From: Gemmatimonadaceae bacterium
GTDB taxonomy: Bacteria; Gemmatimonadota; Gemmatimonadetes; Gemmatimonadales; Gemmatimonadaceae
Direction: 5' to 3'
Length of the DNA stretch: 62,458 bases
Assembly (NCBI GenBank): GCA_041742675.1
Contig: JBGTOG010000366.1
Coordinates: forward strand, 1-62,458
Of this stretch, positions 1 to 62,458 are shown in pieces. A program made the position numbers and the translations under genes. Position 1 is the first letter of the stretch, and each line of letters begins with the position of its first letter. A model generated the notes under the pieces. It was not told the DNA's origin. It worked only from the letters and a program-made list of their open reading frames with translations, and did no database searches.

Positions 1-1
1 A

Positions 2-262
2 CAGCTGCAACAGATTCCGGAGCAGGCGCACGTCATCATTGATGGCTCGCGTTCCAAGGTGATCGACTTCGATGTGCTCGAGATCCTGCGAGACTTTCGG
101 AACGCGGCGCCGGCTCGGCGCATCTCGGTTGATCTGCACGGCCTCTCGCTCGATACGCCTCTACAGGCTATTTCCGAAAAGAAGACGGACCGCGACGATC
201 ACGACGCAGGTGACGCAGAACGCGATGCCAGCCGTACCTCGCGGCAGACGGCTCGAGTGTGA
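2..262 (+). CDS. 3' end of a SulP-family anion transporter (C-terminal STAS domain), truncated by the window edge
   Basis: Frame is open from the window edge to TGA at 260-262. The translation QLQQIPEQAHVIIDGSRSKVIDFDVLEILRDFRNAAPARRISVDLHGL resembles STAS tails of SulP permeases (recall only). Confidence 0.5.
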   Translation, partial: QLQQIPEQAHVIIDGSRSKVIDFDVLEILRDFRNAAPARRISVDLHGLSLDTPLQAISEKKTDRDDHDAGDAERDASRTSRQTARV

Positions 263-301
263 ACAAGTAGTAGCTTGTGATTCGCCTCTCTGTTGCTTCG
301 A

Positions 302-1840
302 CTATGCTCTCACCATTCCCGGTTTCCCATTCTGCACCAGCCACTTCACCGGCGTCTCGACATCTGACCCGCGTTGCGTGACCTTGGGCACCACGCGATA
401 CGATGCTTCCCACTCATCTGCCGTGATGCGACACGACACATAACCACGCTGTCGGTTGTGCCACTGCACCTGCGGGTTCTGCGCGAGGGTGCGCTGGGCC
501 TGCTCGGGAAGTGTTGGTGAGCCGTCGCCGCCGGACGAAATGCTCGTGGTGACAAACTCCGCGCCGATCACCGGGCGGTCGGGACGATCAAAGCCGGCGT
601 GCAGTGTATTTGCCCAATGCGTATGAATGTCACCCGTGAGCACCACGGTGCGATTGGGCGCACGATCGGCGAGACCGGCAAGCAATCGATCGCGCGCCAC
701 GGGATATCCGCTCCACTGGTCCATGCTGACCGTTGCGTCCGGACCGGGGGTGTTGTTGTACGGCGCCATCATGATTTGTTGCGCCAGCACCTGCCAGCGC
801 GCGTCGCCTGACGCGACGCCGTCGAGCAGCCATTGCTCCTGCCGCTCACCCAGCACGGTCTGTGAGGGGTCGGACCAGTTGCCGCACGGCACGCGTTTGG
901 TGCCATCGTTGCACGGCTGGTCGCTGCGATACTGCCGCGTGTCGAGCATCCAGAGATCGGCTGTGCGTCCCCAGCGAATACGGCGGGTGATATCGATGTC
1001 AGCCCACGAACGGGCACGCGGCAAGCGCACCGGCTGATGTTCGTACCACGCCTGATAGGCGGCCGCACGTCGTGCGCGCATCTGTTCTTCCGACTCCATG
1101 CGGTTCTCACCCATCAAACCGGCATAGTTGTTGTCCACCTCGTGGTCGTCCCACACGACGAGCCATGGACAGGCGGCGTGCGCGGCTTGCAAGTCGGCGT
1201 CACTCTTGTACTGCGCGTAGCGGCGTCGATAGTCATCGAGCGTGCGGATCTCGAGACCGTGATGCCGTCGCACGCGATCATTGCCGGCATATTCGTAGAT
1301 GTAGTCGCCAAGGAAGGCGACCAGGTCCGGATGTTCCTGAGCAAGATGTGCGTGGGCCGTGAAGTAGCCTTGCTCCCAATGCTGGCAAGAGGCGAAGGCC
1401 AGCGACAGCGGCGCGATCGCATCATGCGCCGGTGCCGTGCGCAGTCTACCGACCGGCGACGTCGCGTCTCCCACATGAAAACGGTACCAATACCAGCGAT
1501 CGGCGGCGAGCCCGCGCACGTCCGCATGCACACTGTAGCCCAACTCGAATGAGGCCACACTGCTGCCGCGCGCCACGATGTTACTGAAGCTGTCATCCGT
1601 TGCCACTTCCCAGCGCACCGTGGCGCGCTGGCCGTCCATACCACCCTCTGGTTCAAACGGGCGTGGTGCGAGTCGCGTCCACAAGACACCGCCGTCAGGG
1701 AGCGGATCGCCCGACGCCACACCGAGCGTGAATGGATTATCAACAAGTCGCGGGCGCTCAGTCAGGCGCCACGCGCTCGGCGCAACGGCGCACATCGCCG
1801 CTACGCGGCTCAAGTCGAAGAAAAAATTTCGGCGGTCCAT
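302..1840 (-). CDS. phoD: PhoD-family alkaline phosphatase/phosphodiesterase, Tat-exported
   Basis: 512-aa ORF. The N-terminus MDRRNFFFDLSRVAAMCAVAP is twin-arginine-like. It carries PhoD metallophosphatase motifs FASCQHWEQGYF, FLGDYIYE, WDDHEVDNNYA and VLTGDIHTHW. Confidence 0.9.
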   Translation of the reverse strand: MDRRNFFFDLSRVAAMCAVAPSAWRLTERPRLVDNPFTLGVASGDPLPDGGVLWTRLAPRPFEPEGGMDGQRATVRWEVATDDSFSNIVARGSSVASFELGYSVHADVRGLAADRWYWYRFHVGDATSPVGRLRTAPAHDAIAPLSLAFASCQHWEQGYFTAHAHLAQEHPDLVAFLGDYIYEYAGNDRVRRHHGLEIRTLDDYRRRYAQYKSDADLQAAHAACPWLVVWDDHEVDNNYAGLMGENRMESEEQMRARRAAAYQAWYEHQPVRLPRARSWADIDITRRIRWGRTADLWMLDTRQYRSDQPCNDGTKRVPCGNWSDPSQTVLGERQEQWLLDGVASGDARWQVLAQQIMMAPYNNTPGPDATVSMDQWSGYPVARDRLLAGLADRAPNRTVVLTGDIHTHWANTLHAGFDRPDRPVIGAEFVTTSISSGGDGSPTLPEQAQRTLAQNPQVQWHNRQRGYVSCRITADEWEASYRVVPKVTQRGSDVETPVKWLVQNGKPGMVRA

Positions 1841-1963
1841 GCCCGCAATCTTCTGTCGCGGGGGGTCTTCTGCCAGTTTCGTGTGGCGCTCGTTGCGGAG
1901 CCGATACCGAAAGGATGTGGCTCGGGCACGTTAGGCCACTCGTGTGGCGACGCCAGCGAACAA

Positions 1964-2467
1964 TCAGCCTTCCATGTGCCGCTTGAATCGCATGAGATCG
2001 AGCTCCATTTGCGCCGCTGCAGTGTCCGTGAGCAGCGCCGTGTGATTCACTCCATCTTGCCACGTAAAAATGAGTCGTACTTCCGTCTGCTCCTGCGCCA
2101 CTGACGAGAACCAGACCTCACCCGTTTGCACAGTCCCTTCGAACGGCAGTGACTTCCAGGCAATCAATGTCCCTGGAATTTCGAGCGACAGTTCGGCCAT
2201 TCCAGAGGTGGTGGTACCCGTTTCCGCAATCGCTGGTGCCTTGATGGTTGGAGCAGAAGCACCTGGCATTGATCGTCGATAGTCCGTGGCCTGCGCCGTC
2301 TGTCGGTGCGCCAGGTTGCGCCACTCCTGATAGCTGCGCGACGACGGACGATTCACGGTCACAGACTTGACGAGACGACGCGTCTGTGTACGGGCCAGAT
2401 CGAGCTCCATGACTTCTCTCCAGATGATGTGTCGGGCCACGCCAATCCGGGTGTGGCCACGCATCAT
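1964..2467 (-). CDS. SRPBCC (cyclase/dehydrase-like) family protein; start may be the internal ATG at 2410
   Basis: 167-aa ORF. SVTVNRPSSRSYQEWRNL and LIAWKSLPFEGTVQTGEVWFSSVAQEQTEVRL match the usual SRPBCC pattern (TVNRP..vy.fWr.. / IAWrSlpgs..GsV.F...gTEV). Confidence 0.55.
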   Translation of the reverse strand: MMRGHTRIGVARHIIWREVMELDLARTQTRRLVKSVTVNRPSSRSYQEWRNLAHRQTAQATDYRRSMPGASAPTIKAPAIAETGTTTSGMAELSLEIPGTLIAWKSLPFEGTVQTGEVWFSSVAQEQTEVRLIFTWQDGVNHTALLTDTAAAQMELDLMRFKRHMEG

Positions 2468-2623
2468 GAAGAGTGCTCGCGCTCGCTAGTACACGCGATT
2501 ATCCAGCTGACTGAATTTCGTACTGTACCAGAGAGCGATACGGCGCTGTAGCAGTGACGGTGGTCACCACATCTTGCGAGCGATGTTGGCTGACTTTACA
2601 CAGCGGCGCATGAAGGCGCTCGC

Positions 2624-3508
2624 CTAGAGTCCGACGCCAGATCCAACAAGCATTGTTTCTGCATACTTTCGGCCGGCCCACACATGCACGCCACCGCCGG
2701 CGAAAGGAATTGGGATGGTGTAGACTCCTTTCTTGATGAACGCCCTGTTCTTGACGAGCTCCTGCGCGGCGTAGCTCAGCTTTGCGTAGTCCTCCATCGT
2801 CTTTATCACCTTGCCTACGCCGCTGAGTCCCTTCAGCACGGAGCTCAGCTGGCCAATGAAGGCGAGATCGAAATCCAGATCGCCCCACGCGAACGCCGAG
2901 CTGAATTGTTGCACGCGCTCGACACCGTGCGCGAAGACGCACACCAGGCCACCGCTCCCGCCGAGCCCACCACCTAGTTTGCCGCCGTGACAAGAAAGCG
3001 TCGCCCATTCAATCCGCGCCCGGTCAGTCGTGCCCATTCGGTAGATCCGCGCATTCCAGTTGAAATACCCGGCGAACACCAGATCACCGGAATGGGCCTC
3101 GCCGACGCCGACCCAGATGTCAGAGGTCGTTTTTTCCTCGGTCAGTCGCTCCCGAATTTCCGGCTCGCCGATTTCGACCTTGCCGAGCCAGGGAATCGCT
3201 ACGCGCTCACCGCCTTTGAACCGACGATTCTTTCGATCGGGGGTCTCCGGACAGTCGAAGTCCACGTGATATCGCAGATACCAGTTCACGATCTCGGGAA
3301 CGATGCGCCCGCCCTCGGCCGCGCCGGGGAAGTTGCACTGGATAATGCGAGCGGCTGGGACGCCGTACTGCTGTTGCAGCGAGAGCCAGCTCTCCTTGCC
3401 ACCCGGCTTGACGGTATGCCAGACGTGAACCTCCGAATCCGGGGGGCGATACGATTTCACGCCGTCCGGATTCAAACTCAGATATTTGGGGGCTCGTTCG
3501 AGTGCCAT
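2624..3508 (-). CDS. hypothetical protein with N-terminal LysM-like segment and C-terminal glycine-rich region
   Basis: 294-aa ORF with no competing ORF. HTVKPGGKESWLSLQQQYGVPAARIIQCNF is LysM-like, followed by GGKLGGGLGGSGGLVCVF. I recognise no catalytic motif. Confidence 0.6.
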   Translation of the reverse strand: MALERAPKYLSLNPDGVKSYRPPDSEVHVWHTVKPGGKESWLSLQQQYGVPAARIIQCNFPGAAEGGRIVPEIVNWYLRYHVDFDCPETPDRKNRRFKGGERVAIPWLGKVEIGEPEIRERLTEEKTTSDIWVGVGEAHSGDLVFAGYFNWNARIYRMGTTDRARIEWATLSCHGGKLGGGLGGSGGLVCVFAHGVERVQQFSSAFAWGDLDFDLAFIGQLSSVLKGLSGVGKVIKTMEDYAKLSYAAQELVKNRAFIKKGVYTIPIPFAGGGVHVWAGRKYAETMLVGSGVGL

Positions 3509-3649
3509 GCGCAGTTTCCCCGCGATCCGTGATCAAGATGTCGAGTGCCGAGCTTCAGAACGGTGCGAAATTCCATTCGGCGACGCGGAAAGGCAAGTGC
3601 GATTTTCAGCAGGCTCGCGTCACCGGGCTACCAATTCGCACGTTCGCGA

Positions 3650-4756
3650 TCAGAACGCCTGATTGAAGCCGATGTACAGCCCCGATGCGCCGTCGCGACC
3701 ACGTCCGAAGTCTACGCGCACCGCGGTACGCTGTCGTGCATCGAGCTGGAAGCGAACACCGGCGCCGTAGGTGGGCAGCAACACACGCTCCGTCAACAGA
3801 TCACCAAACGTCGGCGAGACTACGCCCGCACCCGCGAACAGCACACCACCGAGGCGGTATCGAATCGGCGTCCGGTATTCTGTCTGCGCGGCCAGCAACC
3901 ATCGATCGCGATAGCGTCCGCGCGTGTACCCACGCATGATGTCGCCCCCCCCCACGAGCGCGAGTTGATCAAACGGGGCGACACCATCCACACCCAGCAT
4001 GAGCACCTGTCCGGCCAGCACGTGTTCTCCGGAAAGACGCTGGTAGCGGCGCGCATCGAGCCGCCAGCGGGTATAAGCAAAATCTGACAGGACGCCATCG
4101 GTGGCGCGTGCGACGTTCAGCGTGAGCAGGTTGCCTGATGTTGGCGCGAACAGCTGGTCGCGCGAATCGGAGATCACGCCGACAATCGCTTCGGTCACGC
4201 GCGCACCGAGGCTACCAGGCAGCGTACCCAGTCGCAGATCGCCAATCGTGTCCGGCGTGATGCTCTGATCGAGGAATCGCAGGCCGGCCGTGGCGTACCA
4301 CGCCCCCCGTATGCGCTGCTGTACATTGACGCCGACCTCAAATCCGCTCGGGGTGTAGATCTGCTCTGCGGACTCCGACGCGGTATCACCGATCCCGAAG
4401 TACGGCAACGGGAACTTCTGCCACACCAGATTGCCGGCGAGTCGGCGATCGTTCTGCGCCGACCAACGTTCGGCGTCAATGCTGACCCGGGTCTGTTGCT
4501 TCGCACTGCGCAATACGGCGCCCTGAATCAGAGAGGGGCGCGCGGCTTTCGACGCAGGCTGTGTCCAGACGGCGAGAACGGAGGCGCCCAGTTGCAGTCC
4601 CGATTCGGGTGATGAACCAATCGCGGGCAGCGGTTGAATTCGGCGGCGCGCTGTAGAATCGGCGGCAGCCTGCGCCGGCAGTGTGGAGCTGGCGATAACT
4701 GTCGTCGTCGCTGTTAGTAGCGCGACACGGATAGCAGCGAACGGAAGGAGATTCAT
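3650..4756 (-). CDS. Omp85/BamA-family outer-membrane beta-barrel (surface antigen D15 domain), no POTRA region
   Basis: 368-aa ORF with signal peptide MNLLPFAAIRVALLTATTTVIASSTLPAQA. It has alternating beta-strand patterns, GGGDIMRGY (Omp85 loop-6-like) and a C-terminal aromatic end ...YIGFNQAF. Confidence 0.75.
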   Translation of the reverse strand: MNLLPFAAIRVALLTATTTVIASSTLPAQAAADSTARRRIQPLPAIGSSPESGLQLGASVLAVWTQPASKAARPSLIQGAVLRSAKQQTRVSIDAERWSAQNDRRLAGNLVWQKFPLPYFGIGDTASESAEQIYTPSGFEVGVNVQQRIRGAWYATAGLRFLDQSITPDTIGDLRLGTLPGSLGARVTEAIVGVISDSRDQLFAPTSGNLLTLNVARATDGVLSDFAYTRWRLDARRYQRLSGEHVLAGQVLMLGVDGVAPFDQLALVGGGDIMRGYTRGRYRDRWLLAAQTEYRTPIRYRLGGVLFAGAGVVSPTFGDLLTERVLLPTYGAGVRFQLDARQRTAVRVDFGRGRDGASGLYIGFNQAF

Positions 4757-4991
4757 GGCCCGAGCGTGAGGGGGGAGGAAGATGCGCGCCTCATACTCGC
4801 ATTCAATGACATGCGCGGCTATACGTCGGGCTACGTAGAAACGGTCACGAAATGCCCACGGGTGCCGAGTTGGCGCTGTACACCGATCAGTCGCATATTG
4901 TCCGACACCATCAGCGTGCCTTCTCCCGCTAACCTGCCGTCATTGCAGCCTTCTTTTTTCGAGTTTCTGGTGCGAGTCACAGTCACCGCCA

Positions 4992-7900
4992 ATGACTGAC
5001 GCGCTGTCGGCGTCGCTGCAGCGGGCGCTCGGCGACGCGTACCGCATTGACCGCGAACTCGGTGGCGGCGGCATGTCGCGCGTGTTCGTGGCTCGGGACC
5101 TTTCGCTTGATCGAGAGGTTGTGGTCAAGGTGCTTTCGGAAGACGCCACCGCGGGAGTGAGCGGCGATCGCTTTCGGCGAGAGATTCAGGTCATCGCGAA
5201 GTTGCAGCATCCGCATGTGGTTTCTATTCTTGCGGCGGGCTCTGCCGATGGCTCGCTGTACTACGTGATGCCGTTCGTGAGCGGAGAGACGCTGCGCGCG
5301 CGGATCGCGCGCGAGGGGGCGCTCCCGCTTCCGGATGTGGTGCGCCTGCTGCGTGAGGTGCTCGATGCGCTCGCCTTCGCACACGAGCGGGGTGTGGCAC
5401 ACCGAGATATCAAACCGGAGAATGTGCTGGTCGAGGCCGGTCACGCGGTGGTCGCGGACTTCGGCATTGCGAAGGCCTTGAGCGAATCGGGGACCATGAC
5501 GTCGGCGGGCTTCGCGGTGGGCACACCGGCGTACATGGCGCCTGAGCAGGCGACGGCCGATCCGACCACGGACCATCGTGCAGATCTGTACGCGGTGGGC
5601 GTGGTGGGCTATGAACTGCTGACGGGCCGCCCGCTGTTTGCAGGTAGCGCGCAGCAACTCATCACGGCGCATCTCACGGCACCGGTACCAAATCTTCGCG
5701 CGCTGCGTGCTGATGTGCCGGAGCCGTTGGCGACGCTCATCACGCGCGCGTTGGCAAAAGAGCCGGACCAGCGACCGCAGAGTGCCCGGGAAATGATTGC
5801 GACGCTTGATGTAGTCAGCACGCCGTCCGCGATCTCCGTCGGTGCGTCCGTGGCGGCGCGTGGAACGCCTTCTCGAGCCAAGTGGCCGTTTGCCGTGGGT
5901 GCGGCGGCGTTGTTGGCGGTGGTCGCATACCTCGCGACGGGCGCGCGTACGACTGCCGATGCCGCGCCGAGTGTGGTGATAGACGGTGCAGACCTGATTG
6001 CGGTGATGCCGCTCAGCGCGGTGTCCGATACGTCGCTGGCGCGACTTGGTCAGGACCTGGTGGTCACATTGAGCGCGAATCTCGATGGTGTGGGCTCATT
6101 GACGTCGGTGGATGCCATCACGCTGCTCATGCGAGCGAGAGAGCTGCCGTCACCGCTGCCATTGCGCGATGCGCAGATGCTCGCTCGCGAACTGGGCGCG
6201 CGCAGTGTGCTCACCGGCACACTGATTCGCGCTGGCTCGATGGTGCGCGCATCGGTGACGCTGCACCGCGTGGGAAGCGATGTCACGCTCGCGCGCGCGG
6301 AAGCCACGGCTGCGCCAGAGGAAATCGCCGCGCTCACGGACTCGCTCTCCTGGTCCGTGCTGCGGCAGGTGTGGCAAGAGGGAACGCCGCCGTCGCCGGT
6401 GCTCACCGGGCTCACCACCGCCTCGTTTGATGCCTTGCGCGAGTTTCTCGATGGCGAGCGCGCGTTTCAGAAACTCGACACAAGAAATGCGCTGCTCGCA
6501 TACGGCCGTGCGATTGAGCGTGACTCGGGATTCGCGCAGGCGCTGCTGCGCCACGACTATGTGAATGCCTGGTCGCTCAATCCGCCTGATCCGTATGTGC
6601 GTGGTCGTCTGCTGGCTGTGCTCGACAAGCTGCCGGAGCGGGAACGATTGTGGACACAGACAGAGCACGAGCGGTTGCCGTTTACACAGAAGCTCGCAAA
6701 GTGGCGTGAGCTGGTGAGCCGATACCCTGATTATCCACCGGTGCTGATGTCCGCGGCGGACATGATCATTCATGAGGGAGCGGCCTACGGTGTGCCGCTG
6801 GCCGAGTCGCGGCCCATGCTTGAGCGATTGGCGACGCTCGTGCCCGATCATGCAGATACCAAGTTTCACATCGCGGCGGTGGAAGCGCTCTCGGGCACCG
6901 ACGAAGCAGCGATCGCCGCGTTCGAAGCGGCGTCCGCGTCAATGACAGATGGATTCTGGAGCGAAAGCCTCAGGCTAAGCGTGGAGCTGCGTCGTGCGAC
7001 GGGTGGAGGACCGCCCGCGTCCCTGGAGCAGATCGAGCGAACGGGTCGGGCCGTCGTTGAGGCGTACGCCGGGCAGCAGTCTCCGGTGATTCCGTATATC
7101 TCGGGAATGCTCGTCATGGTGGAATGGAACGGCGTTGGGCCGTTGCTGGATGCGATCAAGCATCTGCGGGACGAGGGCATTTACGCGGGAACGCTCGATC
7201 GGGCGGCGAGTTGGGGTGAGGGGCACTTGCTGGCCGCACGCGGCGACTGGAACGGGAGCTTACGCGCGTTGCAGCGCTCCGAGGGAAGCGTGCTCGGAGC
7301 TGCTGCACCGATGGCCAGTGCGCGTCTGGCCGTGCTCGGCGCGTGGCTGGGCGGCGTTGAATCGGATTCGGCCGACGTGGTGCTCGCGCGCGTGCGCCGT
7401 GCGTCTGGAATCAACGAGCAGCTCTCGCAGCGGATTGAGCTGAACTGGCTGGATGGGCTGCTCGGCGTGGTGGTGGGCGACTCAGCGCGAGTCAGTCGAA
7501 TGTCCTCCGCGGTACTGCGGGATACACTCACGGGATCGCGACTGGCGCGTGCGGCCGCCGCGTCCCTCGACGGCGCGTGGCTCGCGCGCACTCGTCCAGA
7601 CGACGCCAGCGCAGCGCTCCGAGTGCAAAGTGAAAGTGCCATGTCGACCGGCGGTTTCCTGCTGCCGATCGAGGTCGTGAATCGTCTGATCGTCGCGCGA
7701 GGATTGCGGCGACAGGGCAAACCCGAAGAGGCGGAGCGCTACCTGCAGTGGCTTGACGCCGGTTACAACGTCATCCCGGCACTTAGTACTTCCTTCGGCG
7801 TGGGCGCGCTCGCGAGCTACGAGCGCGGCGTCGCCCTTGACGAAGCCGGCAAGAGCGATGCGGCGGCGGTACATCTGCTGCGTTTTGTGCGTACGTATGA

Positions 7901-8012
7901 CACGCCGCCGCCGGCGCACGAGACGCTCGTGGCAGACGCGAAGGAGCGACTGACGCGGCTTTCGACAGCGGATGCCGCGCGACGCCCGCGCACGATCACA
8001 TCGCCGAAGTAG
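4992..8012 (+). CDS. Ser/Thr protein kinase with one TM segment and a ~690-aa C-terminal extracytoplasmic/helical-repeat region
   Basis: 1006-aa ORF. Hanks kinase motifs are present: GGGGMSRVF (G-loop), VVVKVL (Lys), HRDIKPENVL, DFGIAK and GTPAYMAPE. The TM segment is WPFAVGAAALLAVVAYLATGA. Confidence 0.9.
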   Translation: MTDALSASLQRALGDAYRIDRELGGGGMSRVFVARDLSLDREVVVKVLSEDATAGVSGDRFRREIQVIAKLQHPHVVSILAAGSADGSLYYVMPFVSGETLRARIAREGALPLPDVVRLLREVLDALAFAHERGVAHRDIKPENVLVEAGHAVVADFGIAKALSESGTMTSAGFAVGTPAYMAPEQATADPTTDHRADLYAVGVVGYELLTGRPLFAGSAQQLITAHLTAPVPNLRALRADVPEPLATLITRALAKEPDQRPQSAREMIATLDVVSTPSAISVGASVAARGTPSRAKWPFAVGAAALLAVVAYLATGARTTADAAPSVVIDGADLIAVMPLSAVSDTSLARLGQDLVVTLSANLDGVGSLTSVDAITLLMRARELPSPLPLRDAQMLARELGARSVLTGTLIRAGSMVRASVTLHRVGSDVTLARAEATAAPEEIAALTDSLSWSVLRQVWQEGTPPSPVLTGLTTASFDALREFLDGERAFQKLDTRNALLAYGRAIERDSGFAQALLRHDYVNAWSLNPPDPYVRGRLLAVLDKLPERERLWTQTEHERLPFTQKLAKWRELVSRYPDYPPVLMSAADMIIHEGAAYGVPLAESRPMLERLATLVPDHADTKFHIAAVEALSGTDEAAIAAFEAASASMTDGFWSESLRLSVELRRATGGGPPASLEQIERTGRAVVEAYAGQQSPVIPYISGMLVMVEWNGVGPLLDAIKHLRDEGIYAGTLDRAASWGEGHLLAARGDWNGSLRALQRSEGSVLGAAAPMASARLAVLGAWLGGVESDSADVVLARVRRASGINEQLSQRIELNWLDGLLGVVVGDSARVSRMSSAVLRDTLTGSRLARAAAASLDGAWLARTRPDDASAALRVQSESAMSTGGFLLPIEVVNRLIVARGLRRQGKPEEAERYLQWLDAGYNVIPALSTSFGVGALASYERGVALDEAGKSDAAAVHLLRFVRTYDTPPPAHETLVADAKERLTRLSTADAARRPRTITSPK

Positions 8013-8043
8013 TTCGCGGGCTGGTATCGCACTATGCTTCGAC

Positions 8044-10869
8044 ATGACCGACCGCATGAAACGCGCACCGACCGTCGCGCCTGCTGAACCACTCGACGAA
8101 CCGCTGCGAGACGACATCCGCCTTCTCGGGCGGTTGCTCGGCGACACACTCCGGGAGCAGGAAGGCGACGAAGTATTCGACATCGTGGAATCCGTGCGCC
8201 GAGCCGCTGTGCGATTTGCGCGCGAAGGCAACGCCGAGGATCGCGAGGCGCTCAATGCCATGCTGCGCGATCTGCCTGAGCGGACGATGCTCTCCGTCGT
8301 GCGCGCATTCACGTATTTCCTGCAGCTCGCCAACATCGCTGAGGACGCGCACCAGATTCGGCAGTATCGAGAAGGTGAGTTGGCTGGCGTAGCGCGTGGT
8401 GAAGGCAGCATGCAGCACGCGCTTGCTGCCGTGCAGCGCGCGCCACGATTCGCCAACGGTGACGCACTGGTGATTCAGGCACTGCGCGAATTCTTTGATA
8501 CGGCACACATTTCACCGGTGCTCACCGCGCATCCCACCGAAGTGCAGCGACAGAGCACACAGCGTGCACTGCAGGCGATCGGCGCCTTGCTCGACCGACG
8601 CGACCGCGTGCATCAAACGCCAGATGAGATGCACCAGATGGACGAGCAGTTGGCGCAACTCGTGCTGACGCTCTGGCATACTCGGATGGTGCGGCCGAAC
8701 CGTCTCCATGTCATCGACGAAGTGAAGAACGGTGTGCACTACTTCGCGCACACGTTTCTCCCTGAGCTGCCGCGCCTGTACGGACAAGTGGAGGATTCAC
8801 TGCGCGAGCGCCTGCCAGAGGAACCGTGGGCGCTCCCGAGTTTTTTTCGGGTCGGCAGCTGGATAGGTGGCGATCGGGACGGCAATCCGTACGTGAACGC
8901 GACGGTGCTCCGGGAAACGATCCGCTTGCAGAGCGGCACGGCGCTCACGTACTACCTCAACGAAGTGCATCTGCTCGGCGAGGAGCTCCCGCTTTCCGAG
9001 CTGCTGTTACCGGTGACACCGGCACTCAAAGCGCTCTCCGATGTGTCGCCTGACAAGCAACCGCAGCGGGTTGATGAACCGTATCGCCGCGCACTGATTG
9101 GCGTGTACGCGCGACTCGCGGCCACGGCGCGTGCGTTGGAAGTCACGACCTCGGCGCGTGTGCCGGTGGCGGAGGTTGCGCCGTATGACAATGTCGCCGC
9201 GTTTGCTCGAGATCTACACGTCGTGCGCGACTCCCTGGAGAGCCACCAGGTCGCGCGACTGGCGTCGGGCCGATTGCGTCGGCTGATCCGGGCGACTGAT
9301 GTGTTTGGTTTTCATCTGGCGCCGCTCGATCTTCGTCAGAACGCTGATGTGCACGAGCGTGTTGCCGACGAGCTGCTGCGATGCGCTGGTGTGTGTGATC
9401 ACTACCTTTCGCTGAGCGAAGCGGCGCGTATTGAGCTGCTGACGAAGGAACTGCAGGGTACGCGACCACTGTACTCCGGCTATCTCGAATACAGCGATGA
9501 AGCACAAAGCGAACTTGATATCGTCTTTGCTGCCGCCGCGCTGCGTGCACGGTACGGTGACGCTGCGTTGCCGCACTACATCATTTCCAAGTGCGATGGT
9601 TTGTCGGACTTGCTGGAAGTCGCGCTGTTGCTCAAGGAAGCGGCGCTGATGACGGGTGGCGGTTCGCCGTCGCTGCGCATGCAGATCATTCCGCTTTTTG
9701 AGACGATTGCAGACCTGCGCAATGCAGCACGTACGATGCGCAGCGCATTCGATCTGCCGCTGTATCGCGCGTTGGTCTCATCACGTGGCGACGTGCACGA
9801 GGTGATGCTCGGCTATTCCGACAGCAACAAGGATGGCGGATTTCTGACGTCCGGGTGGGAGTTGTATCAGGCGGAGCAGGCGCTCATGAAGCTGTTCCGC
9901 GAATACGGTGTGCGGCTGCGTCTCTTTCACGGACGCGGGGGGTCGGTGGGTCGAGGTGGTGGGCCGAGCTATCAGGCGGTGCTCGCGCAGCCAGCTGGCG
10001 TGGTGAACGGACAGATACGTGTGACGGAACAGGGTGAGGTGATCACGTCCAAGTATTCCACGCCGGAAGTGGGTCGCCGCAATCTCGAACGACTGATGTC
10101 GGCAACGGTGGAAGCCACCCTTACCGATCATGAGAACGCTGTCGAATCGGCGGATGGCTTTCATCCGGTGATGGATCGGCTTTCTGCGCTGGCGTTTCGC
10201 GCCTACCGCGATCTGGTGTACGACACGCCCGGATTCACGCAGTATTTCCATGAGTCCACACCGCTGTCGGAGATTGCCACGCTCAACATTGGCAGCCGAC
10301 CGGCCTCACGCGCGTCGTCGGGACGGATTGAGGATTTGCGTGCGATCCCGTGGGTGTTCTCGTGGGCGCAGTGCCGCGTACTGCTGCCGGGTTGGTACGG
10401 CTTTGGCACTGCGGTTGATGCGTGGCTCAAGGAAACACCGGACGGGTTGCCAACGCTGCAACGCATGGCGCAGATATGGCCGTTCTTCCGCATGTTGCTT
10501 TCGAACATGGATATGGTGCTTGGCAAATCCGATATGGCCGTTGCCTCGCGCTATGCGGAACTCGTGTCCGATGTGGCACTACGCGAGAAGATCTTCGGGA
10601 CGATTCACGCGGAGTGGGAGCGCACACGCAACGCATTGCTTGCGATCACCGGTCAGGCGCAACTGCACGGAGAGAACGCGGATCTTGAACGCTCCTTCGC
10701 GAACCGTGTGCCGTACATGGATCCGCTCAATCATTTGCAGATTGCGCTATTGCGCCGGCATCGTGAAGGCGGGCCGCACGCCGCGGGGGATCAACCGGCA
10801 AGTCGCGTAGAGCGCGGAATCCACCTTACGATTAACGGGATTTCGGCGGGTTTGCGCAACAGCGGGTGA
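8044..10869 (+). CDS. ppc: phosphoenolpyruvate carboxylase
   Basis: The ORF is open from 7972, but the ATG at 8044 (MTDRMKRAP) avoids overlap with the kinase gene. Motifs are VLTAHPTEVQRQS, GYSDSNKDGGFLTS, FHGRGGSVGRGGGP and the C-terminal ...GLRNSG. Confidence 0.95.
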   Translation: MTDRMKRAPTVAPAEPLDEPLRDDIRLLGRLLGDTLREQEGDEVFDIVESVRRAAVRFAREGNAEDREALNAMLRDLPERTMLSVVRAFTYFLQLANIAEDAHQIRQYREGELAGVARGEGSMQHALAAVQRAPRFANGDALVIQALREFFDTAHISPVLTAHPTEVQRQSTQRALQAIGALLDRRDRVHQTPDEMHQMDEQLAQLVLTLWHTRMVRPNRLHVIDEVKNGVHYFAHTFLPELPRLYGQVEDSLRERLPEEPWALPSFFRVGSWIGGDRDGNPYVNATVLRETIRLQSGTALTYYLNEVHLLGEELPLSELLLPVTPALKALSDVSPDKQPQRVDEPYRRALIGVYARLAATARALEVTTSARVPVAEVAPYDNVAAFARDLHVVRDSLESHQVARLASGRLRRLIRATDVFGFHLAPLDLRQNADVHERVADELLRCAGVCDHYLSLSEAARIELLTKELQGTRPLYSGYLEYSDEAQSELDIVFAAAALRARYGDAALPHYIISKCDGLSDLLEVALLLKEAALMTGGGSPSLRMQIIPLFETIADLRNAARTMRSAFDLPLYRALVSSRGDVHEVMLGYSDSNKDGGFLTSGWELYQAEQALMKLFREYGVRLRLFHGRGGSVGRGGGPSYQAVLAQPAGVVNGQIRVTEQGEVITSKYSTPEVGRRNLERLMSATVEATLTDHENAVESADGFHPVMDRLSALAFRAYRDLVYDTPGFTQYFHESTPLSEIATLNIGSRPASRASSGRIEDLRAIPWVFSWAQCRVLLPGWYGFGTAVDAWLKETPDGLPTLQRMAQIWPFFRMLLSNMDMVLGKSDMAVASRYAELVSDVALREKIFGTIHAEWERTRNALLAITGQAQLHGENADLERSFANRVPYMDPLNHLQIALLRRHREGGPHAAGDQPASRVERGIHLTINGISAGLRNSG

Positions 10870-11035
10870 TACTCTGGTCGAGCGCACGGGCGGGAGTACG
10901 GACACTGGAGCGCTCCAAGGTGGCACCGCAGGGTGCGCCCCTACAGATTCGATGCAGTTGCGCTAGCCATTCTGTTTTCGTGCGCACGGCAACTGCCGCA
11001 TTCCGCGCGCCAGTGTTTCCCTTCCGTCCGCCGCC

Positions 11036-12445
11036 ATGTACGTGACTGGTCATACCGTTTCCCGAGTGGCTGCGGCCCTCTGCATTGCCGGCCTCTTGGC
11101 GGTCGCGCCGAATCTGTGCGCCCAGTCACCCGTGCGCGTGTCCGAGGCGTCAGCGCTACTGCCCTGGTCGGAACAAATTGCGGTCCGCGAAGCCTGGCTG
11201 GCGAAGCGTCATGCGATGCTGCTGCCCATGATGCGTCGGCACAACATCGGCATGTGGCTTGTGGTGAATGAAGAGTTTCACGATGATCCTCTCACGCAGT
11301 ACATCGCTCCCCCTCGCCCGTACACCGGCAATCGTGACATTTTCGTGTTTGTGGACGGCGGTGACGCGGGTCTCAAGAAGTACGCGATCACGGGCTACAC
11401 CGAAGAAAACCTGACACGCTTTTTCGACGCGCCCAGTGACGAGCCGCGTCCGCCGGCGGCGACGCTTCGGGAGCTGTACCAGACGTGGAAGCCAGCGACG
11501 ATTGGACTTGGCATTCGCGGTCGACGCGGGCAGACGCGGTCGCTCGGCTTCGATGCGCATCGCTTTCTTGCGGAGACGCTGGGCGAGGAGGCCGAAGCAA
11601 AGTTTACGAGCGCCAGCGACCTGATCGAGGAGTATCTCGACACACGGTTGCCCGACGAGCTGGAGCATTACCGCACCGCGGTGGCGGTGACCGAAGCGAT
11701 CGTGAAGCGCGCCCTTTCGAATGATGTGATTACTCCGGGCCGGACCACGGTCGGCGACGTTCGCAACGCGCTGTTCGACATGTTGTGGGCCGCAGGCGTG
11801 CGAACGTGGTTTCAGCCGGATCTCCGGGTGCAGCGAGCCGGCGCCGATATCGCGACGTCGCGCGGATTCCTGGCCGTGGCTCCTGAAAGCACCACCATAG
11901 TGCCCGGTGACGTCGTGCACATCGACTTCGGGATCACGTACATGGGATTTGACACCGACTGGCAGAAGCTGGCGTATGTACTCAAGGCGGGTGAGACCGA
12001 AGCACCGGCCGGACTGCGTCAGGCGATGGCCAACAGCAACGCACTGCAGGATGCACTCATGCTGCGGCACGCGCGTCCGGGGGTGACGGCGGGGAATGTG
12101 TTCAATGCGACGATGGCGGAGATGCGCGAACGTGGAATCGAGGCGATGATTTATTCACACCCCATTGGTGCGCAGGGTCACGGTCTTGGTGCGTCGATCG
12201 ACTTTCGCAGTGCGCTGCGCAGCGATACGACCACGCAGAACTCTCGGCTGCGCGCCGGTTCCTACATGTCGATTGAGCTCAACACGGCGACGCCGGTCCC
12301 TGAATGGGATGGCAAGAAGCTTTTTGTGATGTTCGAAGACGACGCCCACCTCACCGACAGCGGCTATCGATTCTTCCGTCCACGACAGGAACAGTTCTAC
12401 CTGATTCGCGCCTCGCCGGATGCCCTCGAGCGGGGTTCGCCGTGA
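11036..12445 (+). CDS. secreted M24-family metallopeptidase (Xaa-Pro aminopeptidase-like)
   Basis: 469-aa ORF with signal-like N-terminus [21 protein letters not shown]. Pita-bread-fold motifs are [31 protein letters not shown] and SIELN. Confidence 0.8.
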
Positions 12446-12699
12446 CCGCTTCTGCAAACCCCAATCCGCTGCACGGTGTCACACTGCAGCACATGATCGA
12501 GCACCTCGTTGAGCGATACGGATGGGATGGACTGGGCACCCGCATCAGTATTCGCTGTTTCACGCATGATCCCAGCGTCCCATCGTCGCTCAAGTTCCTT
12601 CGCAAAACACCGTGGGCGCGAGCGAAGGTTGAATCACTCTACACACATTCCGTCGCACACCCGCGCAAGTCGCAGGCGGCGTCGTTGCCGTCTGTCTGA
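12442..12699 (+). CDS. VF530/DUF2132-family small protein
   Basis: The GTG at 12442 overlaps the upstream stop (GTGA). The translation [60 protein letters not shown] matches the DUF2132 pattern. Confidence 0.7.
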
Positions 12700-12769
12700 T
12701 CAAGAATCGCTCTTCAGGCGTCATTACCGTCCGCCTGATCATGTATCGCTCTTCACTTGTGAGCACACC

Positions 12770-14410
12770 ATGACGACACGTCGTGATTTTTTGAAGACCT
12801 CAGGCGCCGCCGTCGGCACATCGATGCTCGTCGGCTCAGCGTTCAGCGCGATTCCGGGCATGCTGTCGGCGGCGCCGGCGCCCACCAGTCGATCGCTCGA
12901 CACATTCCGTGACATCCCTGGCGTTCGCGAGCTGATGGCCTCAGCGCTCGCCGCGGCGAAGGCTGCCGGCGCGTCGTATGCCGACGTGCGATGCAGCCGG
13001 CAGCGCCAGAACTTCGTGCAGACGCGTGAAGCACAGATTCTGAACATCGTGGATACCGATACCATCGGCATCGGCGTGCGTGTACTGGTCGATGGCACGT
13101 GGGGCTTTGCCGGAACACGCGTACTTACCAACGATGGCGCGGCAGCAGCGGCGCGTGAAGCGACCGCCATCGCCAAGGCCTCGCGTATCGGTCGCACGAA
13201 CGGGGTGGAATGGCTGCCCGCGCCAACGGTGAGCAACGGCGTCTGGAAAAGCGCCTTCACCACGGATCCGTGGGACGTGCCGCTCGAAGAGAAGGCAGAG
13301 CTCTTGCTCGCGGCGAATGCGGCGGCCATGAAGACGAAGAACGTGAAGTACTGCTTCAGCGCACTGTTTCTGGTCAAGGATGAACGGCACTATGCGAACA
13401 GCGACGGCACGGTCACGCAGCAAGACGTGATTCGCTCCTGGCCGCTGATGCAGATCACCGCGATTTCCGACGACTTTACGGACTTCCAGAATCGTGGCAA
13501 CGTGGTAGCGCCTATGGCCCGCGGCTGGGAGTATGTGCTCAGCAGTGATCTGGTGGGCAACGCACCACGCTGGGGCGAAGAAGCGGCGGCGAAGCTTGGC
13601 GCCAAACCGGTTGATGTGGGCCGCTACGATCTGGTGCTTGATCCCGGCAACATGTGGCTCACCATTCACGAGAGCATCGGTCATCCCACCGAACTTGATC
13701 GCGCCATGGGCTACGAGGCGAACTACGCCGGCACCAGCTTCATTGCGCCGCCAGAAAAGATGCTCGGCACGCTCAAGTACGGTCCGTCCATGCTCAATGT
13801 GCAGGGTGATCGCTCTCAGGAGGGTGGACTGTCCACCATTGGCTGGGATGATGATGGCGTGAAGCCTGATGACTTTCTCATCGTGAAAGACGGGATGTTT
13901 AATGACTACCAAACCACGCGCGAACAGGCACCATGGCTGCGCTGGTGGTACGAGAAGAACAATCAGCCGGTGCGCTCACACGGCTGCTCGTATGCGCAAG
14001 GTTGGGACAACGTGCAGTTCCAGCGCATGCCGAATGTGAGTGTGATGCCGGGGGAGCAGGATCTCTCGATGGATGATCTGATCGCTGCGACGGATCGCGG
14101 CATTCTCATCATTGGTGATGGCAGCTTTTCCATTGATCAGCAGCGCTACAACGCGCAGTTCGGCGGACAGGTGTTCCGCGAGATTCGCGGTGGCAAGGTG
14201 GTCGGCGAGCTGAAAGATGTCGCGTACCAGATTCGCACGCCCGACTTCTGGAACTCACTCGACATGCTGGGCGGCAAGTCGAGCTATGAGCTCGGCGGCA
14301 GCTTTTTTGACGGCAAGGGTCAGCCGCCACAGGTGAATGCGGTGAGTCACGGCTCTCCTCCCGCGCGCTTTCGCAATGTCAACGTGATCAACACCGGGAG
14401 GAAGGGCTGA
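12770..14410 (+). CDS. TldD/PmbA-family metallopeptidase, Tat signal (TldD-like, HExxxH-bearing subunit)
   Basis: The ORF is open from 12509. The ATG at 12770 gives MTTRRDFLKTSGAAVGTSMLVGSAFSA (twin-arginine signal). The HESIGHPTELDR motif is present. Confidence 0.85.
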   Translation: MTTRRDFLKTSGAAVGTSMLVGSAFSAIPGMLSAAPAPTSRSLDTFRDIPGVRELMASALAAAKAAGASYADVRCSRQRQNFVQTREAQILNIVDTDTIGIGVRVLVDGTWGFAGTRVLTNDGAAAAAREATAIAKASRIGRTNGVEWLPAPTVSNGVWKSAFTTDPWDVPLEEKAELLLAANAAAMKTKNVKYCFSALFLVKDERHYANSDGTVTQQDVIRSWPLMQITAISDDFTDFQNRGNVVAPMARGWEYVLSSDLVGNAPRWGEEAAAKLGAKPVDVGRYDLVLDPGNMWLTIHESIGHPTELDRAMGYEANYAGTSFIAPPEKMLGTLKYGPSMLNVQGDRSQEGGLSTIGWDDDGVKPDDFLIVKDGMFNDYQTTREQAPWLRWWYEKNNQPVRSHGCSYAQGWDNVQFQRMPNVSVMPGEQDLSMDDLIAATDRGILIIGDGSFSIDQQRYNAQFGGQVFREIRGGKVVGELKDVAYQIRTPDFWNSLDMLGGKSSYELGGSFFDGKGQPPQVNAVSHGSPPARFRNVNVINTGRKG

Positions 14411-15855
14411 TGTCGACACGTCATGAGAAGAACTGGAACGCGCTCACGCGGCGTGACCTGCTGGTTGCCCCCACGGATGCGCTGCGGAAAGGTGTGCCGC
14501 TGTTTGATGCGGCTGCCGACGCGATCGTCACGCGCGAACAGGCGCAGGCAATTGTTGAACAGGCCGTGCGTGTATCCAAAGCAGACGGCATTGATGTGCA
14601 GATCAATACGTATTACAACGGCAACGTGCGCTTCGCCGCCAATCAGATTTCCACCAGCGGCGCGACCACCGACGCGCAGTTGGCTGTGCAGAGCAGCTTT
14701 GGGCCCAAGCATGCGGTTGTGACGTCGAATGATCTTTCACCTGAAGGCATTCAGCGCGCGGTGGAACAGAGTGAGCGCATGGCGCGTCTCGCGCCTGATG
14801 ATCCCGAGGCGATGCCGCCGCTCGGCGTGCAGCACTACAACCCCGTGAACGCGTACTTTGAGTCAACCGCGGCGTTGACCGCAGACAGTCGAGCTCGTGC
14901 CTGTCTGACGGCGCTGGAGATGTCGCGCGGTGAAGGCAATCTGAAGGCCGCTGGCTATCTCGTGGCTGGCATGGGCGCGAGTGCCATTGGTAACAAGGCT
15001 GGCATGTTTGCGTACCGTCGCGCGACGAGTTCGAACTATTCACTTACGGTGCGCTCGGATGATGGCACCGGTTCTGGTTGGGCGGCGGCGGATCATCCCG
15101 ACTGGTCGCAGCTTGATGCGCGCGCGGTAGCACAGCGGGCCACTGACAAGGCGAAGGCCTCCGTGAATCCCGTGGCGATTGAACCCGGGCGCTATACGGT
15201 GATCCTTGAACCGCAGGCGGTGGGCGATCTCGTCCAACTGCTGGCCGGTTACGCCGACGCGCGCAGCGCCGATGAAGGGCGCAGTCCGTTTGTGAAGGAG
15301 GGCGGCGGTAACAAGGTGGGCGAAAAGATTGTCGATGAGCGTGTCACGATCTTCTCCGATCCTGCTGACCCGCAGCTGCTCGGTCAGCCCTATGATGGCG
15401 AAGGCATGCCGATTGGCCGACAGGTGTGGATCGAGAACGGCGTGCTCAAACAGCTGATCTACTCGCGCTTCTGGGCGCAGAAGCAGGGCAAGCAGGCCAC
15501 GGGCGGGCCGACCACGTTCAAGATGGCTGGTGGTACGCAGTCTGTAGATGATCTCGTGCGTGGCACTGAGCGTGGCATTCTTGTCACGCGCTTGTGGTAT
15601 CTGCGAGAGGTGGATCCCCGCACGGTGCTGTACACCGGACTCACCCGCGATGGTACCTTCCTCGTGGAAGGCGGGAAGGTGACGAAATCCCTGCGCAACT
15701 TCCGCTTCAACGAGTCGCCACTGTTCATGCTCAACAATCTTGAAGCGTTGGGTCAGGCCGAGCGTTTGGCGGGGACAGAGGCGGGTGGCAGTGTGGCCAT
15801 GCCATCGCTGCGGGCGCGCGACTTCAACTTCACGTCGTTGTCGGAGGCGGTGTAG
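14410..15855 (+). CDS. TldD/PmbA-family protein (PmbA/TldE-like partner, no HExxxH)
   Basis: 481-aa ORF whose ATG overlaps the upstream TGA by 1 nt. Family-typical C-terminal motifs are GILVTRLWYLR and VAMPSLRARDFNFTS. Confidence 0.85.
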   Translation: MSTRHEKNWNALTRRDLLVAPTDALRKGVPLFDAAADAIVTREQAQAIVEQAVRVSKADGIDVQINTYYNGNVRFAANQISTSGATTDAQLAVQSSFGPKHAVVTSNDLSPEGIQRAVEQSERMARLAPDDPEAMPPLGVQHYNPVNAYFESTAALTADSRARACLTALEMSRGEGNLKAAGYLVAGMGASAIGNKAGMFAYRRATSSNYSLTVRSDDGTGSGWAAADHPDWSQLDARAVAQRATDKAKASVNPVAIEPGRYTVILEPQAVGDLVQLLAGYADARSADEGRSPFVKEGGGNKVGEKIVDERVTIFSDPADPQLLGQPYDGEGMPIGRQVWIENGVLKQLIYSRFWAQKQGKQATGGPTTFKMAGGTQSVDDLVRGTERGILVTRLWYLREVDPRTVLYTGLTRDGTFLVEGGKVTKSLRNFRFNESPLFMLNNLEALGQAERLAGTEAGGSVAMPSLRARDFNFTSLSEAV

Positions 15856-15904
15856 CGGCGTCAATGCGCGCGGTCGCGCGTAATACCGCAAATTTCAACG
15901 CGCG

Positions 15905-17149
15905 CTATCGCGAGCCGGTCTCAATGCGATAGCGCGCGACGAAGTTTTCTCCAGTCTCCGCCGTTCCCGTGAGATAGACATCGGCGCCGCGTGCGTCCTC
16001 GAAACGTGTATTCCAGGGCAGGACAATGGTCGCGAGCAGCCGACCGTCGAGCTGGAAGACATCGTACGTTGGTTGTTCCTTCCAGTCGCGACGCGGACGT
16101 TTGTCGTTGGCAGCGCGATCCGCTCCCTTGCGATAGACCGCGGCCACATAGCGACGCACCCAGATGCGTCCATCGGAGTCGCTTTTGAGTTCACTGAACG
16201 GCGGCTTTTCGCGTGGGATACTGTAGTCGCGTTTGCCGGATCCAGCCACGATCACGTTCTTTGGTGGCGGCGGAGCGTTTCTCGCGCGGTCCTCAAAGAA
16301 CGATGCCCATGCTTCCCATTCCTTGCGTTCGTCGCCCGTGATGCGGATGGGATCGAAGTTGCGCTCAATGCGAACGGTTGGCGCACCCGGACGACGGACC
16401 TCGAATGCATACGATTGGTTGTCACCCGTCAGCAGTGCACCACGACTGCTCATAGTGCTCACGATGTCCCGATTGAACGGCCGATCATATCCCGACGCGG
16501 TGGAAAGCACAAACGACTGGCCGCTGCCGGGAGATTGCGGGATGTCGATGGTGTCGACCACCTGACCTTCCGGCGAAACGCGGATCCAGCCATAGCCAAC
16601 CGCCGTACCCGCCATTGGTGAGGCGGTGCCGGGCATGCGTGTTGTACCACGCACATAGGCGAAGCCTTCGTGATCAACGCGAAAGAGGTCGGCGGCAAAG
16701 AGTCCGCTCGGTACGCTGACCTCACGCAGGCGATCGCCTGCCGCCGAGTACGTGGTGAGCCGCCGCAGACGATTGTCCCACAGCATGATGCGGCCGTCGC
16801 GCAATGTGGCTACGCCGCCCATGGATCGGTATTCGCCGGGCCCTTCACCATTGCCCCCGATGATGCGAACAAACACGCCCGTCGAGTCATACACGCGAAG
16901 CGCTGGTGTCGCATCGTCGGCGACCACAAACTCGCCTGACGCGCCGATGGCCACGCTGGCAACGCGTCCGATTTCGTAGTTCGGATCTCCCTCGAGCACG
17001 CCGACTCGCGCCGCTTCAATGAGGCGAACACCAGCGCCCCACACGGGCGGATTCGATGACTTGATCACCACCGGTTGCTGCGCGCCCAGGGGCAACACGT
17101 GCAGAAGGCCGACACATGCGACAGCGCTGAGAGAACGAAACAGATGCAT
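15905..17149 (-). CDS. secreted hypothetical protein, putative beta-propeller fold (paralogue of 53316..54560)
   Basis: The ORF is open to 17224. The ATG at 17149 gives signal peptide MHLFRSLSAVACVGLLHVLPLGAQQ. It carries the GEGPGEYR motif and an ...ARYRIETGSR C-terminus. The protein is 414 aa. Confidence 0.6.
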   Translation of the reverse strand: MHLFRSLSAVACVGLLHVLPLGAQQPVVIKSSNPPVWGAGVRLIEAARVGVLEGDPNYEIGRVASVAIGASGEFVVADDATPALRVYDSTGVFVRIIGGNGEGPGEYRSMGGVATLRDGRIMLWDNRLRRLTTYSAAGDRLREVSVPSGLFAADLFRVDHEGFAYVRGTTRMPGTASPMAGTAVGYGWIRVSPEGQVVDTIDIPQSPGSGQSFVLSTASGYDRPFNRDIVSTMSSRGALLTGDNQSYAFEVRRPGAPTVRIERNFDPIRITGDERKEWEAWASFFEDRARNAPPPPKNVIVAGSGKRDYSIPREKPPFSELKSDSDGRIWVRRYVAAVYRKGADRAANDKRPRRDWKEQPTYDVFQLDGRLLATIVLPWNTRFEDARGADVYLTGTAETGENFVARYRIETGSR

Positions 17150-17294
17150 CACACCTCCGCGCAGCCGGCAGCATTGCCAGCGCTGGGTTGGACCACGATC
17201 ATTCATGCCCGTAGCACGACGCACGAGGTTGGATCGGACTGCACCCAGTTTACCCCCGGGTCAGCGAACGGTCCACCGCATCCAGTACCGACAC

Positions 17295-19181
17295 ATGCGC
17301 TTTCGTTCACTCTTCGCGCCGCTACTGACGCTGGCCATGCTCGCACTCGCTGCGACTGTGGCGCAGGCCCAAGCCGTGGCTACAACGCGCACTGCCGCGA
17401 GCGCCGCGAATGCCGCGAATGCCGCGAATGCCGCGAGTGCCGCCTGGGCCGACTCGGTGCTCGCCACCCTCTCGCTCCGCCAGAAGGCCGCGCAAATGGT
17501 GTGGGTGTGGACGCTTGGCGATTACGCCGCTTCTGACGCACCATCGTTTCTCAATATCGAACGCCTGATTCGTGAGCACGAACTGGGTGGCGCGATCGTA
17601 TCAGTTGGCGGCCCACTCGATATCGCGGCAAAAACCAACGCGTTGCAGCGAGCCGCGCGACTGCCACTGCTCATTGGAGCCGACTTCGAAACCGGCGCCG
17701 CCTTTCGCGCACGCGGTGGGTGGTTCCTGCCCAATGCGATCGAGCTCGGTGGTGCAACCTCGTTCCCCTATCAGATGGGCATCGGCGCCACTCGCGATAC
17801 CATGCTGGCCTACCACATGGGACGTGTGACAGCCATCGAGGGCCGCGCTCTCGGTGTGCACATGGGTTTCGCACCCGTGCTCGATGTCAACAACAACCCG
17901 GCCAATCCGGTCATCAGCGCGCGCTCGTTCGGTGAAGACCCGGCGTTGGTCGCGCGCATGGGCTCTGCCTTTATTCGCGGCATGCAGGAGCACGGCATGC
18001 TGGCGACGGCGAAACACTTTCCGGGTCATGGCGATACCGAACAGAACTCGCATCTGGAGCTATCCCGCGTTGCTGTCTCGCGCGCACGTCTCGACAGCGT
18101 TGAGCTACGCCCATTCCGCGCGGCCATCGATGCGGGCGTACGCGGCGTCATGACGTTTCACGGCGACTTGCCGGCGCTCGATTCATCCAAGACCGCGGCG
18201 ACGCTCAGCCCGCGCATCATGACCGAGCTGCTTCGTGAGCAGATGGGGTTCACAGGGATTCTGGTGACCGATGCGCTGGACATGAACGGCGTGCTGGGCG
18301 AGATGACGATGGCTGAGGCAACGATGCGCGCGGTGTCCGCGGGCAATGACGTACTGCTCATGCCGACCGATGTTCGCGTGGCCATTCAGGCAGTAGTGGA
18401 TGGCGTGGCCGCTGGCCGATTCACCGAGGCGCGAATCAATGCCTCCGTCCACCGACTGCTCACAGCCAAACACGAGATGGGTTTGCACGAATCGCGCGTG
18501 GTTGATCTCGAAGCGGTGCGCACGCGAGTGGGCCTCGCCGAGCATGTCGCCGTGGCGCGTGAGGCTGCGGAGCGCGCCATTACGCTGGTGCACGACTCGA
18601 CTGCTCTGTTGCCCTTGCAACCGACAGGCACAAGCCGAGTAGTCAGCATTTCCGTGAGTCCGCGCGCCGACCTCAGCGCAGGTCGCACATTCGATGCTGA
18701 ACTCCGCACATCCATCCCGCAGTTGCTCTCGCTGACACTGAGTCCGGAAACAGTGGCCGACAACACCGCCGGTGCCGCCGCTGGTGGCACCGGCACGTAT
18801 CGCATCAACCCGGAGCCGGTGCTGTTGCCCGCTTCCGTTGAGAATGCGCTAAGCATCGCGCGCGGTGCAGACGTCGTGCTTGTCTCCAGCTACATCGGCG
18901 CCGGCACCAACACCGCGCGTCTGTCGCCAACCCGTGGCCTGCCCGAGCTGATCAACGGTCTGCGCGCATCAGGTACTCGCGTGATACTGATCTCCTTTCT
19001 CAATCCGTATCTCGCGCTGGGACTCCCTCGCGCCGACGCGCACATGATCGCCTGGAGTCCGTGGACTCTTTCACAACGCGCCGCCGCGCGAGCACTGCTC
19101 GGCAAGTCACCAATTACCGGCACACTACCCATCAGCATTCCCGGCGTAGCAAACTTCGGAACCGGCGTTCGCCGCCCGTAG
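17295..19181 (+). CDS. glycoside hydrolase family 3 beta-N-acetylhexosaminidase-like (NagZ-like), secreted
   Basis: The ORF is open from 17019. The ATG at 17295 gives signal MRFRSLFAPLLTLAMLALAATVAQAQ. Motifs are KHFPGHGDTEQNSH, GILVTDALDM and NDVLLMP. Confidence 0.88.
   Translation: MRFRSLFAPLLTLAMLALAATVAQAQAVATTRTAASAANAANAANAASAAWADSVLATLSLRQKAAQMVWVWTLGDYAASDAPSFLNIERLIREHELGGAIVSVGGPLDIAAKTNALQRAARLPLLIGADFETGAAFRARGGWFLPNAIELGGATSFPYQMGIGATRDTMLAYHMGRVTAIEGRALGVHMGFAPVLDVNNNPANPVISARSFGEDPALVARMGSAFIRGMQEHGMLATAKHFPGHGDTEQNSHLELSRVAVSRARLDSVELRPFRAAIDAGVRGVMTFHGDLPALDSSKTAATLSPRIMTELLREQMGFTGILVTDALDMNGVLGEMTMAEATMRAVSAGNDVLLMPTDVRVAIQAVVDGVAAGRFTEARINASVHRLLTAKHEMGLHESRVVDLEAVRTRVGLAEHVAVAREAAERAITLVHDSTALLPLQPTGTSRVVSISVSPRADLSAGRTFDAELRTSIPQLLSLTLSPETVADNTAGAAAGGTGTYRINPEPVLLPASVENALSIARGADVVLVSSYIGAGTNTARLSPTRGLPELINGLRASGTRVILISFLNPYLALGLPRADAHMIAWSPWTLSQRAAARALLGKSPITGTLPISIPGVANFGTGVRRP
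17394..17438 (+). repeat. in-frame 9-bp tandem repeat (GCCGCGARY x5) encoding (A-A-N/S)n just after the GH3 signal peptide
   Basis: Read directly: gccgcgagc gccgcgaat gccgcgaat gccgcgaat gccgcgagt. The translation is AASAANAANAANAAS. Confidence 0.9.
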
Positions 19182-19374
19182 CGCCGCCCGCGTTGCTCCC
19201 AGCCCCGGCTCGGTTGCAGTTCCGATTCGTCTTCGCGGCTACAAAGTGCCCCACAGCTTTCCGGCTTTCCGGCCGACCTTATTTCGTTCGACGAACACAG
19301 CCCCCTCAGGTGCCGTGAGGATCGTCGCGCAGCGTCTCCTCCCTTGCGTCCAATTCGTATGCGCCATGCGCCCG

Positions 19375-22300
19375 TCACTCAATCCGCACCCCCAACCGCA
19401 ACGAACGCGGCATAACCCGCTGCCGCGCTGCCCCCAACACCGACGACGGATCGGCCAGCGCCTGATCATCGATCTCCGTCTTCACACGAATCAGCGCACG
19501 CGATCCCAGCGCGTTGAACACATCCAGCGAGACAATCGCGCGTGACGCGAACTCGAATGGCAATGCACGCTCCACATGCAAATCCAGCAAACTGCGACTG
19601 GCATATGTGCGCGACCCGCGTGTCTCCACGAACAGCTGTTGCCCGAGCACATCTGGCAGTAACTCGCGCGGAGCCTGCGTGCCTGCTGCATCGCGGTACG
19701 CGTAGCGACCCAGAATTGTGAATGTGGGCGTGGTGGGCTCGCCAATGATGTGCGTGAAGAACACCCCCGCCGAGATGCCTTTCGGAAGCTGACCAGTGAG
19801 CCAGAGTTTGCCCTCGAACTCCGTTGCGTTGGGCAGGCGTCCGTCAAAGTTGATGCGCTCGTTCGGACGCACAAACGGACCCGCCGTGAATTCCGGATTG
19901 CTGACGCTGTTGGGAATCGAGCTGTTGCTAATCACGCCATGACCCGTGATGCCGTCGACGTTGCCCACGAGTCGCGCCAGCGTGAGTGATCCCTCGCCTC
20001 GCCAGCGCGCGTAATGCGCCGTGACGGTACTCGTGAGCTGACGATAGTGTCGACGCGCGTCGCGCAATGTGGTGAGCACGATGCCCGGATCGTACAGCAG
20101 ACTGGCGATATCTGACGGGCACCATCCGTCAAAGCACAAGGGTCCGCCCGGTCGCGGTCCGCGATTAAGCGCTCGAATGGCTTCGACAAGATCCCGATTG
20201 GACACGTAGAGCTGGTTCAACACCAAGGGAATACCACTCGGATCCAGGACAGCGTTGAATACAAAGCGCTGGTCCACCTTGATGTTGGAAAGCGCAGTGT
20301 AGTTCGTTGCCGCGTTCCGGTCGAGCAGCCCGACCACATTGCCGTTCCTGCGTTCAATGCCCACGAGCTCGACCTTCCAGTGTTCGCCCATGGTCTTCTC
20401 GAGCGCTATGGACAGCTGGTCCACATACGGTTGCCGATATCCGTCAACGACGCCCGTTTCGTCGAGCACATCGGTGTTAAAAAACGCAGCGAATCCACCG
20501 GTGCCGACCTGCGCATCGCGTTCGGACTCGGTGAATGTGGTTCGTGCATCCGTCAGGGGCGGCGCGGTATTGTAGAAGCGCCGATTGCTGTATGCGTTCG
20601 CGCCGGAGACCCGGTCAAAGAGCAGTGCCGTCATGCCCTGATGAAAGCGGCCCCAGTGTGCCTTGACCGCTAGCGTGTTGCGGCCAGTAACATCCCAGGA
20701 CACGCCGATACGCGGATCGAAAGCGGTCGCGCGTACCGCTTTGAACGCGGACGTGCACGGCGTCTGTGGACGTGACGCGTCGCAGGGTGTCATCCATCCT
20801 GTCCACTCGGAGACGCGAAGCCCGGGACTGAGCGTGATGCGCTCGCCAATGGTGATGTCGTCCTGCACAAAGGCGGCGAGACTCTGCATGCGAGTGTTCA
20901 GCCGGGTATTGCCGCCCCAATCGCTCCCTGTCGTGTTCCATGTGGATACGTCGTTGGCCACAAAGGGAACCGATTCGAACAGGTACGGACGCCATGTCAT
21001 GCCGCCGGTGCGAATGCCTTCGTTGCGCCACGTGCTGGTGTTGAACTCTACGCCCGCTGCGATCGCGTGCTCGGCGCCCAACGCGCGCTGCGTGTGTCGA
21101 GCGACGGCGATGGCGCTGTGACTGGTGGGATCACGCCGCTCGTCGAACTCGCTGTTCTGATAGGCGGGTTGATTGCCAACGCGGATCACGCGGACTGCTG
21201 GCACGTCTGCTCCACCGTTGCCGGTGCGCGATTCTCTCGCACTGTAGCCAGCCAACGTCAGCTCAAGGGTGGTACGCGGGGTGAGTTCACGTCGCCACGC
21301 GCCCTCGTACCACAGCACGGGCGCATCAACGCGCTGCAGCGACTCCACGGCGTCCAGCCCGTTCAGGCCGGCATTGGTAATCGATTGCCGCGACGCGCCC
21401 ACCAGCAGATCCGCTCGTTCACCTGCCGCGCGCCTCCAGGTGAGTTTTCCAACGGCTCGCGCATCCCGCTGTCGTTCGCGCGAGGCAAGAAACGCATCGG
21501 TGGAACTGAACAGCGCTGGCGATCGCAGGCTGCGTTCCATGAACTGCGCGCCAATAAAGTAGAACAGGCGATCTGAAATGATTGGTCCAGCGAGCTCGCT
21601 GCTGAACTCTGTGCGTTGCGCCAGCTCCGCTCCGATCTCACCGCGTTCGAAGTTTGAGGACGTAAGGGCTTCGTCCTCATGAAAGCTGCGAAGCGTGCCG
21701 CGAACATGGTTGGTGCCAGTGCGCGTAATCGCATTGATCACGCCGCCCTGAAAGTTGCCGAACTCCGCGCTCGCGCCAACGCCGCGCACTTCAATCGCTT
21801 CCACCCAATCGCGAGGTAGCTGCAGGAAATCGCCGCCCACACCGGCGTGATTCATGGAGACACCATCAATCTGAAAGTTGTTCGTCACCGCGCCAGCGCC
21901 GCCCCAGAGTCGTCCGCTCAGCGCGCCCGGCACCAGGGCGATCACACTTGCCGCGTCTCGTGATGTCGGCAGTTGCAATGCCAACTCCCGGTCGAAGCGG
22001 CGCGGCGACTCCGGGGACAGCGCGTCGATGGACGTTGGGGTGCGCACCACCACCACGGTTGAGAGCTGGGTCGATGCGCGCGTGAGCACTACACGCACCC
22101 GAACGGTATCGCCAGCAATCACGCGAACCGCAGCCAGTTCAGCGGGTTGATAACCCAGCTGACGAACCGTGAGGGCGTAGGTGCCGGCGTCCAGTGTGGA
22201 GAGCACAAACTCGCCGCGCGCATCAGTCACCGTCATCGCGCTGTCAGAGCGTCCGCGAATCGTGACGCGCGCATCCGGGAGCAGGGAGCCGTTGTCTGCC

Positions 22301-22449
22301 GACACAACGCCGACGAGGGTGCCACGCAAGGATGCTTGCGTCTCACTCACACGCGGCACGAGCAGCAACAACGTGACCCAGAGTGCCGCCTGACCGTATC
22401 GACCGAATCTTACCTCTCGCGACCTACACCTGCGCATACACGCTCCCAA
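19375..22449 (-). CDS. TonB-dependent receptor with N-terminal carboxypeptidase-regulatory-like domain
   Basis: 1024-aa ORF. The CarboxypepD_reg-like segment is LRGTLVGVVSADNGSLLPDARVTIRG...DARGEFVLSTLDAGTYALTVRQLGYQP. Plug and barrel follow (IEVRGVGASAEFGNFQGGVINAITRTGTN). The exact start is uncertain. Confidence 0.85.
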   Translation of the reverse strand: MGACMRRCRSREVRFGRYGQAALWVTLLLLVPRVSETQASLRGTLVGVVSADNGSLLPDARVTIRGRSDSAMTVTDARGEFVLSTLDAGTYALTVRQLGYQPAELAAVRVIAGDTVRVRVVLTRASTQLSTVVVVRTPTSIDALSPESPRRFDRELALQLPTSRDAASVIALVPGALSGRLWGGAGAVTNNFQIDGVSMNHAGVGGDFLQLPRDWVEAIEVRGVGASAEFGNFQGGVINAITRTGTNHVRGTLRSFHEDEALTSSNFERGEIGAELAQRTEFSSELAGPIISDRLFYFIGAQFMERSLRSPALFSSTDAFLASRERQRDARAVGKLTWRRAAGERADLLVGASRQSITNAGLNGLDAVESLQRVDAPVLWYEGAWRRELTPRTTLELTLAGYSARESRTGNGGADVPAVRVIRVGNQPAYQNSEFDERRDPTSHSAIAVARHTQRALGAEHAIAAGVEFNTSTWRNEGIRTGGMTWRPYLFESVPFVANDVSTWNTTGSDWGGNTRLNTRMQSLAAFVQDDITIGERITLSPGLRVSEWTGWMTPCDASRPQTPCTSAFKAVRATAFDPRIGVSWDVTGRNTLAVKAHWGRFHQGMTALLFDRVSGANAYSNRRFYNTAPPLTDARTTFTESERDAQVGTGGFAAFFNTDVLDETGVVDGYRQPYVDQLSIALEKTMGEHWKVELVGIERRNGNVVGLLDRNAATNYTALSNIKVDQRFVFNAVLDPSGIPLVLNQLYVSNRDLVEAIRALNRGPRPGGPLCFDGWCPSDIASLLYDPGIVLTTLRDARRHYRQLTSTVTAHYARWRGEGSLTLARLVGNVDGITGHGVISNSSIPNSVSNPEFTAGPFVRPNERINFDGRLPNATEFEGKLWLTGQLPKGISAGVFFTHIIGEPTTPTFTILGRYAYRDAAGTQAPRELLPDVLGQQLFVETRGSRTYASRSLLDLHVERALPFEFASRAIVSLDVFNALGSRALIRVKTEIDDQALADPSSVLGAARQRVMPRSLRLGVRIE

Positions 22450-22572
22450 TCAAATGGGGACTAAGCGGCTGCCGCTACCTCCAGTGCCATGCGGAATGGT
22501 AGCGCCTGTTCGCCCGCAGCGAATGACGTGCGGGCGCTTGACGGCCGCAACCTCAGGTCAGTATCTGTCTGC

Positions 22573-23094
22573 ATGCGCATCGTGGGCGGAAAACACAAAG
22601 GTCGGCATCTCACATCACCCAACGATTTTCGCGTGCGCCCTACCGCGGAACATGTGCGAGCCGCCCTGCTCGTTCTGCTCGCGGCGGATCTCGACAAGGC
22701 GTCAGTGCTTGACCTGTTCGCCGGTACCGGTGCGCTTGGTCTTGAAGCGCTCTCCCGGGGCGCACGTCGCTGCGACTTTGTAGAAACGCGTCCGGCCAGC
22801 CTGCACGCGCTCAAGGCAAACGTCGCCGCGCTTGGCTATCGCGAGCGTACCCGGATCTTCAAAAAAGACGCGCTACCATTTGCGGCAGCGCTCAGCGAAG
22901 GCGCCTATGATCTGGCCTTTGTGGACCCGCCGTACCAGTCGCGCATGCTCGATCGCGTAATCGAAGGCTGGCAAATCTCACGATTTGCGCGTGTGCTGGC
23001 GGTAGAACATGCGGGGGACCACGTGCTACCCGCCGGCGGCAGGTTGCACAGCTTTGAGGACACCGCGGTCACCATCTACCGGCTTTCCAACTAG
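22573..23094 (+). CDS. rsmD: 16S rRNA (guanine966-N2)-methyltransferase
   Basis: The ATG at 22573 gives MRIVGGKHKGRHLTSP. Motifs are PTAEHVRAALL, DLFAGTGALGLEALSRGA and FVDPPYQS. Confidence 0.85.
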   Translation: MRIVGGKHKGRHLTSPNDFRVRPTAEHVRAALLVLLAADLDKASVLDLFAGTGALGLEALSRGARRCDFVETRPASLHALKANVAALGYRERTRIFKKDALPFAAALSEGAYDLAFVDPPYQSRMLDRVIEGWQISRFARVLAVEHAGDHVLPAGGRLHSFEDTAVTIYRLSN

Positions 23095-24882
23095 GACGGG
23101 CTCACCAGCCGTCCAGCCCTGCTCGACCAGAGCGTCAAGCAGCGCGAGCACACGCGTGCGGTCCACATGGACGCCGAGCACCAGCAGATCTCCCGGTGCG
23201 GCCCAGAGGAGCGCTTGTACGACTCCGTCGAACTCCGTTGACGCTTCGCTGACAATCGATTCGGGGGCACCCGCGGCCTGCAGTCCTTCACGCAGCTGCG
23301 CGGGAACCGCCGCTGCCTCTCGTCCGCGTAGCATGTGCGGCAGATGCTTGATGATGATCCGGTCGAACTTCGTGGTATGCCAGGCCGCGGCACCGAGTGC
23401 GCGCAATTGTTCATCGTCTCTGTTACCGGCCTGGCCCAGGAGCAACAGGCGACGTGCGGCTGGCATTGACGCTGCGGTGGCACACAGCGCTGTCATGCCC
23501 GCCGGATTGTGCGCGTAGTCCACCAGCACCGTGACGCCGCCGACGCGCCGGACCATCAGGCGACCAGCGTTGTCGCCGTCGTTCGCCCCGAACGTCGTGA
23601 GCACGCTCTCGATCGCGACGCGCGGAACGGCAGCCGTCAGCGCCGCGAGAGCCGCTGCCGTTGCGTTAGCGATGTTATGCAGTGCGGAACCGCCAGCAGT
23701 CAGTGGAAAAGATGCGACATCGCCGACGGAGTGCCACGCGCCATGCTGCGCGAGTTGCAGTTGTCCGGCCCGCACACGCGCGCCGAGTCCATGCTCGCTG
23801 ACGCCGTGCGTGACGCGGAGATCGGCTTCGCTACCGGGCTGTGCGCTGGTCGAGAACCAGACCACAGCGACCGCCGGATCGATGGGGAGCGTTCGCAGCG
23901 TGACATCGTCGGCGTTGAGGACCAGCACACCGCGTGACGCGCTCACCGCGTGGGCAACAATGGCTTTTGCGTCCGCAAGGTCCGCCAGCGATTCCACGCC
24001 GTACTCGCCGAAGTGATCGTCGGAGATGTTCGTGATCACCGCGACATCAGCACGCGTGAGGGCGAGCCCGCGTCGCAGCAGTCCACCACGAGCCGTTTCA
24101 AGAACGGCCGCCTGTACCGACGTGTCACGCAGCACACGTCGAGCGCCGGCTGGGCCGGTGTAGTCACCGGCTTCGAGTTGCACGGGCGGCTCGCCTCCTG
24201 CCACGAACACGCCGTCGCTGCAGCTCCATCCGGCGACATGTCCGCTCGCACGAAACATGGAGGCAATCAACCGTGTGGTGGTGGTCTTGCCATTGGAACC
24301 GGTGACCAGCACGGTGGGCACATTCGTTCGCTGCGACCAGTCCACGGCGGTCGCATCCGGCGCGCCATCAATCGGCCATGATTCGCCGCCGGATCCACTC
24401 CCAACGGTCACGGACTCGTCATCAACGCAGGCGGTGAGGCCGCGGAGATGGGCCTCGTAGACCAGCGCTGCAGCGGGTGCGAGACGCGTCCGTTCCTGAT
24501 GCCACTGCTGGTGCAGTGCACGAAGCATCGCGTCGTCGCTGACGCGCTCCGCCCGGCACCACGCGAGCTCATTCAGCGACGTGGCCGTCATCAGCCCGTC
24601 TAGCGGCGCGCGCACAAAGAGCTGCGCTGACGAGTCTCGCAGGCGTATGACCGTGTGCACATCGCTCCACGCGAGTGCGTCGCAGAGCTCGCTCACATGC
24701 GCTTGCCAAGCTGCGATGTGCGCAGGCGTCGCGGCTCGCGGGTCGATCACAAGTACGGCGCCTGGCGAGGCGTCGAAGAGGTTCGCGCCGGTCAGGCGGC
24801 GTGAATCGAGTATGGAGGGCGACGGATACTCCGGCGCGTCAGGTGCAGATGGCGCGACGGAATCCGTCTGGGGATCAGTCAC
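23026..24882 (-). CDS. cyanophycin-synthetase paralogue lacking the ATP-grasp core (CphA N-domain-like plus Mur-ligase-like M domain)
   Basis: 618-aa ORF. Its GTG start overlaps the cphA stop (GTGACTGA). The M domain is collinear with cphA: VTGSNGKTTTTRL, AVLETARGGLLRRG, NISDDHFG, LNADD, VDYAHNP and GNRDDEQ. Confidence 0.8.
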   Translation of the reverse strand: MTDPQTDSVAPSAPDAPEYPSPSILDSRRLTGANLFDASPGAVLVIDPRAATPAHIAAWQAHVSELCDALAWSDVHTVIRLRDSSAQLFVRAPLDGLMTATSLNELAWCRAERVSDDAMLRALHQQWHQERTRLAPAAALVYEAHLRGLTACVDDESVTVGSGSGGESWPIDGAPDATAVDWSQRTNVPTVLVTGSNGKTTTTRLIASMFRASGHVAGWSCSDGVFVAGGEPPVQLEAGDYTGPAGARRVLRDTSVQAAVLETARGGLLRRGLALTRADVAVITNISDDHFGEYGVESLADLADAKAIVAHAVSASRGVLVLNADDVTLRTLPIDPAVAVVWFSTSAQPGSEADLRVTHGVSEHGLGARVRAGQLQLAQHGAWHSVGDVASFPLTAGGSALHNIANATAAALAALTAAVPRVAIESVLTTFGANDGDNAGRLMVRRVGGVTVLVDYAHNPAGMTALCATAASMPAARRLLLLGQAGNRDDEQLRALGAAAWHTTKFDRIIIKHLPHMLRGREAAAVPAQLREGLQAAGAPESIVSEASTEFDGVVQALLWAAPGDLLVLGVHVDRTRVLALLDALVEQGWTAGEPVLVGKPVDGDRGVLKAVQPAAGG

Positions 24883-27742
24883 TGGCTTCCGGCGCCAGAA
24901 TTACGCCGCGCTCATCACGCAGGAACATCGATTCGTCGGTAAACGACGGCCAATGTGTCACGATGTCTGTGACCGGTGGCTCGGGCACTGGGGCCGGCAC
25001 GGCGGGCTCCTGATCGTCCGCAGGCGCCGTGTCCTGCACTTCGGCTCGTGGTACCGCACGCGCGGCGCGCGGTGCGGGAACCAGGCTGGTATCGAGTTCA
25101 GGGCGGAAGTTCACGATCTGCTTCCAGCCGCGCGCCAGCGCATCAGCGAAGATCAGCACCAGGTCGCCGGGCTGTGCCATGACCAGTGCGCGTTCGATCG
25201 CCTGTTGTTCGTCCACAATCGTCGTGATGCGATCGGCGCTGATCCCACGAACCTGCAACTCCTCCACGAGCATGCGTGGCACCTCGTCTTCACCGCGCCC
25301 GCGCAGCGAATCATCGCGGCGACAGATGTAGTGGTCAAAGTCGGCTGCGGCTGCGGCTGCGGCGATTGCACGAATGTCTTCGTCTCGTCGGTCACCCGGT
25401 GCCGAGAGCACGCACAGACGACGTCCTGCTGTCGACAGTCGATTCACCAGCTGACAGAGCGCCGCCACCGCGTGCGCATTGTGCCCGTAGTCGAACAGCA
25501 CCTTGAACGGATGCTCATCGTACACATTGAGTCGTCCGGGTGCCTGAAAGAACGTGGTGTCAAAGGTGCGCAGGCCGTGTCGGATGTCTTCGAGGCGCAC
25601 GCCCATGGAGAACGCCATCGCGGCGGCGAACATCGCGTTCTGCACATTGAAGGTGGCGCGCCCCTCAAGCGTGGCCGGAATGAGGTGCGTCCAGAGCAGC
25701 GGGATGTGTGCGCCACGATCATAGATCGTAATCATCTGGCCATTCACCCCTTCCTCCAGCGCGATCGCGCGTCCACCGGCACGCACGTGTTCACGCACCA
25801 GCTCATGCTGGGGATCGAGCGTCACATAACACACGTGCTTCGCCTGCGTGTATGCTGCCATGCGCAACGTGAGCGGATCATCGGCGTTGAGCACCGCGGT
25901 ATCCGTTGCAATCTCCACGACGGTGCGCTTGACCTCGGCCAGCTGCTCCAGCGTTTCAATACCCTTTTGCCCAAGGTGATCGGGCTGGATGTTGAGAACT
26001 GCGCCTACATCCACGTGTCGCATGGCCATGCCGCTCCGCAGCAGACCACCGCGCGCCGTCTCAAGCACGGCCACCTCGACGGCCGGATCGCCAAGCACAA
26101 TGCGCGCGGATGTGGGACCGGTCATGTCACCTTCTACCGTACGCTGACCATCGACGTACACACCGTCCGTGGTGGTGAGGCCAACCCGCCGCCCCGCCAG
26201 CTTGTGGATGTGCGCGAGCAATCGCGCGGTTGTGGTCTTGCCGTTGGTTCCCGTAAGCGCCGCGATTGGCACGCGACTGGGGGCGTCCTTCGGAAACAGC
26301 ATCTCAATCACTTTGCCCGCGACATCACGCGGCCGCCCTTCACTCGGTGCGCTGTGCATGCGAAATCCGGGCGCCGCGTTCACTTCACAAATTGCCCCGC
26401 CAATATCGTTGTACGACTGTGTGATATCCGGTGTCAGGAAATCCACGCCACCAACATCCAGACCGATCGCCTTGATGGCGCGCACAGCCATCTCGGCGTT
26501 GTCCGGATGCACGACATCGGTCATGTCGACAGCAGTACCGCCGGTGGACAGATTCGCCGTAAGTCGCAGGTACACGGTCTCGCCTGCGACCGGCACGCTG
26601 TCCGCCGTCAGCCCCAGCTTCTCCAACAGACCAAGTGCTTGCGCGTCGAGGTCCAGCTGCGTGAGCACCTTCTCGTGTCCGATACCACGCCGTGGATCGC
26701 GGTTCACTTCGGCCACCAGTTCGGCAATGCTCTGCACGCCGTCACCCACAACCTTGCCCGGCTCACGTTTAGAGACCGCGACCAGCTCGCCGTTGACGAC
26801 CAGCATGCGGTGATCATGGCCGATGATGAAGCTCTCCACGATCACGCTGCGGGAGATCTCCTGAGCACGGGCAAAACCAGCTTTCACTTCGTCTGGCGTC
26901 GCCAGATTGATGGAGACGCCGCGCCCGTGATTGCCGTTGTACGGCTTGGTAACCACCGGATAGCCGATGCGCTCTGCCGCGGAGACCGCGCGATCGGCCG
27001 ACTGCACGAGACGTTGTCTCGGTACCGGCAATCCGAGATTCGCCAGAATGCGATTGGTTTCTTCCTTGTCGCTGGCCAGTTCAACAGCGATGTGGGATGT
27101 CTGACCGGTGATGGTGGCCTGAATGCGCTGCTGGTGGCACCCGTAGCCAAGCTGGATGAGACTCTGTTCGTTGAGACGCAGCCACGGAATGCCGCGCGCT
27201 TCGGCGGCGTGCACGATGCTGGCGGTACTGGGACCCAGGGCGCGTCTCTGCGTATAGCGAATAAACGCATCGCGCCGCGCTTCAAGATCAAACGAAGGGT
27301 CCACTTCCGCGGGACGCAGCTCGGCCGGCAACAGGTGATGCAGGAGATCAAGCGCGACATCGGCCGCTTCAATCCCGACGTCTTCCTGTTCGTACTCAAA
27401 CACCACATCGTACACACCAGACGTTTCCGTCTCGCGCGTTTTGCCAAATGTGACTTTGACGCCGGCGACATTTTGCAGCTCGATCGCGACATGCTCCAGC
27501 ACGTGCCCGAGCCAGGTGCCTTCGTCTTCTGTCATACGCCGCACAAAACCGCCCGCTTCGCCGTACGAGCAACCATGGTCGCGCAGTCCAGGCAGCGCGG
27601 TCAGCAGCGACTGAATGAAGGCATCGCCAAGTCGACGTGTGGGCCACGCTTCCAGCGGTCCGAGATCAAGGACCAGCCGAATGACCGGAAAGTGTGCGTA
27701 GTGACTGGGCCCAACGTAAATGGAACGATCCAGAATCTGCAT
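24875..27742 (-). CDS. cphA: cyanophycin synthetase (CphA1-type: N domain, ATP-grasp G domain, Mur-ligase-like M domain)
   Basis: 955-aa ORF. The N-terminus MQILDRSIYVGPSHYAHFPVIRLVLDLG is CphA-typical. The ATP-grasp part is YPVVTKPYNGNHGRGV...CEVNAAPGFRMH. M-domain motifs are LTGTNGKTTTARL, VLETARGGLLRSG and FDYGHNAHA. Confidence 0.95.
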   Translation of the reverse strand: MQILDRSIYVGPSHYAHFPVIRLVLDLGPLEAWPTRRLGDAFIQSLLTALPGLRDHGCSYGEAGGFVRRMTEDEGTWLGHVLEHVAIELQNVAGVKVTFGKTRETETSGVYDVVFEYEQEDVGIEAADVALDLLHHLLPAELRPAEVDPSFDLEARRDAFIRYTQRRALGPSTASIVHAAEARGIPWLRLNEQSLIQLGYGCHQQRIQATITGQTSHIAVELASDKEETNRILANLGLPVPRQRLVQSADRAVSAAERIGYPVVTKPYNGNHGRGVSINLATPDEVKAGFARAQEISRSVIVESFIIGHDHRMLVVNGELVAVSKREPGKVVGDGVQSIAELVAEVNRDPRRGIGHEKVLTQLDLDAQALGLLEKLGLTADSVPVAGETVYLRLTANLSTGGTAVDMTDVVHPDNAEMAVRAIKAIGLDVGGVDFLTPDITQSYNDIGGAICEVNAAPGFRMHSAPSEGRPRDVAGKVIEMLFPKDAPSRVPIAALTGTNGKTTTARLLAHIHKLAGRRVGLTTTDGVYVDGQRTVEGDMTGPTSARIVLGDPAVEVAVLETARGGLLRSGMAMRHVDVGAVLNIQPDHLGQKGIETLEQLAEVKRTVVEIATDTAVLNADDPLTLRMAAYTQAKHVCYVTLDPQHELVREHVRAGGRAIALEEGVNGQMITIYDRGAHIPLLWTHLIPATLEGRATFNVQNAMFAAAMAFSMGVRLEDIRHGLRTFDTTFFQAPGRLNVYDEHPFKVLFDYGHNAHAVAALCQLVNRLSTAGRRLCVLSAPGDRRDEDIRAIAAAAAAADFDHYICRRDDSLRGRGEDEVPRMLVEELQVRGISADRITTIVDEQQAIERALVMAQPGDLVLIFADALARGWKQIVNFRPELDTSLVPAPRAARAVPRAEVQDTAPADDQEPAVPAPVPEPPVTDIVTHWPSFTDESMFLRDERGVILAPEASD

Positions 27743-27760
27743 GCGGCGCGTGAGCCCAGG

Positions 27761-28573
27761 CTAGTCGTGCGTGACAAAGGACTCAACCGGCTGCGCCCGT
27801 CGAGTGTGCAGATTGTAGGTGGAGCGTGGACCCAGCACATGGACGACGACATCACTCATGGTGATAGCGTCACCAACAGCGGCTTCGGCAATGTTGGTGA
27901 ATCCCACACGCGACGGATCAACAATCGTGATCGCGCCCGTGCCGAGCACCTCAAGCGTTTCGTCGGGACCAATGAACGCGGCGGTGTCTTCATCAACACC
28001 GAGTCCAATACAAAAAGGATTGTACGAAAGCGCGGTGAGCAAGCGGCCGAGCCGGTCACGCTGACGAAAGTGCTGATCCACAATCACGCGATTGGTCAGT
28101 CCCAGACCGGCGCACATGGTGACCATACCGGCGCGTGGCGTGCTTCCTTCTTCGCCGAAGGCGATCATGTGCTCACTGAGATACGCCGCGCCGGCACTGG
28201 TGCCGGCAATGTGTACGCCTTCCGCATTGCGCACGCGCAGCAGTTTCGCCACAGGCGTTCCACCCAGAATCGTGGACAGCTTGAGTTGATTGCCGCCGGT
28301 AAGAAAGACGCCGGTCGCGCTGGCGAGCCATTCCAGCCAATCGCGGTCATCACAATCACTGCGCCGCTCAAAGCCAAGCGCCTTGGCCTGCGTGACTCCG
28401 CGGCGCTGAAACATGCGCTCGTAGTACGTGCCCATGTCCGGCTCGCTCGATGCCGTGGGGATCACGGCAATGCGTGCGTGTGCGCCACCGCTCAGTGCGA
28501 TGAAGCGATCCAGAATGGCATCGGTGAGCAGCTTGCCCCCAATGGGAATGATCCAGCCGCGTGCTGTGGTCAT
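27761..28573 (-). CDS. cphB: cyanophycinase (peptidase S51), no signal peptide
   Basis: 270-aa ORF located 18 nt upstream of cphA. Motifs are IIPIGGK, FLTGGNQ, the GTSAGAA nucleophile motif and VDQHFRQRDRLGRL. Confidence 0.92.
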   Translation of the reverse strand: MTTARGWIIPIGGKLLTDAILDRFIALSGGAHARIAVIPTASSEPDMGTYYERMFQRRGVTQAKALGFERRSDCDDRDWLEWLASATGVFLTGGNQLKLSTILGGTPVAKLLRVRNAEGVHIAGTSAGAAYLSEHMIAFGEEGSTPRAGMVTMCAGLGLTNRVIVDQHFRQRDRLGRLLTALSYNPFCIGLGVDEDTAAFIGPDETLEVLGTGAITIVDPSRVGFTNIAEAAVGDAITMSDVVVHVLGPRSTYNLHTRRAQPVESFVTHD

Positions 28574-28709
28574 GTGCGTGTTCCTCTCGATAGGCCAACC
28601 GCCCGGACGTCGGGCCGCTGGACCGGTGTGCCTGAGCCCTCAAAGCTAACGCTTCAGGGGGTGCTGAGGTAATGTTGGCCAACTCTCACTGACTTCAGAT
28701 GCTGACACC

Positions 28710-29873
28710 ATGTTGACCCTGCTCCGCCATGCCAACGTCTTCGCGCCCGCACCACTCGGCGAGTGTGATGTCCTTGTGGGCGGCGGCTCCGTGCTCTATG
28801 TGGGCCCGTCGATCGGCGCATTGCCCGCGGCGCTCAGTGTGCAGGTGGTGGAGTGCGGCGGTCGACGGATCATACCAGGACTGATCGATGGCCACGTGCA
28901 CCTGACGGGTGGTGGTGGCGAAGCGGGCGCGGCTACCCGGGTACCGGCACCATTCCTGTCGCGCTACACGATGGGCGGCGTGACCAGTGTCGTCGGAGTG
29001 TTGGGCACCGACGATGTCACACGCACGACAGGCGAACTGGTGGTGCAGGCGCGATCACTGATTGACGAAGGGCTCTCTGCGTGGTGCCACACGGGGGGCT
29101 ATCACGTGCCCCTGACCACGCTGACCGGCAGTGTGCGCGGAGACATCACACATATCGATCGCATCATTGGTGTCGGCGAGTTGGCGATCAGCGATCATCG
29201 GTCCAGTCAGCCATCGTGTCAGGAGCTGCTACGCATTGCCGCTGACGCCCACGTGGGCGGACTCATGACGGGCAAGGCGGGCATCGTGCACTTGCACGTC
29301 GGTGACGGCGTACGGGGACTGTCGATGGTGCGCGAGGCGCTGGCGAACAGTGAGCTGCCGCCGCGCGTGTTCAATCCAACGCACGTGAACCGACGGAAGG
29401 CGCTGTTCGAAGAAGCGCTGGCGTTGACCGCGAAGGGATGCGTGGTTGACATCACGGCGTTCCCGGTGGCCGAGGACGAGGATGCCTGGAGTGCTCCGGA
29501 TGCCGTTGAGCGTGCGATCAGTGCCGACGTGGATATGCAGCGCGTGACGGTGAGCAGCGATGGCGGTGGATGCCTGCCCGAGTTTGATGCGGATGGGCGT
29601 GTGGCGCAAATGGACGTGGGAGATGTTGGTGCGATGCTGCAAACGCTTGGAGCACTGCTGAATCGCGGTCACGCACTCGAGCTGGTGCTGCCGTGCTTCA
29701 CGCACAACGTTGCTCGACTGCTGCGACTTCCGGGCAAGGGGGAAGTGCGCGTTGGGGCAGACGCTGATTTGATCGTGCTGGACGACGCGCACCGCGCGTA
29801 CGATGTCATGGCGCGCGGCGTCTGGCATGTGCAGGGCGGTGTGGCCTGCCGACGCGGCACGTTCGAACCATGA
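28710..29873 (+). CDS. iadA: isoaspartyl (beta-aspartyl) dipeptidase
   Basis: 387-aa ORF collinear with E. coli IadA as I recall it. Matching motifs are GLIDGHVHLTGGGGEAG, VTSVVGVLGTDD, ISDHRSSQPS, PTHVNRR, VSSDGGG and RRGTFEP. Confidence 0.93.
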   Translation: MLTLLRHANVFAPAPLGECDVLVGGGSVLYVGPSIGALPAALSVQVVECGGRRIIPGLIDGHVHLTGGGGEAGAATRVPAPFLSRYTMGGVTSVVGVLGTDDVTRTTGELVVQARSLIDEGLSAWCHTGGYHVPLTTLTGSVRGDITHIDRIIGVGELAISDHRSSQPSCQELLRIAADAHVGGLMTGKAGIVHLHVGDGVRGLSMVREALANSELPPRVFNPTHVNRRKALFEEALALTAKGCVVDITAFPVAEDEDAWSAPDAVERAISADVDMQRVTVSSDGGGCLPEFDADGRVAQMDVGDVGAMLQTLGALLNRGHALELVLPCFTHNVARLLRLPGKGEVRVGADADLIVLDDAHRAYDVMARGVWHVQGGVACRRGTFEP

Positions 29874-31183
29874 CGAACGCGCTCGATGCCTTCTGGATGC
29901 CCTTCACGCCCAACCGCGCGTTCAAGCGTGCGCCTCGGATGCTCGCCAGTGCCAGTGGCATGTACTACACCGATGTGGACGGGCGCCAGATCCTCGACGG
30001 TACGGCTGGCCTCTGGTGCGTGAACGCCGGGCACTGTCGTCGCCCGATCGTGGAGGCGATTCAACAGGCCGCGGCCACACTCGATTACGCGCCGGGCTTC
30101 AACATGGCACATCCGGCGGCGTTTGCGCTCGCGGAACGCCTTTCTGAAGTGACGCCACCCAATCTGGACCGTGTCTTCTTCACCAACTCGGGATCAGAGG
30201 CGGTTGATTCGGCGCTCAAGATCGTGCTCGCATATCACTCGGCGCGTGGCGATACGACGCGTCGACGGTTCATCGGCCGACTGCGCGGATATCACGGTGT
30301 GGGTTTTGGTGGCATTTCCGTGGGCGGTATTGAGAACAATCGCCGCACCTTCGCACACCATCTCTTGCCACACACTGACGCGCACCTTCCGGCGACGCAC
30401 GGGTTGCGCGAGAATCTGTTTTCGCGTGGACAGCCGAGTGCCGGTGCGCACCTCGCCGACGCGCTCGAACAACTCGTCGCCGAGCACGGTGGCGAGACGA
30501 TTGCAGCGGTAATTGTTGAACCGCTGGCGGGTTCTGCCGGTGTACTCGTTCCGCCGATGGGCTATCTCGAACGACTGCGGGCGATTTGTGATCAGCACGG
30601 CATTCTGCTGATTTTCGACGAAGTCATTACCGGCTTTGGGCGGCTCGGAGCGGCGTTTGGTGCGCAGCGATTTGGTGTGACGCCAGACATGATCACCGTC
30701 GCAAAAGGCATAACCAACGGCGCCGTCCCCATGGGCGCTGTGATCTCGCATCGCGCAATTCATGACACGATTGTGAGCGGTACCACACACGGCATCGAGT
30801 TCTTTCACGGCTATACGTACTCTGGCCATCCGCTGGCGTGTGCTGCCGCGATGGCGACGCTGGATGTGTATCGCGATGACGCGTTGTTCGAGCGCGCGAC
30901 GGAGTTGGCCCCATACTGGGAAAACGCGGTGCATTCACTGCGCGATGCACCGTGGGTAGCAGATATTCGCAATCTCGGTCTGGTAGCAGGGATCGAACTC
31001 GAGTCACGAACGAATGAGCCAGGCGCGCGTGGTGCTGCGGTCATGGCGGAATCCTTTCGCCGCGGTTCACTGGTTCGTGTGACGGCCGACACCATTGCGC
31101 TCTCGCCGCCACTGATTGTCGAGCGAACGCAGATCGATCAGCTCGTGGAGACTTTGAGCTCGGTGCTGCACGAACTCTCGTAA
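29870..31183 (+). CDS. class-III PLP aminotransferase (omega-amino acid:pyruvate / beta-alanine-pyruvate transaminase-like)
   Basis: 437-aa ORF whose ATG overlaps the iadA stop (ATGA at 29870-29873). Motifs are FWMPFTPNR, GLWCVNAGH, LIFDEVITGFGRLG and the ITVAKGITNG PLP-lysine. Confidence 0.88.
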   Translation: MTNALDAFWMPFTPNRAFKRAPRMLASASGMYYTDVDGRQILDGTAGLWCVNAGHCRRPIVEAIQQAAATLDYAPGFNMAHPAAFALAERLSEVTPPNLDRVFFTNSGSEAVDSALKIVLAYHSARGDTTRRRFIGRLRGYHGVGFGGISVGGIENNRRTFAHHLLPHTDAHLPATHGLRENLFSRGQPSAGAHLADALEQLVAEHGGETIAAVIVEPLAGSAGVLVPPMGYLERLRAICDQHGILLIFDEVITGFGRLGAAFGAQRFGVTPDMITVAKGITNGAVPMGAVISHRAIHDTIVSGTTHGIEFFHGYTYSGHPLACAAAMATLDVYRDDALFERATELAPYWENAVHSLRDAPWVADIRNLGLVAGIELESRTNEPGARGAAVMAESFRRGSLVRVTADTIALSPPLIVERTQIDQLVETLSSVLHELS

Positions 31184-31396
31184 GTGTGTCGCGCACAACA
31201 CGATCCTGCACCGTCGACGGCCTTCCGAAGCCATCAGTACCGGGTCCCGCGCGACCCGAAAGTTGGCCCGATTTCCGGCTACAGAGTCAGTGTCGTACAA
31301 CCGACACTCTCATCCAGCGGTCATACCATGCAGCGCCGACCTGCTGAAGCGATGCTGCGGTGATATACAGTTTCTGTTACGGGATCGGAGCGCCAT

Positions 31397-32434
31397 ATGT
31401 CTGCAAATCGCACCAACGAAGCCGAGCAATATGCGCGGCTGATCAGCCCTGTTCGTCTCGCCGCGCTGGAGGCCACCGGTCTGCTTGATGGACAGGCAAA
31501 CGACGTGTTGGATCGTGTAGCGCGCATGGTGACGCGACTGGTGGGCGCGCCAACGAGTCTGGTGTCACTGGTTGGTGGCGCGAGGCAGCACTTTCCGGGA
31601 ATGGTCGGGTTGACGGGTTCAGCGAGTGCGACGCGGGAGACCATGCTGTCACATTCCTACTGCCAATACGTCGTCATTCGAAACGCGCCGCTCGTCATCC
31701 CTGATGCGGCGCAGGAACCACTGGTACGGGACAATCCGGCGCGCACCGAATCCAATATCGCCGCGTATGTGGGTGTGCCACTGCGCACATCGGAAGGGGA
31801 AGTGCTTGGCGCGCTGTGTGCCATCAACTCCTCGCCCACGCCGTGGAGCAGTGAACAGATCGAGACGCTCACAGAGCTGGCGACGATGGCGATGTCAGAA
31901 ATTCAGTTGCGGTCCACGGCCCGCGCGTTGCTGCTGAGCAACCGACGACTTGCCCAGCAGCTCGTGCGCGACCCGGTAACCGGACTCCGCAACAGGTCGG
32001 GGTTTCTGGCGGGCGCGCGTCAGCTGGTCAGTGATGCCATGCGCAGCCGTTCATCGATGTTGATGTGCGTGCTGAATCTGAACGACTTCTATCACATCAA
32101 TGCCACCATGGGCCACGATGTTGGTGATGCCGCGCTGGTAGAGGTCGCGGCCCTGCTTGAGGGAGCGCTGCGCGATGCGGATGTGGTGGCACGGATCGGA
32201 GCTGACGACTTCGTCGCACTGATTGCCAATGCGTCCGCATCGGATACGCCGTTCGTCACCGCTCGGCTCGCCGCTTCCTTCGACGTGCACAACGCTATGC
32301 CGAACCGGGAGTTCTTGCTGGATGCGAGTCTTGGGTTCGCCGAGTGGACGGCCGCCAAGCCAATGAGTATAACGTCGTTGTTGCAGCGCGCTGAGGCGGC
32401 GATGCGCCAGAGTCGCCGCCGCCGAGCGGCCTGA
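31397..32434 (+). CDS. GAF-GGDEF protein with degenerate active-site motif (GADDF) and intact RxxD I-site
   Basis: 345-aa ORF with GGAG 7 nt upstream of the ATG. The N-terminal part is GAF-like (IAAYVGVPLRTSEGEVLGALCAI). The GGDEF domain includes DPVTGLRNRSGF, LNLNDFYHINATMGHDVGD and LRDADVVARIGADDF. Confidence 0.85.
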   Translation: MSANRTNEAEQYARLISPVRLAALEATGLLDGQANDVLDRVARMVTRLVGAPTSLVSLVGGARQHFPGMVGLTGSASATRETMLSHSYCQYVVIRNAPLVIPDAAQEPLVRDNPARTESNIAAYVGVPLRTSEGEVLGALCAINSSPTPWSSEQIETLTELATMAMSEIQLRSTARALLLSNRRLAQQLVRDPVTGLRNRSGFLAGARQLVSDAMRSRSSMLMCVLNLNDFYHINATMGHDVGDAALVEVAALLEGALRDADVVARIGADDFVALIANASASDTPFVTARLAASFDVHNAMPNREFLLDASLGFAEWTAAKPMSITSLLQRAEAAMRQSRRRRAA

Positions 32435-32488
32435 CATTCGACGGCGGGTGAGTAGCTTACGGCATCGCTTACTCTCCCGGAGATCCCC

Positions 32489-33061
32489 ATGCTCGCGTCC
32501 TTTCCGCTGTTCGCCACGGCGGTCCTCGCTGCGCTCACTGCTGCTGCGCCTACTTTGAATCCGCAGCAGGAGTTCTGGGCAAACCTGCGCGCGCTGTGCG
32601 AGTCTGCCGCCGCCGGCAAGTTGTTGCAGGCGCCGCCGGGTGACACGCAGATCGATCCCACGGCCACACTCGTCGTGCACTTCTGGGAGTGCGGGGAGAA
32701 TGAGTTGCGCTTTCCGCTGCATGTAAATGACAACCGTTCGCGCACGTGGGTGTTCATCAGGCACGACGACAAGCTCGAACTGCGCCATGATCATCGCGAA
32801 CCCGATGGTACGGAGTCGCGCAACACCTGGTACGGCGCCACGACCATTGCCTCGGGTTCAGCGACTCGTCAGGATTTTGTGACCGAGCGAAACGGGACTA
32901 CGAGTGGATGGCGCGTAGAGATCGAGCCGGGCAAGCGCTTCGCGTATGGCACCGCGCGCAACGGGGAATTTCGCCATCATCTCAATTTTGATCTCGCGGC
33001 CAAAAGCGACGTGCCCCCGCTCCCGTGGGGACATACCGTCAGGCCGTCGCAGCGACCGTAG
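32489..33061 (+). CDS. secreted hypothetical protein
   Basis: 190-aa ORF with signal-like MLASFPLFATAVLAALTAAAP. I recognise no family. It overlaps the hemA 3' end convergently by 23 nt. Confidence 0.5.
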   Translation: MLASFPLFATAVLAALTAAAPTLNPQQEFWANLRALCESAAAGKLLQAPPGDTQIDPTATLVVHFWECGENELRFPLHVNDNRSRTWVFIRHDDKLELRHDHREPDGTESRNTWYGATTIASGSATRQDFVTERNGTTSGWRVEIEPGKRFAYGTARNGEFRHHLNFDLAAKSDVPPLPWGHTVRPSQRP

Positions 33062-34091
33062 CAACCCGTGTAGCCGGCTCGCGCCGCAGGAAGTGCCGCA
33101 TCAGCAGTGCCAGCTCGCGCTCAACGGCAGATTCCGCGCGTTCCATGCATTCATCTTCAAGTGACCGCCATGTCATGAGGCTGTCGAGTGGCAGCAGTTC
33201 GAGCGCATCGTGCGGCAGGCGAACACGCACGTTCGGTGGCATCCCGAGGTCGGCCCAGAGCGCGCGTTCATTGCGGGAGCGCAGCAACGCGGGTACGTCA
33301 TGGTCAGAAACAATCGGCTGCTCTGTGCGAAGCGCAAATATGACGACGTCGGCGCCAGCAATGGCGTCCTGCCGAGCGCTCCAAGGCGTATGGGCCACAC
33401 CGCGGTAGCGTGTGGCAACACTGGCCGCTCGCACATCGGTACGACTGCACACGCTGATGGCCGCTGGCCGTGCGCGAGAGAGTGCATCGAGCGCACTGGT
33501 TGCCGCAGCGCCGGAACCTAAAACGAGGACACGCGATGCAGGCCAGGCGTGGTTGACGCGCTCCAGCAGCGCGTCCACGGCGACACGACCAATGGTACGC
33601 GATGCATCATCGAACTCGGCGCGCCGACGCACGTGTCGTGTGGCATGTACGATGCGCTCCATGATTCGGTCGAACGTCGACGTTGTTCGTCCGAGCACAC
33701 GCGCGGTCGTCCACGCGTCACGCAGTTGTCCAAGCACATCGCTGTCGCCGCGCAGTCGCGACTCCAGTCCGGAGCTCACGCGCAACAGATGGCGTGCGGC
33801 CGCGAGGCCGGATTGCCGTTCCGGACGAATCGAGTCCATCGGCACCTCCGCCCGTGCGGCGCGTTCGCGCAGCCAGTGCGTCAACACGGCGTCAGGTCGC
33901 GTGGTCGTGCCCAGCCAGGTGCACTCCACGCGATTGCAGGTGATCAGCAGCATACACGGCGTGCCGTCGGCGCTGAGGGCGTCGTGCAGGCGGACCGCCT
34001 CGCTCGCGTCCGGCACGAGGTGCGCCAGCTGCCCTGAGGCGATGGTGTGGTGTGAGATCCCCGACACGTGCAGGTGTGCCAGTGGCGTCAC
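33039..34091 (-). CDS. hemA: glutamyl-tRNA reductase (short form; start inferred at GTG 34091)
   Basis: The ORF is open to 34310. The GTG at 34091 gives (M)TPLAHLHVSGISHHT, a typical HemA N-terminus, and leaves 31 nt after the hemH stop. The catalytic motif is LLITCNRVE and the NADPH site is VLVLGSGAAATSA. Confidence 0.78.
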   Translation of the reverse strand: MTPLAHLHVSGISHHTIASGQLAHLVPDASEAVRLHDALSADGTPCMLLITCNRVECTWLGTTTRPDAVLTHWLRERAARAEVPMDSIRPERQSGLAAARHLLRVSSGLESRLRGDSDVLGQLRDAWTTARVLGRTTSTFDRIMERIVHATRHVRRRAEFDDASRTIGRVAVDALLERVNHAWPASRVLVLGSGAAATSALDALSRARPAAISVCSRTDVRAASVATRYRGVAHTPWSARQDAIAGADVVIFALRTEQPIVSDHDVPALLRSRNERALWADLGMPPNVRVRLPHDALELLPLDSLMTWRSLEDECMERAESAVERELALLMRHFLRREPATRVATVAATA

Positions 34092-34122
34092 CGCCAGCGA
34101 CGCGTCCGGCGCGGCGTGCAGC

Positions 34123-35346
34123 TCAGGCAACCGCGCGAACCTCCGCAGGTGCAGCCACGGCGGTCGGCATGGTCCGGCACGACGGGTTGCGGCATCCAGG
34201 GCAACGTTCGCGATAGCGCGTGTGGTGGCGAAGCCCGGAACCCAGATGCGTGTGTACGAGATCGCCCAGCGCATCGAGAAACAACGGCGAATCATTAAGC
34301 GATGGTGCACGCTTGAAGCCTACGAGCCCCAGTTCGTGCGCCAGTTCACCGTACTCGATATCGATTTCGGAGAGCGTTTCGATATGATCGCTGGTAAACG
34401 CTACCGGTACCACGAGCACATTGCGGCGCTTGTCTGACGCGAGTCGCCGAATCATGGTTTCCGTAGACGGACCCAACCAGCGCACCGGACCGACTTCTGA
34501 CTGATACGTCAACATGTGCGGGTTGCGTGCGCCGAGCGCCTCCATGACACGCTCGACTGTGGCGCCAACTTCCTGCGGATATGCGTCGCCCCGATCAATG
34601 ACGCTGAGCGGCAGCGAATGCGCACTGAACATGAGCAGCACATCATCACGCTCGCGCGGTGCGTACTGCTGCAATCCGCGCCGCACCGTATCGGCCATGG
34701 CGCCAACGAACCCTGGGTGCGTAGGCCAGCGATCGATCAGGCTCCACTCGAACGCATCGCGCAGCCCGTTTCGGTCGAGCGCACGCCAGAGCTCGTTGAG
34801 GCTCGATCCCGTGGTCGTACAGGAATACTGCGGATACATCGACAGGGCGACCGCGCGAGTGATGCCGTCAGCTTGCATGGCACGCACGGCGTGATCAGAC
34901 GACGGTTCAACGTATCGGAACGAGACGTAGAACTTGTGCGGTGCCGTGTGTGGCGAGAGCACGTCGAGTCGGTCAACCAGGGCCTGCCCTTGCGTTTCCG
35001 TCCAGTGCAAAATGGGCGATCCGCCGCCTATCGCCTCGTACAGGGCGCGCACCTTGGGCGTTCGGCGCTTGGCAATGAAACGTCCCAGCACGTCCTGAAA
35101 TGGCAGCCGCAACAGCTCACGATCGGCGAACAGATTGAGCAAAAACGGCTCGACATCATCGAGCGTGCGCGGCCCGCCCATGTTCAGCAACACGATGCCC
35201 GTGCCGCCGCCGGGTCGAGAGATACGCTGCGCGGGAGTAGTCGAAAGCAAGGATGACCGTCGGCGTGATGTGGTCAGCGCGCTCGACTCCCCTTGAGCCG
35301 ACGCAGCAGATGACCAAAGCTCAGCACGGACGCTGGCAGCAACCAT
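34123..35346 (-). CDS. hemH: ferrochelatase
   Basis: 407-aa ORF. Motifs are GIVLLNMGGPRTLDDVEPFL, LSMYPQYSCTTTGS, LLMFSAHSLP and VAFTSDHIETL. The true start may lie downstream of 35346. Confidence 0.88.
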   Translation of the reverse strand: MVAASVRAELWSSAASAQGESSALTTSRRRSSLLSTTPAQRISRPGGGTGIVLLNMGGPRTLDDVEPFLLNLFADRELLRLPFQDVLGRFIAKRRTPKVRALYEAIGGGSPILHWTETQGQALVDRLDVLSPHTAPHKFYVSFRYVEPSSDHAVRAMQADGITRAVALSMYPQYSCTTTGSSLNELWRALDRNGLRDAFEWSLIDRWPTHPGFVGAMADTVRRGLQQYAPRERDDVLLMFSAHSLPLSVIDRGDAYPQEVGATVERVMEALGARNPHMLTYQSEVGPVRWLGPSTETMIRRLASDKRRNVLVVPVAFTSDHIETLSEIDIEYGELAHELGLVGFKRAPSLNDSPLFLDALGDLVHTHLGSGLRHHTRYRERCPGCRNPSCRTMPTAVAAPAEVRAVA

Positions 35347-35404
35347 TGGCAGCGCTACGGTAGTGCCTCAGTACTATTGCGGTGTTGAGATCTTCCGATC
35401 GGTG

Positions 35405-36796
<1,392 letters not shown>

Positions 36797-36850
36797 TCAA
36801 AGCCACAGCGCCCCATTGACCCCCTCAGCGCACTCTGCCACCGTTCATTC

Positions 36851-38062
36851 ATGTCCGCACGCCACGCTGTTACCCGCTCTCTCCCGGAGCGCGACCGACT
36901 CGCCCTGCGCCGCTGGCTGTTCGCGTCGATCGTGGCCGTCTTCCTGGTCGTGGCGGTGGGCGGCATTACGCGCCTCACGGAAAGTGGCCTGTCCATTACG
37001 GAGTGGAAGCCCGTCTCCGGCGTTCTGCCGCCGCTCTCCGAGGCCGCCTGGAACGATGCATTTGCGGAGTTCCAGAAGATTCCGCAGGCGCAAACCACAC
37101 ACCGGGACATAACGATGAGCGGATTCAAGCTCATCTTCTGGTGGGAATGGTTTCACCGACTGGTTGCGCGAGGGGTGGGATTAGTTTTTGCCATTCCGTA
37201 CTTGTGGGTGCTCGTACAGGGGCGCCTGCCATCGCGGCTGCGCATTCGGCTCGCACTGCTTCCGCTGCTTACACTCGCGCAGGGCGTGCTCGGTTGGTAC
37301 ATGGTGCAGAGCGGCCTTGTGGAGCGAAGCAGTGTCAGCGCGTACCGGTTGACGGCGCATCTCGCCCTGGCGCTTGGCATTCTGGCCGTCGCCGTGTGGA
37401 CGTACAGCGAACTGCGCCCGTCTCGGACGACGGGTGTCGACCCGAATGTTGACGCCGATCCGCATGCCGATCCTCACACCGATCGCGCGACGCTTGGTTG
37501 GCGTTGGGCGCTGGGTGGCATGACCGTACTTCTGGCCACCACGTTGCTCTCCGGCGGCTTTGTAGCGGGACTGCGGGCCGGCAAGATTTTCAACGAGTTT
37601 CCGCTCATGGGCGGTCGTATCGTGCCGCTCGGCTACGGACAGATGGGCGCCTGGTACATCAACGCATTCGAAAACCCGGCCGCCGCACAGTTTCATCATC
37701 GGGTGCTGGCGATTCTTGCAACGCTGGTCGCACTCATCCTCGTGTGGCGCGCTGTTCGCGCACCGCTTTCGCAACGTGTGCGTGAAAGCATCAACCGACT
37801 TGGCGCGGTCGTGAGTGTACAGCTGATGCTTGGCATTGCGACGCTCCTGATGGCCGTTCCTGTGGCCATGGGTGCGCTGCATCAGTTCACCGGTGTACTT
37901 GCGCTGACGGCTGTGTTGGTGGCCACACAGCGCGCCACAGGAATGACGTGGGCGACGGCGGCACCGGCTGCATCGGCAGACGACGCGTACCGGTCGTTGC
38001 CAGGAGTCCGTACACCTCGGACCATTGCCGCTGAGCGACCGGAACCGTCACTCCGCACCTGA
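36851..38062 (+). CDS. ctaA: heme A synthase (COX15/CtaA family)
   Basis: The ORF is open from 36770 and the ATG is at 36851. GGITRLTESGLSITEWKPVSG and FWWEWFHR are present. It is multi-TM with conserved His pairs (AHLALA, FHHRVLA, LHQFTG). Confidence 0.88.
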   Translation: MSARHAVTRSLPERDRLALRRWLFASIVAVFLVVAVGGITRLTESGLSITEWKPVSGVLPPLSEAAWNDAFAEFQKIPQAQTTHRDITMSGFKLIFWWEWFHRLVARGVGLVFAIPYLWVLVQGRLPSRLRIRLALLPLLTLAQGVLGWYMVQSGLVERSSVSAYRLTAHLALALGILAVAVWTYSELRPSRTTGVDPNVDADPHADPHTDRATLGWRWALGGMTVLLATTLLSGGFVAGLRAGKIFNEFPLMGGRIVPLGYGQMGAWYINAFENPAAAQFHHRVLAILATLVALILVWRAVRAPLSQRVRESINRLGAVVSVQLMLGIATLLMAVPVAMGALHQFTGVLALTAVLVATQRATGMTWATAAPAASADDAYRSLPGVRTPRTIAAERPEPSLRT

Positions 38063-38067
38063 CGAAG

Positions 38068-38526
38068 ATGAGTATGCATCCACCTGATGCACCAGGCGTG
38101 GCCTATCGTGTTGCGCAGCTCGGTGCATTTGGTGTCATGCTTGCCGGATTGTTTGATCTCGCGGTACCGCGATTGATGCCGCACCACGAGGCGTTCCTGC
38201 AGGTTGCCGCTGGCGGTGCGCCGGAACCCACGGCTGCGCTGGTGTTGCTCATGTTGCACATGCTTGGCGTCGCGCTGGCTGGTGTTGGCGTGGCGGGACT
38301 GGCGCTCTTGAGCGCCTGGCGCCGCACGGGAGATCGCACGAGTGCGTTGGCGGCCGCCGTGATCGTTGGCGTCGTGGCGACGACGCACGCGTGGGCGGTT
38401 CACACCGCGGGATCGGTGCTGTTTCTTGGTCCACTCGCAAGCGCGTTATTCGTGACGATCGGTGTTGGGCTGCTGCTCCGGCGTCGTTCGCACATCACGA
38501 ATGGCAAGCAACGTCAGACCGGTTAG
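38068..38526 (+). CDS. hypothetical integral membrane protein (about 4 TM)
   Basis: 152-aa ORF starting 5 nt after the ctaA stop. It has hydrophobic segments only and I recognise no family. Confidence 0.5.
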   Translation: MSMHPPDAPGVAYRVAQLGAFGVMLAGLFDLAVPRLMPHHEAFLQVAAGGAPEPTAALVLLMLHMLGVALAGVGVAGLALLSAWRRTGDRTSALAAAVIVGVVATTHAWAVHTAGSVLFLGPLASALFVTIGVGLLLRRRSHITNGKQRQTG

Positions 38527-38676
38527 CAACACGCTGCACCCCGCGAATACAACGCGCCCACCGATCTGATCGACGGCGTCAGGCAAGAGCGGGATGCCAC
38601 CGGAAATGCGCGGACACGCACCACACGCACCAAACCTCTTCCGGTCAGCGCGAGCGAGCTCTCAACTACTGCCGTC

Positions 38677-38928
38677 TCAGCCTGTCCGACGACGCTTGAG
38701 TTCCTCAACGACGCCACGGCGAGAGGCCGTCAGCGTTACCATCAGCGCGGCGGCCATTGCCAGCGTGGAGATGAAGACGGGCAAGTTGTCGCGCCAGTAG
38801 CCCAACACGATCCAGGCGAGGATGATCACGGCGAAAATACCGATCACCGTATTCTGGACTGTTTTGGCTCCCGACAGGTTTTTTTCAAGCTGCTCGATGG
38901 ACTGCTCGCTGAGCGGCGACTTGGCCAT
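38677..38928 (-). CDS. small hypothetical membrane protein (2 TM)
   Basis: 83-aa ORF downstream of, and co-directional with, the DUF3300 gene. The TM segments are VIGIFAVIILAWIVLGYW and VFISTLAMAAALMVTL. Confidence 0.45.
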   Translation of the reverse strand: MAKSPLSEQSIEQLEKNLSGAKTVQNTVIGIFAVIILAWIVLGYWRDNLPVFISTLAMAAALMVTLTASRRGVVEELKRRRTG

Positions 38929-39032
38929 GAGTTCCTCTGGGTGCGGGTCGCGATTCGTGCACGCGAGTGCGCGTTACACCCAGATGATACCGCGCGGGCA
39001 ACTGGCGGGCGAGCACGGGCCCGTGTTGTTGC

Positions 39033-40739
39033 TCAGTTCCGACGAATCGGCGTTCCGCGAAGTCCACCGCTGCCGCTGCCGCTGCCGATTCGGCTGGGTT
39101 GCGCACTTGGCGATGTGGTCGGGCGAGGGGCCGCCTTGGCTCGGGGTGCAGGTGCGGGCGCCGACCGCTGCTGAACACTGCGCTGTGGAGCGGAGCGCTG
39201 CACCTGAGGTTGCACGGTGCGTTGCTGCACGCTGCGTTGCTGGGTTTGCGGCTGCACTCCACGCTGCTGCACAATCCGTTGTTGCGTCTGCGGTTGTGTC
39301 TGCGTTCGGGGCTGGGTGCGCTGCTGAGGACGCAGTACGGTTGGCGCTGATCGCTGAACTGAACCGGGTGCCGGTTGTACTGAACGCGGAACTCGCTGCA
39401 AAGTACTCGGCGCTTGCTGTGCGGAACCGGGCGCGCGCTGCACCGATTGCCGCGACGACGTGACAGGTGTACCGCGCAACGGCTGGCCGGTAACGGCGGT
39501 GCCAGTGACCGGTCGAGCGGACGAGCGGATGACCTGGGCGCGCGTGTTGGCTGCAGGCGCAGCAGCTTCGGCCTGCCGTACCACCGACTGTCGCTGCGTG
39601 CTCGATGCACCGCTCCGTACCACCGCAGTGCGCACAGCGCTGCTCCGCACATCCGCGCTGCGGCCTGTGGTCTCCGACGCATCGCGAGCGCGGCGCTCGA
39701 CGAACAGCCGCGTGGGCTCGTCGGAGGACGCACCCGCGGCGCGCGCTTGTGTACTGACCGCTGCATTGATGCGCGCGTTGCGCTGTGCTTCGAGTCGCTG
39801 ATCGGCTGCGCGTTCCACGGTGCGTGTTACTGCTCCAGCGCGTGCCGATCGTGCCGCCTCGTTGGACCCTCGCTGCGCGAATGACACATCGCGATGAACC
39901 CGCGCGTATCGATCAACCTTGCCGTAATCGATCGGGCGCTGGTGCACCGCACGATTGACGTAGACGTTCGTGTATCGTGGACTGACGTAGAACGTGTTGA
40001 TGTTGATGAACGGGAACGACCGCGCCCGCCAGCCACCACCATACCCGAAGTGGGAATGATTCCAGCCGTGATAGAACACGGAGCGCATGCGCCAGTCCAT
40101 ATCGTACATCAGCCAGCTGCCAATGGGAAAGCCGATGCCGAATGACCAGTAGCGGCTGCTGAACATGGAGCCGAACACCGGGCGATAGTAGATCGCCCAC
40201 GGATCATACACCGGCACATAAATCACCTGTGGCTGTGCCGGTACGATGACATAGTGGTTGTCTTCCTGAAACACCTGCTGCTGTTCGGTACTCACCAGAT
40301 TGCCGTGTGAGTCCGCGAGCGCACGCATGCGCTGCACGGCCAGCATGACATCGGTGGACTGATACGCATAGGCGCGGCCAAGCGTAGCCGTCCAGTCAAT
40401 CTGGTCATCCATCATGTTGAGCGCCGATGGATAGTGTGCAATGGATCGCACACTGACATCCCACCCCATCTCATCCAGGTCCGCGGTACCGTTTGCACGG
40501 ACCCACGCGGCCGCTTCTTCAACCTGATCCGGAAACGTTGCGGCGACGAGCACCTGCGCGAGCAGTGGATCGGGATATAGCGCAATGGGGCTGACCAGAT
40601 TGTCCAACTGCTCGGCCGAGTAGCGCTGCAGTTCAGCATCGGTCGGCGTGTAGGCCGGTGTCTGCGCGGCGACTGGCGACTGGGCCATCAAGAGGCCAAT
40701 GACCAGCGCGATCGTCGCGCGAGCGGGAGTACGAATCAT
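39033..40739 (-). CDS. DUF3300-family secreted protein with Q/R-rich low-complexity tail
   Basis: 568-aa ORF with signal MIRTPARATIALVIGLLMAQSPVAAQ. The DUF3300 signature is LVSPIALYPDPLLAQVLVAATFPDQVEEAAAWV. Confidence 0.8.
   Translation of the reverse strand: MIRTPARATIALVIGLLMAQSPVAAQTPAYTPTDAELQRYSAEQLDNLVSPIALYPDPLLAQVLVAATFPDQVEEAAAWVRANGTADLDEMGWDVSVRSIAHYPSALNMMDDQIDWTATLGRAYAYQSTDVMLAVQRMRALADSHGNLVSTEQQQVFQEDNHYVIVPAQPQVIYVPVYDPWAIYYRPVFGSMFSSRYWSFGIGFPIGSWLMYDMDWRMRSVFYHGWNHSHFGYGGGWRARSFPFININTFYVSPRYTNVYVNRAVHQRPIDYGKVDRYARVHRDVSFAQRGSNEAARSARAGAVTRTVERAADQRLEAQRNARINAAVSTQARAAGASSDEPTRLFVERRARDASETTGRSADVRSSAVRTAVVRSGASSTQRQSVVRQAEAAAPAANTRAQVIRSSARPVTGTAVTGQPLRGTPVTSSRQSVQRAPGSAQQAPSTLQRVPRSVQPAPGSVQRSAPTVLRPQQRTQPRTQTQPQTQQRIVQQRGVQPQTQQRSVQQRTVQPQVQRSAPQRSVQQRSAPAPAPRAKAAPRPTTSPSAQPSRIGSGSGSGGLRGTPIRRN
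39162..39332 (-). repeat. coding low-complexity repeat (QQR-x-VQ units) in the DUF3300 tail
   Basis: The translation is QQRTQPRTQTQPQTQQRIVQQRGVQPQTQQRSVQQRTVQPQVQRSAPQRSVQQRS. The DNA shows reiterated ctgctgcac/ttgctg units. Confidence 0.7.
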
Positions 40740-40841
40740 GGTGCCACCTCGGGTAGGTTCGCAACGACGCGCGCGAACTGGTCTGACGAAGTGTACCCCA
40801 TGTCACAGAAAGGGTTCTGGTTGCGCCGCGGCGCGATCCAC

Positions 40842-42509
40842 TCAGGCCAACGCAAGTCGGTCTGCGAGTCCACTGGTGCGTCCCGTAGAACGACCAACGG
40901 CACCCGCCACGGCAGATTCGCTGCCTGTCAGGATCACACGCTGCCGCGCGCGTGTCACTGCCGTGTAGAGCAGTTCACGATTCAGCACCCGGCTTTCGCG
41001 CTCCGGCAGTACGATCAGTACATCGTCGAACTCGGATCCCTGCGACTTGTGCACGGTCATGGCCCACGCCGTCTCCACGGTGGGCAACCGCACCGGCGCA
41101 ATCGCGCGTACGCTGCCGTCGCTGGTGCGAAAATACACCGAAACGCTGCCGGACTCTCGCCATACGACGCCCAGGTCACCATTGAACACGTTTGTCGTGT
41201 AATCGTTGGCCGTGACGAGCACAGGACGGCCATGGTACCACACGTCGTGTACGGGGTGGCCACGGCGAGTGAGCCAGCGCTCGACCGCACGATTCAGGCC
41301 CATCACACCCAGCCGCCCTTCGCGTTCAGGTGCCAGTACGCGAAACTGCTCCAAGGCGGACAACATCTCGGCTGGTGAGGTCGCCGCCAGGGAGCGCTCG
41401 AGGTGCGCGACGAGTGGCTCCAGCAAGTCCTCGGTTCTTCCCGGATGTTCGCGCAGCTGCACATTTGGAAACGAATCGTCACGACACACGCGCAGGACCT
41501 GTTCGTGATCGCCGCCCAGCATGGCCAACGCGAGTGCGCCAATCGCCGGCTGTTGCTCGAAGCGCCAACTGCGCGTGAGCACCGTCATGCAGCGCCGCAG
41601 CGCGGACTCGGGCGCTGCCGCCGCCGCTGAGCGACAGAGAGCACCCAGTACATCGCCAGCATCTACACTGGCCAATTGATAATGATCACCAACGAGCATG
41701 AGTCGTGCACCAGGCTTGATCGCGCGCAGCAGCGCGTCGAGCATAAGTACGTCTACCATGCTGGCTTCGTCAACGATGATCACATCGTCGTCGAGCGGCT
41801 CCTCATGGTTTCTGCGATATCGATCGGTGGCCGGACTGTAGGCAAGCAGCCGATGCAGCGTACGCGCCTCGCCCGGATCATCCGGCTGACTCCGCGATTG
41901 CGCCGCCATCTCGGCCAAACGCAAGGAAATGGATTCTGTCAGCCGTGCGGCCGCTTTGCCGGTGGGTGCCGCAAGGGCAATGCGCAGCGATGGCGACGAA
42001 CGCGTGAGATCGAGCAGCCGCCGAGCAACGTGCGTGGTTTTTCCGGTGCCAGGACCACCGGTGACAATGCTGAATCCGGGGACACCATCTACTTCAGGTT
42101 GCGCGAGCAGTTCGTGAATGCGCGACGCGATGCGCCGCTCGGCATCGAAGTACCGTCGGAACTGCAGCAGCTCATCGATGCGAACAAGCGGGGTCTTGCT
42201 GTCCGGTAGTCCGACGATTGAAGACGGACCAAGTTGTTCTCTCCACCACGACGTGGGCTCATCTACAAACTCGGCAGCCTGTTCGGCAAGTTGCGACAAC
42301 GTGATGGCACTGTGCCCCTCACGCTTCGCGCGGCTGGTGAGTGCCGTCGCCAGTGAAGTCGCGAGCGCCGCCGCTGATTCAAGTCCACTGCGCCGCAGCA
42401 GTGTCGTCGCCAACTGCACGTCAATGGCTTCGATTGCACCGGCTGCGCGCATTGCATCGAGCAGTGGTCCAGCTTCACGTGACAGCGTCGTCGAGACTGT
42501 TGTGCTCAT
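40842..42509 (-). CDS. recD: exodeoxyribonuclease V alpha subunit
   Basis: 555-aa ORF whose ATG overlaps the recB stop (ATGA). Motifs are VTGGPGTGKTT, IIVDEASMVD, LVGDHYQLASV and MTVHKSQGSEFD. Confidence 0.9.
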   Translation of the reverse strand: MSTTVSTTLSREAGPLLDAMRAAGAIEAIDVQLATTLLRRSGLESAAALATSLATALTSRAKREGHSAITLSQLAEQAAEFVDEPTSWWREQLGPSSIVGLPDSKTPLVRIDELLQFRRYFDAERRIASRIHELLAQPEVDGVPGFSIVTGGPGTGKTTHVARRLLDLTRSSPSLRIALAAPTGKAAARLTESISLRLAEMAAQSRSQPDDPGEARTLHRLLAYSPATDRYRRNHEEPLDDDVIIVDEASMVDVLMLDALLRAIKPGARLMLVGDHYQLASVDAGDVLGALCRSAAAAAPESALRRCMTVLTRSWRFEQQPAIGALALAMLGGDHEQVLRVCRDDSFPNVQLREHPGRTEDLLEPLVAHLERSLAATSPAEMLSALEQFRVLAPEREGRLGVMGLNRAVERWLTRRGHPVHDVWYHGRPVLVTANDYTTNVFNGDLGVVWRESGSVSVYFRTSDGSVRAIAPVRLPTVETAWAMTVHKSQGSEFDDVLIVLPERESRVLNRELLYTAVTRARQRVILTGSESAVAGAVGRSTGRTSGLADRLALA

Positions 42510-45500
42510 ACTCGCCTCCCGAGCGCCGCGTCCAGCGCGAGCAACAGCTCCGGTGACGGCGCATCAACAAACCAACCGTTCTCGCCGATTCCTGTGACGC
42601 CTCGAAGGAAGACGTACGCTATCCCGCCAAAGTGTTGAGCGGGATCGTAGCCTGGCTGACGCACTTGCAGGTGGCGATGCAGCGCCAGTGCATACAGGTG
42701 GTACTGGAGCGTGTAGTGTCCGTTCATCATTGCCGCTGCGAGGCGCTCCGGTGCGTAATCGTGATCATCATTGCCGAGGTGGTTCGATTTCCAGTCCACG
42801 ATCCACCAGCGTCCCTCATGTTCCAGCGCCACGTCAATCACGCCACTCAGGTAGCCACCAACCGCTGATTCCCGCAGTGTACGCAACACCGGCGCGTACA
42901 ACTTCGCGTGCGCTGCACCGTACGATTCCAGGACATCGGCAATGCGTCGCGTAGAGGCTGTTGATAGCGACAGGTCAAAGCGCCATTCGCGAAGTTGCTG
43001 ATGAGGCGCGACATCTGCCAGCGCGAAATCCGCGTGCGGCACGGTTGCCTGGCAGACCGTGCGAACCATCTCCGTGACGTCAATCACCCGCGATGCTGCG
43101 TTTAGATCATTGGGAATCGGCGATGCCGCGCCGACATCACGGGTGCTGTCGCCAGAGCCAACGGCGTCGTGCAACCCGTGCGTGCGAAGCGTGCGCTGCA
43201 CGATGGGACTGACGTGCGCGTCGGTTGCGCGGGTGAAATCCACCTGCTCGAAAAGTTCATGCAGCGCCACACCCGCTTTGATACCTGCTGGGAATGCCCT
43301 GAACCCCGTTGCATTGCCCCGCGTTGCAAAGCTGGCAGGAGAAAGTGCAGGATCGGCAACATCACGCGCTTCTTCTGTGGCCGACTCCACGCCGGATGCG
43401 TCGCTCGCGAGCTGAGTGAAGCTGCTCGAGCGCCAGGTGTCGAGCTGTCCGCGCGAGAGGTGCAGCTCGCTCGCGTTCAGCGGCGTTGCACCCACTGAAG
43501 CGCGTGGCAGTCGACTTGGCGCCGTGTTACCGTCGATTGTTCGAAGCCGCATGGCGCCCTCTGATAGTGCCACCAGCTCCTGCAGCGCCCGCTCGTACGT
43601 CGCGCCATGATCTCCGCGAAGCAGGTGGCCGAGTGCGGAGTCGCCGGCCGCGTTGCCTTGGCCGATTTCGCCGAAGGCCACGTACGTACGGTGCACGCCG
43701 CGCGTGAGTGCCACATACGCCAGTCGCAGTGCTTCTGCTTGTTCTTCTGCGTTGCAGTGCAACTCCCGCTCGGCATAGTGCGCCGAACCGAGATCGAGGA
43801 CCGCGTGCTCATCGTCCACTGCCAACACGGGCGTCACACCAAGCGGGCCTTTGCTCGTGGTGTGCGTCGACCAGAGCGACGGACAAAACACGACATCGAA
43901 CTGCAGCCCCTTGGACTTGTGGATCGTCAGGATCTGCACCGCTTCGCTATCGGTTTCGAGCCGGAGTTCGCGGCGGTCCGGCGTGTTGGGCACCAGTCGC
44001 TCACGTGCCATCCAGATGGCCATCGCTTCCGGTGCCGTGCCATCAATGGCCCAGGCGTCGTGCCAGAGCTCCATGATGTGCCGCACATTGGTGAGCCGTC
44101 GTTCGCCGTCAGGAAGCGCGAGCAGGCGCGTCGAGGTGTTTCGCTTACTGAGCAGCTCTCCGATGGCCACCGCCACGCCTCGCGCGCGCCACGCGTCGCG
44201 CGCACTGCTGAACATCGAAGAGGTACTCAACCATTCCGCTTCGCCGTCGGATTGCAGTGTGGCGGCAACCATCGTCGCGTCACTGCCCCAGAGTCGCGTT
44301 GCCATGGCGGCGCGCACCGCACGCCCGTCTGACGGAGCGGCGATCGCAGCGGCGAGACGCAGCAACTCCTCGGCTTCCTCTGACGCCAGGACATCTGCGT
44401 CGCCGCCAATCACCGCTGGAATGCGCGCTTTGTCGAGCGCGGACTTGAGATCACGCGCTTCCCGGTTGCTTCGCACCAGAATCGCAACCGAGCCGAGTGC
44501 CAGTCCACCGCTGTGGAGCGAAACGATTTCATTGACGATCTCACACGCCAGCAACTCAAGCGCACGGTCCTTCGAGACCATCTTCCCTGTTGCACCAAGG
44601 GACGCCGGCAGCCACCACCATTCGAGCGCGGCGCCGCCGTCCGTTGCCAGTTGGCCGGGAGGCGTTGGCTGCGTGGCCGCCGTGACGAGCGGATAGCCGA
44701 TCTGACTCTCGGGCACGAGAAACGGATCGGGAGCGCGTGTGAACAATTGTTCGACGGCGGACACATGCGCCTGCGAGCTGCGATAGTTCCCGAGCAATGT
44801 GTACGTGCGTTCCGCTGACTGCACCGCGCGCAAATACGCGTGAATGTCGGCGCCACGAAAGCGAAAAATGGACTGCTTGGGATCTCCGATCAGAAACAGC
44901 GGACACCCGTGAAAGGCAGTGGAAAAAATCGGGAATTGAGTGCGATCGGTATCCTGAAACTCATCGATCAGTGCGGCGCTGAAGCGCGTCCGAATGCGTT
45001 GGGCCAGCGGACCGGCCGGGCCCTCAGACTCAAGCACATCGGCCAATTTGCGCAGCAGGTCGTCGAAGCCGAGCAGATGGCGGCGGTCCTTTTCGTCATC
45101 GAATGCGTTGGCGACATACATGACGAAATCCTTCACCAGCGTTTGATCGGGTGCGTCGGGGCTGAGCGCGATCTGCGTGTCCGACTGCCGGCGATACGGC
45201 ATGACAAACGGCTTGATCCACGCTTCCACGCTGCCGCCATCATCCGCAATGCGTTCCGCCGCTATGTGATCATTGAGCAGTCGTGTGCGTGCCCAGTCTC
45301 TGGCGGCCCGGCTGAGCGGCTCGGTTTCGTCCTGGATGAATGTGGTGCGAAACGGGATGCGGCTCTCGAGCGCACTCTCGGCGAGAATGCGTTGGCAGAA
45401 TCCGTGAATGGTGGAGACGGCCAGATCATCAAGTGATCCGATAGCGCGATCAATGATCGCGCGCCCCTCGCTCCCGTGTCGCTCGCGGAGCAGAAACAGA

Positions 45501-45787
45501 TCATTGTTCGTCGCATCACGCGCCGGTGGAGCATCACTCCACACGCGCTCCGCCAGGCGCAGTGTCTGTCGAATGCGCGTGACCAGTTCCTGCGTGGCCT
45601 TCACCGTGAACGTGACGATAAGGACTTGTGAGAGCTGATCAACCTTGCGCTCGAGCAGCAGGCGCAGCAACAGGCGCGTGATAGCAAACGTTTTGCCCGT
45701 GCCAGCGCTGGCCTCAACGAGCGTGATGCCCGGTTCGAGCGGTACCTCCAGCGTTTCGAAGGGCAGCGCATCGTGTGCGGCGCTCAT
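42506..45787 (-). CDS. recB: exodeoxyribonuclease V beta subunit (UvrD-like helicase plus PD-(D/E)xK nuclease)
   Basis: The ATG at 45787 overlaps the recC stop (ATGA). Motifs are LVEASAGTGKTF, IDEFQDTD and TIHKSKGLQFDVVF. The C-terminal nuclease motif is GVIDVALEHEGRWWIVDWKSN. Confidence 0.92.
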   Translation of the reverse strand: MSAAHDALPFETLEVPLEPGITLVEASAGTGKTFAITRLLLRLLLERKVDQLSQVLIVTFTVKATQELVTRIRQTLRLAERVWSDAPPARDATNNDLFLLRERHGSEGRAIIDRAIGSLDDLAVSTIHGFCQRILAESALESRIPFRTTFIQDETEPLSRAARDWARTRLLNDHIAAERIADDGGSVEAWIKPFVMPYRRQSDTQIALSPDAPDQTLVKDFVMYVANAFDDEKDRRHLLGFDDLLRKLADVLESEGPAGPLAQRIRTRFSAALIDEFQDTDRTQFPIFSTAFHGCPLFLIGDPKQSIFRFRGADIHAYLRAVQSAERTYTLLGNYRSSQAHVSAVEQLFTRAPDPFLVPESQIGYPLVTAATQPTPPGQLATDGGAALEWWWLPASLGATGKMVSKDRALELLACEIVNEIVSLHSGGLALGSVAILVRSNREARDLKSALDKARIPAVIGGDADVLASEEAEELLRLAAAIAAPSDGRAVRAAMATRLWGSDATMVAATLQSDGEAEWLSTSSMFSSARDAWRARGVAVAIGELLSKRNTSTRLLALPDGERRLTNVRHIMELWHDAWAIDGTAPEAMAIWMARERLVPNTPDRRELRLETDSEAVQILTIHKSKGLQFDVVFCPSLWSTHTTSKGPLGVTPVLAVDDEHAVLDLGSAHYAERELHCNAEEQAEALRLAYVALTRGVHRTYVAFGEIGQGNAAGDSALGHLLRGDHGATYERALQELVALSEGAMRLRTIDGNTAPSRLPRASVGATPLNASELHLSRGQLDTWRSSSFTQLASDASGVESATEEARDVADPALSPASFATRGNATGFRAFPAGIKAGVALHELFEQVDFTRATDAHVSPIVQRTLRTHGLHDAVGSGDSTRDVGAASPIPNDLNAASRVIDVTEMVRTVCQATVPHADFALADVAPHQQLREWRFDLSLSTASTRRIADVLESYGAAHAKLYAPVLRTLRESAVGGYLSGVIDVALEHEGRWWIVDWKSNHLGNDDHDYAPERLAAAMMNGHYTLQYHLYALALHRHLQVRQPGYDPAQHFGGIAYVFLRGVTGIGENGWFVDAPSPELLLALDAALGRRV

Positions 45788-48700
45788 GTGCGGGCCTCGG
45801 CGATCGGCCAGCGTGAGAACAGCAGTTTGGCAAGCGACTCGAACTCTTCCCATCGGGATTCCATGGGATCGATACCGCGAAAACATAGCGCGACGTAGGG
45901 ATCTTGTGCATCACCGCCCATGCCATTGAACCCGGGCGGCATATGGTAGGCCGAACGAGCTGCCTCGAACGGCGTCCGCTTGGCACTGCGCGACTTCTTG
46001 GCAGGCGGGCGCATTGCGTCGAAGTACTCCCATCCGGCGTTGGCAAAAAACGGCAACGGAGTATGACGAGCTGCATCGCTGGCCTGAATGAGACTACAGA
46101 GCAGATCGGACGCGCCAGCAATCGGAGGTATACGCTCGACTTCATCAGGCGAGCCATTCTTTTTCTTTCCGATCACCACAGTGAACGCGGCCAGTCCCTC
46201 AACGCCGCTTTCACGCGCCGCGCACATCGCCACATGCTCAATCCAGGCGCGAATACGATGTGGCGGACGGACGCCACCGGCACGCACCACGAAACGTTCG
46301 TCTCCACGAATCTGATCAAGCCGACACGCGACAATTCGAGAGCCGATTTGCAGGTCGAATGCGACCCGTTCGGGCTCGATGCGCGGAATCCCGGGCAGCA
46401 GATTATCCACCTCGCTACTGAGCTTCCTGTACCAGGCATCACCAAGCGCGGCCAACGGTAGCTCGCCGCCGGCTCGCAAGCGCCGCCGAATGCGATCGTT
46501 GTCGCGCGCCGCCGTCGCCGTGGCCAGTGAAGCCGCCAGCACTTTCGCCTTGACGCCCCCTTGATGCATGGCCCCCAACGCAAACGGTTCATCGTCGGAC
46601 GCGGCGTCATCAGCGGCGTACAGTGACAGTCGCAGCGATTGCTGGCAGAAGAAACGACTGGGATTCTCCCAACACCGCACAAGATCATGCAGCGACAGTG
46701 GATCGCTTTCGCGCACCTCGGCATCAATCGATGTGTTGACGAAGAGCGAATCCTGCTCTGATCGCGCGGCGCTTGCCCGGGCCGCGCTGGCGCTGGTTCG
46801 GGAGTACGTGAACAGTCGTGCGTGCGGCTCACCCGCGAAGTAGCGCGTGGCAAATGGCTGCAACGGATGTTGCACCACCACCTCGTTGCGTGCCGAGCCG
46901 CTGGTTCGCCGATCGAGATGATCGAGCAACTCGTCAATCACCACCGAGGGTGCGCACGGCGTATTGTCGCGGACCGCGCGCCCGTTGAAGGCGAGAATGA
47001 GACGCTCGCGGGCTGCCAGCAGGAGATCGAGAAACAGCTGACGATCATCCGTGCGCAGATCCCGATCGCCCACGCGGCGCTCGTGCTCCAGCAGGTCGAA
47101 CGCGGCGCGTCGCTCGCGGCGGGGAAACACCCCGTCGTCGAGTCCGGCTACTGCAATCACACGAAACGGCAGACTGCGCATGGGCTTGAGCGCTGCAACC
47201 GTCATGCCACCCATGAGAAATCCGGCACCAAGTCCGTCGTCATCGAGTACGGCCTCAATCCAGTCTCGAACAACGCCAAACGGCACCGGCGCATGGTGGC
47301 TCGCCAACTCGCTGATGCTGTGCAAGCGATCAAGAGTGCGCAGGAGCGACTCCACCGATTGCCGTTCACCGGCTGATTCCGCGCGCAGCAGCGTCTCGAC
47401 GGCGGCCGTCAACGCGCTGCTCCATTGATCGAGCGAACGTGGTGTACGCCAATCGCTCAAGTGGGCGGCGAGGGCGTCGATCCATTCAGCGAGTCGAGCC
47501 AGTCTCTCCGGATCACCGCTCGTATCGCCGGACTCTGGCATCAACCCAAGGATCTCATCATCGAGGTCGCCGGTGGCGACACCCATCAGCAATCGGTCCA
47601 GTCCAGCGCGCCAACTCGCCTCTTCGTACGCCGGAAAGCCGAGCGCCTCCCGTGCGGACGCGTCGTAGCCCCAGCGCACGAACGCGCGTTGTGCGAGCGC
47701 GTCGAGGGTGTCGACATCACTTTCGCTGAGTGCCGCCGCTTGCCTGGCGATTGCGACGCCAAGCACGCCAAACACTTCACTGCGCGCAAAGCGTCCGCCT
47801 TCGAGCGCGAGAATGCGAGCGAATGCATCGGCCGCCGGCTGCGCGCGGCGTGCCGGGCGGTCGGCAATGCGATAGGGAATGCGTGCACCGTCGTCGTGGC
47901 TGTTGCCGAACACCGCGTCGACAAGCGGCGCCCACGCCGTTGCATCGGGCACGAGTAACAGCAGGTCGTGCGGCCGCAGCTCCGGGTCGGCGGCAAGTGC
48001 TGCCAGCAGCTGGTCGCGCAGAATCTCCAGTTGACGCAACTCCCCATGCGCGTCATGAACGCGCAGGGATGCGTCGCCCGGGCGCAACACCAGCGGTTCT
48101 TTCCCTGCTTCGCCGCTCGCGAGCTCGTGCTGCAGTGTGGAGAGCAGCGACGTGTGGACTTCCGACGCGGGTTCCAGTGATTGCCACTGCGCACCCTGTT
48201 CCTTGAGCAACGAGAGAAACTCGCGACTTTGCAGCCCGAGTGATGTGGCCAGTGGATGCGGCACCTCCGGCTGCAGGCTGGCGGTGTACACACGCACCGG
48301 CAGGTGCTGCGACAGCGCGCCGAGCAACTCGATGAAGACCGGCGGCAGTGCACTCACGCCAAAGACGGTGATCCGTGCCGGCAGCCCGCGCGTGTTGCCA
48401 GCGCGCACTGCAGCAATCGTGCGTCGCAGCCTCGCCGCGAGATGACCTGGCGCGTCTCCCGCCTCTGCGCAGAGCGCGCGCCACAACCTCGCCTGCCACC
48501 GCGCGTGTGAGGAATCGGGCGTGGCGTGACCCGCCTCCCATTCATGCAGCAAATCAGCGCGAAAGAGCTGATAGTCATCAAACCGCGCCGCAATCTGAGT
48601 TGCCAGCCCAAAGCGGGCCCGCGCATCGGCGCCGAGCAGATACGTCTGCAGCGGCTGATAGTCCGTGTCAGCGGTTGGCAACGTGCGCAGCAACTCGTCG

Positions 48701-49005
48701 AGTCGCCAGGTGAGCAGTTCCCGCGTGAATGGGTCCGCGTCGATTCGGGTGCTGTGGCCGGTGCTGAGTCGCTGCTCGATGTCGCGCACAAACGCGCTCG
48801 GGAACGGCAGAGCCAGCGAGCCAACGCCTCCCAGCGCATCTGCGAGCTGCAGCGTGACCCAGCGGCGCATTCCCTGGCTCTGCACGACAACGGTTTCCGT
48901 GTCGCGAGGCGGCAGTGATGCGTGTCGCAACAGGTCGGAAAAATGCGTCAGCAACGGGGTCAACTGCGACGCGGTAAAGACGTACAGTCCTGGCGCTGTC
49001 GTCAT
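45784..49005 (-). CDS. recC: exodeoxyribonuclease V gamma subunit
   Basis: The ORF is open to 49224. The ATG at 49005 gives MTTAPGLYVFTASQLTPLL, a typical RecC start. The size (1073 aa) and position upstream of recB-recD fit RecC. Confidence 0.88.
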   Translation of the reverse strand: MTTAPGLYVFTASQLTPLLTHFSDLLRHASLPPRDTETVVVQSQGMRRWVTLQLADALGGVGSLALPFPSAFVRDIEQRLSTGHSTRIDADPFTRELLTWRLDELLRTLPTADTDYQPLQTYLLGADARARFGLATQIAARFDDYQLFRADLLHEWEAGHATPDSSHARWQARLWRALCAEAGDAPGHLAARLRRTIAAVRAGNTRGLPARITVFGVSALPPVFIELLGALSQHLPVRVYTASLQPEVPHPLATSLGLQSREFLSLLKEQGAQWQSLEPASEVHTSLLSTLQHELASGEAGKEPLVLRPGDASLRVHDAHGELRQLEILRDQLLAALAADPELRPHDLLLLVPDATAWAPLVDAVFGNSHDDGARIPYRIADRPARRAQPAADAFARILALEGGRFARSEVFGVLGVAIARQAAALSESDVDTLDALAQRAFVRWGYDASAREALGFPAYEEASWRAGLDRLLMGVATGDLDDEILGLMPESGDTSGDPERLARLAEWIDALAAHLSDWRTPRSLDQWSSALTAAVETLLRAESAGERQSVESLLRTLDRLHSISELASHHAPVPFGVVRDWIEAVLDDDGLGAGFLMGGMTVAALKPMRSLPFRVIAVAGLDDGVFPRRERRAAFDLLEHERRVGDRDLRTDDRQLFLDLLLAARERLILAFNGRAVRDNTPCAPSVVIDELLDHLDRRTSGSARNEVVVQHPLQPFATRYFAGEPHARLFTYSRTSASAARASAARSEQDSLFVNTSIDAEVRESDPLSLHDLVRCWENPSRFFCQQSLRLSLYAADDAASDDEPFALGAMHQGGVKAKVLAASLATATAARDNDRIRRRLRAGGELPLAALGDAWYRKLSSEVDNLLPGIPRIEPERVAFDLQIGSRIVACRLDQIRGDERFVVRAGGVRPPHRIRAWIEHVAMCAARESGVEGLAAFTVVIGKKKNGSPDEVERIPPIAGASDLLCSLIQASDAARHTPLPFFANAGWEYFDAMRPPAKKSRSAKRTPFEAARSAYHMPPGFNGMGGDAQDPYVALCFRGIDPMESRWEEFESLAKLLFSRWPIAEART

Positions 49006-49043
49006 GCGCGGGTGCGGGCGTGAGGCATGGTGAAGCATACGGA

Positions 49044-49075
49044 ACCGGTCTGACAGCCGCCAACGCGAGACCGGT
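49044..49075. promoter_or_regulatory. perfect 8-bp inverted repeat ACCGGTCT-N16-AGACCGGT in the recC/SNF2 divergent intergenic region
   Basis: Read directly at 49044-49051 and 49068-49075. The function is unknown. Confidence 0.35.
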
Positions 49076-49138
49076 GGCGCGTCAGGAAATCGCGCCGTCC
49101 AGTGCCACGGAGCCCTGACGATGCGGTAGTATGCAGGG

Positions 49139-52100
49139 ATGATCCAGAATACGATCGCCAGCCACTTTCCGGAGGTTATCCGGGCGAGAGGACAGCAGCT
49201 GTTCGCCGCGCGCGCTGTTTCCATTGCGCACGCAGGGTCCGATCTGGTGCTGGCGGTGGTGCAGGGATCGATTCCCTACACCTGCACCATGAAGGTCGTG
49301 CAGGGCGAGCTGTCGCTCAACTGCTCGTGTCCGTATGCAATCGATGGCAATGCCTGCAAGCACGTGTGGGCACTTCTGCTGACGACGGATGCAAACGGAG
49401 CGCTGGCCGCGCTGCTGATGGGGAGCGTGCCCATCCAATCGGTGCTGATCAACCAGGATCCGGGAGCGCTTGACGAGCCGTTCGACACGCTGGCGACCAC
49501 GCCGCCGCCTCCCATGTCGCGCCCACCGGAGAAGCCAAGCTGGGAACATGCATTGGAGCGCGCTCGCTGGCGGATGGAGTACGCACACGAGGCGGAAAAA
49601 CGCGAGCGTGTGGATTGGCCGGCCGATCGTCGGCTGGTGTATATCATCGATGCGGCGGCATCGCGCCACGCCAACGGCATCGCGGTGGAAATCGGTACGG
49701 AGAAGCAGTCCAAGGACGGCTCGTGGGGTGCGCCCAAACACTTCGGCTACCCAACCGGTGTATGGTTTGCGGCACCCGACCGCACAGATCATCTCATCGC
49801 GCGCATGCTGCTCGGTGCAGCACCGCTGCCCGACTACGGACGAGCGCGCACGTCGTTCATCCTGCCGCCGCACAACTACGATCCGGTGCTGCGTATGATC
49901 TGTGAAACCGGACGCGCGCGTCTGCGGACGGGTAGTGCGCGCACCTATTTGCCGACGCTGCGCTGGGATGAGGGTTCCGATCCGGAATCCGCCTGGCGCT
50001 TCTCGCTGGAAGTGAAACGAACACGGAGCGGCGAGCATGTGCTTGAAGGCGCACTGCTGCGCGGATCACAGCGCATGGCGTTGGATGTGCCCGATCTGTT
50101 GCACGAGAGTGGTGTGCTCATCGCACGTGATGCCTTGGCACGGTTTGAACATCACGGTGTGTTTCCGCTGATCAGCGAACTGCAGTCGGTTCCGGGGATG
50201 GCGGTGGGTCGCGATGTCTGGTCGGTGGTCTCACGGCTCTACGCGCTGCCGCGGGTACCCGAGTTCATATTGCCGGCCGACATCACGCTTGACGAATCCC
50301 ACGCCAAACCAACGCCGGTGCTCACACTGGTGGCCGATCCGGAGGTGTGGTCGCGGCGAAACAACGCGGGGCTTGAACTTTCGTTTGCGTATGGCGACGT
50401 GCGTGTGCGCTTCGCCGAGCGCGGGCCCACGCGCTTTGATCCCGCACAGCGCGTCCTGCACCATCGGCGACTCGATGTGGAGCAAGCGGCGCGCGACCGG
50501 CTCATGGAGCTCGGTGCATCATCAATCCGCTTTGTCGCGGCAGACACCACCGCGCTGGTCATTCCGCAGGCGCGTGCATCGGCGCTCGCTGCCCGACTGA
50601 CCCGCGATGGATGGCGTGTCGAGACCGACGGCAAGGCATTTCACGCGGCCGGCACCGTCAGCGCGAGCGTGCGTTCCGGTGTGGACTGGTTCGATCTCGA
50701 CGGCGTGGTGAACTACGGGGAACTGTCGGCGTCGCTTGCGTCGGTGCTGGACGCGCAGCAGCGCGGCGAAGAGACCGTGCTGCTGAATGATGGGTCGTAC
50801 GGACTGTTGCCAACGGACTGGCTTTCGAAGTTGGGACCACTGTTCGTGAGTGGTGTGCGCACCGAACAGGGCACACGTTTTCGCAAAACGCAGCTCTCGC
50901 TGCTGAATGCGCTCCTGGCGACCATGCCGGACGTGGATCTGGACGACACGTTCGCACAGGCGCGTGAACGATTGGCGGGCTTCTCACGCATCACGCCCGC
51001 GGAACCACCGCCTGGTTTTGTCGGGGTGCTGCGCGAGTATCAGCGCGAAGGACTCGGCTGGATGCACTTTCTGCGTGAGTTCGGTTTCGGCGGCTGCCTC
51101 GCCGACGACATGGGACTCGGCAAGACCATTCAGGTCCTGGCGCTACTCGAAGCGCGTCGCGCTGAGGGGCACGGCCCGTCGCTTGTGGTGGTGCCGCGCT
51201 CGCTCGTGTTCAACTGGCGGCGCGAGGCAGAGCGCTTCACGCCCAATCTGCGCGTGCTTGATTGGAGCAGCACCGAACGACGTGTGGATACGCTCGACAC
51301 ATCGAACGTGGACATGTTGCTGGTCACGTATGGTACGCTGCGGCGCGATGTGGTGGAGTTGGGCGCGATCACGTTTGACTACATCGTGCTGGACGAAGCG
51401 CAGGCGATCAAGAACAGCGCGACCGCGACGGCCAAAGCGACGCGGCTGCTCAACGGCAGACATCGACTGGCGCTGAGCGGCACCCCGATCGAAAACCGCA
51501 TTGAAGAACTGTGGAGTGTGCTGGACTTCCTCAATCCAGGTATGCTCGGGGCATCCACGCGCTTTGCGGCAATGCTGCGCCGCGATGCGGCGCATGAGAA
51601 CGGCTCATCGGTGGTGGCGAACGAATCAATCGACACGTCGCCTGAAACATCAGCGGACGGCGCGTTGGCGCGGGCGCTGCGTCCGGTGATTTTGCGTCGC
51701 ACCAAAGCCGAGGTGGCGCCGGAACTTCCGGAGCGGCTGGAGACGACGCTCGAAGTGGAAATGGAGCCGAAGCAGCGTGCATTTTACAACGGCATGCGCG
51801 ATCGCTACCGCGCGTCGTTGCTGCAACGTGTTGCGCGCGACGGACTGCACAAGTCGCGGATGCACATTCTGGAAGCGCTGCTACGGCTTCGTCAGGCGGC
51901 GTGTCACCCTGCGCTTGCCGACCCGAAGAAGCATGCGCTGCCCAGCGCGAAACTGGATGCACTGTTGCCCGCCCTGCTGGAGGTGAGCGCGGAAGGCAAC
52001 AAGGCGTTGGTGTTTTCGCAGTTTACGGGATTTCTCACACTCGTGCGAGCAGCGTTGGATGCCGAGGGCGTGGTCTACGAATACCTCGATGGACGAACGC

Positions 52101-52450
52101 GCGACCGGCAGGCGCGTGTTGACCGGTTCCAGGATGACCCCGCGTGTCCGGTCTTTCTGATCAGTCTCAAAGCCGGCGGACACGGATTAAATCTTACGGC
52201 TGCTGACTACGTGTATCTGCTCGATCCCTGGTGGAATCCGGCGGTAGAAGCGCAAGCAATCGATCGAGCACATCGCATTGGCCGTACGCGACGGGTGATC
52301 GCGACGCGACTGGTGGCCCGCGATACGATTGAGGAGAAAATTCTGCAACTGCAGGCGTCAAAGCGTGCGCTGGCTGACGCGATCCTGACGGCCGACAAGG
52401 GAGTGATGGCATCGATCGGGCGTGAGGAGCTGGAACTGTTGCTGGGCTGA
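49139..52450 (+). CDS. SWIM zinc-finger SNF2-family helicase (HelZ/YwqA-like)
   Basis: 1103-aa ORF. The SWIM motif is CSCPYAIDGNACKH. SNF2 motifs are LADDMGLGKTIQ, LDEAQAIKN, ALSGTPIENR, QARVDRFQ and GGHGLNLTAADYVYLLDPWWNPAVEAQAIDRAHRIG. Confidence 0.92.
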   Translation: MIQNTIASHFPEVIRARGQQLFAARAVSIAHAGSDLVLAVVQGSIPYTCTMKVVQGELSLNCSCPYAIDGNACKHVWALLLTTDANGALAALLMGSVPIQSVLINQDPGALDEPFDTLATTPPPPMSRPPEKPSWEHALERARWRMEYAHEAEKRERVDWPADRRLVYIIDAAASRHANGIAVEIGTEKQSKDGSWGAPKHFGYPTGVWFAAPDRTDHLIARMLLGAAPLPDYGRARTSFILPPHNYDPVLRMICETGRARLRTGSARTYLPTLRWDEGSDPESAWRFSLEVKRTRSGEHVLEGALLRGSQRMALDVPDLLHESGVLIARDALARFEHHGVFPLISELQSVPGMAVGRDVWSVVSRLYALPRVPEFILPADITLDESHAKPTPVLTLVADPEVWSRRNNAGLELSFAYGDVRVRFAERGPTRFDPAQRVLHHRRLDVEQAARDRLMELGASSIRFVAADTTALVIPQARASALAARLTRDGWRVETDGKAFHAAGTVSASVRSGVDWFDLDGVVNYGELSASLASVLDAQQRGEETVLLNDGSYGLLPTDWLSKLGPLFVSGVRTEQGTRFRKTQLSLLNALLATMPDVDLDDTFAQARERLAGFSRITPAEPPPGFVGVLREYQREGLGWMHFLREFGFGGCLADDMGLGKTIQVLALLEARRAEGHGPSLVVVPRSLVFNWRREAERFTPNLRVLDWSSTERRVDTLDTSNVDMLLVTYGTLRRDVVELGAITFDYIVLDEAQAIKNSATATAKATRLLNGRHRLALSGTPIENRIEELWSVLDFLNPGMLGASTRFAAMLRRDAAHENGSSVVANESIDTSPETSADGALARALRPVILRRTKAEVAPELPERLETTLEVEMEPKQRAFYNGMRDRYRASLLQRVARDGLHKSRMHILEALLRLRQAACHPALADPKKHALPSAKLDALLPALLEVSAEGNKALVFSQFTGFLTLVRAALDAEGVVYEYLDGRTRDRQARVDRFQDDPACPVFLISLKAGGHGLNLTAADYVYLLDPWWNPAVEAQAIDRAHRIGRTRRVIATRLVARDTIEEKILQLQASKRALADAILTADKGVMASIGREELELLLG

Positions 52451-52525
52451 GCCGGCGACACACAGGCGTGCATTTGCGACGAGTGGCATCAGCTCGATCG
52501 ATGTGAACCGTACTGTACGCTCCGT

Positions 52526-53260
52526 TTACGCACGGACCACCGCGAAACGCAGGCTGCCACCCGTCTGATTCCGGCTCATGTCGGTGACTTCCACAATCCG
52601 CCCGCCAGCGCGCTCCACCACTTCTTCCACTTCGGCGCGCGAGACCTCGTGCATTTCATAGGGGATGCGTCCCCGCAGTTGCTGCCACCACCGCCGCAGA
52701 TGTTCGCGCCGCAGGCGATACCACCAGGCAGACAGACTGCCGACACGTCGCCGTTTGCCGATGCGCACTTGAAACAGCGCGAGTCCGCCATCCCGCACGA
52801 TGCGGACAAACTCGCCGATGTAGAGCAGCGCCGGCTCGGGAGGCACGTGTTGCAACGTGATGTTGCTGTACACAAAGTCAAACGACTGCGCGGGAAACTG
52901 CGCGAGGTCCGGGACATCGTTGACGACGTACTTCACCCTGTCGCCATGGGCATTGTGCGCGTCGGCCGAGGCGACCATGGTGCTGGAAATATCGACACCG
53001 GTGACATGTGCAAAATGTCCCGCGAGCGCCTGTGTCAGGCGGCCGACGCCACATCCGAAGTCGAGCGCCGCATCTCGCTGCGCCACCAACGCCCTCTCGT
53101 CGAGCCAGGCAATCACGCCCTCGATCTCACGCCGACCATGCGCGAAGAACTCGTCGGCGTCCCATCGCCCGCCTCGCCTTGCGTGATCGGTGAGCACGGC
53201 ATACATAGGATCGTCTTTGCCGTACTTTTCAAAAACCGCTTTGACGTGTTCCAGGCCCAT
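52526..53260 (-). CDS. class I SAM-dependent methyltransferase (small-molecule/protein type)
   Basis: 244-aa ORF with motif I ALDFGCGVGRLTQAL and post-I VTGVDIS. It lacks DNA-methyltransferase motifs such as DPPY/NPPY. Confidence 0.85.
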   Translation of the reverse strand: MGLEHVKAVFEKYGKDDPMYAVLTDHARRGGRWDADEFFAHGRREIEGVIAWLDERALVAQRDAALDFGCGVGRLTQALAGHFAHVTGVDISSTMVASADAHNAHGDRVKYVVNDVPDLAQFPAQSFDFVYSNITLQHVPPEPALLYIGEFVRIVRDGGLALFQVRIGKRRRVGSLSAWWYRLRREHLRRWWQQLRGRIPYEMHEVSRAEVEEVVERAGGRIVEVTDMSRNQTGGSLRFAVVRA

Positions 53261-53315
53261 GGCAACCCGACTCAGTTCAAGGTGTGGTGAGAGAACGCCA
53301 GCTAACCTGACACAA

Positions 53316-54560
53316 ATGACGCTGTTCTGCCACCGCCCAACTCATCGAACGTGCAGGCGCGGGATCGTGGGTCGCGCGGTGCGGGTGCTGGCGCTTGTCG
53401 TCAGTGCCGCTGGGGCCAGCGTGGCCGTCGCACAGCCGGCTGATGGTCGGAGTGCGCGCGTTGTGTCAACAGAGCGTGTGGTTCATGAAAGCGCGGCCGC
53501 CTACGCCAGTGCGCCGGTTCTCTCACTCGTTCCCATGCAGTCGTGGTGCACAGATGTTGACGCCGAGGGCTGCGCGGTGCGCGGATTCCTGCACGCGCAG
53601 CTGCTGCCGGATGGCGGCGTTCTTGCCAGTGACATGAATCCGCCGGTACGTCGCTTTGCCGCCTCCGGCGCGTACACTGGATCGCTCGTACGATCAGGCA
53701 GCGGACCGGGTGAGGTGCGCAACATTGTCGCTTTGCGCTACATCGCAGGTGATTCACTCGATCTCTTCGCGAACGCCGAGATGCGCTATGCGCGAGTCGC
53801 GATTGATGGAGGGCGTGGTCGGTCGGCGACCATGATGCCACCGCTCACCACATTCGATATGGGGTTTTTGGGCAGCACACCGGTGGCGTGGACAATGGGA
53901 CGCGTGCAGGCCGTTGGCGATCTGGCCATCGGTGCGCTGGTTGCACTGGCTGAAGATTCAGCGCGTCAGCGTACGGTCGTGCAATACGAGCTGCCATCGC
54001 TGTATGAAACAGGGAGCGGCGAGTTCATTCGCCCTCCCGCGCCACTCACTCCGTTTCCGAGTGTCGCCACGGGCGCTGGCGGCGATGCGGCGTTCAGCAG
54101 CGGCCGTGCGTTCGTTGTGCACGTTGTGCCGGCCGTTGGAGCGCGCTGGCGACTGGTGGCCGATATTCCGCCGCGCGATGTGACGGCGGCGGAGCGCGAC
54201 AGCGTGGTGCGCACAGTGCGCGATCGGGCAGAGCGGATGCGTCGTGATCCCCGCATGAAGAACGCGTCTGCGCAGGCAGAGGCGGGACTGGCGAATATGC
54301 CGCGTCGGCATGCTGCGATTACTGCGCTGGCAATGTTGCGAGATGGAAGTCTGGCGATACGCACAACGCCAGCCGCCAACAGCTCACACGTACGCTGGGA
54401 TCTGTTCGCTCGTGATGGTACGCGACTTGGCCGGTTCACGCTCGGCTTGCAGCAGAACATTCTCGATGGCGATGCCGGGCAGTTGCTGGTGGGACGCATT
54501 GACGACGCCGGTGTGCCCAGCCTGACGCGCTACCGCGTGGTGCGCAGCCCGACCGAGTAG
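53316..54560 (+). CDS. secreted hypothetical protein, putative beta-propeller fold (paralogue of 15905..17149)
   Basis: The ORF is open from 53190. The ATG at 53316 gives a 414-aa product with the hydrophobic leader VRVLALVVSAAGASVAVAQ. It carries the GSGPGEVR motif and a ...LTRYRVVRSPTE C-terminus. Confidence 0.55.
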   Translation: MTLFCHRPTHRTCRRGIVGRAVRVLALVVSAAGASVAVAQPADGRSARVVSTERVVHESAAAYASAPVLSLVPMQSWCTDVDAEGCAVRGFLHAQLLPDGGVLASDMNPPVRRFAASGAYTGSLVRSGSGPGEVRNIVALRYIAGDSLDLFANAEMRYARVAIDGGRGRSATMMPPLTTFDMGFLGSTPVAWTMGRVQAVGDLAIGALVALAEDSARQRTVVQYELPSLYETGSGEFIRPPAPLTPFPSVATGAGGDAAFSSGRAFVVHVVPAVGARWRLVADIPPRDVTAAERDSVVRTVRDRAERMRRDPRMKNASAQAEAGLANMPRRHAAITALAMLRDGSLAIRTTPAANSSHVRWDLFARDGTRLGRFTLGLQQNILDGDAGQLLVGRIDDAGVPSLTRYRVVRSPTE

Positions 54561-55382
54561 TTTGCGCGGCGCGCTCATTGCGCGCAGCGGATCACCCACC
54601 CGCACCACAAATGTCACGTACGGCAGGCCGGCAACGCGGGGCAGGTGCTCGAGCAGCGTTGCGGATCCCCACCACGCCACGTGCGTGCGGACGCTCGGCG
54701 CACCCGCGGGAACGATGGCGCGCAGCGATACCGGCACCACCGGGACACGCGCGCGTACGGCGCTCTCGAAGAGCGATGATTTGAACGGCAACGTATGCGA
54801 ACCGTCGGTGGTGGTTCCCTCAGCGAACAGTACGACGCCGTGATCTTGCATCGTGGTCGCGACGGCAGGAATGGCACGCAGCAGGTCACGTTTGCGATTG
54901 CGGGCCACGAATACCGTACCGACGGCGCGTGCCGCCGGACCAATGATCGGCCAATCGGCGACGTCATCCTTGGCAATGAAGTCTGCCGCTGGAAAGACCG
55001 TGTGCATGACGAGAATGTCGAGCCAGCTCAGGTGATTGCAGGCAAGCAATGCGGGTGTGCTGTTTGGACGGCCGACGACCTGCACGCGGATATCGAGCAC
55101 TTGCAGGATGGCACGCGAGCAGCTCACGGTGATGCGGCGAACTGTGCGTGATCGTGTAGCCGGGCGTACGCCACTGAACGGCGCGACCACGAGACGGCAC
55201 GCGGCGAGCGACACGGCGGCGCCACACAGCAGAATGCTGAGCATCAGGAGTCGCACGGTTGCTCGACTCGCCGACCAACGGTGCGTTGTGCGCGTCTCGC
55301 GTTTGATCACGTCCGATACGGGAGACGGGTCCTCGCAGTCCACGCGGCGCGAACGCCGCGCGCCGGCTTCAGCCACGCTCAC
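54384..55382 (-). CDS. olsA: lyso-ornithine lipid O-acyltransferase (PlsC-family acyltransferase)
   Basis: The ORF is open to 55484. In-frame GTGs at 55382 and 55376 abut the olsB stop. It has the HX4D motif ACNHLSWLDILV, FVARN and LFAEGTTTDGS. The 3' 177 nt overlap the convergent gene 53316..54560. Confidence 0.78.
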   Translation of the reverse strand: MSVAEAGARRSRRVDCEDPSPVSDVIKRETRTTHRWSASRATVRLLMLSILLCGAAVSLAACRLVVAPFSGVRPATRSRTVRRITVSCSRAILQVLDIRVQVVGRPNSTPALLACNHLSWLDILVMHTVFPAADFIAKDDVADWPIIGPAARAVGTVFVARNRKRDLLRAIPAVATTMQDHGVVLFAEGTTTDGSHTLPFKSSLFESAVRARVPVVPVSLRAIVPAGAPSVRTHVAWWGSATLLEHLPRVAGLPYVTFVVRVGDPLRAMSAPRKLLGRAAHHAVARQAGHTGVVNASHQQLPGIAIENVLLQAEREPAKSRTITSEQIPAYV

Positions 55383-56308
55383 GAAAAGAAGGAACGAAAG
55401 GTGCGCGCGTCGAGCGCATGCACATCCAGCAGCACCAGGCAGTCCGTGGTACCAAACGCCCGGTCCACCGCGGGCGGACCACACACCCGGGCACCGAGGG
55501 CGAGGTAGCTTTCGAAGAGCGGTGGCAGCGGCGCCACCTGCTGATGTGGCGTGCGGACCGTGCGACCGTCATCCGCGAGTGCGCGCGTGTCATACCGGGG
55601 GCGTACAAACACCGCCTCATGCAGGGCCTTCCGTTCGTGCAGCATGTGCCATGCGTCCTGCGCGATGTGCGAAGCTGTTCCGGGCAGCGAGCAACAGCCA
55701 AATAGATAGCGTTTGCTGTTCCATTGCAGATAGCGCGCCAGCCCGCGCCAGAGCAGCCGCAGCACGCGTCCATTGCGATGGGCGGGCGCCACACAGGCGC
55801 GACCGATCTCCACCGCGTTTTCAATCACGCGCTGCGGCAGTGTCGCGAGCTCAAAGAGCGTCGCGCCGTAGAAGCCGTGACGCGCGGCGGCCATGATGGC
55901 GGTTTGCAGCCGATACGTACCCACCACCTGCCCGCTCTCGCGGTGTTCGATGAGCAGGTGATGAAACGATGGATCGCGCGCGTCCTCGTCGCGTCCCGTC
56001 GCGTCTGCGCCGCTCAATCCCTCGTGCAACTCGCGATTGAAGACGTTGTAGCGCAGTCGTTGTACCGCATGCAGGTCGGTGCGAGTCCAGGCAAAGCGCA
56101 ACCGGTATGGCCCGGCCTCGAGCTGACCCGGAGGAATGCTGTCGGTGAAATGTGGGAACACCTCCGCGTGCATGGTGTCCTGCTCCAACGTGCGCGAATG
56201 CGGACTGGCGGTGCCGATCATGGCTGCGTGCACAGGTTGCTCCGGAGAAGCGTCAGTCAGAACCCGCGTAATGATCAGGCCGTGAGATCGCGGCGTGATC
56301 AAGCGCAT
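55379..56308 (-). CDS. olsB: ornithine N-acyltransferase-like GNAT (hemolysin-like Acetyltransf_5 family)
   Basis: 309-aa ORF. GPYRLRFAWTRTDLHAVQRLRYNVFNRELHEG is the characteristic OlsB N-terminal pattern, and a PlsC-type gene follows. The start may be an internal ATG (56221 or 56173). Confidence 0.78.
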   Translation of the reverse strand: MRLITPRSHGLIITRVLTDASPEQPVHAAMIGTASPHSRTLEQDTMHAEVFPHFTDSIPPGQLEAGPYRLRFAWTRTDLHAVQRLRYNVFNRELHEGLSGADATGRDEDARDPSFHHLLIEHRESGQVVGTYRLQTAIMAAARHGFYGATLFELATLPQRVIENAVEIGRACVAPAHRNGRVLRLLWRGLARYLQWNSKRYLFGCCSLPGTASHIAQDAWHMLHERKALHEAVFVRPRYDTRALADDGRTVRTPHQQVAPLPPLFESYLALGARVCGPPAVDRAFGTTDCLVLLDVHALDARTFRSFFS

Positions 56309-56400
56309 GAAACGTGCTCGTCCCGTCCCTGCAACAGTTCCGTCGCCACATCATCGCGATGTGCGTTGCTTCGCCAGCCGCGGGGCCCCAGTTTTGTTGG

Positions 56401-57162
56401 ATGCCAGCATACGTGGACCCCAGACTCCCTCGCCGCCTGTCAGGCTGGCGCAGCCCCTCCCTTGGGCTTGAAATGCCCATCGTGCACTACGGGTGGGGTG
56501 GGCACCCGGTGTTGCTCTTTCCAACGGCGGCTGCCGACTACTTGGAAAACGAACGTTTCTGGCTGGTGAAGGCTATTGAACCGCTGCTCGCCGCCGGTCG
56601 TGTGCAGGTGTTTTCGATCGACAGCATCAATCGCCTGGCGTGGATGGATCGCAAGCTGCCGGTTCAGGAGCAGGCGCGGCGACAGGCGCTCTACTCGCGC
56701 TACGTGGAGAATGAGGTGGTGCCGTTCATCCGGCACGCCGTGAACGATCCGTCGGCGCGCGCCATTACCACCGGCGCGAGTTTTGGCTGTTTCCACGCGG
56801 CCAACGCACTGTTCCGACGGCCGGATCTGTTCGGCGGATTGATTGGTATGAGCGGGTTCTACGATCTGTCGCCGAGTTACTTCACAGGATTCAGCAACGA
56901 GGACGCGTACTTCAACAATCCGATGTGGTACGTGGCCAACCTCGAAGGCGGACCGCTCGATACGCTCCGACATCATTCGCGAGTTGCGCTGGTGGCTGGT
57001 CAGGGCGCGTACGAAGCACCGGATGCAACGCGAACATTTCACGACCTGCTGGATCGCAAAGGCATCGGCCACGTCTTCGATTTGTGGGGACACGACGTGA
57101 ATCATGACTGGCCGTGGTGGCGCAAGATGTTGCCACACTATCTGGAGCGACTGGGATGCTGA
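56401..57162 (+). CDS. esterase-family alpha/beta hydrolase (putative esterase family)
   Basis: The ORF is open from 56314. ATGs at 56401 or 56473 are possible starts. WRSPSLGLEMPIVHYGWGGHPVLLFPTAAADYLENE...VFSIDSIN and GASFGCFHA (nucleophile elbow GxSxG) are present. Confidence 0.7.
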   Translation: MPAYVDPRLPRRLSGWRSPSLGLEMPIVHYGWGGHPVLLFPTAAADYLENERFWLVKAIEPLLAAGRVQVFSIDSINRLAWMDRKLPVQEQARRQALYSRYVENEVVPFIRHAVNDPSARAITTGASFGCFHAANALFRRPDLFGGLIGMSGFYDLSPSYFTGFSNEDAYFNNPMWYVANLEGGPLDTLRHHSRVALVAGQGAYEAPDATRTFHDLLDRKGIGHVFDLWGHDVNHDWPWWRKMLPHYLERLGC

Positions 57163-58538
57163 GACGCGTGACGTGGCCGGTGCGGACGGTGTCCATGCCG
57201 TCTGCGTTCGAGAGGCGTACTGTGTTTATGCTGTGTGCGTCGGGCAGGCTGACCGCGTGGCACTCGATCGTCGCGGCGACATGCGCCTGTCTGCTCGCGA
57301 TGTCCGCACTGTCGGCGCAGGTGCGACCGGCTGCACAGCCACTGCGAACCGCCGACCTCGACATCCGACTCGCGCACGTCCGCACACTACTGAAGGCGGT
57401 GCCGCTGGTGGACGGGCACAACGACCTGCCGTGGGTGATGCGGCGCTTTGCGGACGCACCGCTCGATGTCGTGGCGTATGATCTGAACAAGCCCACACCG
57501 GGGCACACGGATCTTGCACGCCTGCGCACCGGCGGCGTGGGCGGACAGTTCTGGTCAGTCTATGTACCCGGTGATGTGGCCGATTCCGGCTACGCGCGTG
57601 TGCAACTCGAACAGATCGATGTCGCTCGCCGAGTAATCGCGCGGTACCCGAAGGACCTGCAGTGGGCACTGACGGCGCAGGCCATTCGCACTGCACACCG
57701 CGACGGACGCATCGGCTCGGTGCTGGGCATGGAAGGCGGTCACGTGATCGAGAATTCGTTGGGTGCACTGCGTGTGTACTACGATCTGGGTGCACGCTAC
57801 ATGACGCTTACGCACAACGTCACACTCGACTGGGCAGATGCGGCGGGCGATGTACACAGGCACGGCGGACTTACCGCGTTCGGACGCGAAGTCGTGCGAG
57901 AGATGAATCGGCTCGGCATGCTCGTGGACCTGTCACATGTCTCACCGGCGGTCATGAGTCACGCGCTCGATGTCAGTGATGCCCCCATCATCTTTTCGCA
58001 TTCCAATGCGCGTGCGCTCACGGACGTACCGCGCAATGTGCCGGACAGTATTCTTGCGCGGCTGCCAGCCAATGGTGGTGTGGTCATGGTGACGTTTGTG
58101 CCTGGCTTTGCATCGCAGCGCGTGGCCGACTGGAACAAGCGCCTCGATGTCGTGCGCACTGCGGCCGCGGGTGATGCGGACGCGCAGTTCCGCGCCGTAG
58201 CAGCGTTTCGAGAACGGGATCCGCTGCCGCGTGCAACCTTGTCAGACGTGGCGGACCATCTCGACCACATCAAGCGAGTCGCCGGTGCAGCGCATGTCGG
58301 ACTGGGTGGCGACTACGATGGCATCACGGATGTGGTGCAGGGACTTGAGGATGTGTCACGCTATCCGGATCTGCTCGCCGAGTTGCTGAAGCGCGGCTGG
58401 ACCGACACGGAGCTCAAAGGATTGATTGGTGACAATATCCTTCGTGTCATGGCGCGCGCTGAAGGCGTCGCTGCACGTTTGCAGCGAGAGCGTCCGGCAT
58501 CGACGAAAACCATCCAGGAACTTGATGGGCGACGCTAG
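57156..58538 (+). CDS. membrane dipeptidase (peptidase M19), secreted or anchored
   Basis: The ATG at 57156 overlaps the upstream stop (ATGCTGA). Motifs are VDGHNDLPW, GGQFWSVYVP, MTLTHN, VDLSHVS, IFSHSNARAL and GLGGDYDG. Confidence 0.9.
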   Translation: MLRRVTWPVRTVSMPSAFERRTVFMLCASGRLTAWHSIVAATCACLLAMSALSAQVRPAAQPLRTADLDIRLAHVRTLLKAVPLVDGHNDLPWVMRRFADAPLDVVAYDLNKPTPGHTDLARLRTGGVGGQFWSVYVPGDVADSGYARVQLEQIDVARRVIARYPKDLQWALTAQAIRTAHRDGRIGSVLGMEGGHVIENSLGALRVYYDLGARYMTLTHNVTLDWADAAGDVHRHGGLTAFGREVVREMNRLGMLVDLSHVSPAVMSHALDVSDAPIIFSHSNARALTDVPRNVPDSILARLPANGGVVMVTFVPGFASQRVADWNKRLDVVRTAAAGDADAQFRAVAAFRERDPLPRATLSDVADHLDHIKRVAGAAHVGLGGDYDGITDVVQGLEDVSRYPDLLAELLKRGWTDTELKGLIGDNILRVMARAEGVAARLQRERPASTKTIQELDGRR

Positions 58539-58571
58539 TCGCGACTCACCGAACAAACAGGAGATGTCTGC

Positions 58572-59219
58572 ATGCTTCGCACACTCGCTCCATTACTGCT
58601 CGCTCTCAGCGGTGTATTAATCGCCGCCCCCGGCGCGACCGCACAACAGGGCGGCGCGGCGCCTCGTCCCGCTGTGCCGACGGCGTCCGCCAGTACGCAC
58701 GCGGTGGTTGAAGTGCGGCTGAACGGTCGCGTGATTGTCGGTCGCTGGTTTCCCACGGCGACAGCGCTGGCCGGCCCAGCGGTCATTCGGGTGGAATACG
58801 GACAGCCGCACGCACGCGGTCGAACCGTCATGGGCAGCAACCTTGTGCCGATGGATAGTGTGTGGCGATTTGGCGCCAATCTGGCCACACACTTCACAAC
58901 CGATGTCGATCTCGAACTGGGGAGCACGCGCATTGCACGTGGTACGTATACGCTCTTTACCAAACCATCGGCGCGTGGCTGGGAGCTGATCATCAGCCGG
59001 CAGACGGGCCAGTGGGGCACGGACTACGATCCGGCGCATGATGTAGCCCGTGTGCCGCTCACCTTGCGCACGCTGAATGATGCGATCGAGAGCTTCACCA
59101 TCTGGCTCGTTCCCAACGTCACGCCGCAAGGTCAGCCGCCCGAAGCAGCCGCGGGCGTGCTGCGATTCGCGTGGGAGCGCACTGAGCTCTCGGTTCCGTG
59201 GCGCGTGGTGATGCCGTGA
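58572..59219 (+). CDS. DUF2911-family secreted protein
   Basis: 215-aa ORF with signal MLRTLAPLLLALSGVLIAAPGATAQ. It shows the DUF2911 pattern: YGQPHARGRTVMGSNLVPMDSVWRFGANLATHFTTDVDL, GTYTLF and WELIISRQTGQWG. Confidence 0.8.
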   Translation: MLRTLAPLLLALSGVLIAAPGATAQQGGAAPRPAVPTASASTHAVVEVRLNGRVIVGRWFPTATALAGPAVIRVEYGQPHARGRTVMGSNLVPMDSVWRFGANLATHFTTDVDLELGSTRIARGTYTLFTKPSARGWELIISRQTGQWGTDYDPAHDVARVPLTLRTLNDAIESFTIWLVPNVTPQGQPPEAAAGVLRFAWERTELSVPWRVVMP

Positions 59220-59344
59220 CTGACCGCGCTTCGTCCCTGATGGGATGCCCTTGGTGATCTGCTTCCGTGCGCGATGCTGGCTGCTGACCTACGTTGACGC
59301 AACCACATAGAACCGTATCCTCGTCGCCTCGTGCGGAGTGTTGC

Positions 59345-60511
59345 ATGACTGTAGACCGTCGCAGGTTCCTGAAAACTGGCGCACTCCTTGGCGGGGCATT
59401 GGGTGTTGGCGGCTTTCCCGCCCTGGCTGGTGCGAACCCGGCAAGCACACTTCGCGAGATACCGGACGGAGCGCGTCAGCGCCGCGCCGCGCCACTGCGC
59501 ATTCTGATTCTCGGCGGCACCGGATTCATTGGTCCGGCGCAGGTGGAGTACGCGATTGCACGCGGACACACCGTGACCCTGTTCAACCGCGGACGCACCA
59601 ATCCAACGCTCTTCCCGAACGTTGAAAAACTCGTCGGGGATCGCAATGCGCCAGACGGCTACGACGCGCTCAAGGGCAATCGTCAGTGGGATGTTGTCAT
59701 TGACAACCCCACCACGTTTCCGCGCTGGGTACGTGGAGCCGCCGATGCACTGGTGGGTCGCACGCAGCACTACATGTATGTGTCCACCATCAGCGTGTTC
59801 CGCGACTACTCCTCGGTTGGAATCGACGAAGACGGACCGCTGCACGAGGCGGGCGATCCCGAGGCCACGCAGATGACCGGGCAGGGTCCCGCGTCGTACG
59901 GCGCGCTCAAGGTGCGATCGGAGATGGATGCTCGCGAGCGATTTGGCGCCAACACGACGGTTGTGCGCCCCGGGCTGATTGTTGGTCCCGGAGACCTGAG
60001 CGACCGCTTTTCCTACTGGCCCGTGCGCATCGAAAAAGGGGGCGAGGTGCTCGCACCGGGCACGCCAGACGACCCCACGCAATACGTGGATGCGCGCGAT
60101 CTGGGTGAGTGGATGATCCGTCTCGCGGAGGAGAAACGGTATGGTACGTTCAATGCGACCGGGCCCAGCACTCCCACGACGATGGCAGAGATGCTCTACG
60201 GCATCAAGGCGGTCACCACGAGCGATGCCACCTTTACGTGGGTCAACGCTGACTTCCTGCAGGCCAATCAGGTGGCCGGTTGGAGCGAGATGCCCGTGTG
60301 GCTTCCGCCGCGCGGCGCCACAGCGGGCTTCATGCGCATCGAGTGCAGCAAGGCCTACGCGGCGGGGCTCACGTTCCGTCCGCTCGCCGACACGGCTCGA
60401 GATACGCTGGCGTGGTATCACACTCGGCCGGCCGAGCAGCAGGCGCGGTTGCGGGCCGGAATCGCGCCGGAGAAGGAGGCGACAGTGCTGGCCGCCTGGC
60501 GCGCGCGCTGA
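59345..60511 (+). CDS. Tat-signal NAD(P)-binding epimerase/dehydratase-family (extended SDR) protein
   Basis: The ATG at 59345 gives MTVDRRRFLKTGALLGGALGVGGFPALAGA. The Rossmann motif ILILGGTGFIGPAQVEYAIARGHTVTLFNRG follows. Confidence 0.8.
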   Translation: MTVDRRRFLKTGALLGGALGVGGFPALAGANPASTLREIPDGARQRRAAPLRILILGGTGFIGPAQVEYAIARGHTVTLFNRGRTNPTLFPNVEKLVGDRNAPDGYDALKGNRQWDVVIDNPTTFPRWVRGAADALVGRTQHYMYVSTISVFRDYSSVGIDEDGPLHEAGDPEATQMTGQGPASYGALKVRSEMDARERFGANTTVVRPGLIVGPGDLSDRFSYWPVRIEKGGEVLAPGTPDDPTQYVDARDLGEWMIRLAEEKRYGTFNATGPSTPTTMAEMLYGIKAVTTSDATFTWVNADFLQANQVAGWSEMPVWLPPRGATAGFMRIECSKAYAAGLTFRPLADTARDTLAWYHTRPAEQQARLRAGIAPEKEATVLAAWRAR

Positions 60512-60536
60512 GCGAAGTTTGCGCAATCGCCGCGAC

Positions 60537-60566
60537 TTGACAGCGTTAGGTTAACGTTGTTAGATA
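60537..60566 (+). promoter_or_regulatory. candidate sigma70-like promoter of the TetR gene (TTGACA-N18-TAGATA) overlapping a GTTAAC-centred motif
   Basis: TTGACA lies at 60537-60542 and TAGATA at 60561-66. The ATG is at 60573, so the leader would be very short. This rests on pattern match only. Confidence 0.3.
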
Positions 60567-60572
60567 GCCATT

Positions 60573-61235
60573 ATGAGCGCGCCAAGTCACACCCAGCCCC
60601 CCGGATCAGCCGCCCGCCGCGAACGGCAGAAGGAAGCCACGCGCAGCCGAATTCTTGATGCGGCGCGTGAGCTGTTCGTCGCCAACGGCGTCGAGGCGAC
60701 CACCATGCGCGCCATTGCTGCGCGCATCGATTACACGCCCACCGCGATCTACCATCACTTCCGCGACAAGGAAGCGCTGATTGAGGAGCTGTGCTACGTC
60801 GACTTCCGGGCACTTGCGACCGCCCTGATCCGAATCGGGGAGATCGCCGATCCGTTGGAAAGGATCCGGCGAATGGGAATGGCATACGCTGACTTTGGCT
60901 TCGACAACAAGAGCCAGTATCAGTTCATGTTCATGACACAAACGAGCCACATGCCAAAGGATCCGGCAAGAGTTGAGAAGAATAACCCGGAGCAGGACGC
61001 CTACGGCTTTCTTGTGCTGACCGTCGAAGAAGGGCTCAAGAAAGGACTCTTTCGGCCTGAGTTCCAGGATGAGCACCAACTTGCCCAGCTGCTCTGGAGC
61101 GGGCTGCACGGCCTCATCTCGCTCTACATCGCCAAGGCAGATGACCCCTGGATTACCTGGCGCGACCCGCGAACCACCGTTCGGCTCGCTATTGATGTGA
61201 TGATCCGCGGCACACGCAGACAGGACCTCGCCTGA
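60573..61235 (+). CDS. TetR/AcrR-family transcriptional regulator
   Basis: 220-aa ORF. The N-terminal HTH is RSRILDAARELFVANGVEATTMRAIAARIDYTPTAIYHHFRDKEAL. Confidence 0.9.
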   Translation: MSAPSHTQPPGSAARRERQKEATRSRILDAARELFVANGVEATTMRAIAARIDYTPTAIYHHFRDKEALIEELCYVDFRALATALIRIGEIADPLERIRRMGMAYADFGFDNKSQYQFMFMTQTSHMPKDPARVEKNNPEQDAYGFLVLTVEEGLKKGLFRPEFQDEHQLAQLLWSGLHGLISLYIAKADDPWITWRDPRTTVRLAIDVMIRGTRRQDLA

Positions 61236-61245
61236 TCACCCGCCA

Positions 61246-61270
61246 GCCCCGCACTCGCGGGGCTCTCTTT
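61246..61270 (+). terminator. weak candidate intrinsic terminator after the TetR gene
   Basis: CCCGC-actc-GCGGG stem-loop at 61249-61262 followed by ctctcttt. The stem is short and the T-tract poor. Confidence 0.25.
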
Positions 61271-61279
61271 CGCCCTGAC

Positions 61280-61293
61280 GGTTAACGCTGTTA
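61280..61293 (+). promoter_or_regulatory. second copy of the GGTTAACGYTGTTA motif, 13 nt upstream of the TolC-like gene
   Basis: GGTTAACGCTGTTA at 61280-61293 versus GGTTAACGTTGTTA at 60549-60562, 13/14 identical. Confidence 0.4.
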
Positions 61294-61305
61294 CGCCACC
61301 GATCA

Positions 61306-62458
61306 ATGTTCTACGCCATTCGTACGCTGCTACCCTACGTGGCTCTGACGTTCCTCGCGCTGAGTACGGCGCTCGCCGCCCGACCCGCGCAAGCCCAATC
61401 AGCCGCCGACATCCTCGACGACCTCGTGCGCGTCGCACTCGAGCGCAATCTCGCGCTCGAGCAACAGCGCCTCACCGCCCAGCAAAGCGCGAGCGGCGTG
61501 CGACAGGCGCGCGGTGTGCTGCTGCCCACACTCGCCGTCGACGCGCGCTACTCCGAGTTCAGCGGCGTCGTGAACATCGGCGAGTTCATCAACCCGGCGT
61601 ACGCCGCGTTGAATCAACTGATCGGGCAGGACGTCTTCCCCACCAACATCACCGCGACGCTCCCGTTCCGACAGGAAACGCGACTGCGGGCCACCCAGCT
61701 GCTGTACAATCAGGGGGCGATCGAGCAGTGGCGACTGGCGCGCACGTTGCACGGAGTCAGTCGCGCGCAGCAGGAACTGGCCGCGCGACAAACCGCCGCC
61801 GATGTGCAGCTCGCCTGGCTTGCACTCGCCGGGGCAACGCGCGTCATCGATGTGTACGAATCATCGCTCGCGGTGCTCGCCGAGAACGAGCGCGTGGCAG
61901 ACCGACTGGTGGCCAATGGACAAGGCACGGCTGACGCGGTCTTCCGCGCCCGTGCCGACCGCGCTGATCTGGCGCAGCAACTCGCCAACGCCGAACAGCA
62001 ACGGGACGGAGCGCGACGCCTGCTCAATGCGATGCTGGATCGTGATCCCGACACTCCGATTGCCGTGGTGGATGACAGCTCGCTGGTGCGTGCGCTACCA
62101 ACAGATCGTGAGGCCACGCTGCAGGATGCACTCCGGCGACGAGAAGAACTCGAACAGGCGGCACTCGGTGTGAGTGCCGCGGAACGTCAGGTGCGACTGG
62201 CATCGTCCGCATTCCTGCCGAGTGTCGCACTGGCCGCAGATTGGGGCATTCAGGGTGATCGCTACCGCTTCGATGGTACGGGCAACGTGGCGGTGGCATC
62301 AATTGTCCTGCAATGGAATCTGTTCAATGGCGGTCAGGATGCGTCACGCCGTGAACAGGCCGCGCTGGAGCGACGCAAGGCACAACTGCGACAGCGCGAG
62401 GCGGAGCGGCAGATCAGTGTGCAGGTGGCGCAGGCGTGGGACGCGGCGCGCGTTGCCG
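61306..62458 (+). CDS. TolC-family outer-membrane efflux protein, 3'-truncated by the window edge
   Basis: My own translation from the ATG at 61306 is MFYAIRTLLPYVALTFLALSTALAARPAQAQSAADILDDLVRVALERNLALEQQRL... The frame stays open to the window end. The repeat-helix pattern is typical of OEP/TolC proteins. Confidence 0.85.
   Translation, partial: MFYAIRTLLPYVALTFLALSTALAARPAQAQSAADILDDLVRVALERNLALEQQRLTAQQSASGVRQARGVLLPTLAVDARYSEFSGVVNIGEFINPAYAALNQLIGQDVFPTNITATLPFRQETRLRATQLLYNQGAIEQWRLARTLHGVSRAQQELAARQTAADVQLAWLALAGATRVIDVYESSLAVLAENERVADRLVANGQGTADAVFRARADRADLAQQLANAEQQRDGARRLLNAMLDRDPDTPIAVVDDSSLVRALPTDREATLQDALRRREELEQAALGVSAAERQVRLASSAFLPSVALAADWGIQGDRYRFDGTGNVAVASIVLQWNLFNGGQDASRREQAALERRKAQLRQREAERQISVQVAQAWDAARVA

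Follow-up and report, generated by a model that had tools for sequence, protein, structure and literature searches.

A compact gene cluster in a Gemmatimonadaceae contig raises the question of which of its five genes serve cyanophycin metabolism, and in what way, two of them having been left unassigned by the first-pass annotation. We looked at gene identities, domain architecture, catalytic-residue conservation, synteny and co-evolution; the window is the whole 62,458-nucleotide stretch of DNA analysed. On its minus strand, an operon begins with cphB (27761..28573), which encodes a 270-aa cyanophycinase (S51 peptidase), continues with cphA1 (24875..27742), which encodes a 955-aa full-length cyanophycin synthetase 1 with N, G and M domains, and ends with a gene for a 618-aa CphA1 paralogue (23026..24882). 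On the plus strand, iadA (28710..29873) encodes an isoaspartyl (beta-aspartyl) dipeptidase of 387 aa and is followed by a gene for a 437-aa class-III omega-aminotransferase (29870..31183) of the AptA or beta-alanine-pyruvate transaminase type. The five ORFs and their four junctions, read from the sequence, are as first annotated: the TAG stop of cphB lies 18 nt before the ATG of cphA1, the GTG start of the paralogue overlaps the TGA stop of cphA1 in GTGACTGA, the divergent starts of cphB and iadA are 136 nt apart (28574-28709), and iadA runs into the aminotransferase gene through an ATGA overlap. Because the best matches outside the window are strong (E = 1e-205 for the paralogue, E = 1.8e-225 for the aminotransferase and 1949 bits for CphA1), the five ORFs are homology-supported genes and not chance ORFs. 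The nearest relatives of all five are from Gemmatimonadota, and the host is therefore non-cyanobacterial, as had been suspected.

Profile-HMM searches bore out the identities proposed for CphA, CphB and IadA, each of which scores above its NCBIfam equivalog cut-off. CphA1 is a full-length match to TIGR02068 (1129 bits, cut-off 850, model positions 1-860), scores 1138 bits with NF010623 and contains the Pfam domains PF18921, ATP-grasp and Mur_ligase_M/C; CphB matches TIGR02069 (231 bits, cut-off 127) and PF03575, and IadA, of amidohydrolase fold, matches TIGR01975 (396 bits, cut-off 331, model positions 2-389). Across Gemmatimonadota CphA1 is 72-91% identical, and its GNHGRG (H272), P-loop GTNGKTT, LETARGG and D588-H589 motifs show no variation among 58 homologues. 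In the N domain of CphA1 the peptidase motif reads C58...H80-V-L-E83-H84, with a spacing of 21 and not the 19 of Cx19HxxEH (motifs and G and M catalytic sites as defined in PMC9262961 and PMC9427784). Judged by these residues, none of the three known active sites is missing from CphA1: G for the backbone Asp, M for the side-chain Arg, and the N-domain HxxEH site of the primer-generating peptidase. The gene identities agree with the proposal that the making of cyanophycin, its depolymerisation and the hydrolysis of the resulting dipeptides are encoded together in a compact stretch, and in this Gemmatimonadota bacterium the region is a genuine cyanophycin locus, complete for both storage and mobilisation.

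The 136-nt spacer had been described as a control region shared by both gene sets. It does separate the divergent starts, but the conserved element within it, a putative promoter on the minus strand (28643..28672; TTACC-N16-CGTTAGCTT), belongs to the cphB operon, since it is kept in a locus that has no divergent iadA (L001). Both blocks are invariant, at fixed spacing, in six Gemmatimonadota loci including that one; a generic sigma-70 scan does not pick up the element. Orthologues of iadA are divergent from cphB in four loci (L082, L168, L169 and L170) and co-directional in three (L003, L004 and L024).

The first-pass annotation had argued from translational coupling that both accessory genes function in the cyanophycin pathway, and for the aminotransferase that argument is not sufficient, the linkage not being conserved. 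The protein, of class-III PLP fold, scores 703 bits with the AptA model NF052567 (cut-off 500) and 301 bits with PF00202, and its close homologues carry the JGI label beta-alanine--pyruvate transaminase. The ATGA overlap implies that it would be co-transcribed, and probably co-translated, with iadA in this genome, and class-III omega-transaminases include enzymes of arginine-, ornithine- and putrescine-derived catabolism; an argG gene lies ~4 kb away. It could on these grounds be a working pathway member here, channelling the Asp or Arg released by IadA to central metabolism (e.g. via beta-alanine, ornithine or putrescine), and the same five-gene order does recur in one close relative, L082. 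That is the only recurrence, however, and there the two genes are separated by 35 nt without overlap; in two other Gemmatimonadaceae loci (L169 and L170) the aminotransferase is missing, although iadA, cphB, cphA1 and the paralogue are all there, and none of the 82 loci of aminotransferase orthologues (60-74% identical) has a cph or iadA gene nearby. No recurrent linkage to cphA, cphB or iadA is therefore seen. The commonest neighbour at those 82 loci is instead a CoA-acylating (methyl)malonate-semialdehyde dehydrogenase, a partner that points to beta-alanine or beta-aminoisobutyrate catabolism, and the others are Lrp-type regulators and unrelated genes. With the equivalog match being to AptA as well, a pathway role is unlikely. 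The aminotransferase appears from its synteny to be a recent, lineage-specific neighbour and no general part of cyanophycin metabolism: probably a beta-alanine or omega-amino-acid:pyruvate transaminase that has recently moved behind iadA and would be co-expressed with it.

The paralogue is a different case. It had been called a truncated cphA, and its match to TIGR02068 is indeed partial (319 bits, below the 850 cut-off, model positions 475-848 only). Its only Pfam matches are Mur_ligase_M (PF08245, 77 bits) and Mur_ligase_C (PF02875, 51 bits), and the Pfam profile search finds no ATP-grasp domain in it. An AF2 model (pLDDT 93, pTM 0.92) has as its top Foldseek matches the CphA1 structures 7wae, 7lgj and 7lg5 (TMq 0.75), in alignments of ~885 columns for a protein of 618 residues, so that the CphA1 G domain falls in a gap. 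Foldseek places the N-terminal module (24328..24819, minus strand; residues ~22-185), a diverged CphA N domain with a G-domain stub of ~40 residues, on CphA1 jointly with the M domain. In hhalign, residues 23-61 align to CphA1 2-35 and residues 126-166 to CphA1 162-202, the start of G, in collinear order but weakly (probability 29%). The fold match and these weak profile matches make homology to the CphA N domain probable; no conserved copy of the Cx19HxxEH peptidase motif is present in the N domain. The MurE-like M domain (23167..24327, minus strand; residues ~186-572) is full length, with Mcore and Mlid, and is 36% identical to that of the window CphA1 (E = 1e-49). The paralogue is thus a CphA derivative consisting of an N domain, a short G stub and a complete M domain. 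Without an ATP-grasp G domain it cannot extend the Asp backbone; this absence and the partial TIGR02068 match led us to reject its assignment as a full CphA1. We likewise rejected an assignment as CphA2, as the paralogue has no active G domain and its M domain is full length with invariant catalytic residues.

Those residues are the signature of a Mur ligase superfamily active site: a P-loop, a Mg-binding Glu, a DH pair, a Lys equivalent to the carbamylated lysine, and DxAHNP. Among 72 paralogue homologues, K199, T200, S222, E262, D289, H290, K306 and R519-G520-R521 are invariant, as are the P-loop G195-x-N-G-K-T-T and D455-Y-A-H-N. P-loop K199/T200, S222 and E262 correspond to TeCphA1 K499/T500, T522 and E558 (PMC9427784), and D289-H290 to SuCphA1 D585/H586 (PMC9262961). 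Since Pfam detects nothing but Mur ligase domains and the RefSeq name is just 'Mur ligase family protein', the gene might be thought an ordinary member of that family, with cell-wall or folate-type chemistry, that happens to lie beside cphA1, or else a decaying duplicate. This is highly improbable, as among solved structures it is by far closest to CphA1 M domains (E = 1e-97; MurE reaches 1e-24), the fold of its N-terminus corresponds to that of the CphA N domain and its place beside cphA1 is kept strictly across phyla; nor is it a pseudogene, because length and active site are conserved in hundreds of clusters.

That family, of proteins of ~560-660 aa, is sizeable. Clustered at 50% identity, the matches to the N-terminal module number at least 362; the long members among the best 150 of these are ~550-760 aa, mostly 555-660, and no protein of CphA1 length is listed in those 150. 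Related short forms occur in Chloroflexota, Actinomycetota and Methylomirabilota. We found no paper on a G-less family of this kind. In all of 18 tandem loci, drawn from Gemmatimonadota, Gammaproteobacteria and Alphaproteobacteria, cphA1 is directly upstream of the paralogue, and cphB precedes cphA1 wherever the contig extends far enough. Ten of the cphA1/paralogue junctions could be read: the GTGACTGA overlap is kept in four, and the other six have gaps of 0-14 nt. The M domains of the paralogues form a clade separate from those of CphA1, and the paralogue subtree mirrors that of the partner CphA1. For the paralogue, then, the claim of a shared pathway stands, on recurrent linkage to cphA1 and cphB and on the mirrored tree. 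The comparison of neighbourhoods that had been proposed for the five genes comes out in the same divided way, the five-gene arrangement being confined to the window and one relative, and a three-gene arrangement, or four-gene with iadA, being conserved. On synteny, the conserved unit is cphB-cphA1-paralogue, joined by a divergent iadA in Gemmatimonadaceae, and the paralogue belongs to a distinct, widespread and uncharacterised family adjoining the full synthetase.

We infer the substrate of the paralogue, its mode of action in trans and its physiological benefit as follows. In solved CphA1 structures, the surface where N packs against M holds the Asp-terminated cyanophycin chain for arginylation. 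The paralogue descends from CphA by loss of the ATP-grasp G domain, with the N domain still packed against an intact M domain. It is accordingly predicted, from sequence and model, to be a stand-alone ATP-dependent side-chain ligase that in trans joins Arg (or Lys) to the beta-carboxyl of the Asp at the C-terminal end of a cyanophycin chain. The benefit might be extra M-site capacity, or rescue of Asp-terminated intermediates let go by CphA1, in step with which the paralogue would be made through the overlapping stop and start. The most likely role is that of a stand-alone enzyme which works next to CphA1 and ligates Arg to cyanophycin ending in Asp. CphA1 itself already has an intact M domain, which speaks against this proposal, and conserved family-specific substitutions leave room for another substrate.

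These substitutions (GWSCSDG in the paralogue for GxTTTDG in CphA1, DHFGEYG for DHLGxxG, GNRDD for GDRRD, and H572 for D867) are highly conserved and set apart W219/C221, F291/E293/Y294 and N487/D489, residues that adjoin catalytic motifs. The paralogue may accordingly be an active ligase for an amino acid other than Arg (e.g. Lys, ornithine, citrulline or Glu), yielding cyanophycin with mixed side chains. Its M-domain lineage is ancient and separate, and CphA1 enzymes are known to build in small amounts of Lys and other amino acids. Set against this, the DNPR motif of MurE aligns to LRGR in paralogue and CphA1 alike, L-R-G-R being invariant in both families, and the two families share 62 conserved positions, with five others conserved but different. 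To our knowledge there is also no Arg-bound CphA1 structure to tell which residues matter. We consider a non-Arg ligase possible but on the doubtful side.

In pairs from the same genomes, the paralogues are 47-52% identical and the CphA1 proteins 83%; this much faster evolution of the paralogue could reflect a relaxed or changed function. A fast-evolving protein that nevertheless co-evolves with CphA1, and whose translational coupling suggests that the two are made in step, might be mainly structural or regulatory, binding CphA1 or cyanophycin granules and modulating synthesis, priming or granule formation, with catalysis secondary or absent. A candidate contact is the C-terminal tail motif of CphA1 (24878..24928, minus strand; residues ~939-955, FLRDERGVILAPEASD), which follows a disordered Pro/Ala-rich linker and ends in Asp. 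Its R945, G946 and terminal D955 do not vary among 58 Gemmatimonadota CphA1, and the RDERG...D-COOH tail was seen in every tandem-partnered CphA1 examined, including 12 of 12 inspected from other loci, proteobacterial ones among them; it is missing from ten CphA1 sampled from other cassette types and from the PDB CphA1 chains. AF2 predicts residues 940-949 as a beta-hairpin (pLDDT ~83) after a disordered stretch at 883-937, and a docking element would be expected to look like this, with a confidently predicted hairpin carried on a disordered linker. Non-catalytic domains have a precedent in CphA2, whose M domain is inactive and kept for its architectural role (PMC10273328). Yet the tail may be a mere feature of that CphA1 clade, and invariance of all the ATP-, Mg- and catalysis-related residues in 72 sequences is unexpected for a purely structural protein, which makes such a role decidedly unlikely. 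Our preferred reading remains the joint one, a cyanophycin locus whose paralogue is a stand-alone side-chain ligase and whose aminotransferase is a recent neighbour, and we give it a probability of roughly 55%.

Among known systems, clustering of cphA1 with cyanophycinase and iadA genes as in the window was surveyed by Sharon and Schmeing (PMC10206079), in whose data 37 of the 231 genomes having all three genes have them within 5 kb. That survey leaves both the G-less paralogue and the aminotransferase aside. Neither Mur ligase nor Gemmatimonadota is named in its text, where the word 'aminotransferase' turns up a single time. The window aminotransferase passes the equivalog model of the AptA omega-aminotransferase of Caulobacter (beta-alanine-pyruvate transaminase type) but overlaps iadA, whereas its orthologues elsewhere adjoin methylmalonate-semialdehyde dehydrogenase, Lrp-type regulator or unrelated genes. 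With MurE and other Mur ligases the paralogue shares the fold and, presumably, ATP-dependent acyl-phosphate chemistry; it differs in having a CphA-type N domain in place of the UDP-MurNAc-binding one, LRGR for DNPR, and a cyanophycin context in place of the dcw cluster. With CphA1 (e.g. SuCphA1 of Synechocystis, 7LG5, and TeCphA1 of Trichodesmium, 7WAE) it has in common the N-domain fold, the complete M domain and the packing of N against M, but its G domain is reduced to the stub, Cx19HxxEH is absent and its M domains form a separate, fast-evolving clade. The cyanobacterial beta-Asp-Arg polymerase CphA2 is likewise a shortened CphA1 derivative (~600-640 aa) with an N and one catalytic domain, encoded in genomes that also carry cphA1. 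CphA2, however, is cyanobacterial, and of its catalytic domains G is active while M is truncated and inactive (PMC10273328), whereas the paralogue family is found in Gemmatimonadota and Proteobacteria and cannot link dipeptides into a polymer in the way that CphA2 does. The paralogue is in this respect the mirror image of CphA2, the G domain gone and the M domain full and intact.

The cyanophycin unit is bounded at about 23.0-31.2 kb by unrelated genes, those for a TonB-dependent-receptor-like protein and RsmD at one end and those for a GAF-GGDEF protein, HemA and ferrochelatase at the other. The five ORFs of the first-pass annotation and their junctions were exactly reproduced by an ORF table and by direct reading of the sequence. 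On the minus strand are cphB (cyanophycinase; 27761-28573, 270 aa), cphA1 (cyanophycin synthetase; 24875-27742, 955 aa) and a cphA-like paralogue (23026-24882, 618 aa), and on the plus strand iadA (isoaspartyl dipeptidase; 28710-29873, 387 aa) and a gene for a class-III aminotransferase (29870-31183, 437 aa). The 18-nt gap between cphB and cphA1, the 136 nt between the divergent starts of cphB and iadA, and the ATGA that joins iadA to the aminotransferase gene are all as first described, and the cphA1 stop is overlapped by the GTG start of the paralogue within GTGACTGA. The profile-HMM check suggested for CphA, CphB and IadA placed all three above their NCBIfam equivalog cut-offs (1129/850, 231/127 and 396/331 bits, respectively), and these identifications are ordinary. 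A complete CphA1, a cyanophycinase and an isoaspartyl dipeptidase are thus encoded, covering the whole known cycle (PMC10206079). The locus type is therefore already known, since clustered cphA1, cphB and iadA have been catalogued in 37 of 231 genomes (PMC10206079). The host had been taken as non-cyanobacterial, correctly, since the paralogue, aminotransferase and CphA1 are closest to proteins of Gemmatimonadaceae, Gemmatimonas and other Gemmatimonadota.

Several other ORFs lie in or near the unit. An RsmD-like methyltransferase ORF (22489-23094, plus strand) converges on the paralogue and shares 69 nt with its 3′ end; conservation is lacking and pLDDT is low over the ~20 C-terminal paralogue residues concerned, and one or other of the two ORFs may therefore really end shorter. 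A GAF-GGDEF diguanylate cyclase gene (31397-32434, plus strand) begins 213 nt past the aminotransferase gene, and argG, for argininosuccinate synthase (35405-36745, minus strand), lies ~4 kb downstream on the opposite strand. A 1363-aa antisense ORF over cphA1 and cphB (24581-28672, plus strand) has no independent support and is of the type of spurious long ORF expected at 63% G+C.

Comparison loci were taken from a scan of one genome per species, from contig look-ups and from a plasmid search, and each set was then searched with the five proteins of the locus (tblastn or blastp). The genome scan was queried with general Mur-ligase peptide patterns and under-sampled Gemmatimonadota, so the counts of tandem loci are lower bounds rather than frequencies. 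The paralogue gene directly follows cphA1 in at least 18 loci, and cphB precedes cphA1 on every contig that reaches that far. These tandem loci belong to Gemmatimonadota (the window, L001, L024, L082, L168, L169 and L170), to Gammaproteobacteria (Lysobacter sp. Root916, Aquimonas, Luteimonas lutimaris, Lysobacteraceae, Steroidobacteraceae and other MAGs; L002-L009 and L013) and to alphaproteobacterial megaplasmids (Ruegeria sp. THAF33, L166, and a Shinella-like plasmid labelled Roseateles sp. XES5, L165). The GTGACTGA overlap is kept in the window, L082, L168 and L001, and the gap between cphA1 and the paralogue is 0-14 nt at six further junctions that were read. RefSeq names the tandem paralogues 'Mur ligase family protein', nothing more. 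Of the five-gene arrangement proposed as a unit, then, the cphB-cphA1-paralogue part recurs widely, while the full order is repeated only in L082, a MAG contig from a close relative, with a 90% identical CphA1. The plasmid of L165 (NZ_CP084754.1) is itself flagged UNVERIFIED_ORG; its CphA1 matches that of the window with identity and score almost equal to those of a Shinella zoogloeoides plasmid CphA1, so the organism label may be wrong.

Inside the 136-nt cphB-iadA spacer, at 28643-28672 on the minus strand, is the element TTACC-N16-CGTTAGCTT, whose sequence and spacing are invariant upstream of cphB in six Gemmatimonadota loci; it is also present in L001, which has no divergent iadA. Judged by this conservation, it is probably a promoter or operator of the cphB-cphA1-paralogue operon. 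A generic sigma-70 and terminator scan gave nothing over shuffled expectation and missed this element, and Rfam had no match in 22500-31800.

The aminotransferase had been argued to function in the pathway on the strength of translational coupling, a reading that its linkage elsewhere does not support. It accompanies the cyanophycin genes elsewhere only in L082, where 35 nt separate it from iadA. In two other Gemmatimonadota loci (L169 and L170) iadA is divergent from cphB-cphA1-paralogue, but other genes come after it, and the contig of L168 ends within iadA and is uninformative. Orthologues in Gemmatimonadaceae share 70-77% identity, and linkage was found in 0 of 82 further orthologue loci (L083-L164): no cph or iadA genes occur in L083 and L084 (orthologues 74% and 71% identical) or in 80 metagenome loci with 60-71% identical orthologues. 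A start/stop codon overlap alone is insufficient to place the gene in the pathway. The commonest real neighbour in these loci is a CoA-acylating methylmalonate-semialdehyde dehydrogenase gene (15/82 loci; TIGR01722, 661 bits), and Lrp-type regulators and putrescine-pathway-like genes also recur; these neighbours suggest that the usual role is in beta-amino-acid catabolism. The protein passes the AptA omega-aminotransferase equivalog (703/500 bits) and is best read as a putative beta-alanine / omega-amino-acid:pyruvate transaminase that was put behind iadA recently. It is predicted to be co-expressed with iadA in this organism, and a local role in disposal of cyanophycin-derived Asp/Arg carbon and nitrogen is possible, with no support from conservation. 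In L084 (10001-12711) a Peptidase_S58 gene of the DmpA/BapA type adjoins the aminotransferase orthologue.

The other accessory gene, the paralogue, had been called a truncated cphA. We compared it with the three domains of CphA1: the N domain, the ATP-grasp G domain that adds backbone Asp, and the MurE-like M domain that adds side-chain Arg. Its Pfam content is two Mur ligase domains and nothing else. No NCBIfam model scored at or above its cut-off, the CphA equivalog model covering only the M-domain part, and BLASTP aligns residues 186-569 with window CphA1 residues 489-864 at 36% identity. Homologues share conserved stretches over the first ~185 residues (ILDSRRLtGpN..., APLDGLmTAT, E.AW, DDE..SvGsG), a region that matched no Pfam family, PF18921 included; an HMM search of PDB with the paralogue matched the M domain and not the N domain. 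Global hhalign gave low probability for the N domain, and local hhalign gave weak but collinear matches of paralogue 23-61 to CphA1 2-35 and of paralogue 126-166 to CphA1 162-202, where the G domain has its first strand-helix. The AF2 model, for which 72 homologues were used, is of high confidence (pLDDT 93, pTM 0.92), and Foldseek ranks the CphA1 structures 7WAE, 7LGJ and 7LG5 highest in PDB against it, over ~885 alignment columns with a TM of 0.75 normalised to the 618-residue query. In these alignments the N-terminal module falls on the N domain of CphA1 and the remainder on M, leaving G as a gap; the N-domain assignment is based mainly on the AF2 model and Foldseek. Together, the profile matches, BLASTP, hhalign and structural comparison lead us to read the paralogue as an N domain, a G stub and a full M domain, that is, CphA minus its ATP-grasp core.

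The family is large. The N-terminal 185 residues retrieve at least 362 representative clusters (50% identity; 1.84 billion proteins searched), and among the best 150 listed the long proteins are of ~550-760 aa, mostly 555-660, with none the size of CphA1. A rough neighbour-joining (NJ) tree of M domains unites the tandem paralogues in a single clade on a long branch. Its sister is a second group of short N + M proteins, and neither group is nested among the CphA1 M domains. Branching order inside the tandem clade parallels that among the partner CphA1s; the paralogue is co-inherited with cphA1. It evolves much faster than the neighbouring genes, with 47-52% identity between the window and L169/L170, as against 83% for CphA1, 80% for CphB and 70% for IadA.

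The second short class (~530-560 aa) joins a short N-terminus of the CphA type (VELRVLDGPN...) to an M domain, and was seen in L014-L017, L019-L021 and L023, from Methylomirabilota, Chloroflexota, Actinomycetota and other MAGs. Its gene is convergent to cphA1, not tandem, in the five loci with the neighbour visible (L014, L015, L016, L020 and L023), and the two are likewise on opposite strands in L017 and L021. Two further G-less forms are nested within CphA1 and resemble separate, later losses; one is from Deinococcus deserti plasmid 3 (L167), the other from a Sarcina MAG (L022). The former (WP_012695043.1, a 724-aa 'Mur ligase family protein' at 5173-7347 in strain VCD115) combines an N domain plainly of the CphA1 type with the start of a G domain and then an M domain, and its branching inside the CphA1 M-domain clade suggests independent, recent loss of the G domain; its gene is not beside cphA, which is on other plasmids of this strain. 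An alternative compact cassette of overlapping genes, cphA-iaaA-cphB, is found on plasmids of Deinococcus taeanensis, Pelagibacterium, Rhizobium bangladeshense and Sphingobium (L171-L174), without a G-less paralogue and with CphA1 lacking the RDERG tail described below.

The M site of the paralogue is apparently catalytically intact, judging by its residues. Invariant in the 72 homologues are K199 and T200 of the P-loop, S222 and E262, which correspond to K499, T500, T522 and E558 of TeCphA1, its ATP and Mg ligands (PMC9427784). Also invariant is D289-H290, corresponding to D585/H586 of SuCphA1, mutation of which kills the M site (PMC9262961), as are K306, a DYAHN motif and R519-G-R521. When 50 paralogues were aligned jointly with 18 CphA1 sequences, the two families shared their residue at 62 M-domain positions of at least 90% conservation, and only 5 conserved positions differed between them. 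The paralogue N domain has no recognizable Cx19HxxEH primer-peptidase motif in the homologue alignment; the window CphA1 has it (C58...H80VLEH84).

We propose that the paralogue would bind, through its N-domain/Mcore cleft, cyanophycin chains ending in unmodified Asp, and would ligate Arg (or Lys) to the beta-carboxyl with ATP, in trans to CphA1; these functions are inferred. Plausible benefits would be added capacity for the M-site step or recovery of intermediates ending in Asp, which the G site is unable to extend. That it instead attaches a different side-chain amino acid is unlikely. The DNPR motif sets amino-acid specificity in MurE, and a GDRRD / GNRDD difference between the families was considered as its equivalent; this was ruled out by alignment with eight MurE sequences, in which DNPR falls on LRGR, invariant and identical in paralogue and CphA1, and the argument for a specificity switch was downgraded for this reason. 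That the paralogue, with the conserved ligand residues listed, is mainly a structural or regulatory partner seems quite improbable.

A partner role would have a candidate contact in CphA1 itself. A Pro/Ala-rich linker is followed there by a C-terminal tail, (L/V)xRDERGxxxAxE..xD, with Asp last (24878-24928, minus strand; residues ~939-955). R945, G946 and D955 are invariant in 58 Gemmatimonadota CphA1 sequences, and the tail is present in every tandem-partnered CphA1 examined, proteobacterial partners included (window, L002-L009, L013, L082, L165 and L166); it was not found in 10 CphA1s of other cassette types or in solved CphA1 structures. AF2 gives a confident beta-hairpin for the motif after a disordered linker, within a full-length model that is poor overall (pLDDT 69, pTM 0.45). 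The G and M sites of CphA1 each work on a C-terminal Asp, and the tail may for this reason be a docking element or even a self-primer. By docking, it would bring the paralogue onto CphA1 in a hetero-complex with extra M sites. More radically, and as speculation, the terminal Asp of the tail would itself be arginylated and extended, so that the synthetase self-primes and the polymer begins covalently attached to the enzyme, as with glycogenin. A two-component system of this kind, in either version, is not known for cyanophycin, and we hold it to be a long shot.

For the G-less N + M paralogue, no description was found in the openly searchable literature, although subscription papers may hold an earlier mention; the nearest related remark found is of an expressed 'shorter copy' of cphA in Tetrasphaera MAGs (PMC10687191). 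Because the N + M form is conserved, apparently intact and cphA1-linked, a step outside the textbook cycle is implied in non-cyanobacterial cyanophycin metabolism. Such a step could load side chains in trans, repair chains that end in Asp, alter the side-chain composition or prime or assemble the polymer in a new way, and the paralogue could matter for the yield, solubility and composition of cyanophycin in biotechnological production. The current account of cyanophycin synthesis has two enzymes, CphA1 (N + G + M), which makes polymer from Asp and Arg, and cyanobacterial CphA2 (N + G + dead M), which makes it from dipeptides. The third, reciprocal N + M form is conserved and strictly beside cphA1 in several phyla. 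The label CphA2 was considered for it and ruled out, since an absent G and a full M are the opposite arrangement: in cyanobacterial CphA2 it is G that is active and M that is truncated and inactive (PMC10273328), and the paralogue, its reverse, is rated a third architectural class in the cyanophycin synthetase family.
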